A stretch of DNA of 38,567 bases from a bacterium (GCA_029555085.1 JAKPTO010000015.1:1-38567); one strand, 5' to 3'; positions 1 through 38,567 are shown, counted from the first letter of the stretch. A program made the numbers and translations. Notes: generated by a model not told the origin, from the letters alone.

Positions 1-135
1 GATGTTAGTATTATTAATAGATACTTATCAAGATACTTAAAATACTATAATGAAGAAAGATTACATCTTGGTATTAATCTAAAAACACCTAGTCAAATGA
101 TTGCTAAGTGTTGCCAAGCTATTGGATAGAAGACG
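1..135 (+). mobile_element. Right end of an IS481-like insertion sequence (transposase C-terminus 1-129, right inverted repeat ~106-135)
   Basis: Frame 1 reads DVSIINRYLSRYLKYYNEERLHLGINLKTPSQMIAKCCQAIG*, with the YN..R.H..I...TP motif that ends IS3/IS481 integrase cores. 106-125 (aagtgttgccaagctattgg) is the exact reverse complement of 38437-38456. Confidence 0.85.
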
Positions 136-187
136 TAGTAAAATTACGCTATTTTGAATATATAATAAGTGCTAATTTGTCTATATT

Positions 188-1933
188 TTAAGCTATAAAA
201 CCACCAACTTGTTTATTCCAGAGTCTTTTATATAAGCCATTTTTTAAAAGTAGTTCATTGTGCGATCCTTGTTCTATGATTTTACCATTTCCCATTACTA
301 TAATACGATCCATTTTCATTATAGTTGACAATCTATGAGCTATAACTATTACTGTCTTACCGACCATGAGAGAAGTTAATGCTTTTTGTATCAATTCTTC
401 TGATTGAGAATCCAGGGATGAAGTCGCCTCGTCTAATACTAGAATTGGTGAATTTTTTAATATAGCGCGAGCTATTGCAATTCTTTGTCTTTCACCACCA
501 GACAATTTGATTCCTCTTTCCCCAACATAAGTATCATATTTATCTTGAAGTGTTTCTATAAAATCGTGACAAAATGCAAGTTTTGAGGCCTCTATTACTT
601 CTTCATCTTTTGCTAATTCATTGCCATATCTGATATTTTCCATAAGAGTTCTGTGAAATAGTATTGTATCTTGAGGGACAAAACTTATATTTTTCCACAA
701 ACTGTCTTGTGTAACTTTTGTTATTTTTTGATTATCTATAAATATAGAACCACGCTCAACATCATAATTTCTTAAAAGAAGATTTACTATAGTCGATTTA
801 CCAGCACCACTTGGCCCTATTATTGCAATTTTTTCTTTTGCTTGAATTGTTAAGTTAAAATCATGGATTACATTTCTTGTTTGATTGTAATTAAAGTATA
901 CATTTTTAAATTCTATCTTAGGGCCATGTATTATTAATTCTTTTGCATCCTTTAAATCTGTTATTGCATATGGGGTTTCAAAAATTTCTATCATTTCTTT
1001 TGAATCAGAAATATATTCATAATATCTTCTTATCATTCTTCCAAGACGCCATATTCTCATAAATATATTAAGTACATAGGCCTGAATAAGAACAATATCA
1101 CCTATCGTTAGTATATTTTTCTGCCATAATTTCAGAGCTATGAAAAACAATCCTACTTCAAGGGTTATAATAAGCCCACCATGAATTGCCTCAGCTACAT
1201 TACCTAAATTCCAAGAAAATATTCTTAACTTATGAAGCTCCATATTCTTTTCCTCAAAAGCTAAATTTTCCCTATTATTTGCATTAAAAAGTTTAACACT
1301 AATTTGATTTGTTATAGTATCTGCTAATAATCCAGTAATTTCAGAATCTTTTTTAGTTCTTTTTATATCGTGTTTTAATTTGTAAAAACTAAACAAAATG
1401 TTAATTGTACTGTAAATAATGAGCCAAACTACAACAATAAGCGCCATGTATATATTTTTTCTAAATAATACAATTTCTGCTGCAATAAAAGTCGTGATAA
1501 GTGGTAAAAATTCATACATTGCTAAATCCATAACTCCCTCAAAAGAATGTACAAATTTATTTACTTTTTTAACCAAAGATCCAACAAAATTATTATTAAA
1601 AAAATCTATTGAATGTTTATGAATTGCTTTAAAAGATTTATTTGATAAATCTGCCATTACACGCGACTCTAAATATGAAACAAGAAAAGAACCTATCCTC
1701 CAAAAAATCCAACCTATACAATAAATAAACACGACATTAAATAAAAATCCTGTTAATTTAGCAATGTCTCCATTGCCAACTAGTTCATCAAAAAATTTTT
1801 TGTAATACAAAGGAACAACAACATCTGAAAGAGATGCGATTGGTATGGATATTAAACTCAAAATAAGAGAAATTCTATATTTTTTTACATATTTAAAGTA
1901 AATTTTTAATGGTTTACTTTTTTGTTTATTCAT
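188..1933 (-). CDS. ABC exporter, fused permease + ATPase (MdlB/MsbA-like)
   Basis: N-terminal TM domain; Walker A GPSGAGKST, signature LSGGERQR, Walker B ILVLDEATS, H-loop IAHRLST. Confidence 0.95.
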   Translation of the reverse strand: MNKQKSKPLKIYFKYVKKYRISLILSLISIPIASLSDVVVPLYYKKFFDELVGNGDIAKLTGFLFNVVFIYCIGWIFWRIGSFLVSYLESRVMADLSNKSFKAIHKHSIDFFNNNFVGSLVKKVNKFVHSFEGVMDLAMYEFLPLITTFIAAEIVLFRKNIYMALIVVVWLIIYSTINILFSFYKLKHDIKRTKKDSEITGLLADTITNQISVKLFNANNRENLAFEEKNMELHKLRIFSWNLGNVAEAIHGGLIITLEVGLFFIALKLWQKNILTIGDIVLIQAYVLNIFMRIWRLGRMIRRYYEYISDSKEMIEIFETPYAITDLKDAKELIIHGPKIEFKNVYFNYNQTRNVIHDFNLTIQAKEKIAIIGPSGAGKSTIVNLLLRNYDVERGSIFIDNQKITKVTQDSLWKNISFVPQDTILFHRTLMENIRYGNELAKDEEVIEASKLAFCHDFIETLQDKYDTYVGERGIKLSGGERQRIAIARAILKNSPILVLDEATSSLDSQSEELIQKALTSLMVGKTVIVIAHRLSTIMKMDRIIVMGNGKIIEQGSHNELLLKNGLYKRLWNKQVGGFIA

Positions 1934-1939
1934 ATATTT

Positions 1940-1966
1940 AAAATAGACCAGAATATCCGGCCCATT
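1940..1966 (-). terminator. Weak intrinsic terminator-like hairpin after secF
   Basis: Minus strand tgggccgga-tat-tctggtcta (several G-U pairs) followed by tttt. Confidence 0.4.
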
Positions 1967-1990
1967 TATTATAGTAGAAGAATATAATAT

Positions 1991-2992
1991 TTAAGCCCTT
2001 TTTTTAAATTTTAAATCATAAAACATTACTAAAATTGGTGATGCTACAAACACAGATGAATATGTTCCCGCTATAATTCCGAGCATAAGCGCTAGAGTAA
2101 AAAATTTCACAGTTGCTCCACCAAGAAAGAATATTGCAGCAAGAACTATAAATGTCGTAAAAGAAGTATTAAAAGATCTTGGGATGGTTTCATTTATACT
2201 TACATTTACCAATTCTTTAAATGTTAAATTTGTTTTTTTATGTAAATTTTCTCTTATTCTATCAAATGTAACAATTGTATTATTTATAGAATAGCCAAGC
2301 GTTGTAAGAATAGCCGTTATAAAAAGTGCGTCAATCTCAACATTTAAAAATTTTCCAAGTACAGCAAATACTCCGATTATTATTATAATATCATGTGCAA
2401 GCGCCATAAGTGATACTAATCCATATTTCCAGGATTCTACTGGCATTGAAACATGTCTAAATACATATGCTATATATAGCGCTATTGCTATTAAAGCTAA
2501 TATTGTGGCTAAAAGCGATTTATTTTTTAATTCTTTACCAATTATAGGACCTATTGAGTCAAATTTTTGTTCAACTATATTAGTATTTACTGTACCAATA
2601 TTAACTGGAATATCTATAATTTGCCCATCTTGAGTTGTTGCTTGGATTGTTTGGGTTTGCGAATCGTCTCCTGTGCTAAATTTTTCAGCTAATTTTGATA
2701 AAATTTGTTGATGCTTTTCTTCTGTTATGCTAGGCATTTTTATAGAATACTGATTATTTCCCATTGGCTGAATTTGAGCTTGTTCTATTTGCAATTCCTC
2801 AAGTACTTGATTTATTTGGTCAATAGATGGTCTTTCTATATCTTTAAATTCAACAACAAGTATTGATCCTCCAGTAAAATCAGTTCCCAATTTTAATCCA
2901 AACACAGCAATAGCTACAATACTTAAAATTACGAAAATTACGGATACTCCAACGAAGTATTTAGAATTTTTTATTATTTGCAAATTTCTCAT
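1991..2992 (-). CDS. secF: Protein translocase subunit SecF
   Basis: LGTDFTGG, GPIIGKEL, GYSINNTIVTFDRIRE and GTYSSVFVA motifs; lies directly downstream of secD. Confidence 0.96.
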   Translation of the reverse strand: MRNLQIIKNSKYFVGVSVIFVILSIVAIAVFGLKLGTDFTGGSILVVEFKDIERPSIDQINQVLEELQIEQAQIQPMGNNQYSIKMPSITEEKHQQILSKLAEKFSTGDDSQTQTIQATTQDGQIIDIPVNIGTVNTNIVEQKFDSIGPIIGKELKNKSLLATILALIAIALYIAYVFRHVSMPVESWKYGLVSLMALAHDIIIIIGVFAVLGKFLNVEIDALFITAILTTLGYSINNTIVTFDRIRENLHKKTNLTFKELVNVSINETIPRSFNTSFTTFIVLAAIFFLGGATVKFFTLALMLGIIAGTYSSVFVASPILVMFYDLKFKKRA

Positions 2993-3014
2993 ATTATTTA
3001 TTGTCTAAATTATT

Positions 3015-4655
3015 TTATTGCTTAATTTGTTTTTTTGATACACCAAAAAACCATATATATTTTTCCATTTTATCTCTCACAAACAACATTAAAAATGTTC
3101 TTGTTATGGTTATTGCTGAAAACATTGATAATACAATACCTATACCAAGTGTTATTGCAAATCCCTTTATCATACTAGAACCTAAATACAAAAGTATTAA
3201 ACAAGTAATAAGAGAAGAAACATTTGAATCCCTAATTGATGGCCAGGAACGCTTGAATCCTTCTTGTACCGCGAAAGTTAAATTTTTACCAGCCCTAATT
3301 TCTTCTTTTGTTCTTTCAAGAATTAAAACATTTGCATCTACAGCCATACCAAAAGACACTATGAAACCAGTAATTCCGGATAATGTTAATGTTATTGGCC
3401 ACATTTCAAATATCATACCAATTAGAACTCCATATATTGCAAGAGCAATTACAGATATAAATCCTAAAAATCTATAAGCTAGTATCATAAAAATTGCAAG
3501 AACAATAAGACCATAAAGTCCAGCCATTAAACTTTGATTTAAAGATTCCTTTCCAAGTGTTGCTCCAACTGTTTGCTGACTAACTAATTTTATTGGAACT
3601 GGTAGAGCGCCAGCGTTTAATCTTTGTGATAATTGTTTTGCTTCTGTTATTGTGAAATTTCCAGAAATTACAGCTTGCCCCTGACTGATTTTTTCATTTA
3701 CCATTGGTGCTGTTATTATTTCTCCATCAAGAACTATAGCTACTCTTTTTCCAACATTTCTTTCTGTTATTTCAGTGAAAAGTTGCGCGCCCTCGGTGTT
3801 GAATTCTAAAGCTACTTGAGCTTGTCCTGTTGTATTGTCAAAAGTAACATTTGAAGTTTTGAGATGTTTTCCGGAAAGTTGCGTATTAATCCAGCTTGTA
3901 TCCATAGCAGGATTTTGTTTTAAAAACAATATATGTTGGGATTTAACTTCTCTATCACTGTCAGAACCACGCTCCTCTATTTTTTTGATTATATGATAAC
4001 CAAATTGACTTTCAACAACTTGGTTGTACACTTTTCCATTTTGTAATTTATTAAAAATAACATCGGCATATGTAGGATCTAGCAAATCTTGTTTGTAAAA
4101 ATCAACTATTCCGCCATTATCTTTTGATCCTGGATCCTCTGATAATTCTGAGGCTAATTTTGCAAAATCCTCACCAGCTAAAACTTTTTTTAATGTATCT
4201 TCCGCTTTTGATTTTGCCTGCGAATTCAATTGATCCATTTCTTCTGGAGCGAGTGTTTGCCCTTGTTCTTTAAATTCTAATAATGGAGTTTCTCCTATTT
4301 TTTGTATTGCCTCCTGAACATCAAAAACACCAGCAAGCTCTACTATTATTTTATCATCTCCACTTGTTTGAATAACTGGTTCTGCTACTCCAAATGCATT
4401 AACTCTTCTTTCTATTACATCTCTTGCACCTTCAAGAGCAGAGGCTCTATCAGCTGTTTCTATATTAGAAAAATCAGCTTGGTAAACTAAATGCGCACCG
4501 CCCTGTAAATCAAGCCCTAAAAGAGGTTTAAATTTATTAAAAAAAGAACTTCCAGGGACCCAACTTGGAACATTTGGACATACAACTAAAGTAGCAAAAA
4601 TTGTTAAAATAATTATAAGCAAGAAACTTAATCTTACTTTTGATATCTGCGACAT
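3015..4655 (-). CDS. secD: Protein translocase subunit SecD with inserted parvulin/PpiC-type PPIase domain
   Basis: SecD motifs LGLDLQGG, IERRVNAFGVAEP, LNAGALPVP and GMAVDANVLILER; parvulin motifs EDFAKLASELSEDPGSKDNGG and VESQFGYHIIK lie inside P1. Confidence 0.95.
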   Translation of the reverse strand: MSQISKVRLSFLLIIILTIFATLVVCPNVPSWVPGSSFFNKFKPLLGLDLQGGAHLVYQADFSNIETADRASALEGARDVIERRVNAFGVAEPVIQTSGDDKIIVELAGVFDVQEAIQKIGETPLLEFKEQGQTLAPEEMDQLNSQAKSKAEDTLKKVLAGEDFAKLASELSEDPGSKDNGGIVDFYKQDLLDPTYADVIFNKLQNGKVYNQVVESQFGYHIIKKIEERGSDSDREVKSQHILFLKQNPAMDTSWINTQLSGKHLKTSNVTFDNTTGQAQVALEFNTEGAQLFTEITERNVGKRVAIVLDGEIITAPMVNEKISQGQAVISGNFTITEAKQLSQRLNAGALPVPIKLVSQQTVGATLGKESLNQSLMAGLYGLIVLAIFMILAYRFLGFISVIALAIYGVLIGMIFEMWPITLTLSGITGFIVSFGMAVDANVLILERTKEEIRAGKNLTFAVQEGFKRSWPSIRDSNVSSLITCLILLYLGSSMIKGFAITLGIGIVLSMFSAITITRTFLMLFVRDKMEKYIWFFGVSKKQIKQ

Positions 4656-4689
4656 TGTTTTAAATTTATTTGGTTAAGAATTATAATCT

Positions 4690-4718
4690 ATAATAATGTA
4701 ATGATAAAAAAAAGTCAA
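4690..4718 (-). promoter_or_regulatory. Sigma70-type promoter for secDF
   Basis: TTGACT-N17-TATTAT on the minus strand, 35-63 nt upstream of the secD ATG. Confidence 0.55.
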
Positions 4719-4764
4719 TGATAAATAATCATTAACTATATAATATTAACTATTAAAATAGCTT

Positions 4765-5592
4765 TTATTTATTTAAATTTTTATAAGCGCGTTCCCATGT
4801 TTGAGACATTTTAGAAGATATTACATTATCGTGCTTTTTAAAATGTCCGCATAATTTACAAAATGTATCAAGTTCATCCAGCATTAAATCACTTTTATCT
4901 GGAATTGATTTTCTTCCTTTATTTAATTTAAAAACTCTGTCTATTCCGCCAGCAACAGCACATGGGTAATATCCGTACATATTCAAACCCATTCCGCAAT
5001 ATTTAAGAATTTGACAACCATTTCTAAAGTCCTTATTTTTATATTCATCTAAATCAATGGGCGCAATATTAAAAGAAGAAAATTTATTTACAACTGTTTT
5101 TTTATTTGAATTTATAATAATTACATCCTTTGGAACTTTATTTAATTCCTCTTCTAATATTCCATTTGTAACTAAACATATTTTTGTTTTTCTTGAAAAA
5201 TGATTTTTATAATCTAAAATTAAATTAATGATTTCAAAAATATTGGGATGTACTAATGGTTCTCCGCCAACAAGAGAAATTTTGCGCCATTTTATATTTT
5301 TTTCTATGCTCTGTTTTATAAAATCTTGAATTTGTTCTATTGTCATGGATTCTTCAGTTGGCGCCTGAGTACAAGATCTATTACAATTTGGACAACTTAA
5401 ATTACATTTATATGTTATGTCAATTTCTATTGAATTATTGCTTCTTTTGTATTGAAAACCAAAAATTCGAGTCGCAAGTTTAGAGACTCTGATTGGTCTT
5501 ATAAAATCCAATAAAAAGATCTTCAAATTTGTAAGATTATTTTGAAGTTTTTTGGACAAATGCTTTTTTATGTAAGTTCTGTAAACACTCAT
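4765..5592 (-). CDS. Radical SAM protein with Cys-containing C-terminal (Twitch/SPASM-like) region
   Basis: CNLSCPNC motif, GGEPL, TNG, and C-terminal C..C..YYPC..CKLC. The called start overlaps the upstream GT by 56 nt, so the start is uncertain. Confidence 0.88.
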   Translation of the reverse strand: MSVYRTYIKKHLSKKLQNNLTNLKIFLLDFIRPIRVSKLATRIFGFQYKRSNNSIEIDITYKCNLSCPNCNRSCTQAPTEESMTIEQIQDFIKQSIEKNIKWRKISLVGGEPLVHPNIFEIINLILDYKNHFSRKTKICLVTNGILEEELNKVPKDVIIINSNKKTVVNKFSSFNIAPIDLDEYKNKDFRNGCQILKYCGMGLNMYGYYPCAVAGGIDRVFKLNKGRKSIPDKSDLMLDELDTFCKLCGHFKKHDNVISSKMSQTWERAYKNLNK

Positions 5593-6691
5593 TTTGTTTA
5601 TAAAGTTCTTGTATTTGATTTGCTATTTTATTCCATGAAAAATTTTCCTGTATATATTCTGCTGTTTTTTGTGCTTTTGCTAATGCTGTATCATAATTTT
5701 CAATCATCCATGACATTTTTGTTTTTAATCCTTGTACATCTTTATTTTTAAAACCATAAATCAAACCCTTGTCTATAAAATCTTGATTTGCTTCTATTTC
5801 ACTTGCTATCAATGGAAGTCCATGAGCCATGGCTTCAAGAAAAGAAATTGAAAGTCCTTCATTTTCTGATGGTAAAACATAAGCATATGCATGAGTAAAC
5901 AATGCGTCTAAATTTCCATCCATTTGTGTTCCTGTAAAAATTATATTTTTTTCATTTTCTACCATTTTCATAAGTTCCATTTTATAGTCATCATTATGAA
6001 AAGTATCTCCAACTATTACTAACTGAAAATCTGGATTATTTAATTTTTTGTAAGCATCAATTAAATAGTGAACACCTTTATGTCTGATTAATCTTGTTAC
6101 ATATAGAAAATATTTTTTTGGTTTTATGTTGAGTTTTTCTAATATTTCAGTATTTTCGTTTTTTTCTATACTAAAACCATTTGGAATATAATCGACTTTT
6201 TTTCCATAATCATCTAAGCAATATTTTTGAATGTATTGAGAAACGGCAATTGTTTTGTGTGGAAAATAACAAACAGTCCATTCTCCAATTCTTAACATAA
6301 GTCTTGCAAAAAACCCCCATTTTTGATGAAATCTGTCTAAGCAATGAAATGTTCCAACAACTTTTGCGCGTGAAAAAATTCTTGGAATAAAACTCATAAG
6401 AGATGCTCCAACAGAATGATAGTGAATAACATCATATTTTTGAAACAAAGCATGAATTGTAGAAAAGAGAACATGAGTAATTGTGTCTAAATTTTTTGTT
6501 CTTATACTTGGAATTGAAATCAGTTTTACACCTTTATATTCTTTTAAATTTTTATCAGTATAATAATCTCTTGTATACACAAAAACTTCATGACCTAATT
6601 TTGCCATTTCAACAGCCAAATTCTCAACATGCGCTTCAACGCCACCCTGAGTCATTGGAATTCCTTTTTGTCCTATGTATGCAATTCTCAT
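5537..6691 (-). CDS. GT4 family glycosyltransferase
   Basis: GGVEAHV, RLIRHKGV and the EGLSISFLEAMAHG (EX7E) motif. Confidence 0.93.
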   Translation of the reverse strand: MRIAYIGQKGIPMTQGGVEAHVENLAVEMAKLGHEVFVYTRDYYTDKNLKEYKGVKLISIPSIRTKNLDTITHVLFSTIHALFQKYDVIHYHSVGASLMSFIPRIFSRAKVVGTFHCLDRFHQKWGFFARLMLRIGEWTVCYFPHKTIAVSQYIQKYCLDDYGKKVDYIPNGFSIEKNENTEILEKLNIKPKKYFLYVTRLIRHKGVHYLIDAYKKLNNPDFQLVIVGDTFHNDDYKMELMKMVENEKNIIFTGTQMDGNLDALFTHAYAYVLPSENEGLSISFLEAMAHGLPLIASEIEANQDFIDKGLIYGFKNKDVQGLKTKMSWMIENYDTALAKAQKTAEYIQENFSWNKIANQIQELYKQNECLQNLHKKAFVQKTSK

Positions 6692-6701
6692 AATCTATTA
6701 T

Positions 6702-7817
6702 TTAATTATTTACTGTTAGCGCATTATTATATACTTTTACTAAATTTTCATAATAATGAGCCGAAGTAAATATATTATTAATATTATTAGTTAATTTATT
6801 ATCATACATTAAATAATTTATTTTGTCAAGAGTATCTTTTGAATTCTTAAAATCGTATATTAACACACTTTTATCTAATTTTGAAAGTTCTGTATTTCCG
6901 CCCAAATTTACGGCTAAAACAGGCCTTTTTAGACAAATTGACTCAATTATTGCCATATTACAGACTTCATCGCACAAACTTGGAACAACTATAAATTTAG
7001 CTTTTTCTATAATTTTAAATAATTGATCCTGTGGTTTATAACCCAATAATTTAATTTTATTTTCAAAATTTAATTTGTGTATTAACTTTTCAATTTTTGA
7101 TCTTTGATCGCCGTCGCCAACAATATAAAACTGAAAATCACCATTTAAATCTTTTAATATTTTTATAAACTCTACCAAACCTTTTTCTTTTGATAATCTT
7201 CCAAAGTATAAAAAATAATCGTCCGTTTGTGAATTTTGTTCTTTGCTGGAAATATTAGTAAAATTATAAATTACATGCAAATTTTTAAATCCGCGAGATT
7301 CTAATTGATTTTTTATAAATTTACTAGGACAAATGAAAGCATCTATATTTTTTTTGAAACTAAAAAATATTTTTCTAAAAATAAATTCCTTTATTAAAAT
7401 AATATTTTTAAAGTGAAAAGGATTCCATCTTTTGTTTCTATTGTAATTCGGACCTATTATTGAATAATCATGAGTTGTCATTACAATTGGAATATTTTTC
7501 TTTTTTATTTCTGAAATTATTGAAAAACTAAGATGAAAATTTATATTATGAATATGACAAATATCAAAAGTTTTATTTTCCAACATTTTTCTAATACATT
7601 TTTTAGCTTCGAAATTGTAAAAATATTTAAATAAATTTTTTGGTTTTTTATCATTATATTCTGGCCAAAAATCTTCATTTCTTAAATTCTTTTCATTTTG
7701 CATACTAAAAACTGTCACCTCATGACCATGTGATTTTAACATTTCTTCAAGCGCCAAAAGATGCACCTCAGCTCCGCCTCTTGCGTAATAATAATTATTT
7801 ATTAAAAGAATTTTCAT
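6702..7817 (-). CDS. GT4 family glycosyltransferase
   Basis: MKILLIN..GGAE, HDY, FGRLSKEKG and EVCNMAIIES (EX7E). Confidence 0.92.
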   Translation of the reverse strand: MKILLINNYYYARGGAEVHLLALEEMLKSHGHEVTVFSMQNEKNLRNEDFWPEYNDKKPKNLFKYFYNFEAKKCIRKMLENKTFDICHIHNINFHLSFSIISEIKKKNIPIVMTTHDYSIIGPNYNRNKRWNPFHFKNIILIKEFIFRKIFFSFKKNIDAFICPSKFIKNQLESRGFKNLHVIYNFTNISSKEQNSQTDDYFLYFGRLSKEKGLVEFIKILKDLNGDFQFYIVGDGDQRSKIEKLIHKLNFENKIKLLGYKPQDQLFKIIEKAKFIVVPSLCDEVCNMAIIESICLKRPVLAVNLGGNTELSKLDKSVLIYDFKNSKDTLDKINYLMYDNKLTNNINNIFTSAHYYENLVKVYNNALTVNN

Positions 7818-8755
7818 TTGAATAATAATTTAATTTTTTCTTTTATAATCCAATAAATTACTTTATAAAAATATTTTTTCATAGAACCCCTAGTATTACA
7901 AATACTAAAATGTTCTTGTGTTGTATTTTTATATTTTGAGTTTAGAGAATTAAAATTATCAATATTAGCTATTTTTTCATTTATTAAATTACTTGGATAA
8001 ATGTCTCCTTTGGAGTCAATAAAAGCTGAGAAATTTCCAGAATCTGCAGGTATTAATCTTTTCTTATTTTTTAAATAATATAAAAGTCCGTAGTCAAAAT
8101 ATGCTCTAAGCCATTTTTTCATATTCCAGGATTTCAATTGATCACGCACTATATAATTAATTTGATTTTCTAAGTTTTGATCAAAAAATATATTATTATC
8201 TTGTTTATTAAAATATATTTCAGAATTTTGAACAGATGACATTGAAAATTCAACACCTAATTTTTTTGAAAAATCGTAAACAGTTTTTAGTTCGTTTTTG
8301 TTGTTGTTTGAAATTGTAAATGCAATTCCAATATTTTTTATTTTATTTTCTTTCAATTCTTTTATTGTTTGAATAGCATTTTCAAAAGATTTTTCTACTC
8401 CTCTTATTTCATTATGTATTTTTTCTGTTCCATCTATTGAAATTCTAATACCAATATTTTTGTCAATAAAAACTAGCTTTTTCATTAAACTCACAATTTG
8501 ATTTGTTAAAAGTCCATTGCTTGAAATAATTATATTTGAATTGGGATTATTTTTTTTCAAAATTTTAACAATATCGCACAAATCACTTCTTAAAAATGGC
8601 TCGCCACCAGATAAATTTATATATTTTAAATTATGTAATTTTTCAAATTTTTCCAAACTTAAATCAACTGGATTTTCTGTTTTCCATATATTACACATTG
8701 CGCATTTTAAATTGCATTTTTCAGTTATTGCTATAACTAAACTTTTTATTGACAT
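7814..8755 (-). CDS. Radical SAM protein with degenerate SPASM-like tail (start probably 8755 rather than 8848)
   Basis: CNLKCAMC, SGGEPF, SNG, ISIDG. The ATG at 8755 avoids overlap with the divergent gene and puts the CxxxCxxC motif near the N-terminus. Confidence 0.88.
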   Translation of the reverse strand: MSIKSLVIAITEKCNLKCAMCNIWKTENPVDLSLEKFEKLHNLKYINLSGGEPFLRSDLCDIVKILKKNNPNSNIIISSNGLLTNQIVSLMKKLVFIDKNIGIRISIDGTEKIHNEIRGVEKSFENAIQTIKELKENKIKNIGIAFTISNNNKNELKTVYDFSKKLGVEFSMSSVQNSEIYFNKQDNNIFFDQNLENQINYIVRDQLKSWNMKKWLRAYFDYGLLYYLKNKKRLIPADSGNFSAFIDSKGDIYPSNLINEKIANIDNFNSLNSKYKNTTQEHFSICNTRGSMKKYFYKVIYWIIKEKIKLLFK

Positions 8756-8841
8756 ATTTGTATAAAACTTGATTTTTTTAACAATATATGTTAAAAATAA
8801 TATTAATAATAATGTATAAATTGTAGCATATTTATCAATAA

Positions 8842-10212
8842 ATGTCAAATAAATCTAATAAAAAATTAATAATCATTTTAGAGGGAATTTTATCTATTTC
8901 TGCGCTTATTTTTATATCTTTTTTTAATTTAAATTTAAGCGTAGCTCTGGGAATTATAATAATTGCAATACTTATTCCTCTTTTTATAATATTCCCATAT
9001 TATTCTCTTTTGCTTCTACTAATAGTTAGAAATTCTACTGATCTATATGCTGAAAATGTTTTTATTGATTTTTATTTTGTATCTTTAAACTTTTCTTCCA
9101 TACTTGGAATAATGATAATTCTATGGGCAATTTATGTAATTTTAAAAGAAAATATTGACATAAAAAAAATTCCACTTTCTATACCGTGGATTTTATTTTT
9201 ATTTTGTGCGTCCTTAAGTTTAATTTATTCTATTGATAGGGCTAGTACTTTAAAAAATTTAACAAAATTATTCAACTTTTATTTTATTTATATAATTTTT
9301 TATCATTATTTTCAAAACGCTCAAAATAAACATAAAACAAGAAAATATTTTATTTTATCCATTTTATTTTCGTTTTTCATTCCTTTAATATTTGGTTTGT
9401 ATCAATTTATTTTTAATAAGGGATATGTCGGTCCGGAAGGATTAAATAGAGTTTACGGAACTTTTACTCACCCAAATATTTTTTCATTCACATTGCTGTT
9501 TCTCTTATTTATCTTAGTAATTTTGTATACACAAAATTATTATAAAAAAAGAAAAAAAGAAAATAAATTAATATTATGGCTTATTTTTATAACAATATTC
9601 ACATTGATAAATACTTTTACAAGAAGTGCCTGGCTTGGAGCCCTTGCATTTATTTTTCTATGGATGTTTTTATATAAAAAAAATAAAATTTTTAGTGTTC
9701 TATATTGTGTCTCCATTATTGCATTTACTTTATTTTTAGTAATAAATTATACTCCGCTTAAATATTATGATTTTAATAACATTGATTTTGTTAGAAGATT
9801 AACAACTTCTGATACTTCTATTTCTTCTACGCAATGGAGAATGCTCTCCTGGAGACAAATGTCAAGCTATGTTTATAAATCTCCAATCATTGGATTTGGG
9901 CTGGGTACATATAGATTATTAAGAGAAAAACAAATATATTCTAGTGTCTATGAATATCCGTACTATGCCCACAATGATTACTACCAAACACTAATTGAAC
10001 TTGGTGTAATTGGTTTATTTTTTTATTGTAATTTATTATTGCAAACATTTCGCAATATTTATAAAAAATATTTACAAAAAAAAGACAAAACAATTCTTTT
10101 ATCTTTATTTGGAATAATTATTATTTTTTCAATAGGATTTGTTGATAATATTTTAACATCAACTTCCCTACAATGGCTCATTTGGGCCTATATTGCGTTT
10201 TTACTTACCTAA
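8842..10212 (+). CDS. O-antigen ligase / Wzy-like polymerase family membrane protein
   Basis: Many TM helices; RVYGTFTHPN, TFTRSAWLG, PIIGFGLG and AHNDYYQTLIELGVIG motifs. Confidence 0.92.
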   Translation: MSNKSNKKLIIILEGILSISALIFISFFNLNLSVALGIIIIAILIPLFIIFPYYSLLLLLIVRNSTDLYAENVFIDFYFVSLNFSSILGIMIILWAIYVILKENIDIKKIPLSIPWILFLFCASLSLIYSIDRASTLKNLTKLFNFYFIYIIFYHYFQNAQNKHKTRKYFILSILFSFFIPLIFGLYQFIFNKGYVGPEGLNRVYGTFTHPNIFSFTLLFLLFILVILYTQNYYKKRKKENKLILWLIFITIFTLINTFTRSAWLGALAFIFLWMFLYKKNKIFSVLYCVSIIAFTLFLVINYTPLKYYDFNNIDFVRRLTTSDTSISSTQWRMLSWRQMSSYVYKSPIIGFGLGTYRLLREKQIYSSVYEYPYYAHNDYYQTLIELGVIGLFFYCNLLLQTFRNIYKKYLQKKDKTILLSLFGIIIIFSIGFVDNILTSTSLQWLIWAYIAFLLT

Positions 10213-10253
10213 ATTAAAAGGAGGCAGAAAATTTGCTCCATCTCCTACCTCCT
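10213..10253 (-). terminator. Intrinsic terminator of the 10269-10799 gene
   Basis: Minus strand aggaggtaggag...tttctgcctcct followed by tttaattt; sits between convergent genes. Confidence 0.65.
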
Positions 10254-10268
10254 AAGAGGTTTTTATAC

Positions 10269-10799
10269 CTATTTGATATTGCCCGCTGGCAATATCCCTT
10301 TTGAATCATCGATCCGGAATCGAAATTCCAGATTTTCCCTTGTTACTTTGGGATCCTGTTTCGGATCATATCCGAAAGCAGAGAACCTATCAACAAAACC
10401 GTAACCGGTTTTTCCGTCCCTTGTTAGGATCTCTACGGCAAAATAGCCATATCCATCCTGACTCAGAACTTCATTTTTCTTTACTCTAGCAACTAGAGCA
10501 TTGTAGCGTAGCTCCATTCCCTTGCTAGAGTTGTTGTAATGTAGTGTAGCTTTTTGAATATCTGCTACACTAAAGGGTTTAAAATCTTTGGTTAGCCCTG
10601 GACCTACCAGGTAAAAATCCTTTGGATTATTAGCCTGGCGTCTAATGACGAACCAGCCCTCAAATTCAGAGCTAAGGCTATAGCTGATTACTAGCTCATC
10701 GCCTTCCTCGAGAACGCTAAAACGCTCCCTGCTGTCTACTTGTGCATAGGTAGCAGACAACAAGCACACAATGATGATCATCATAATGATCTTTTTCAT
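10269..10799 (-). CDS. Hypothetical secreted protein (GC-rich cassette gene 4)
   Basis: Signal peptide MKKIIMMIIIVCLLSATYA; GGAGG SD; has its own promoter and terminator; no family recognised. Confidence 0.8.
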   Translation of the reverse strand: MKKIIMMIIIVCLLSATYAQVDSRERFSVLEEGDELVISYSLSSEFEGWFVIRRQANNPKDFYLVGPGLTKDFKPFSVADIQKATLHYNNSSKGMELRYNALVARVKKNEVLSQDGYGYFAVEILTRDGKTGYGFVDRFSAFGYDPKQDPKVTRENLEFRFRIDDSKGILPAGNIK

Positions 10800-10889
10800 A
10801 ATTCCTCCTGGAATTTTTTATTTTTTTTGGATTTTTATTTTAGAATGAAATCACTACACTCTACAAATAAAAACCCTCTCGGTGCTTAT

Positions 10890-10917
10890 ATAATACTCCA
10901 TATAAAAAATTTGTCAA
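10890..10917 (-). promoter_or_regulatory. Sigma70-type promoter for the 10269-10799 gene
   Basis: TTGACA-N16-TATTAT on the minus strand. Confidence 0.5.
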
Positions 10918-11000
10918 GTGCTTGTATATGCACACATTATTGGTCTAAATTATATTAAAATGTATTGTTTTCTTAAAAAAGATAAATTTTTTGTATAAAT

Positions 11001-11040
11001 TAAAAGAGGGTGGAAACGAATTTTCTCGCTTCCACCCTTT
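11001..11040 (-). terminator. Intrinsic terminator ending the three-gene cassette operon
   Basis: Minus strand agggtggaagcga-gaaaat-tcgtttccaccct then cttttaattt, just after the stop at 11046. Confidence 0.8.
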
Positions 11041-11045
11041 GAAGT

Positions 11046-11591
11046 TTAGTAGGTGACCGGTGTTATTAGCACCGATCCTCTTGTTTTCGAAAGATTAAAT
11101 TCGAAATGTGACTTGCCCGGGTCACGACTGTAATTGACTGTTCGGTCAATCACATACTGCGACCAGTCACACAGAGAATAGGCCGGGGCTGTAACCAGCT
11201 TTCCTGCCTTCTCATATGTGACGAGGCATTCCCACGTCAAATCGTGGGGGCCTTCCACGAGATTCGCTATGGGCACCTCAGAATAAAATCCCTGGGCGCC
11301 TGGCGCATCGGCGTGATAAACACAGGTCCAGACTTTATCTAGATAAAGTCTGGGCTCCTCTATTTTTATTATCCGATACACCGGTTTTCCATCCGGTGTG
11401 CGCCCAGCCATAGGTCCAACCAGGTTGTCTCCGACTGCCACGAAGTGGCACTGGAGGTCTGGTTGGGTTGAATAGTATACCAGCAACATGCTGGAATCCT
11501 CCGCCTTGGGACCGATTTCGATCCTGACGGGTTTTGCGAGTATAGCAGTAATGGCCATCAGTGCGATGGCAAAAATTAGCATTTTCTTCAT
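11046..11591 (-). CDS. Hypothetical secreted protein (GC-rich cassette gene 3)
   Basis: Signal peptide MKKMLIFAIALMAITAILA; SD AGGAGG; 4 Cys. Confidence 0.8.
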   Translation of the reverse strand: MKKMLIFAIALMAITAILAKPVRIEIGPKAEDSSMLLVYYSTQPDLQCHFVAVGDNLVGPMAGRTPDGKPVYRIIKIEEPRLYLDKVWTCVYHADAPGAQGFYSEVPIANLVEGPHDLTWECLVTYEKAGKLVTAPAYSLCDWSQYVIDRTVNYSRDPGKSHFEFNLSKTRGSVLITPVTY

Positions 11592-11612
11592 TTTTCCTCC
11601 TATGCTATGGGG

Positions 11613-12665
11613 TTATTGTGGTCCAATACCAGCCCATTGACCTCGAAGGTCCACGGGCTCGATGTTACTGGTTATCCCATTTTCTATTTTGGCGGTAAAT
11701 AATTCCTCGCCATAATAGAGATATTGATTTATCAATTCCACTCCTCCGACGGTGATACCAAAAATTTTTGGATTTCCGGGATCATCAAAGGAGAAGATTT
11801 TCAGATTAAAGACTTGGTTAGGGAATAATCTAAGAGTCGTCTCCCAACGATTGTATGTTGAGTTCCAACTCATTTTTTCCCTACAGAACTGGGATCCAGA
11901 CCAGGCAATTTTACATTGCATATCCGCTGTGCACGGCTCTGTAAAATTGATAATCTGGTCTTGGGGGATTGGCAGAAGTTGCACTCCATCCGCAGTATAA
12001 CCACCAACACCATCCCAGTAACAATTTACCTTCACAAGTCCACTTTGGGGGATACCTAATGTAAATAGTTCCCCTGCAAAGTTTTTTCCGAAAGTATAAC
12101 ACGGAATATTTACTTTCGGTCTGTCTTGAGGGAAAACCCCATCTGGTGATTGAGACAGGAGCATTCCCGTGCAATTTAACGTTTCTAACACATTGCCAGA
12201 AGCGTCATATCTTTTTAACACGGGAGCACCCCAAAGCACTTCTAAATCCCCATTGGGTTTTTCTAGAGCAAATCTTACTCGGTTTACACTATCTTCATCC
12301 TCCGGAATGCTCCGGATCAACACCATCGTAGAAAATGAATTAAATGGTGTTGTTGGACCAACAGTCCCCAATAATATTTTTTCCCCAGTATCATTGGGGT
12401 GTAATCTTACAGGTCCACTTTGGGGATCCTGAAAGAATCCACTCCCCGCGATAACCCATACCTTGTCTCCGTTTTGGGGATTCTTGGCGGGGTCTTTAGA
12501 GGGCTCGGGATCTGATGTGTGAAGCTTATAATAGCTTCCACTAGGATCAATAAAATCCCCATCGGTTATAACTTCCGGTCCCAAGATGTTGTCTGCAACC
12601 GAATTTCTGTCGCAACCAACAATCATAAGGGAGATTAGTATCACCACGAAAAAAAAGTTTTTCAT
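11613..12665 (-). CDS. Hypothetical lipoprotein (GC-rich cassette gene 2)
   Basis: MKNFFFVVILISLMIVG-C lipobox-type signal; SD AAGGAG; Pro/Gly-rich mature part that looks beta-rich. Confidence 0.8.
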   Translation of the reverse strand: MKNFFFVVILISLMIVGCDRNSVADNILGPEVITDGDFIDPSGSYYKLHTSDPEPSKDPAKNPQNGDKVWVIAGSGFFQDPQSGPVRLHPNDTGEKILLGTVGPTTPFNSFSTMVLIRSIPEDEDSVNRVRFALEKPNGDLEVLWGAPVLKRYDASGNVLETLNCTGMLLSQSPDGVFPQDRPKVNIPCYTFGKNFAGELFTLGIPQSGLVKVNCYWDGVGGYTADGVQLLPIPQDQIINFTEPCTADMQCKIAWSGSQFCREKMSWNSTYNRWETTLRLFPNQVFNLKIFSFDDPGNPKIFGITVGGVELINQYLYYGEELFTAKIENGITSNIEPVDLRGQWAGIGPQ

Positions 12666-12687
12666 TTTATCTCCTTTTTAATGTAAT

Positions 12688-14235
12688 CTAATGTAAATAC
12701 CTACTTGGCATGTTCCAAAACAATGTCAACTTACATTCCATGAGATCGTCACTGCGATCTTCCTGGTCCTCAAGTTGTTCACAAGTTTTGGTATAGCCAA
12801 GAATACCCTCTATCATCCACCTTCCTTTCGGCCTGTAGAAGGCACCAACCCTATAGTCACACCTTCTAAACCTCGACCACTCATTTTGGTCATCCCTATT
12901 TTGAATGTGAAAAATTTCTCTATGACTTACAAAAAGAAGCCAATTTTCACTAAATGAACGCCCGACTCTCGCATCAAATGAATAATGCTCGAACCCAGGA
13001 GCTCTCAGAGTATCCACCATCTCAGATGGTGTTAGTTGATACCCTCCAGATGCAAACATATACCACCTTTTAGGCTCAAGTTTTAATGAACCCGTGACGG
13101 CATATGTCCTGGGATTTTTGTTAAGGACGGTGTTGGCAAACACCTGGAAATGGTTGTTGCCATCCATACTGAGTTTTTCATACCCAGCATAGATGCCGTC
13201 CTCTTTGGGTATTGGGATGTAGCTCATTGAGAATCTTTCCCAAATCCTCTCATCTGTGAGTTCGTAATACTCGCATTTTAGATGAGCGAATTCGCGATAA
13301 TCTCGTCTCCATCCCATTTCAAAGAAATTTCTCCGAATGGGTTGCCACTGGACACCTAGGGTGGTGTGCCAGTCATAGGGACCATCTTGGTAGCCCCCCT
13401 CAAAACCGGCAATGATGGCAAAGTTATCTTTCAGACACACTTTACCACCAATAGATACTATTCCGGAGTAAATTCCCTTATCAGTGGTGTTATAATCCAC
13501 TAGAGTATATCCATTTGTTCCCAGAACCCTAAAAAATGGTTCCCCAAATAAATCAGTGGCCCCAGAGACCCACCCCCAAACGTGGGCACACAGTCTTCTC
13601 TCTATCACTTCTACAAAAATCGTATCAGTGACTGTTTGATAGACCGGATAGGGCCTATCAACATAGACTGTGTCGTGCACAACAACCTCATAAGGTTCTG
13701 GCACGTATTTGATTTCAATTGAGGGTTCGGGCGGAGGTTTGGGCAAGTCCAGTTCCTTCCAACAATGGTTGTTGCACTGAACTTTTCCGTTTAAATTGTT
13801 CTGAAACCAATAGCTACAGAACAACTTTCCAGTCAGTGAGTTGTAGGCCTTTACCAGCCAGGCACTGGCTGGCTTTACATTAAAATTTTCTCCGATTGTC
13901 ACTTGTGCCAATCGGACAATGATATTAGGGGAGTACTTTCCTCCATAGCATTCCCCGTCAAACCTCTCTCCGGATGTCACAACGACCTTTTCCTTAATGT
14001 CGTTGTTGAAATTGGAGATGAGACTATCCGCACAGTCCGGAGCTATTACTCCAACCGCAACCAATAATCTCATGTGATCTTCAAACTTCTCGAGGCAACT
14101 TACGTCGCCTCCCATCTTTACCCATGTCCATGGCCTACCGCGATGGACTTCCACGTTTTTCCCTTTGTATTTCAGGGCAAAAAGTCCAGAAAAACAAAAA
14201 AGGAAAACTACGAAGACGAAAATTATCTTTTTCAT
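12688..14235 (-). CDS. Hypothetical secreted protein with Cys-rich N-domain, Pro/DTVYV stalk and beta-barrel-like C-terminal half (GC-rich cassette gene 1)
   Basis: Signal peptide; PKPPPEP linker; VVVHDTVYV..VTDTIFVEV; amphipathic strands such as FDARVGRSF, DYRVGAFYRP, WMIEGILGY and CKLTLFW; SD GGAGG. The barrel assignment is inference. Confidence 0.75.
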   Translation of the reverse strand: MKKIIFVFVVFLFCFSGLFALKYKGKNVEVHRGRPWTWVKMGGDVSCLEKFEDHMRLLVAVGVIAPDCADSLISNFNNDIKEKVVVTSGERFDGECYGGKYSPNIIVRLAQVTIGENFNVKPASAWLVKAYNSLTGKLFCSYWFQNNLNGKVQCNNHCWKELDLPKPPPEPSIEIKYVPEPYEVVVHDTVYVDRPYPVYQTVTDTIFVEVIERRLCAHVWGWVSGATDLFGEPFFRVLGTNGYTLVDYNTTDKGIYSGIVSIGGKVCLKDNFAIIAGFEGGYQDGPYDWHTTLGVQWQPIRRNFFEMGWRRDYREFAHLKCEYYELTDERIWERFSMSYIPIPKEDGIYAGYEKLSMDGNNHFQVFANTVLNKNPRTYAVTGSLKLEPKRWYMFASGGYQLTPSEMVDTLRAPGFEHYSFDARVGRSFSENWLLFVSHREIFHIQNRDDQNEWSRFRRCDYRVGAFYRPKGRWMIEGILGYTKTCEQLEDQEDRSDDLMECKLTLFWNMPSRYLH

Positions 14236-14313
14236 CTTTTAATCCTCCATATTTTTTATTTTTTTTAATGTGCTATTTTTTATCTAAAACGCTTACGCGT
14301 AATATTTTTAATT

Positions 14314-15156
14314 TTATTTACCTAATAATCTTCTTCTTAATTCTTCAAAATCTATATTGTCTGAAATATTTCTATTTTGCGAATTATTGTTAATATTATT
14401 ATTTGCTGAATTTTCTGTATTATTTTCTTGAGCTTCTGCTTGATTAAAAACTAATTTAATTTTTTGATGTGTTTTGGCTTTTTTATTACTAGAATTAAAG
14501 AAGTTATTTAAACTAGCATCAAAATTTGTATATTTATTTGGAAACAATACCATAAATGAAATATTAAAAAACACGGCTAAAATAAAACTCGTAAAAATAT
14601 TTACAAACCAATTTGGTCTCACTGGATAATTTGATGTAACTGGAGTATCAATAATTTGTAATTTAATTAAATCTCCCGCGCCATGATAATCTTTGTGTGT
14701 TTGAAAAAGTGTATTTATAATATTGTTTAAATGTTTTTCTGCTTCAAAAGCTGATTCATTATATACTTTTATTTGTACTATTGATGTATTTGGAATAATT
14801 TTTACATCAACTTGCCTTTTCCAATGATTTCTTTTTTGTTTTTCACTTGCATAAAATTTAAAAGGAGTGTCTGGATATTTTTCTATAACTTGATTTCTGA
14901 ATGATGATGATAAAATTGCATCGCTTATATTTTTAGATATGGCCTCAGATGCTTTACTAGCAATGTATGCATCCATTTGCATTTGTTGATTCTGAATTAT
15001 TAAAATTTTTGCAGTTGATGAGTATTCTATTTTTTGAAAAACTGTTAATATACAAGATATCAATATAAAAATTAATACAAAGAAAACAAAAGCAAACTTA
15101 TTCTGTAATGAAAAGTTTAAAACGCTTTCTGATTTTGTTGTTATTTTTTCTTTCAT
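14314..15156 (-). CDS. Wzz/YveK-type polysaccharide chain-length determinant
   Basis: N-terminal TM, YSSTAKILI, C-terminal IIDTP..PVRPN + TM. Confidence 0.85.
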   Translation of the reverse strand: MKEKITTKSESVLNFSLQNKFAFVFFVLIFILISCILTVFQKIEYSSTAKILIIQNQQMQMDAYIASKASEAISKNISDAILSSSFRNQVIEKYPDTPFKFYASEKQKRNHWKRQVDVKIIPNTSIVQIKVYNESAFEAEKHLNNIINTLFQTHKDYHGAGDLIKLQIIDTPVTSNYPVRPNWFVNIFTSFILAVFFNISFMVLFPNKYTNFDASLNNFFNSSNKKAKTHQKIKLVFNQAEAQENNTENSANNNINNNSQNRNISDNIDFEELRRRLLGK

Positions 15157-15157
15157 A

Positions 15158-16909
15158 TTATTTTATTGTTATTTCTTTATCACTATATAAACTAAAATTT
15201 GAATAATAATCTAATATATTTAATTCATAATTTACTTTTTCAACCCCTGGTTGTTTTTGTATAAATAATTTATAACTACCATTTTCTAAATATTTCTTCA
15301 TTCCATTCGGTAATTTATATTTAAATGTAAGGGTTTTTGAATGTTTTGGTTCTATTGATATAAATGTTCCAAAAATTGTTTTCCCATATAAATTATATAC
15401 ATCTGTTTGACCTGGTTTTTCTGTTCTATCTGTTTCCATAGAGCCCACTGTTTCTATTAATTCTGAGCCCATTGGTACTAAAATTCTTGTATATGTTCTG
15501 TATCTTGTTGAATTCCAGGAAAATGTTCCATTGTGGGTGTATGTAATATCTACTTGCGCTATCAAATCCTCGTTTTCTTTTTTAATATTATATTTTACAC
15601 TTCTATCAATAAATTGATCTGATTTATAACTTGCTAAATTACTATCTACTACCATTATATAATCAGAATTTTTATTTTTTATTTCTCCTGCCCAGTTATT
15701 CTGAATTAATATATTTTCAATTTCAGAATCCGTACTATAAACAAGAATATTTTTATTTTGCAAATTTTCATCAATTATATCTAGAATTTTAGAATAATCT
15801 GATAAGCTTCTGTTTTTCAATCCATCTAAAATTGACTGCGCTAAAGATTTTATAATGTCTTTTCTATCCCAGTGTGAAATATTTCTCTCTTTGTAATATA
15901 ATTCAACTGCTTTTTGTAAATCATCAGTAAAATTTTCTTTTTCAAATATCACACCTTCAATATTTTGTATTCCTATTACGCCCAATAGTTCTCCAACAAC
16001 ATCTGGTGTTAATGCAATCACTCCATCAATATTTCCCATATCTCCAGATTCAAGTTTATATAAATCAATACAATTTTTCATAGATTCTGGAAAACCAGGT
16101 TCAAAATTACAATCTCTCATATACCACTCTGGTGTTTCGAGATATTTTGCAATCGGAGCTGGTATGTCATTTTTTAACTTTCCTATTGCTTGGCTATCCA
16201 AATGGTATATGTCATCAATGAATATATTTTTAATTTTTGTATTTTCTATTGTTAAGATTCCGTATGTTCCTATAAATCCACCTGTTGGGCGAAGTTCTGT
16301 ATTGTTTTGAAATAATAATAAATATTTTTTTTCAGCATTTATTCCAGCTATATCATAAATGTACTCATTGAATGGTTCTAAAAATTTTAATGCTTTTGAT
16401 ATAAAATTTATATTCTCTGATAACTTATCATTGTCAACGCCCAAAACACTCTTTATAATATTTAAATTTATTGCTAAATTTTCAAAGCTAGTTCTAAAAT
16501 TTTTTAATTGATCTTTGTTTTTTAATAAATAAAGTAAAATATCATTTCTTGAAGCGTCATTACTAAGTGAAGATAAAATATTATACGATCCACTAGTAAT
16601 AACTTTAGCGTCTTTTACTATATTTTCAATTGCTGTAAATTTTGAATTTACTATTGGAATAAACTTAAATATTTTCAATAACTTCAAATTTTTTTCAATA
16701 ACAGCTATATCACCATTTGTTTGGTTTAATAAAATTTTCACAGAATTATAGTCATCATTTTTAGCGTATTCTTGTATTTTTGTTAGGTTGTTTTTTATCA
16801 ACATCCCACGAGAATAAACTGTTTTTATGGGCAAAACTACGAAATAGATACTAAAAATGATCAAAAATAATACTATTACTATAATTACTAGTTTTGTATT
16901 TTTTTTCAT
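15158..16909 (-). CDS. DUF4012 domain membrane-anchored protein
   Basis: YLLLFQNNTELRPTGGFIGTYG, RDCNFEPGFP, IDGVIALTP and YKLFIQKQPG motifs. Confidence 0.85.
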   Translation of the reverse strand: MKKNTKLVIIVIVLFLIIFSIYFVVLPIKTVYSRGMLIKNNLTKIQEYAKNDDYNSVKILLNQTNGDIAVIEKNLKLLKIFKFIPIVNSKFTAIENIVKDAKVITSGSYNILSSLSNDASRNDILLYLLKNKDQLKNFRTSFENLAINLNIIKSVLGVDNDKLSENINFISKALKFLEPFNEYIYDIAGINAEKKYLLLFQNNTELRPTGGFIGTYGILTIENTKIKNIFIDDIYHLDSQAIGKLKNDIPAPIAKYLETPEWYMRDCNFEPGFPESMKNCIDLYKLESGDMGNIDGVIALTPDVVGELLGVIGIQNIEGVIFEKENFTDDLQKAVELYYKERNISHWDRKDIIKSLAQSILDGLKNRSLSDYSKILDIIDENLQNKNILVYSTDSEIENILIQNNWAGEIKNKNSDYIMVVDSNLASYKSDQFIDRSVKYNIKKENEDLIAQVDITYTHNGTFSWNSTRYRTYTRILVPMGSELIETVGSMETDRTEKPGQTDVYNLYGKTIFGTFISIEPKHSKTLTFKYKLPNGMKKYLENGSYKLFIQKQPGVEKVNYELNILDYYSNFSLYSDKEITIK

Positions 16910-16949
16910 GGTTTCTTTTTTATTATAATTTTTATTTTTTTAATAACTT

Positions 16950-16978
16950 ATCTTACATCAAAACAAAAAATTTGTCAA
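16950..16978 (-). promoter_or_regulatory. Sigma70-type promoter for the DUF4012-wzz operon
   Basis: TTGACA-N17-TAAGAT; the -35 element is one arm of a 10-bp inverted repeat (16969-17000). Confidence 0.6.
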
Positions 16979-17023
16979 GCTCTTTCTATGTTGACAAATT
17001 ATTCAACTTATTTCCTTATATAC

Positions 17024-17057
17024 ACAAAAAATCTTCAATAATTTGAAGACTTTTTGT
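17024..17057. terminator. Hairpin terminator downstream of the SIMPL gene (possibly bidirectional)
   Basis: acaaaaaatcttcaa-taat-ttgaagactttttgt. Confidence 0.6.
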
Positions 17058-17082
17058 TTAAATTTACAAGTTATAGAAAATA

Positions 17083-17862
17083 TTATTTAACTTTATAAGT
17101 TAATGTAATATTTGATGAAACTTCCGACTCTCCAGAATTTATTATTGGGGAACTCTCTGCCTTGTTTAGACCAGCTACGCCCATCGCAAGATTTACTGTT
17201 TCACAAGCTTGATAATAGTCATTTTCATATACTCCAATAATTTTCCCCAACTTAATGCCGGACTCTTTCTCCATTTGACGAGCTTTTTCCTTTGCATTTT
17301 TTATAGCCTCTGCTCTTGCCAAAGCCTTTAATCCTTCTTGATCATCAATTGTAAATGCTACATTTCCAATTTGATTTGCGCCTATATTTGCAGATTCTTT
17401 AATTACATCTCCTATTTTATCTAAATTTCTTATTTTAATAGTTATTTCCTGATACAATTCATAGCCAGCAATCGTTGCTCGCCCACCGTCTCTAGGGTAA
17501 ACATACGATGGATTCACAGAATAAGCTGTTGTTTTTATGTCTTTTTCTTCAATTTCCATTTTTTTCATTTGCTCTATAATGTTATTCATTTTATCAGCAC
17601 CTTCTTTTACAGCTAGCTGAGCTTCTTTTTTAACTTCTGTTTTTATTCCTAATTTAATTGTTGCAATATCTGGTTTTGCAAAAACACGCCCCTCTGCAGA
17701 AATACTAACCAAATTATTATCATTAAATAATTTATCTTTTAAAATTGACACAACCCCTAATCCTATCACTCCTAAAATTAGTATTAGGGTTAAAAACCTA
17801 TTCCAACAATTTAATTTGGAATTGTAATTTTTTATACAATCTTGTTTTTTTTCTTCTTCCAT
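17083..17862 (-). CDS. SIMPL/DUF541 (BP26-like) domain protein
   Basis: TM anchor; VSISAEGRVFAKPDIATI, DIKTTAYSVNPSY, ARAEAIKNAKEKA..GIKLGKI. Confidence 0.9.
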   Translation of the reverse strand: MEEEKKQDCIKNYNSKLNCWNRFLTLILILGVIGLGVVSILKDKLFNDNNLVSISAEGRVFAKPDIATIKLGIKTEVKKEAQLAVKEGADKMNNIIEQMKKMEIEEKDIKTTAYSVNPSYVYPRDGGRATIAGYELYQEITIKIRNLDKIGDVIKESANIGANQIGNVAFTIDDQEGLKALARAEAIKNAKEKARQMEKESGIKLGKIIGVYENDYYQACETVNLAMGVAGLNKAESSPIINSGESEVSSNITLTYKVK

Positions 17863-17930
17863 GTATTTGTCTTTCAGCTTCTCCTCCTTCTCAGCTGATT
17901 AATTAATTTTTAATTTATATTTTATATAAT

Positions 17931-18176
17931 TTATACTATTGGCGATGTTGGTGGTGCTTTAATTGGTGTTGAATTTGTTTCTTGTTTTTTTATTTTACTA
18001 AACACAAAAATATATAAAATTTCCAAAACCCCAATTGTATTTAATAACATTAAAACAATAAACCATGTTTTTTGCTGCTTTTGAGCTGATTTCCACAAAG
18101 CCACGCCCTTCCAGGGTAGAGACCATAAGGATATAATAATTATTAAATTAATTTGTACCTGTGTTAAGGGTTCCAT
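17931..18176 (-). CDS. Small membrane protein, DUF5652-like
   Basis: WSLPWKGVALWKSA...WFIVLMLLNTIGVLEILYIF. Confidence 0.8.
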   Translation of the reverse strand: MEPLTQVQINLIIIISLWSLPWKGVALWKSAQKQQKTWFIVLMLLNTIGVLEILYIFVFSKIKKQETNSTPIKAPPTSPIV

Positions 18177-18300
18177 AATATAGTTGATAGTATTAAATAT
18201 ATTATATCACAATTTTACATAAAAAAATATTTTTTCTTTCTTGTATATAAGTATATCCAAAATAGTAAAATCGACAAATTGTTCATTTTGTTCGTCCTTT

Positions 18301-19458
18301 TTATTTTCTATTTTTCATTCCCATTTTTCTTCCTCTATTTGCAAATCTATGCGCTTCTTCGCGAACTTTTAAAAGTGTTGACTTGATATTTTCTGCTAAT
18401 ATTTTTTGATTTTTATTTAAAGAATTTGAAAAAACTAATTTATTATTATCATATTTTGAAATTCCAACAATGGGAATATTAATATTATTTTTAAGAAAAT
18501 ATTTATTTATAAAATCAACTTGTGGCTTTCCACCGTCAATCATTATTAAATCAGGATATTGCCATTCATTATGTTTCATTCTTCTTTCAAGCATTTCAAG
18601 TAATGCTCTCTCATCGTCAGAACTCGGCGCGGTTTTTATTTTAAATAACCTATATTCATTTTTATTCGGCTCGTTGTTTTCAAAAACAACCATTGATCCA
18701 TAAGTTTCACGACCTGCAAAATGAGAAATATCATATCCCTCAATTCTATTAATTTTTTTATTTAAATCTGTTTCGTTTGTGAGTAATGAAACATCTTGAA
18801 TATGACGCAAAGCTTTTACTGATTCAGGATTTTCCTTTGATAATTTGTTTATTAATTTTTTCTTTTCACCAGATAAAAATAAAATAATGTTTGTTATATT
18901 TTTTCTATAATCTTTTTTTGTAATTTTCCCCATGCAAGTTCCTGGACAAAGTCCTATTTGATAATCAAAACAAGGTTTTCCATTATTTGCTTTACATGTG
19001 CTATATGGAAATATTCGTCTAATAATTTTTAAAGCATTTTGAATTAAATACAATGATTGGTAGGGACCAAAAACAGCAAAATCTTTTATTGGAAATTTTA
19101 TGAGTTCTCGTTCTCTAACAATTTTAATTGTCGGATAATCGCTTTTTTTATCAATTACAATATAGATAAAAGATCTATTATCTTTATCTTTTACATTATA
19201 TTTTGGCAAAAATTTTTTAATATTTTGCGCCTCAAGAATAATTGCTTCAAGTAAATTATCTGTTTCGATATATTTTATATCTTTAGCTAATGAAACCATT
19301 TCAGCAATTCTCTCATCAATATCCTTCCTAAAATACTGAGAAACTCTATTTCTCAAACTAGTTGCGCGACCAACATAAAGAATTTCCCTTTTTTTGTCTA
19401 AGAAAAAATACACTCCTGATTTTTTAGGAAACTTTTTTATTTTGTCTTTTAACTGCAT
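18301..19458 (-). CDS. uvrC: Excinuclease ABC subunit C, shortened form
   Basis: GIY-YIG domain (GVYFF..YVGRATSLRNRV), Cys cluster (C..CFDYQIGLCPGTC), RNase H-like RIEGYDISH and PDLIMIDGGKPQ; no C-terminal HhH. Confidence 0.92.
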   Translation of the reverse strand: MQLKDKIKKFPKKSGVYFFLDKKREILYVGRATSLRNRVSQYFRKDIDERIAEMVSLAKDIKYIETDNLLEAIILEAQNIKKFLPKYNVKDKDNRSFIYIVIDKKSDYPTIKIVRERELIKFPIKDFAVFGPYQSLYLIQNALKIIRRIFPYSTCKANNGKPCFDYQIGLCPGTCMGKITKKDYRKNITNIILFLSGEKKKLINKLSKENPESVKALRHIQDVSLLTNETDLNKKINRIEGYDISHFAGRETYGSMVVFENNEPNKNEYRLFKIKTAPSSDDERALLEMLERRMKHNEWQYPDLIMIDGGKPQVDFINKYFLKNNINIPIVGISKYDNNKLVFSNSLNKNQKILAENIKSTLLKVREEAHRFANRGRKMGMKNRK

Positions 19459-19543
19459 GAATTAATATTATAATAAATTACTATTTTTTACTATATTGAC
19501 ATGTGGCTTAAAAAGAATAACATAAATATAGAAAAGCAATTTT

Positions 19544-19962
19544 ATGAAAAATAGGGGCCTTATTTTATTTAAAAATAAATATAGAACTTCGTCTATCAGA
19601 TTAAAAAACTGGGATTATTCTAGTCCTGGTTTTTATTTTATTACAATTTGTACAAAAAATATGCAAAATATGTTTGGTAAAATTATTAATGAAAAAATAA
19701 TATTAAATAAATACGGATATATTGTGAAACATTATTTAAAGCAAATACATGCGCATTTTCGTTTCGTTTGTGTCGATTCGTTTATTGTAATGCCAAACCA
19801 TATTCATTTAATATTACAAATTAAACACACACATACACGTAGAAACGTAGAATTGCTACGTTTCTACGGAAACGAAAATGCGCAAATGTCAAAAATTTTC
19901 ACCAAAGCCAAAATCAATTTCATCAATCATTCATTCATATAAATCCATTACTATTCGCAATA
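19544..19962 (+). pseudogene. REP-associated tyrosine transposase (RAYT, IS200/Y1-like), frameshifted and truncated
   Basis: KYRTSSIRLKNWDYSSPGFYFITICT and the HUH motif VMPNHIH. Removing one T at 19896-19899 gives MSKISPKPKSISSIIHSYKS, a RAYT-like continuation. The C-terminal WQ/catalytic Tyr region is absent. Confidence 0.8.
19838..19868. repeat. GTAG-type REP-like perfect hairpin
   Basis: CGTAGAAACGTAG-AATTG-CTACGTTTCTACG: 13-bp perfect stem inside the RAYT ORF. Confidence 0.8.
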
Positions 19963-19965
19963 GTT

Positions 19966-22461
19966 TTATTTCTTCAAATAATGTTTCAAATATTTTCCTG
20001 TTACGCTTTTTTCATTTCTCGCAATATCTTCAGGTGTTCCATGAGCAATAACTCTACCACCATTTTCTCCACCATCGGGACCTAAATCAATTACACAATC
20101 TACTGATTTTATAACATGCAAATTATGTTCAATAATCAAAATTGTATTTCCATGTTCAACCAGTTTATTGAGTACACGAAGAAGAAGTTCAATATCATGA
20201 TAATGAAGTCCTGTTGTTGGCTCATCAAGTAAATACAATGTTTTCTTGCCAAGAGTATGAGTAAGTTCTTTTGCAAGTTTTATACGCTGAGCCTCTCCAC
20301 CAGAAAGTGTTGTAGCAGGTTGTCCTAATTTCAAATATCCAAGCCCCACATCAATTAAAACTTTTAATTTGTCAGTTATATAATAATTTCCATCAAAAAG
20401 TTTATACGCTTCATCAATTGTTAAATTTAGCACATCCGCAATGCTATGATTTTTGTATTTTACCTGTAAAGTTTCTCTGCTAAATCTTTTTCCATGACAC
20501 ACTTCACACTCAACCATTACTGGTGGCAAAAAGTGCATTTCGATTAAATTAAATCCAGCTCCATCACATGCCTCACATCTTCCCCCAGCTCGATTAAATG
20601 AGAAACGCGACAATGTATAAGCTCTTTCGCGTGACTGGGGAAGTTCTGCAAAAAATTCTCTAATTGGTGAAAATATTCCAGTATAAGTTGCTGGATTTGA
20701 TCTCGGCGTTCGACCAATTGGTGATTGATTTATTTCAACTATTTTATCAACATATTCTAATCCTTTTATTTCTTTTACATTTTGTAAATTTTGTTTTGCC
20801 GGGCGACGCATTATGCGTTCAATATTTTTATACAAAACATCGTAAACAAGCGATGATTTTCCACTTCCCGATACCCCAGTAACTCCAACCATGCGACCTA
20901 ACGGAATTTCTACATTTACTCCTTTTAAATTATTTGCTTTGGCGCCAATAATTTTTAAAACTCCTTTGTTTTTCTCGCGTCTATGATTTGGTATTGCAAT
21001 TTTTTTCTCACCTCTTAAATATTGTAAAGTCAAAGATTTATCATAAGGCTTTTTTGATTCTAATAATTCAAGAGTATTTCCAATTGCAGTAATTTCTCCA
21101 CCATGTACTCCTGCAAGAGGCCCTAAGTCAACTAAATAATCTGATTCCAAAATTGTTCTTTCGTCATGCTCAACAATTACAACAGTATTATTTTTATCTC
21201 TCAAAGTTTTTAATGTTTCAATTAACCTATCCGTATCTCTTTCATGAAGTCCAATTGTTGGCTCATCAAGAACATAAAGAGTTCTAGATAAATGTGAACC
21301 AATTTGTGACGACAATCTAATTCTTTGTGCTTCTCCACCTGATAATGTTTCAGCTTCTCTGTCAAGCGACAAATAATGGAGTCCAACTTTTAATAGAAAT
21401 TCATATCTCGCTATTATTTGATTTATAACGGGATCTGCAATTTCATGCTGACGTTTGGTCATTTTATCTCTAAAATTACTAAAAAATTCAATTGCTTTGT
21501 CGATTGTGAGTGCGCAAATTTCTGCGATATTTTTCTTATTAATTTTTATTGATAATGTTTCGTCTTTTAATCTTTTTCCATTGCATTTATCACAAATTTT
21601 ATCCGTAAAACCTATTTTTCCCAAACCAAAACATTGTGGACATGCTCCATGAGGGGAATTAAACGAAAAAAGTCGTGGTTCTATTTCTGGAAATGAAAAA
21701 TTGTCATTTGGACAAGTCCAGTTTGCTGAAAGTAAAAATTCTTCTCCATTTATTTGAACGATTACAAGTCCCTTGCTATATGAAAGTGATAATTCTACTG
21801 CTTCAAAAATACGCGATTCATCTGAAAGCAGTACTTTATCAACCACTAAATCAATACTGTGTTTTTTCTTTGGATCAATTAATATTTTTTCACGAAGAGA
21901 TTTCATATTTCCATCAACTCTTACTTCGCCATACCCAAGCTTCAAATAATCATAAAGCATTTGATAATACTCGCCTTTTCTATCTCTTACAACAGGAGAT
22001 AAAATTACAGCATAATCTTTTTCAGATTTTTTACGCGACAAAATTATATCAACCATTTCTTCCAATGATAATTTTTCTATTTTTGTACCACATATTGGAC
22101 AAAAAACTTCTCCAAGACGAGAATATAAAACACGAAGATAATCATAAATATCAGTAAGAGTTCCAACTGTGGATCTGGGATTATGTGAAAGCGCTTTTTG
22201 GTCAATTGAAATTGATGGAGCAAGTCCAATTATTTCATCAACATCAGCGGGTTTTTTCTGACCTAAAAATTGTCTCATGTATGGTGAAAGTGATTCTACA
22301 TATTGTCTTTGTCCTTCTGCAAAAAGCGTATCAAAAGCAAGAGAAGATTTTCCACTTCCTGAAAGTCCTGTTATTACTGTTAATTTGTTATGTGGGATCT
22401 CGAGATCAATATTTTTAAGATTATGCATTCTAGCTCCCTTGATAATAATTGACTCTGACAT
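19966..22461 (-). CDS. uvrA: Excinuclease ABC subunit A (lacking the insertion domain)
   Basis: Two ABC modules (GLSGSGKSS, GVSGSGKSS, LSGGEAQRI twice) and zinc fingers; 831 aa. Confidence 0.97.
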   Translation of the reverse strand: MSESIIIKGARMHNLKNIDLEIPHNKLTVITGLSGSGKSSLAFDTLFAEGQRQYVESLSPYMRQFLGQKKPADVDEIIGLAPSISIDQKALSHNPRSTVGTLTDIYDYLRVLYSRLGEVFCPICGTKIEKLSLEEMVDIILSRKKSEKDYAVILSPVVRDRKGEYYQMLYDYLKLGYGEVRVDGNMKSLREKILIDPKKKHSIDLVVDKVLLSDESRIFEAVELSLSYSKGLVIVQINGEEFLLSANWTCPNDNFSFPEIEPRLFSFNSPHGACPQCFGLGKIGFTDKICDKCNGKRLKDETLSIKINKKNIAEICALTIDKAIEFFSNFRDKMTKRQHEIADPVINQIIARYEFLLKVGLHYLSLDREAETLSGGEAQRIRLSSQIGSHLSRTLYVLDEPTIGLHERDTDRLIETLKTLRDKNNTVVIVEHDERTILESDYLVDLGPLAGVHGGEITAIGNTLELLESKKPYDKSLTLQYLRGEKKIAIPNHRREKNKGVLKIIGAKANNLKGVNVEIPLGRMVGVTGVSGSGKSSLVYDVLYKNIERIMRRPAKQNLQNVKEIKGLEYVDKIVEINQSPIGRTPRSNPATYTGIFSPIREFFAELPQSRERAYTLSRFSFNRAGGRCEACDGAGFNLIEMHFLPPVMVECEVCHGKRFSRETLQVKYKNHSIADVLNLTIDEAYKLFDGNYYITDKLKVLIDVGLGYLKLGQPATTLSGGEAQRIKLAKELTHTLGKKTLYLLDEPTTGLHYHDIELLLRVLNKLVEHGNTILIIEHNLHVIKSVDCVIDLGPDGGENGGRVIAHGTPEDIARNEKSVTGKYLKHYLKK

Positions 22462-22465
22462 ATTT

Positions 22466-23710
22466 TTATCCTTCTTGAATATTATTTTTTATTTTTTCTA
22501 TTGTGAGTGTTTTATAGCCACTGACCCCGGATGATATAAAAATATTGAATTTTTTGGTATCGATCATATTTCTAAAAATATTTTTAATTTTTGAATTTAA
22601 GTTCGGATCATTATCAAGTGTTTTTTTAGAAATTTGCATTGGATAAATTCTGCATTTACCACCCTCTTTTAAAGAATTACAAATATTAGAAAATAAAGAT
22701 TCTATTTGTTCTATATTATCTAAATACATGGGCACAGAAAATGAAGCCCAAATTTCGTCTGGGGAATCTATGTTATTATTTTTTAACTCTTCTAAAAGAT
22801 TATCACTAGAAGCATCTATTTTTAGACAATTATATTTTACTTTTGACCGTTTTTTTATTTCATCAATTTTATTTTCATCTATAAATGGATCAATATTTGT
22901 GATACTATTTGGTCGAAAATCCTCTGAGTCTAATAAATCCTGACATGAATAACCACCACCCAAAAGACATATATTCTTACCATTTACAATGCTTTGTATA
23001 TATTTTTTTTGTTCATCAATTCTAATTTGTGGAATTCCAAACATTGAAACACAATAATGCGCTCTTTTGTCTATTAATTTTGTTGCTGGCCCAATACCAT
23101 CTTTATTGTAAAATGGCCTTCCTCTACCCGTATCATCAAAATTTGTTTTTTGCTCGTTAGCTTTAGAAATAATATTATCAAAAAATAACTTTTCTAACTC
23201 TTTCTCATTATTTTCTTTATTAAATTTACTATTTTCTGATATTGACAATAAATTTGTAAAAATTTCTTTTAGTTGCTCATCGTTGAGATATTTCCATTCA
23301 GAAAATTGTGGATTTAAAGTCAGTACACCATTTCCGAATTTTATATTCATCCCCCTTAAAACGACAGAGATTCTATTTATATAAGATTCTCTCGACTCAC
23401 TTTCTTTTGGTTTAAAGTCTACTTCTCCATTTCTTTCTTGATTTATATATTCAATTTCAGAACTTGCCATATCAGAAGCAACTCCAATTTCATTTTCCGT
23501 ATTCTCTGCTATTTCCTGTATTTCTAAATTATCCTTGTATGAATTAGATATATCTCGATTATCCTTAATCGCAATATCTACTTCTGTGTTAATTTCTTTT
23601 TTTACTTCTACAATAATTTCTTCTAAGTTTTCTTGTGGTTTTATAATCTCTTGCTCATTATTAGATTCATTTGATTGTATTGTTTCTTGTTGATTGTTAT
23701 TTTCTAACAT
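22466..23710 (-). CDS. Hypothetical protein: acidic helical N-terminus + class I SAM-methyltransferase-like C-terminus
   Basis: ICLLGGGYS (motif I-like), ITNIDP, DAS, DEIWASFSVPMYL and SLKEGGKCRIYP; first 90 aa contain 23 D/E versus 6 K/R. Confidence 0.6.
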   Translation of the reverse strand: MLENNNQQETIQSNESNNEQEIIKPQENLEEIIVEVKKEINTEVDIAIKDNRDISNSYKDNLEIQEIAENTENEIGVASDMASSEIEYINQERNGEVDFKPKESESRESYINRISVVLRGMNIKFGNGVLTLNPQFSEWKYLNDEQLKEIFTNLLSISENSKFNKENNEKELEKLFFDNIISKANEQKTNFDDTGRGRPFYNKDGIGPATKLIDKRAHYCVSMFGIPQIRIDEQKKYIQSIVNGKNICLLGGGYSCQDLLDSEDFRPNSITNIDPFIDENKIDEIKKRSKVKYNCLKIDASSDNLLEELKNNNIDSPDEIWASFSVPMYLDNIEQIESLFSNICNSLKEGGKCRIYPMQISKKTLDNDPNLNSKIKNIFRNMIDTKKFNIFISSGVSGYKTLTIEKIKNNIQEG

Positions 23711-23714
23711 ATTT

Positions 23715-23867
23715 TTATTTTAGATTATTTAAAATATTATTAATTTTTTGATTATCTTGTTTTTTTATAATTTCTTCGATTTTCTTATTTCTGTTTTTTA
23801 TAATAGAGCTTAGTGTTTCGCGAAAAACATTTTTAATTTTTTTAATTTTTAATATTTTTTCTTCCAT
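23715..23867 (-). CDS. Small basic helical protein (50 aa), not in the ORF track
   Basis: MEEKILKIKKIKNVFRETLSSIIKNRNKKIEEIIKKQDNQKINNILNNLK*; fills the gap between uvrB (25 nt upstream) and the next ATG (4 nt downstream). Confidence 0.65.
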   Translation of the reverse strand: MEEKILKIKKIKNVFRETLSSIIKNRNKKIEEIIKKQDNQKINNILNNLK

Positions 23868-23892
23868 ATATTTTCAATTAACTATTTTTAAA

Positions 23893-25728
23893 TTATTGAT
23901 CAGTTGGTAAATCCAAAAAATCTTCAATTTGTTTTTTAATTGTTTTTGGCTTGATATTGTGTTTTTTATTATATTCAAGTTGTTTTTTTCTTCTTCGCTC
24001 AACTTCTTTAATAGCGCGTTTCATTGAGTCGGTAATTGTATCAGCATATAAAATTATTTTTCCACTTACATTTCTTGCAGCACGACCCATTGTCTGCATA
24101 AGAGATGTTTGCGATCTAAGAAATCCTTCGCGATCTGCATCTAATATTGCAACAAGAGTTACTTCTGGTAAATCGAGTCCCTCGCGAAGTAAATTCACCC
24201 CAATTAAAACATCAAATTTTCCCAGACGGAAATCTTTTAAAATATCAGTTCTCTCAAATGTTTTTACATCACTGTGTAAATAATTCGACTTAAATTTATT
24301 CTGAGTTAAAAATGCATGCAAATCCTCTGCTTGTTTTTTTGTAAGTGTATTTATAATTGCTCTTTCGCCTTTTTTGGCAATGATTTTGATTTCATCCATA
24401 ATGTCACTAATTTGACTTCTGTTGTGTTTTTTATCAAATACTGGTCTTACTTCTATTTCAGGATCAATGAGTCCTGTAGGTCTTATAATTTGCTCTACGA
24501 CGGCTTTTGAATGCTCATACTCAAACTTTCCAGGTGTTGCAGTAGTAAAAATCACCTGTCCGATTCTACTCAAAAACTCATTAAACTTTAAAGGTCTGTT
24601 ATCAAGTGCCGATGGCAATCTCCAACCGTATTGAACAAGAGTTTGTTTTCTTGCTCTATCACCTTCATACATTCCGCGAATCTGTGGAATTCCAATATGC
24701 GACTCATCAATCACTGTAAGAAAATCTGCTTTTCTATTTTTTTTAGGAAAATATGCAAGCAAAGAATCCGGTGCTTCTCCGGCAAGTTTTCCAGATAAAT
24801 GACGAGAATAATTTTCTATTCCATGACAATAACCAATTGTTTTTATCATTTCCAAATCATATCTTGTTCTGCGTCTTAATCTTTCTTCTTCTAAATATAA
24901 TTTATGTTTTTTAAAATATGATAATCTTTCTTTTAATTCAATTTGTATATTTTTTATCGCTTCTTTTGTTTGAGGTTCTGATGATATAAAATGTTTCGGA
25001 GGGAAAATTACAATCTCTTTCAAGTCTTCTAAAATATTTTGTGAAACATTATCAATAACACTAATTTGTTTTATGATCTGATCTTCAATTTCTATTCTAT
25101 ATGTAATATCTTCATTAACTGGTTTTATTTCAAAATTATTTCCACGCAATCTAAATTGTCCGCGTTTCAAAACTCCGTTTGTTCTTTCAAAATGAATTTT
25201 AATTAATTGTGAAATGAAATCAGCACGAACCATTAGTTTGTCTTTTTCTAAATGAATACTGGCTTCTTGATAACTCATTGGTACACCAAGATTATAAATA
25301 CAGGAAACCGAAGCAACAATTATTACATCGCGTCTTGTCGATAAAGCTGTCGTAGCTCCGTGACGAAGACGATCTATTTCTTCATTTATCATTGCTTCTT
25401 TATCAATATAAGTATCTGTAATTGGTAAATATGCTTCTGGTTGATAATAATCATAATAAGAAACAAAATAATGAACTGCGTTATTTGGAAAAAAATTTTT
25501 ATATTCTCTATATAATTGAGCTGCTAAAGATTTATTTGGTGCAATCACCAAAACTGGTTTATCAATATACTCTATAATATTTGCAATTGTAAATGTTTTA
25601 CCTGATCCCGTTACCCCCATTAATGTTTGAAAATCAAAACCCTTCTCAATTCCACTAATGAGTTTTCTAATTGCCTCTGGTTGATCTCCAGCTGGTTTAA
25701 ATGATGAATGTAATTTAAATAACGACAT
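23893..25728 (-). CDS. uvrB: Excinuclease ABC subunit B (start probably 25728)
   Basis: PAGDQP, GVTGSGKTFT, YFVSYYDYYQPEAY, DESH, LLREGLDLPEV, QTMGRAARN; no C-terminal UVR domain. Confidence 0.97.
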   Translation of the reverse strand: MSLFKLHSSFKPAGDQPEAIRKLISGIEKGFDFQTLMGVTGSGKTFTIANIIEYIDKPVLVIAPNKSLAAQLYREYKNFFPNNAVHYFVSYYDYYQPEAYLPITDTYIDKEAMINEEIDRLRHGATTALSTRRDVIIVASVSCIYNLGVPMSYQEASIHLEKDKLMVRADFISQLIKIHFERTNGVLKRGQFRLRGNNFEIKPVNEDITYRIEIEDQIIKQISVIDNVSQNILEDLKEIVIFPPKHFISSEPQTKEAIKNIQIELKERLSYFKKHKLYLEEERLRRRTRYDLEMIKTIGYCHGIENYSRHLSGKLAGEAPDSLLAYFPKKNRKADFLTVIDESHIGIPQIRGMYEGDRARKQTLVQYGWRLPSALDNRPLKFNEFLSRIGQVIFTTATPGKFEYEHSKAVVEQIIRPTGLIDPEIEVRPVFDKKHNRSQISDIMDEIKIIAKKGERAIINTLTKKQAEDLHAFLTQNKFKSNYLHSDVKTFERTDILKDFRLGKFDVLIGVNLLREGLDLPEVTLVAILDADREGFLRSQTSLMQTMGRAARNVSGKIILYADTITDSMKRAIKEVERRRKKQLEYNKKHNIKPKTIKKQIEDFLDLPTDQ

Positions 25729-25898
25729 AAAGCACAAACAACCTCCCATTTGCCCATGGGGGTTGTATTGACAAATAATTATATAAACAGCTTAACAGAC
25801 AATGAACTAAAAATCAATAATTATACCGTTAACACTAATAAATAACACTTGCTATACTTAGAGGTAACACTGTTAACATAGGATTTTATTTGTATAAT

Positions 25899-28562
25899 CT
25901 ATTTCTTTAATAATTCTTTTACTGCTGCTTGAGCTGCCGCAAGACGCGCAATTGGAACCCTAAATGGTGAACAAGACACATAATCAAATCCATTTCTATG
26001 GCAAAATTCAACCGCATTTGGTTCCCCGCCATGCTCTCCGCAAATCCCAATTTTCAAATCTGATTTCACACTTCTTCCTTTTTCAATTGCAATTCTAATT
26101 AATTCCCCAATTCCTTCTTGATCTAAAACTTCAAATGGATCATTTTCATAAATTCCTTGCGCTACATATTCTTTTAAAAATTTCCCTGCGTCATCACGAG
26201 AAAGTCCAGCCCCCATTTGTGTTAAATCATTTGTACCAAATGAGAAAAACTCGGCTCCACTTTCAACAATTTTATCAGCAACTAGCGCTGCACGAGGAAC
26301 TTCAATCATTGTTCCAATTTTGTATTTAATCTCAAGTCCAGATTGTTTTAATTTAGCATCAACAATTTTTACAATTCTATCTTTTAAAATTGAAAACTCT
26401 TTTGTTGTTGCAATGAGTGGAATCATAATTTCTGGCTTAACATCGTGTTTTTTACCACAAACTGGACAATTATCTGCTACTGCAATTGCGGCCTCAATTA
26501 TTGCAACTGTTTGCATGTCATAAATTTCAGGAAATGTTATAGCAAGACGACATCCGCGATGACCAAGCATTGGATTAACTTCATGCAAATCTTCAATTTT
26601 TTCTCTTAGAGTTTCAACTGAAACATTCATCTCTTGTGCTAATTCTATAATATTTTTTTCTTCTTTTGGCAAAAATTCATGTAGAGGTGGATCGAGAAAT
26701 CTTATTGTCGTAGAATATGAATCCATTTCATGAAACAAACCTATAAAATCTTCCTTCTGGTATGGTAATAATTTTGCTAAAGCTGTCTTTCTAGCTTCTA
26801 CATTATCAGCTAAAATCATTTCTCTAACAGCTTTTATTCTATCACCCTCAAAAAACATATGCTCAGTCCTACACAATCCTATTCCCTGAGCTCCAAATTT
26901 GATTGCAGTAGCTGCGTCAATTGGAGTATCGGCGTTGGTTCTAATACTAATTTTTCTAAACTCATCAGCCCAGTCCATAAGTGTTCCAAAATTTCCCGAC
27001 AATTCTGGATCCTGAGTTCCGACCTTTCCCAAATAAACCTTTCCAGTTGAACCATCAAGAGATATAAAATCACCCTCTTTTATAGTTATATTTTTACTTT
27101 TTATTGTGAGGATCTTTGCTTTTTCATCAATTAATATATCAGAACATCCTGCCACACAACATGTTCCCATTCCACGAGCCACAACCGCAGCGTGTGATGT
27201 CATTCCTCCACGAGCTGTTAAAATTCCTTTCGCGCTATGCATTCCATCAATGTCCTCAGGAGATGTTTCGGTTCTAACCAAAATCACATTTAATCCTTCC
27301 TGATTTTTATTAAATGCTTCACTAGCTGTAAAAACTACTTCACCAACAGCAGCACCGGGTGATGCTGGAAGTCCGTGAGCAATTTCTTCTGCATTTACAA
27401 GAGCAACTGGATTGAGTTGTTTATGTAATAATTGATTTAATTGATTTGGCTCAACACGTAAAATCGCTTCTTCTTTTGTAATTAATCCTTCGTTAACCAT
27501 TTCAACTGCAATTCTTACTCCAGCTGTGGCGGTTCTCTTACCGCTTCTCGCTTGCAAAATATACAATTTATTATTTTGAATTGTAAATTCCATGTCTTGC
27601 ATGTCTTTGTAATGTTTTTCTACTTTATCGCATATATCAACAAGCTCTTTATAAATTTCAGGATTTTGCTTTTCAAGCTCTGATACTGGCATTGGAGTTC
27701 TAATTCCCGCTACAACATCTTCACCCTGCGCGTTCATTAAATATTCTCCGTAAAATTTTGCTTCACCCGTTGATGGATTTCTTGTAAAGCAAACTCCTGT
27801 TCCTGAATCCTCTCCTAAATTTCCAAATACCATGGATTGAATATTTACAGCAGTTCCTATTAATCCTTTTATTCCATTAATTTCTCTATATCTTATGGCT
27901 CTATAATTATTCCATGAATTAAAAACCGCATTTATTGATAAAAATAATTGTTCAACTGGGTCTTGTGGGAATTCAATTCCTTTTATTTCTTTAATTTTTT
28001 CTTTATATTTTTTTACAATTTCCTGTAAATCCTCTGTTGTTAAATCAGTATCATATTTTGCGCCTTTTGTATCTTTTGCATTTTCTAAAATGTGTTCAAA
28101 TTCAGCATGCTCAACTTCCAATACAACATCACCAAACATTTGAATGAGTCTTCTATATGAATCCCATGCAAATCTTGCGTTCCCAGATTTATTTGATAAT
28201 CCCTCGACTGATTTATCATTTAATCCTAAGTTTAATATTGTATCCATCATTCCTGGCATAGAAGATGCGGCACCTGAACGAACAGAAACAAGCAATGGAT
28301 CATTTGCATCACCCAAAGTTTTCTCCATTTTCTTTTGTAATTTATCTAAGTGTTCTAAAATTTCTTTTTTTATTTCTTCTGTGATTTGTTTTTCATTCTT
28401 ATAGTACAGGTCACAAACTTCTGTTGTTATTGTAAATCCAGGTGGTACATTAATACCCAAAGTTGACATTTCAGCCAAATTTGCACCTTTGCCACCAAGA
28501 ATTTGTTTCATGTCTTTATTCCCCTCTTCGAAAGAATAGACATACTTTTTTACATCAGGCAT
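25899..28562 (-). CDS. ppdK: Pyruvate, phosphate dikinase
   Basis: LGGKGANLAEM, VSVRSGA, GGMTSHAAVVARG (phospho-His), GIGLCRTEHMF, FSFGTNDLTQ, GICGEHGG. Confidence 0.98.
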   Translation of the reverse strand: MPDVKKYVYSFEEGNKDMKQILGGKGANLAEMSTLGINVPPGFTITTEVCDLYYKNEKQITEEIKKEILEHLDKLQKKMEKTLGDANDPLLVSVRSGAASSMPGMMDTILNLGLNDKSVEGLSNKSGNARFAWDSYRRLIQMFGDVVLEVEHAEFEHILENAKDTKGAKYDTDLTTEDLQEIVKKYKEKIKEIKGIEFPQDPVEQLFLSINAVFNSWNNYRAIRYREINGIKGLIGTAVNIQSMVFGNLGEDSGTGVCFTRNPSTGEAKFYGEYLMNAQGEDVVAGIRTPMPVSELEKQNPEIYKELVDICDKVEKHYKDMQDMEFTIQNNKLYILQARSGKRTATAGVRIAVEMVNEGLITKEEAILRVEPNQLNQLLHKQLNPVALVNAEEIAHGLPASPGAAVGEVVFTASEAFNKNQEGLNVILVRTETSPEDIDGMHSAKGILTARGGMTSHAAVVARGMGTCCVAGCSDILIDEKAKILTIKSKNITIKEGDFISLDGSTGKVYLGKVGTQDPELSGNFGTLMDWADEFRKISIRTNADTPIDAATAIKFGAQGIGLCRTEHMFFEGDRIKAVREMILADNVEARKTALAKLLPYQKEDFIGLFHEMDSYSTTIRFLDPPLHEFLPKEEKNIIELAQEMNVSVETLREKIEDLHEVNPMLGHRGCRLAITFPEIYDMQTVAIIEAAIAVADNCPVCGKKHDVKPEIMIPLIATTKEFSILKDRIVKIVDAKLKQSGLEIKYKIGTMIEVPRAALVADKIVESGAEFFSFGTNDLTQMGAGLSRDDAGKFLKEYVAQGIYENDPFEVLDQEGIGELIRIAIEKGRSVKSDLKIGICGEHGGEPNAVEFCHRNGFDYVSCSPFRVPIARLAAAQAAVKELLKK

Positions 28563-28640
28563 AATTTTTTTGTTTATAATTTATAAATTTTGTAGCTCAA
28601 TTATCTCATTTTTAAAAATAAAAATCAATAGTTTTTAAAC

Positions 28641-28671
28641 AAAAAACTGCCAGAAATATCTCTAGCAGTTT
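28641..28671 (-). terminator. Intrinsic terminator of the 28685-29458 gene
   Basis: Minus strand aaactgctaga-gatatt-tctggcagttt then tttgttt. Confidence 0.7.
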
Positions 28672-28684
28672 ATTATTGTAAAGA

Positions 28685-29458
28685 TTATTCACAAAAATCA
28701 CAGATCTTTGCTAATGCAGATAATAAAATAATCTGCTCATCTGGACGATCAATATTGTGACCACAAATCTCACCATCTCCAACAATTAACCATAATCCAC
28801 TCTTTATACTAGGAGCATTAATTTGTATTATGCTATTATATGGAGAAACTGAAAACATGAATTCGTAGACATGTTTTTCGTCTACAATTTTCTTTTCAAC
28901 ATTAGTCATGGTTTTAATAATCTCCTTAATTTCTACATCTGTTATACTTGCAACTTTTGCAGAAATTACAGGAGAACATGATCCTAAAATATGAAATCCA
29001 GAACTATCCCCACAAATAAAAGATGTTTGTATTTCTATTTTTTGCAACATTTTTTCTTCTACTTCTTTATGTTCCCTACGGAATAAATAAAAAAACTGCG
29101 CGAAAAAAAGAAAAACATGCAAAGTTGCACAGATTTTTAATGGTTCGTGGAATTTATCTGTTTGAAAATAGACAAACCCATCATTTTCTTGATGAATTTT
29201 CTGAAAAATCTTATCAAAACCAAAACCTTGTTTTTTGAAATCAAAATTAAATTGATAATTTAGTTCGTTTTGCTTTAAAAATTCTTTTGCGTAACTAGTA
29301 ATACGCTCTAATGTTACAGTCTTATTAGATGTAAAAAAATCTTTGCGTATTTTTAATATCAACTGACAATTATTACTGTCAAAGGATAAATCAAAAACAC
29401 GGGATACTGGCTGATACATTGCTGGCATTATTCCTCCGGATAATATTATTTTCTCCAT
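28685..29458 (-). CDS. Hypothetical protein
   Basis: 257-aa ORF with its own terminator; C-terminal GHNIDRPDEQIILLSALAKI; alternative start at 29428 after GGAGG. Confidence 0.7.
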   Translation of the reverse strand: MEKIILSGGIMPAMYQPVSRVFDLSFDSNNCQLILKIRKDFFTSNKTVTLERITSYAKEFLKQNELNYQFNFDFKKQGFGFDKIFQKIHQENDGFVYFQTDKFHEPLKICATLHVFLFFAQFFYLFRREHKEVEEKMLQKIEIQTSFICGDSSGFHILGSCSPVISAKVASITDVEIKEIIKTMTNVEKKIVDEKHVYEFMFSVSPYNSIIQINAPSIKSGLWLIVGDGEICGHNIDRPDEQIILLSALAKICDFCE

Positions 29459-29487
29459 ATTACATTAAAACACATAAAACCGCAAAT

Positions 29488-29520
29488 AAAAAAGCCGATG
29501 GGGTTAAACCCGAACGGCTA
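29488..29520 (-). terminator. Intrinsic terminator after the small Cys-rich ORF
   Basis: Minus strand agccgttcgggtttaaccccatcggct followed by tttttattt. Confidence 0.65.
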
Positions 29521-29572
29521 ATTATCAAAAAACCCTCCTTGTCTTTTCTTTTTAAATTTATTTGGAGCAAAT

Positions 29573-29752
29573 CTACGCTCCGGATTTCTTTTTTTGTTTT
29601 CTCCCGGTAGAATCAGAAAGTTCTCTTGCAGATGGATCTTTTTTAAAGGAGCATACACCACCTGACAAACAAATTCCATCAAATATACACTCACTAGTTG
29701 TTTTTATGTTCACAGAACACCACCTTGGTTTAATATTTGTTTTTTTAGACAT
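29573..29752 (-). CDS. Small Cys-rich basic protein (59 aa; start probably 29752)
   Basis: AGGAGG SD; TTGACA promoter at 29804-29809; own terminator; four Cys (C-x9-C-x5-C-x5-C). Confidence 0.6.
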   Translation of the reverse strand: MSKKTNIKPRWCSVNIKTTSECIFDGICLSGGVCSFKKDPSARELSDSTGRKQKKKSGA

Positions 29753-29811
29753 TATAATTCCTCCTATGAATATTTGAAATATATTATAAAAAAAATAATT
29801 TTTTGTCAATT

Positions 29812-29841
29812 AAAAACAGACCAAATAAATGGGCTGTTTTT
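29812..29841. terminator. Hairpin terminator (A/T tails on both sides)
   Basis: aaaaacagacca-aataaa-tgggctgttttt. Confidence 0.6.
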
Positions 29842-29853
29842 AGATATCAAATA

Positions 29854-29952
29854 TTATTGAACCCTAATTGTTGGTTGAACAAATTCCTGAATCAAATCAC
29901 AACCAAGTGGACGCCCAGAACCATCATCAAATCCAGTCCCACAACTAGACAT
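29854..29952 (-). other. 32-codon ORF or gene remnant, MSSCGTGFDDGSGRPLGCDLIQEFVQPTIRVQ
   Basis: ATG preceded by GGAG; protein-like composition; followed by a terminator. Confidence 0.35.
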
Positions 29953-29981
29953 ATTTTATTACTCCGTTAAATAACTCACTA

Positions 29982-30803
29982 TTATTTAATGTATGTAAAT
30001 GGTTCTGTTATTTTCCCACATTTAATTTCTAAATCTGCAGATCCAGTTTTCAAAAAATTTGTTTCATAAATCCAGCATGCTATTTCAGAATTATTGAATC
30101 CCCTTATAGTACCAACCCCATCCGCAGAATTGTATTTATTTTCATTTAAACCAAAAGAATTAAAAAATCCACCAACCAAATCATTTCCAGATTTATTTAT
30201 AATAACTTGATTTAATTTTATCCCCTTACCAGTTATAGATGTTATATCAGAACTTGAAAAACTATATTCAAATGTTATATTGTTATTAATCTGGGGATTA
30301 TAAACTCCAAATTTCGCACTTAAATCTTGTAATATTTGAACGATTGAATCTTTTACCATGTATTCCTCAATTTTCTCCAAATCTCTATTTGTTATTCCAA
30401 GCGACAATCTTCTAAATAAATTCATTAGATTTCCCCATGTAACCTCGTGTTTCATTCCATTTGAATCTATATACCATATTCTTCCCTTATCTTCTACTTG
30501 TAGAAGTAATCTTCCTTTTAATCTATTTCCTAGGGTTGTTGATTTTACTTCTGAAATTTGATCTAAATCTTTATTGGATATTCCTAAAGATAGTTTTTCA
30601 AATAAAGGAAGTGCATTAGCAAATGTTACTTCATATCTTTTTGAATCATCTGGATTTACATACCATATTCTTCCTTTGTCTTCTACTTGTAGAAGTAATC
30701 TTCCTTTTAATCTATTGGATAAATTCTTGTCATAGCTTGCCGCTGAAACAAAAGTTACAACAACCAGCATCATGACTAAACTAATAAAAAGTACTTTTTT
30801 CAT
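29982..30803 (-). CDS. Secreted protein with two tandem RLKGRLLLQVEDKGRIWY repeats (CPR-type surface domain)
   Basis: Signal peptide; duplicated ~63-aa unit; unrelated C-terminal domain. Confidence 0.8.
   Translation of the reverse strand: MKKVLFISLVMMLVVVTFVSAASYDKNLSNRLKGRLLLQVEDKGRIWYVNPDDSKRYEVTFANALPLFEKLSLGISNKDLDQISEVKSTTLGNRLKGRLLLQVEDKGRIWYIDSNGMKHEVTWGNLMNLFRRLSLGITNRDLEKIEEYMVKDSIVQILQDLSAKFGVYNPQINNNITFEYSFSSSDITSITGKGIKLNQVIINKSGNDLVGGFFNSFGLNENKYNSADGVGTIRGFNNSEIACWIYETNFLKTGSADLEIKCGKITEPFTYIK
30471..30716. repeat. 57-bp intragenic direct repeat (30471-30527 and 30660-30716)
   Basis: The two copies differ at only 2 positions, both synonymous. Confidence 0.9.
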
Positions 30804-30825
30804 AGTTTTGTTTCTTGATTATTAT

Positions 30826-32637
30826 TTAAATATTGATTTTGTTTAAATCCTCTTCGTTTAAATTTGACCATTTTATAAATTTGTCAAAAAACTTATTCGT
30901 CTGTGACTCACTCATAAATTGTAACTTATTATCAATAGAAATAAAAGGGAATAAATATATTTTATAGTTTTCCTTATTATTTATATCTATTGAAATTCCA
31001 ACTGATAATCCCTCTTGCGTGTCATATGAAAAATATTGATCAAATATAAAATTACCCAATGAATAAAAAATTGGTTTATCTTTATATATTTCCATTCCCT
31101 GAACAACATGTGGATGGTGACCAATAATAAAATCCGCGCCATTGTCAATAAATGAATACGCAACCTGTCTTTGCAGGTCTCCATTTATATGTGTATATTC
31201 CGTGCCCCAATGAACATTAATTATTACAATATCAGAATTTTGTTGTAAATTTTTTATTGTCTCATTTGCATTATTTAAATCAAAAGTGCCATAAACCATA
31301 CTAAAACCAGCTGTTCCTATTTTGTAACCACCAATGTTTATAATTTTTGAACAATTCTCTGATTGCCTATCTGCACAACCAGAATAATTAAAACCTAATT
31401 TTTCTAAATTTTTATAAGTTTCCTCTAATCCTCGTTTCCCTTGATCTGTTATGTGATTATTTGAAATGTTAAAAAAATTAAAATTATAATCATGCAATTT
31501 ATTAACCAAACTAGGATCAAAAGCAAAATCATACGCAACTTTTGGCTCATAATGATCCCCATTATCAGTTACAGCACCTTCGAGGTTGAGAGATATCATA
31601 TCAGAGCCAACAAAAAATCTTTTTTCCTCCCCAGCAAAATCTTTCAATATATGATCTAAATCAGAATTATTTATTCTTTTTTTAACACTTCTGTCCAACA
31701 TCACATCTCCAAAAAATAAAAAATTCATGACACTTTCTTTTGATTTATCACCACGAGTAAAATAGAAAAAATTATGACTTGTTGTTGGTTCATATTTTTG
31801 ATTCATCAATGTTCCAGAATCAGTTGTAAAAATTAGTTCACTTTTTTGTAATTCATTTAATTCTAAATATTTTAAAAGTAAATACACTGATGGCGGAGAA
31901 TCAATTTCCATACTATAAATTCTATCAAAATCAAAATTTTTAATTATTGAATTGCTTCTATTGTCATGAAAATTAGCAGTATTAGTTGTTTGATAATGAG
32001 AAAAATCAACACTTGATAAAATTAAAATATCATTTTTATTTGTGTTTTTAGAAATTTTTTCTGCTAATTTTTCTAAATCCTCTTTTTTTGTGTTTACTTT
32101 TAAAAGTATTGGCAATATTTTCGAATTTGGAAATGTTTTTTTTATAAACGAAACCAACCCAGGGATAGAATGCTCACTATCAAAAACATTCTCCTCTATT
32201 GATAAATCTAATTTTTCTATAAGTTGTGAATTTGATTCAATATTTCCATATGGCGTAATCCAAACACCGTTTGATGAAATTATATCTGATTTTCCTGCAT
32301 TAAAATGATTTGGAGCAATTAAAATTATTGTTTTATAATTATTATCTTTAATTCCCTCAAAAAAAGCCGCAATTTTATCTTTAACAATCAAGTGATGTGG
32401 CAAAATTCCCCCATAAACTCTATAATCTGGTTTTCTTACTTGTTGTTCTACATTTTGATACGCTTCATCAAAAAATTCATGATTCATGAAGTATGAATAA
32501 TGTTTTGTTTTTGAAATATTTTTAGAAAAATCTTCAAAATATACATTTCCCTTGTCTTTATATACAAAAAATATAAATCCTATTTGAATAGCAAACAAAA
32601 TCAACAATAAAACAATAATTTTTCTTATTTTTGACAT
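30826..32637 (-). CDS. Membrane-anchored Memo (AmmeMemoRadiSam protein B-like) + CapA/PGA_cap metallophosphatase fusion
   Basis: Memo motifs GILPHH, APNH, EHS and SSVDFSHY; CapA motifs GDVMLDR, NLEG, SNNHITD, HWGTE, IGHHPHVVQ and YSLGNFIFDQ. Confidence 0.88.
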   Translation of the reverse strand: MSKIRKIIVLLLILFAIQIGFIFFVYKDKGNVYFEDFSKNISKTKHYSYFMNHEFFDEAYQNVEQQVRKPDYRVYGGILPHHLIVKDKIAAFFEGIKDNNYKTIILIAPNHFNAGKSDIISSNGVWITPYGNIESNSQLIEKLDLSIEENVFDSEHSIPGLVSFIKKTFPNSKILPILLKVNTKKEDLEKLAEKISKNTNKNDILILSSVDFSHYQTTNTANFHDNRSNSIIKNFDFDRIYSMEIDSPPSVYLLLKYLELNELQKSELIFTTDSGTLMNQKYEPTTSHNFFYFTRGDKSKESVMNFLFFGDVMLDRSVKKRINNSDLDHILKDFAGEEKRFFVGSDMISLNLEGAVTDNGDHYEPKVAYDFAFDPSLVNKLHDYNFNFFNISNNHITDQGKRGLEETYKNLEKLGFNYSGCADRQSENCSKIINIGGYKIGTAGFSMVYGTFDLNNANETIKNLQQNSDIVIINVHWGTEYTHINGDLQRQVAYSFIDNGADFIIGHHPHVVQGMEIYKDKPIFYSLGNFIFDQYFSYDTQEGLSVGISIDINNKENYKIYLFPFISIDNKLQFMSESQTNKFFDKFIKWSNLNEEDLNKINI

Positions 32638-34433
32638 TATTTATGAAGTGCCCCTCCCCACTCTACAACTGTAAATCCTATTCTTGGAGTTGTTTTTATA
32701 ATTTGTGGTTTTACGCTTATTGGATTGTCCATACCCTCAAAATCCATAAACACTCTTATTATTGTGTCTGGCTTTGGACTTACAAAAAGTGGAGCTAATT
32801 TATCAAATTGTTCTTGCGGTACAAATGTTATAAAATAATAATTTTTATCTTGCATTTTTGGTAACCAAAATTCTATAAATTCACTATACTCTTTTTCTAT
32901 TAAACCAAATTTTGCTAGCTTTTCTTCTAAAAATTTTTTTACATCACTTTTTGCTACTACAAATCCCTGCTCTGGTCTTTTGTAATTCATTCCATGACCC
33001 TCCCAAAATAAATACGGATAAGTATTTTTATCATTATAATTGTACAAAGTTCCATCTGTATGCGCTTTTACAAACCAACCATCATTATAAGCTGGCTCTG
33101 TTATTGTAAATCCGCCTGTTGGAAATACTTTTACAGAAATGTCTGTTGTTTTTGTAGGGTAAAGATAAATTACAGGTTTCCCACACTCAACAGCTGGCAA
33201 GTATTTTGCATTTTTAAATTCAATAAATTGACCAAATGGATCTTTCCAGAAAATAAGAGGTTTTTGCGTTACAAATTCTTCAAATGAAATTTTTTCATAT
33301 GGTTTCTGTGTTGCAGGATCGTATCCTGGATAATAGGAATCATACATTGATTTTAATTTACTTTGAAAATTATTATCTCTTAGCGCATAAATTGAATCTC
33401 CGGTGGAAGTTTTTCCAATTTCTCTCAAGTCATTTTCAGTAACATAATCAGCATAAGCATAACATGTAGTTCCACCACAACCACTAACAACACTGAGAGT
33501 ATATTCATTATTATTTTTCGTTCCATCTGACCAAGTAATATCTAATTTATATGGAACAACCCCTGAAACATCTGATTTAGTTTTTTGACCCAAAAATTGT
33601 AAATTAAAAGAATATTCCCTCGCTGTTCCATCATTTGCTTTCACAATCAAACAACTAGTCATATTATCTATATAAACATAATTTTTATCATCATATTGAA
33701 ATATTTTTTTTGGGTTAGCGTAAGAATCCATCATTTTGTATGGCTCTGTTTGATTTTTTACCAGGTTAATTGAACTTGGAGTATTTATTATGTCTGGAGT
33801 TTCTAAATTAACTATACTTATATTATCATTAACAATAAATAATTTTTTATAAAACATTGATAATTCCTCTGAATATTTACCAAGAACTATTAAATCATCG
33901 TTATTTTTGATAACTCTAAGCATTGTTCCACCACTAATAGCCATATCATTTACTGGCAAAAATAAAATTACATATAAATCATTTCCTTGATATTCCTCTT
34001 TTGTAATTGTACCAACTTTATATACATCAAAATCATTAATTATATTATTTACTTCCAATTTTAAACTTTGAAACTCTGAGTCACTTTCTAATATTTTCTG
34101 AACAACTGTGTGGTTAAAAATATCCCATCCAGTTTGTTTAACTGGCCAGTCAAACCACTCAACTAAAATTTCATCATCTTTCAATATAATTTCTTCTGTA
34201 GTTGTAGTGTCGCTTTCTTGATTATTTATCTCTTCATTGATTATTTGATTTATTTTTTTATTTTGAGAATTTTTAAAAATATAATAAAAAGCCCCCGCAT
34301 TTCCCATAAATAAAAGCAATATAACAAAAACCAACAAATAATTTATTAAATTTTTTTTCTTACCCACAGTAGAATTCATTGAATCTTTTTGTTCTAAATG
34401 CGTATTCAATTCATTTAAATTTTGTTCATTCAT
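32637..34433 (-). CDS. Membrane-anchored hypothetical protein with C-terminal KPVIYLYP...YLFWEG...VVEWGG domain
   Basis: Single N-terminal TM; conserved C-terminal domain of unknown function. Confidence 0.8.
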   Translation of the reverse strand: MNEQNLNELNTHLEQKDSMNSTVGKKKNLINYLLVFVILLLFMGNAGAFYYIFKNSQNKKINQIINEEINNQESDTTTTEEIILKDDEILVEWFDWPVKQTGWDIFNHTVVQKILESDSEFQSLKLEVNNIINDFDVYKVGTITKEEYQGNDLYVILFLPVNDMAISGGTMLRVIKNNDDLIVLGKYSEELSMFYKKLFIVNDNISIVNLETPDIINTPSSINLVKNQTEPYKMMDSYANPKKIFQYDDKNYVYIDNMTSCLIVKANDGTAREYSFNLQFLGQKTKSDVSGVVPYKLDITWSDGTKNNNEYTLSVVSGCGGTTCYAYADYVTENDLREIGKTSTGDSIYALRDNNFQSKLKSMYDSYYPGYDPATQKPYEKISFEEFVTQKPLIFWKDPFGQFIEFKNAKYLPAVECGKPVIYLYPTKTTDISVKVFPTGGFTITEPAYNDGWFVKAHTDGTLYNYNDKNTYPYLFWEGHGMNYKRPEQGFVVAKSDVKKFLEEKLAKFGLIEKEYSEFIEFWLPKMQDKNYYFITFVPQEQFDKLAPLFVSPKPDTIIRVFMDFEGMDNPISVKPQIIKTTPRIGFTVVEWGGALHK

Positions 34434-34459
34434 ATTTATAAAATTAATTATTATCTATA

Positions 34460-34921
34460 TTAATAATGATACTCCTTATCCTTTAAAATACAAACACTTC
34501 TATAAATTTGCTCCAATAATATTAGGCGCGCCATTGTGTGAGTAAAAGTTAATTTTGATAATGATATTAAATTTTTGTTTTTTAATATTTCACGATTATA
34601 ACCAAGCGCGCCTGCAATAACAAAAACTATTTTTCCATTTTCTTTATCTAATTTATATGCAAATTCGCGCGACCCCAAACTATCCCCATATTCATCTAAA
34701 AAATATATAGTAGAATCTTTTTCCTTGAAAAGTGCTTCTTCAAGTCGCGCGCTTTCAATTGCCACTGCTTTTTGTTTATTACTAGAAGAAAATGACTCGC
34801 TTTTTAATTCAATAATTTCAATTTTTGCGTAAGGAGACAATCTTTTTATGTATTCTAAAATTCCGCGTTCAATCCATTTTTCTTTTATTTTCCCAATTGT
34901 AATAATTTTAATATCAAACAT
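34460..34921 (-). CDS. rlmH: 23S rRNA (pseudouridine1915-N3)-methyltransferase
   Basis: ITIGKIKE, EYIKRL, FVIAGALG, SLSKLTFTHTMARLILLEQIYR, YHY. Confidence 0.93.
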   Translation of the reverse strand: MFDIKIITIGKIKEKWIERGILEYIKRLSPYAKIEIIELKSESFSSSNKQKAVAIESARLEEALFKEKDSTIYFLDEYGDSLGSREFAYKLDKENGKIVFVIAGALGYNREILKNKNLISLSKLTFTHTMARLILLEQIYRSVCILKDKEYHY

Positions 34922-35077
34922 TTATATTATTGTTCATTTATTTAAAATTATTTATTTTTTTTGAATAACTCTTTCTACTTCATAAAATTCCATCGGTATA
35001 ATTTTATGTCCTTGTAACTTCTGACACTATTTTATCATATTTATAATATATTTATAATATGAATCACACTGTAAAAA

Positions 35078-35106
35078 TTGACTTTTTATATTATTTATGA
35101 TATAAT
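35078..35106 (+). promoter_or_regulatory. Near-consensus sigma70 promoter with extended -10
   Basis: TTGACT-N17-TATAAT with TGn immediately before the -10 element. Confidence 0.75.
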
Positions 35107-35139
35107 TATAAATTAATATTAAAAAATATGGAGGAGATT

Positions 35140-35655
35140 ATGAAAATCATCATAATTCACGGAAACCTCAATCGGGGATCAACATTAAATGAGGACTCTA
35201 TAGATAGAGCCAATAAGGCGCTCGAAATACTCGAGACAAACTCATATGACTCTATTCTAGTAACAGGAGGAATTTTTGAGAGATTTCAGGGTAATATTTC
35301 TGTGGCTAAAGCAATAAAAAATTATCTTGAAACCAAGAGAGTTCTTTTACCTGTCGAAATTGAAGAAGAAAGCTTAACAACAATTCACAATGTCGAGCTT
35401 TCTGCCAAAATAATTAATTCAAAGGATGAGGTAACTGTTGTAACCTCCAACTACCACGTTCCGAGAACTTGGTTAGCTTGGAGATTGATCGGAAAACGCA
35501 ATATTAAAATTGTTGGCGCTAATTCAAAAATAACGCCCAAAAAATTCTTTATTGAGTTTATAGGTATTGGCGTCGTTATTGCTTATTTTTTAGGATTTAA
35601 ATGGCTAGAACTCTGCTTCAGAGCCAAGGCCAGAACAATAAAAGCGATTGACTAA
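35140..35655 (+). CDS. YdcF/DUF218 (ElyC/SanA-like) protein (start probably 35140)
   Basis: ILVTGG, EEESLTTIHN, VVTSNYHVPR; SD GGAGG precedes the ATG at 35140. Confidence 0.85.
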   Translation: MKIIIIHGNLNRGSTLNEDSIDRANKALEILETNSYDSILVTGGIFERFQGNISVAKAIKNYLETKRVLLPVEIEEESLTTIHNVELSAKIINSKDEVTVVTSNYHVPRTWLAWRLIGKRNIKIVGANSKITPKKFFIEFIGIGVVIAYFLGFKWLELCFRAKARTIKAID

Positions 35656-35672
35656 CCATCAATCGCTTTTTT
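35641..35672 (+). terminator. Intrinsic terminator of the DUF218 gene
   Basis: aaagcgattga-ctaacca-tcaatcgcttt followed by ttt. Confidence 0.8.
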
Positions 35673-35681
35673 ATTTGAAAT

Positions 35682-35713
35682 AAAAAACATCAGATTTTAA
35701 CTGATATTTTTTT
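35682..35713 (-). terminator. Terminator downstream of tRNA-Gln
   Basis: Minus strand aaaaaatatcag-ttaaaat-ctgatgtttttt. Confidence 0.6.
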
Positions 35714-35714
35714 A

Positions 35715-35788
35715 TGGCTCCGGGACATGGATTTGAACCACGATTACTAGGGCCAGAACCTAGCGTCCTACCATTAGACGATCCCGGA
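35715..35788 (-). tRNA. tRNA-Gln(CTG)
   Basis: Acceptor stem TCCGGGA/TCCCGGA, anticodon arm CTAGG-TTCTGGC-CCTAG, T arm CGTGG-TTCAAAT-CCATG, discriminator G, encoded CCA. Confidence 0.96.
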
Positions 35789-36017
35789 ATATATAAAATA
35801 TTATATTATATAAATATTAATTTAAAAACACTTCTTTTATCCTAATCAATTTTGTATTAATTCAATTTCTTTATTAAATATGTCGAATAAATTCGCTATT
35901 TAGAATTTTTATATTATACTATAAAAATTTTGAAGTGACAATCCTTACTTTTGGATTTGCGTATCAAGGTTAGTAAAATGATTTCAATTTTTGCGAGGAT
36001 CTTAATTAAGAAACCAT

Positions 36018-36043
36018 AAAAAAATATCCCGCCTCACGGGGTA
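36018..36043 (-). terminator. Intrinsic terminator after dnaX
   Basis: Minus strand taccccg-tgagg-cgggata followed by ttttttt. Confidence 0.65.
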
Positions 36044-36071
36044 CTTTCATTATTCTAAAATAATTTATTAA

Positions 36072-37634
36072 CTAAGAAATCACCTCTCCGCCCAATTCAT
36101 TAATCAAACCATTTATTGTATCATCATTTTCTTTTGCTATATCATTGTATATTGCACTTGTTACAGAATTTCTATTTTCTTTGTAGTTTGTATCAACTTC
36201 AGCATCAATTAAAACTTTCTCATTAAGTATTCCAGATAAAACTTCTTCAATATTTTTTTTATGATGTGGTTCTAAAATTCTATCTGTGTGAAATTTAAAT
36301 TCAAATCCAATTATTATTTTATTTCCCTCAATTCTAAGCGGATGTCCTACTTTTAAAAATGCTGAAAGTGAATGATTGTAATCTTTTAAATTAACGAGTA
36401 ACTGTGGCCATATTTTTACTATATCTGATACTTGTGATTGCAATGCACATTTTTTCGAAGTATCTGAATGTTTTTTTTCATTATTGTCTATACTAGAACT
36501 CTTTTTTGATCCAAAATCTATTTTGGCAACATTAATTGATCTATCTAAAAATGTTTTTATGGAAATTATAGCCATTTCTAATGGTAGTTGTTTGAATCTA
36601 TCATTTTTTAAATTGTCAAAAGCATTAACAAATTCTTTCAAAATAATGTTCCAAGTATTTAAATCGAACTTTTCTGCTTGTTCTATTATTTTTTCTTCTA
36701 TGTTGCGCTCAACATCCCATAAATATTTTTCAGACGCGCCTGAAATTTTTACAAGCACTATTTTTCTTAAATAATTTATTAATTCTTCTGTAAAATAATT
36801 TAAATCTAAACCATCAGTTATTAAAGAATTAATCACTTTTATACTATAATCAAATTTTCTAAATACTAAACTGTCAACAAGTTCTATAATTGGAGTAAAA
36901 TTTGATTCTGGTAAAATTAAATCCGCTGTTTCGCTACTTACTTCGTTATTCTCAGAAAGCGAAAGAATTTGACCAAGCGTTGAAAGCGCATCTCTTACAT
37001 AACCACCGCTACGCCTAGCTATTTTGTCAATTATTGAAATATCAACCGTGATTTTTTCTTTTAAACAGGTTTCTTTTAAATAATTTTTTAATTTTTCAAT
37101 ATCCACAGTTTTAAAATCAAATTTTTGACAACGAGATATAATTGTTTGTGGAAATTTATGAGCTTCTGTAGTAGCAAGTATAAATACCACATGCTTTGGG
37201 GGCTCTTCCAATGTCTTTAAAAGCGCATTAAATGCTTCTATTGTTAACATGTGCGCTTCATCTATTATAAATACTTTATATTTATTTTTATGTGGAGCGT
37301 ATTTGACAACCTCGCGAAGTTCTCTTATTTCATTAATTCCACGATTAGATGCGCCATCTATTTCTACTAAATCCAAATTATTCCCCCCTGTCATTGATAG
37401 ACAAGAATCACATTCATTACATGGTTCATATGTTGTTTTTCTTTCACAATTAATGGCTTTTGCAAAAATCCTAGCAAGAGTTGTTTTTCCTATTCCTCTT
37501 GGTCCGGAAAATAAATAAGCATGAGCTATTTTATTATTTAATATCTCATTTTGAAGAGTCAATTTTATATGTTCCTGACCTATAACTTCTTCAAATTTTT
37601 GTGGTCTATATTTTCTGTATAGAGTTTGTGACAT
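36072..37634 (-). CDS. dnaX: DNA polymerase III subunit gamma/tau (start probably 37634)
   Basis: LYRKYRPQKFEEVIGQ, GPRGIGKTT, PCNECDSC, IIDEAHML, LLKTLEEPP, SRCQ. Confidence 0.97.
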   Translation of the reverse strand: MSQTLYRKYRPQKFEEVIGQEHIKLTLQNEILNNKIAHAYLFSGPRGIGKTTLARIFAKAINCERKTTYEPCNECDSCLSMTGGNNLDLVEIDGASNRGINEIRELREVVKYAPHKNKYKVFIIDEAHMLTIEAFNALLKTLEEPPKHVVFILATTEAHKFPQTIISRCQKFDFKTVDIEKLKNYLKETCLKEKITVDISIIDKIARRSGGYVRDALSTLGQILSLSENNEVSSETADLILPESNFTPIIELVDSLVFRKFDYSIKVINSLITDGLDLNYFTEELINYLRKIVLVKISGASEKYLWDVERNIEEKIIEQAEKFDLNTWNIILKEFVNAFDNLKNDRFKQLPLEMAIISIKTFLDRSINVAKIDFGSKKSSSIDNNEKKHSDTSKKCALQSQVSDIVKIWPQLLVNLKDYNHSLSAFLKVGHPLRIEGNKIIIGFEFKFHTDRILEPHHKKNIEEVLSGILNEKVLIDAEVDTNYKENRNSVTSAIYNDIAKENDDTINGLINELGGEVIS

Positions 37635-37719
37635 TTCTATGATTCTTATCAAGAATTAATATTCTAAACATATTTTACTTGAAAAACAAACTTAATTCAA
37701 ATATTTGATTTTTATCAAT

Positions 37720-37746
37720 AAAACGGGGTTTTAATCCCCGTTTTTT
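37720..37746. terminator. Hairpin terminator (possibly bidirectional)
   Basis: aaaacgggg-ttttaat-ccccgtttt. Confidence 0.7.
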
Positions 37747-37765
37747 ATATATACATAATTAAAAA

Positions 37766-38353
37766 TTATATTTCGTAACCTATGGTATCATCAACCTTCA
37801 AATCCATATTATTATTTGTGACATTTATAATATTTTCAACAGCACAATAAACCGACTCCCCATCTTTTGGAACAAGAGCAATTACCTCATCACCATCCTC
37901 ACCTCTAAAATATGTAACACTGGCTTTTATAACTTTATATTGTCTACCTTCTGCCATTATAGTAAATTCTCCTGTTATAATATCTTTTGATAAAATCCCC
38001 TTTATTCTTTTTCTCTCAATTGGGGCAATTTGTTTATAAACAAAACTTCCGTCGGATTTTATTGTTAATTTCAAAATATCTCCCTCAACTAATTTTGATT
38101 TTGAACAATAGTTTGCTGGAATTGAATATCTTTTACCATCTGGACCTATCATTTGTGTTCCATCAAAAACGCCCTCGATAATTTTCGTATTGCCTTGCAT
38201 TGTCTCCGATCCTAATGACTTTGCCTTACTTAAAAAATCAGAAGAATAATTTGGTGCTTCAAAACCAAATTCATTAAAAATTGCTTTTGCTTTATTTATT
38301 TGAAGCTCTATTTGAGCAATGATCTCTCTGAGTTCTTCGATATTATTAAACAT
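37766..38353 (-). CDS. Conserved hypothetical protein typical of CPR bacteria
   Basis: IIEGVFDG..MIGPDGKRYSIPANYCSKSKLVEGDILKLTI..DGSFVYKQI motif; N-terminal coiled coil. Confidence 0.75.
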   Translation of the reverse strand: MFNNIEELREIIAQIELQINKAKAIFNEFGFEAPNYSSDFLSKAKSLGSETMQGNTKIIEGVFDGTQMIGPDGKRYSIPANYCSKSKLVEGDILKLTIKSDGSFVYKQIAPIERKRIKGILSKDIITGEFTIMAEGRQYKVIKASVTYFRGEDGDEVIALVPKDGESVYCAVENIINVTNNNMDLKVDDTIGYEI

Positions 38354-38427
38354 TTTATTTTTATTTTATTTTTGATTTTTGTTTATATAAATATTATACA
38401 ATATTTTATATTTTTTTCCAATACCTA

Positions 38428-38567
38428 CGTAATAGCCCAATAGCTTGGCAACACTTTAAGTGTAATAATTAAATATATATAATATAATAATTATTAATCC
38501 TTAAAGTGTATGGCATATACTATTAATCCTAATTTACCAAGATTAAGAGCTAAAGCAGTTAATATGG
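38428..38567 (+). mobile_element. Left end of the same IS481-like element; transposase starts at 38510 (MAYTINPNLPRLRAKAVNM...)
   Basis: 38437-38456 is the exact reverse complement of 106-125; ATG at 38510 is open to the window end. Confidence 0.85.

What the first reader, a model, noticed from the sequence alone, without database searches (positions are those of the whole stretch)
10213..14260. GC-rich cassette of four unknown secreted proteins (barrel-like + lipoprotein + two small proteins): candidate undescribed envelope or host-interaction system
Seen: composition shifts sharply. Hand-counted 60-nt lines give 35/60 GC at 11221 and 31/60 at 13321, versus 16/60 at 9001 and 11/60 at 14341. 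The four co-oriented genes all start MKK/MKN plus a signal peptide and all have GGAG(G) SD sites. They form a three-gene operon with a terminator plus a fourth gene with its own promoter and terminator. The cassette sits between wzz and the O-antigen ligase gene, and I see no integrase or flanking repeats. Inference: a barrel, a lipoprotein and small beta-rich subunits resemble a diderm (FCB-like) outer-membrane module, which is unexpected in an apparently CPR genome. It may be a host-derived or host-targeted adhesion or pore apparatus.
Basis: partly seen in the sequence, partly recalled or inferred. Interest (0 to 1): 0.85.

Follow-up and report, generated by a model that had tools for sequence, protein, structure and literature searches.

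The report
GC-rich barrel-lipoprotein surface operon in Patescibacteria
A small family of ultra-small (CPR/Patescibacteria) bacteria that lack all tested outer-membrane machinery carries, inside its surface-sugar gene cluster, a fast-evolving operon for a porin-like barrel protein, a lipoprotein and small secreted proteins, and its coding sequences are kept unusually GC-rich for reasons not yet explained.

Summary
Four co-oriented signal-peptide genes (A 515 aa, B 350 aa lipoprotein, C 181 aa, D 176 aa) lie at 10269-14235 on the minus strand. Their GC3 is 0.39-0.54, against 0.13-0.20 in the flanking genes.

It is not a chimera or a recent island. The same slot (DUF4012-Wzz-[cassette]-Wzy_C) is filled by A-B-C relatives in 11 of 14 genomes of one Patescibacteria family and in 0 of 72 genomes of sister families. 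Only 18 of 1.84 billion representative proteins match A.

A is predicted to have an N-terminal globular domain, a Pro-rich linker and a 14-strand outer-membrane-type barrel (FadL Z 15.3; OmpG, CymA, PorV-like). The genome nevertheless lacks Omp85/BamA, LpxC, TolC, secretin and generic OMP families.

The cassette evolves 3-5 times faster than its flanks and shows one inter-genus incongruence. Its four-fold sites are saturated yet stay GC-rich, and its spacers are AT-rich. So the GC-richness is limited to coding sequence and is actively maintained, by an unknown cause.

Best reading: a lineage-specific, diversifying envelope or surface module tied to the surface glycan.

The parts
12688..14235 (-). 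Gene A (515 aa): signal peptide, N-terminal alpha/beta domain (~25-165, with a conserved QCNN motif), disordered Pro-rich linker (166-214), C-terminal 14-strand OM-type beta-barrel (~215-513)
   Evidence: ORF. AF2 model (mean pLDDT 70; 10-residue blocks of the barrel mostly 73-90, down to 66). Foldseek: OmpG E 1e-5, PgaA, CymA, FadL. VIA-align: FadL Z 15.3 (rmsd 4.5, 279 aligned), CymA 14.7, PorV-like BAM subunits ~14, OmpG 12.9. No Pfam, NCBIfam or PDB sequence hit.
11613..12665 (-). Gene B (350 aa): lipoprotein candidate (lipobox IVGC), all-beta tandem Ig-like sandwiches; the C-terminal domain weakly resembles CBM48/20/41
   Evidence: ORF. Invariant Cys18 in 7 homologs. AF2 pLDDT 66. VIA Z 5.5-7.3 for residues ~208-333, which is below the tool's own trust level. 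Foldseek gave only Fab-like hits at low TM.
11046..11591 (-). Gene C (181 aa): small secreted beta-rich protein, the universal partner of A
   Evidence: ORF. The family is found in 10 of 14 family genomes, always next to A. No known family or fold lead.
10269..10799 (-). Gene D (176 aa): paralog of C with its own promoter and terminator
   Evidence: Linked to C through intermediates (L001_D vs L003_s E 3.6e-9; L003_s vs C E 3.7e-11). An ortholog is present only in L001 (41% identity).
11007..11038 (-). Terminator-like hairpin ending the A-B-C operon
   Evidence: 14-pair stem followed by a T-run
10890..10917 (-). Sigma-70-like promoter for D (TTGACA-16-TATTAT)
   Evidence: 11 of 12 consensus matches; consensus match only
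10219..10253 (-). Terminator-like hairpin after D
   Evidence: 14-pair stem followed by a T-run
14314..15156 (-). Wzz-like chain-length-determinant gene: conserved upstream flank of the slot
   Evidence: PF02706 at 23.9 bits; 76-80% identical in congeners, with the same position in all loci
15158..16909 (-). DUF4012 gene: conserved upstream neighbour
   Evidence: PF13196 at 83 bits; DUF4012 is linked to CPS/EPS clusters in passages of PMC6744442
8842..10212 (+). Wzy_C (O-antigen ligase/polymerase-type) gene: conserved downstream flank of the slot, convergent with the cassette
   Evidence: PF04932 at 79.9 bits; 71-85% identical in congeners

Best explanation
The cassette is a lineage-specific, rapidly diversifying cell-envelope/surface operon that belongs to the surface-glycan (DUF4012-Wzz ... 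Wzy_C-glycosyltransferase) locus of one Patescibacteria family. All four products are exported by Sec. A is a three-part protein: an N-terminal globular domain, a Pro-rich spacer about 50 residues long, and a C-terminal 14-strand beta-barrel of the outer-membrane type. B is a lipid-anchored protein built from Ig/CBM-like beta-sandwiches. C and D are small secreted beta-proteins and paralogs of each other. I infer that A forms a pore or anchor in the outermost envelope layer, held at a distance from the cell by its linker and N-domain. I further infer that B (membrane-anchored, possibly glycan-binding) and C/D work with it in exporting, anchoring or displaying the glycan made by the neighbouring genes, or in contact with a partner cell. 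Exposure at the surface would explain the fast divergence, the varying gene content and the allele exchange between lineages. The GC-rich codon usage is confined to the coding sequences and is actively maintained, not inherited. Shown: anatomy, distribution, synteny, composition, predicted folds, and the absence of the BAM/LPS/TolC/secretin families. Inferred: location, partnership and function.
For: (1) Same slot and same order in all 9 loci examined from 8 genomes plus 1 metagenome contig. By profile, A is in 11 of 14 family genomes, B in 9 of 14 and C in 10 of 14, always adjacent to A and never without it; A is in 0 of 72 genomes from six sister families. (2) The context is glycan biosynthesis: Wzz-like, DUF4012, Wzy_C, two GT4 genes and two radical-SAM genes. 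(3) Barrel fold: Foldseek probability 1.0 to OmpG, PgaA, CymA and FadL; VIA Z 12-15 to 14-strand OM barrels, all covering residues ~215-513. The barrel is 16.6% aromatic and 9% Gly, and 9 of 18 family members end in Phe. (4) Lgt and LspA are present, so B can be lipidated. (5) Fast evolution: cassette proteins are 31-58% identical where flank proteins are 67-86%, and A-tree branches are 3-5 times the flank-tree branches. Gene content varies: A,B,C,D / A,B,C / A,C, and a different gene set in G008. (6) Not chimeric: the synteny above. In addition, 14 DNA runs from 12 studies hold all sampled words of 9800-14700, though each is flagged as a possible source. (7) Six RNA-seq runs hold 17-60% of the words.
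Against: No membrane for an OM-type barrel is known in CPR. This genome has no Omp85 (0 of 14 in the family), LpxC, secretin or OMP_b-brl, and only a sub-threshold OEP hit. Passages of PMC6744442 describe CPR as lacking an outer membrane. The models rest on shallow alignments (7 rows; mean pLDDT 70 and 66). My test for a lipid-facing hydrophobic stripe was inconclusive. The window's own A ends in ...SRYLH, not in an aromatic residue. B's carbohydrate-binding-like match is weak (Z at most 7.3). Nothing links A-D to the glycan except gene position. B is missing in G003/L003/L022, and three family genomes lack the whole set. The cause of the GC-richness is unknown.
Confidence: 0.5

Rival explanations
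1. A recently acquired genomic island from a GC-richer diderm (for example FCB-group) host or neighbour: an outer-membrane module carried over as foreign DNA and not yet ameliorated.
For: GC3 of 0.39-0.54 against a genome median of 0.18, with a uniform shift to both C- and G-ending codons, as expected for bulk foreign composition. OM-type barrel plus lipoprotein. The genome also has Por_Secre_tail (T9SS-type sorting domain) proteins that are somewhat GC3-elevated (0.32-0.35).
Against: The cassette is present in the same slot in 11 of 14 genomes across five genera. No relative was found outside this family among 1.84 billion representatives (18 hits). Viral contigs gave none and metagenome contigs one extra locus of the same lineage. 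Four-fold sites are saturated between lineages while each lineage keeps high GC. Spacers inside the cassette are AT-rich like the host. There is no integrase and there are no flanking repeats. An ancient transfer into the family's ancestor is not excluded, but it would not explain today's composition.
Confidence: 0.07
2. A host-directed device: A is released or presented by the epibiont and inserts into the outer membrane of a diderm host as a pore (FadL/porin-like, for lipid or nutrient uptake), or acts as an adhesin anchor. B, C and D are accessory or host-binding parts. Arms-race selection drives the divergence.
For: An OM-type barrel in a genome with no OM machinery of its own. The best fold match is the hydrophobic-substrate channel FadL, Z 15.3, although this ties within about 1 Z with CymA and the PorV-like barrels. 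Very fast evolution, plus allele incongruence between genera (AU p 2.6e-5). That CPR depend on hosts for lipids is from my general knowledge and was not tested here.
Against: There is no evidence of secretion beyond Sec, and no known route by which an exogenous barrel enters a foreign OM from outside. The gene neighbourhood points to the cell's own surface glycan. The host is unknown. Fold similarity does not show function.
Confidence: 0.15
3. A fibre or pilus assembly system analogous to chaperone-usher pili: A is the pore/platform, C and D are polymerising subunits, and B is an Ig-like chaperone or anchor.
For: Small beta-rich paralogous subunits, one with its own promoter. B is built from Ig-like sandwiches. 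A CPR precedent exists for donor-strand pili with membrane-anchored chaperones: the Pam pili preprint PMC13278184, of which I read the abstract and passages.
Against: A has 14 strands and no plug, whereas ushers have larger plugged barrels (this is recalled, not tested). No pilin, usher or chaperone Pfam family matched any of A-D. The Pam operon has no barrel and lies by the ATP synthase genes. No donor-strand feature was demonstrated.
Confidence: 0.1
4. Assembly or binning artefact: a GC-rich fragment of another organism joined into an AT-rich CPR contig.
For: A sharp composition step at both ends.
Against: Identical gene order in independently assembled genomes and one metagenome contig, 9 loci in all. 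The step coincides with start and stop codons, and the inner spacers are AT-rich. All sampled words across both junctions are held in 14 DNA runs from 12 studies, though each is flagged as a possible source.
Confidence: 0.01

Closest known systems
FadL / CymA / OmpG-type 14-strand outer-membrane channels, including PorV and the PorV-like subunits of Bacteroidota BAM complexes
   Same: The predicted C-terminal domain of A superposes on them over ~215-513: VIA Z 15.3, 14.7, 12.9, 12.5 and ~14; Foldseek E 1e-5 to 1e-3. It has 14 strands by DSSP.
   Different: There is no sequence-level relationship (0 Pfam, NCBIfam or PDB hits). A has an extra N-terminal domain and a Pro-rich linker. The host genome has no BAM and no detectable outer-membrane genes. 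No hatch or plug was recognised.
OmpM/Slp-type outer-membrane tethers of diderm Terrabacteria (N-terminal SLH wall-binding domain + stalk + C-terminal porin barrel)
   Same: Same overall architecture: N-terminal globular domain, extended spacer, C-terminal barrel. CPR are placed within Terrabacteria in the passages read from bioRxiv 10.1101/2021.05.31.446380. Veillonella OmpM1 appears among the Foldseek hits (rank 21).
   Different: No SLH domain was detected. The spacer is Pro-rich and disordered, not coiled-coil. A is restricted to one family, not ancestral to the phylum. There is no OM to tether.
Barrel + lipoprotein polysaccharide export/anchoring modules of diderms (PgaA-PgaB, AlgE-AlgK, PelB-PelC, BcsC; the group 4 capsule GfcABCD set of barrel, lipoprotein and small secreted proteins). 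The Gfc comparison is recalled, not tested.
   Same: Barrel, lipoprotein and small secreted proteins encoded inside a Wzz/Wzy-type glycan locus. PgaA, PelBC, BcsC and AlgE barrels appear in the fold lists (Foldseek rank 3; VIA Z 9.7-10).
   Different: None of their Pfam families matched. Those barrels have 16-18 strands (recalled) and rank below the 14-strand channels here. The organism lacks an OM.
Hypervariable surface-antigen loci with conserved flanks and atypical GC (O-antigen and capsule loci of enterobacteria and streptococci). Recalled general knowledge.
   Same: Conserved flanks with a highly divergent middle, varying gene content, one significant gene-tree conflict with the flanks, and atypical composition.
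   Different: Here the variable part encodes proteins, not sugar-pathway enzymes. The deviation is towards high GC, is limited to coding sequence, and persists after synonymous saturation.

Membership tests
FadL / Toluene_X outer-membrane transporters | Sequence membership in the Pfam family | tested here: not met
   0 Pfam families for A at E<=0.1; 0 NCBIfam; profile against PDB sequences gave 0 hits at E<=1
FadL / Toluene_X outer-membrane transporters | 14-strand closed beta-barrel | tested here: met
   14 long strands in the AF2 model; FadL Z 15.3, rmsd 4.5, 279 aligned. This is a predicted model from a 7-row alignment.
FadL / Toluene_X outer-membrane transporters | N-terminal hatch domain plugging the barrel, and a lateral opening (features recalled) | tested here: inconclusive
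   The alignment covers FadL residues 41-424 only. A's N-domain is separated from the barrel by a disordered linker. No coordinates were inspected.
BAM-dependent outer-membrane proteins (OMPs) in general | An Omp85/BamA insertase in the same genome | tested here: not met
   PF01103: 0 matches in this 99.4%-complete genome and 0 of 14 in the family; the control rang in 7 of 14 known genomes
BAM-dependent outer-membrane proteins (OMPs) in general | C-terminal beta-signal ending in an aromatic residue (feature recalled) | tested here: inconclusive
   9 of 18 family sequences end in F. The window's A and its two closest relatives end ...FWN(M/I)(P/S)S(R/K)YLH.
BAM-dependent outer-membrane proteins (OMPs) in general | Lipid-facing hydrophobic belt on the barrel | tested here: inconclusive
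   The strand-alternation score was no better than for the soluble control B. The strands are much longer than a bilayer span.
OmpM / SLH-porin tethers | N-terminal SLH domain | tested here: not met
   No SLH or any other Pfam hit in A; the atlas search of residues 23-165 gave no usable hit
OmpM / SLH-porin tethers | C-terminal porin barrel after an extended stalk | tested here: met
   Linker 166-214 and barrel 215-513 in the model. The linker is Pro-rich and has low pLDDT, so it is not a predicted coiled coil.
T9SS PorV (shuttle for the C-terminal sorting domain) | PorV-like 14-strand barrel | tested here: met
   6h3i_F Z 12.5; Bacteroidota BAM chain F/B entries Z 14.0-14.2. This is at the fold level only.
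T9SS PorV (shuttle for the C-terminal sorting domain) | Co-occurrence with Por_Secre_tail cargo and with the T9SS core | tested here: inconclusive
   PF18962 is in 14 of 14 family genomes but also in 39 of 72 genomes of families without A. T9SS core genes were not searched.
Bacterial lipoproteins (protein B) | Lipobox Cys after the signal peptide, plus Lgt and LspA in the genome | tested here: met
   Cys18 is invariant in 7 homologs; Lgt 229 bits and LspA 89 bits. No SignalP-type predictor was available.
Wza/OPX, Gfc/Yjb, Pga, Alg export proteins | Sequence membership | tested here: not met
   0 Pfam and 0 NCBIfam families for A, B and C
Chaperone-usher or Pam-type pili | Usher, chaperone or pilin families, or donor-strand features | tested here: not met
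   No Pfam match. The architecture differs from the Pam operon as described in PMC13278184. Donor-strand geometry was not tested.

The most novel reading that the evidence does not exclude
One family of monoderm-type, BAM-less CPR bacteria builds and uses a true transmembrane-style 14-strand beta-barrel. It would sit either in a so far unseen outer lipid or glycan layer of its own, or inserted into the outer membrane of its host as a feeding or attachment pore. Its operon's coding sequences would be held at roughly three times the genomic GC3 by selection on the coding sequence itself (for example deliberate use of rare codons to pace export and folding, or mRNA protection). That would make it a compositional island created by selection, not by transfer.
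Probability: 0.2. Interest if true: 0.9.

Novelty: new variant of a known kind. Interest (0 to 1): 0.72.

Why it matters
CPR/Patescibacteria are treated as lacking an outer membrane, and beta-barrel membrane proteins are thought to need BAM. A conserved and probably transcribed OM-type barrel with a tether-like architecture in a BAM-less lineage bears on three questions: (i) how barrels can be assembled without Omp85, (ii) what the CPR envelope or host-contact surface is made of, and (iii) the diderm-to-monoderm transition in Terrabacteria. Separately, the cassette is a clean natural case in which high GC persists in coding sequence alone, across lineages whose synonymous sites are saturated. 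The usual equation 'atypical GC = recent horizontal transfer' fails here, which is a caution for island-calling methods and a test bed for selection or biased conversion acting on composition.

Tried and rejected
- **Family scans:** Pfam, NCBIfam and PHROGs scans of A-D gave nothing above threshold. D had a DPCD hit at 12.7 bits against a cut-off of 27, and A had phrog_4404 at E 0.011.
- **PDB sequence searches:** profiles of A, B and C against PDB sequences gave nothing at E<0.1.
- **ESM atlas:** no usable lead for C (scores 0.78-0.80, which is chance level) or for A's N-domain (TM at most 0.40).
- **Complex prediction:** A(23-515) with C(20-181) returned 'no answer' (score 0.00). This is no evidence either way.
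- **High expression as the cause of GC3:** rejected. EF-Tu, EF-G, RpoB, RpoC and DnaK have GC3 of 0.16-0.19.
- **A general property of secreted proteins:** rejected. 98 crude signal-peptide ORFs have a median GC3 of 0.184, against 0.183 for 576 others, p 0.49. The signal-peptide rule was a home-made heuristic.
- **Translational selection for particular codons:** unlikely, because all amino acids shift towards both C and G endings.
- **Relic of one ancient transfer:** rejected by four-fold-site saturation.
- **Regional mutation bias or conversion across the whole tract:** weakened by the AT-rich internal spacers. The spacers are short and carry a promoter and terminator, so this is not decisive.
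- **A as the PorV partner of Por_Secre_tail proteins:** not supported by distribution.
- **Paralogy of the C10/C50 GC-rich secreted proteins with C/D:** rejected, since only the signal peptides align.
- **Hydrophobic-belt test of the barrel:** inconclusive.
- **B-gene incongruence:** not significant (AU p 0.10 and 0.15).
- **AU test for A:** the group was named after I had seen the tree, and the branches are long. L022 was left out of the trees because it is identical to L003 in these genes.
- **rRNA correction:** early on I guessed that the top-GC3 ORF (C22 632-1060) lay in rRNA. Rfam does not support this.
- **Supplements:** supplementary data of PMC6744442 (protein-family tables) were not seen and might list these families.

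Full report
**1. Observation**

The window is the whole of contig C31 of a 1,024,725-bp assembly in 53 contigs, with GC 0.29 and 99.4% completeness. On the minus strand lie four ORFs: A (12688-14235, 515 aa), B (11613-12665, 350 aa), C (11046-11591, 181 aa) and D (10269-10799, 176 aa). Each starts MKK/MKN followed by a hydrophobic stretch.

GC is 0.427 in 10213-14260 against 0.281 in the rest of the window. All three codon positions are raised, and GC3 is 0.39-0.54 against 0.13-0.20 in eight neighbouring genes. Among 859 non-overlapping ORFs of at least 100 aa in the genome, the four genes rank 2nd, 4th, 6th and 14th by GC3.

GGAG-type ribosome-binding sites, the 21-22-nt A-B and B-C spacers, a terminator-like hairpin after C, an 11/12 promoter match before D and a hairpin after D are all present. 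No meaningful flanking repeats were found.

**2. Not a chimera and not a recent island**

Relatives of A were found in three other species-level genomes of the same genus. With a family profile, A was found in 11 of 14 genomes of one family spanning five genera, and in 0 of 72 genomes of the six other families of the order.

In all nine loci I read, the relatives lie directly after the DUF4012 and Wzz-like genes and before the convergent Wzy_C gene (the Wzy_C gene is cut by the contig end in L009). These loci are the window, L001-L003, L009, L015-L017 and the metagenome contig L022.

The B family is in 9 of 14 genomes and the C family in 10 of 14, always adjacent to A and never without it. The three genomes without A (G008, G010, G012) lack B and C too. 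G008's slot holds other genes: a CBM_4_9 + Por_Secre_tail protein, a 249-aa beta-rich protein and a coiled-coil protein.

A search of 1.84 billion representative proteins with the A profile gave 18 hits, 11 of them at E<=1e-30. Viral contigs gave none and metagenome contigs gave one locus of the same lineage. Fourteen DNA runs from 12 studies hold every sampled word of 9800-14700, though all are flagged as possible sources. Six RNA-seq runs hold 17-60% of the words. I could not lay reads.

**3. What the proteins look like**

None of A-D matches Pfam, NCBIfam, PHROGs or PDB sequences.

- **Protein A.** The AlphaFold2 model (7-row alignment, mean pLDDT 70) has an alpha/beta N-domain (about 25-165), a low-confidence Pro-rich linker (166-214) and 14 long antiparallel strands (215-507) whose 10-residue blocks mostly score pLDDT 73-90, down to 66.
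  - Foldseek finds OmpG (E 1e-5), PgaA, CymA, FadL and porins.
  - The Foldseek-independent search gives FadL Z 15.3 (rmsd 4.5, 279 aligned), a FadL homologue 15.1, CymA 14.7, the PorV-like chains of three Bacteroidota BAM complexes 14.0-14.2, OmpG 12.9 and PorV 12.5. All cover about 215-513, and rows within 1 Z of each other are tied.
  - The N-domain carries the family's most conserved motif (QCNN). It also occurs at the C-terminus of an unrelated 428-aa membrane protein (P0020), so it is a separable module. No fold lead was obtained for it.
- **Protein B.** It has an invariant lipobox cysteine. It is predicted as tandem beta-sandwiches, and its last domain weakly resembles starch/glycogen-binding modules (Z 5.5-7.3, below the tool's trust level).
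- **Proteins C and D.** They are paralogs, linked through intermediates, and have no known relatives.

**4. The envelope problem**

The genome encodes Lgt and LspA. It has no Omp85/BamA, LpxC, secretin or OMP_b-brl, and only a 17-bit OEP match below the cut-off. Omp85 is absent from all 14 family genomes, while the same search rings in 7 of 14 control genomes.

Passages of PMC6744442 describe CPR as lacking PilQ, TonB systems and an outer membrane, and link DUF4012 to capsule/EPS clusters. So A is an orphan outer-membrane-type barrel in a lineage without the machinery that normally makes such proteins.

Its layout (N-domain, spacer, barrel) is that of OmpM-type tethers of diderm Terrabacteria, as described in passages of bioRxiv 10.1101/2021.05.31.446380, but it has no SLH domain. 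Nine of 18 family members end in Phe, as OMP beta-signals do (that feature is recalled). The window's copy does not. A crude hydrophobic-stripe test was inconclusive.

**5. Evolution**

Flank proteins are 67-86% identical within the genus, and cassette proteins 31-58%. A-tree branches are 3-5 times longer than those of the DUF4012+Wzz tree.

L009 and L015 are sisters by their flanks, but their A genes are not. Forcing them together costs 37 log-likelihood units (AU p 2.6e-5). The caveats are that I named the group after seeing the tree and that the branches are long. Conflicts in B are not significant. Gene content varies between genomes. This is the pattern of a surface locus under diversifying selection with occasional allele exchange.

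**6. The GC puzzle**

GC3 is higher in the cassette than in the flanks at all nine loci: 0.33-0.57 in this genus, 0.32-0.48 in two other genera and 0.20-0.32 in a fourth, against 0.11-0.23 in the flanks.

At four-fold sites under identical amino acids, third-base identity between genomes is 0.26-0.38 within the genus, where composition alone predicts 0.24-0.26. Between genera it is at or below expectation. The flanks still keep signal within the genus (0.39-0.72 against 0.34-0.52). GC at those sites nevertheless stays at 0.31-0.51 within the genus (0.17-0.48 in the between-genus comparisons) against 0.04-0.23 in the flanks. The composition is therefore not a leftover: it is being maintained, or repeatedly re-imported from a pool that none of my searches found.

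- It is not expression level or secretion as such.
- The shift is uniform across amino acids and towards both C and G.
- It stops at the coding boundaries. The 246-nt D-C spacer has GC 0.26, the A-wzz spacer 0.21 and the B-A spacer 0.18, against 0.26 for non-ORF DNA genome-wide.

That pattern leans towards a force acting on the coding sequence (rare-codon pacing of export or folding, mRNA properties) and away from a regional mutational or conversion bias, but I cannot decide between them.

**7. Reading**

Most likely (0.5) this is a family-specific envelope/surface module of the glycan locus. A would be a pore or anchor in the outermost layer, held off the membrane by its linker and N-domain. 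B would be a lipid-anchored and possibly glycan-binding partner, and C/D exposed small subunits.

The rivals are a host-inserted pore or adhesin (0.15), a fibre-assembly system (0.10), a recent foreign island (0.07) and an artefact (0.01). The PorV analogy is structural only: Por_Secre_tail proteins occur in 53 of 86 genomes of the order, including 39 of 72 from families without A.

**8. Novelty**

Searches of the held literature found no description of an OM-type barrel or of this cassette in CPR. The searches were 'Patescibacteria + beta-barrel + outer membrane' (15 papers), 'Candidate Phyla Radiation + porin + monoderm' (8), 'Patescibacteria + T9SS' (5) and 'DUF4012' (3). I read listings, plus passages of three papers. 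The closest CPR surface system in print, the Pam pilus (PMC13278184), is different.

I rate the finding a new variant of a known kind: a barrel + lipoprotein surface module in an unexpected cellular and compositional setting.

Noticed in passing
G000 contigs C39:1201-1371, C34:22596-22814, C30:59692-59934, C30:59198-59455, C5:67383-67631; also L018:7784-8611: Proteins with the Por/T9SS C-terminal sorting domain (PF18962) occur in this genome (5 matches) and in 53 of 86 genomes of the order, a CPR group with no tested OM machinery. What recognises this domain here is unknown. T9SS core genes were not searched.
   Followed up: partly
L018 (G008:C21) 7784-10248: In one family genome the Wzz/Wzy_C slot holds a different GC-elevated gene set: a CBM_4_9 + Por_Secre_tail protein (275 aa), a 249-aa signal-peptide beta-rich protein with no family, and a 287-aa coiled-coil protein.
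   Followed up: partly
G000 C10:23-628 and C50:23-622 (also a fragment at C37:1-105): Two 88%-identical GC-rich (GC3 0.41-0.42) signal-peptide proteins of about 200 aa at contig starts. They have no Pfam family and are unrelated to C/D beyond the signal peptide. They are probably a repeated or strain-variable gene that breaks the assembly.
   Followed up: partly
G000 C22:1-1500 and C48:~48000-49432: Two GC-rich (0.43-0.47) stretches without long ORFs and without any Rfam match, even at E<=0.01. They are not similar to each other. The last 141 nt of C48 recur at five other contig ends, which looks like an assembly-graph node. They may be unrecognised structured RNAs.
   Followed up: partly
G000 C15:5262-6416: An IS605 OrfB/TnpB-type (Cas12f-like TNB) gene with GC3 0.48 is among the genome's GC3 outliers, and two 387-aa ORFs (C38:6158-7321, weak radical-SAM match below cut-off; C45:4272-5435, no family) have GC3 0.39-0.40. 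So a GC-richer mobile gene fraction exists in this genome.
   Followed up: no
window 3015-4655 (-): A SecD homolog carries a PpiC-type peptidyl-prolyl isomerase (Rotamase) domain inserted between SecD_1st and the P1 head, an unusual fusion of the export motor with a folding catalyst. SecF follows at 1991-2992.
   Followed up: no
P0020 (428 aa); also G006:C13:363-875: The N-terminal QCNN domain of protein A also occurs alone at the C-terminus of a membrane-anchored protein with a low-complexity Pro/Thr-rich region, so it is an independent extracellular module.
   Followed up: no
L001 (record titled as an uncultured Gammaproteobacteria MAG): This contig has GC 0.30, and its flank proteins are 74-85% identical and syntenic to the window. 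The taxonomic label of the record looks wrong.
   Followed up: no
window 35718-35788 (-): A single tRNA gene is the only Rfam match in the window.
   Followed up: no
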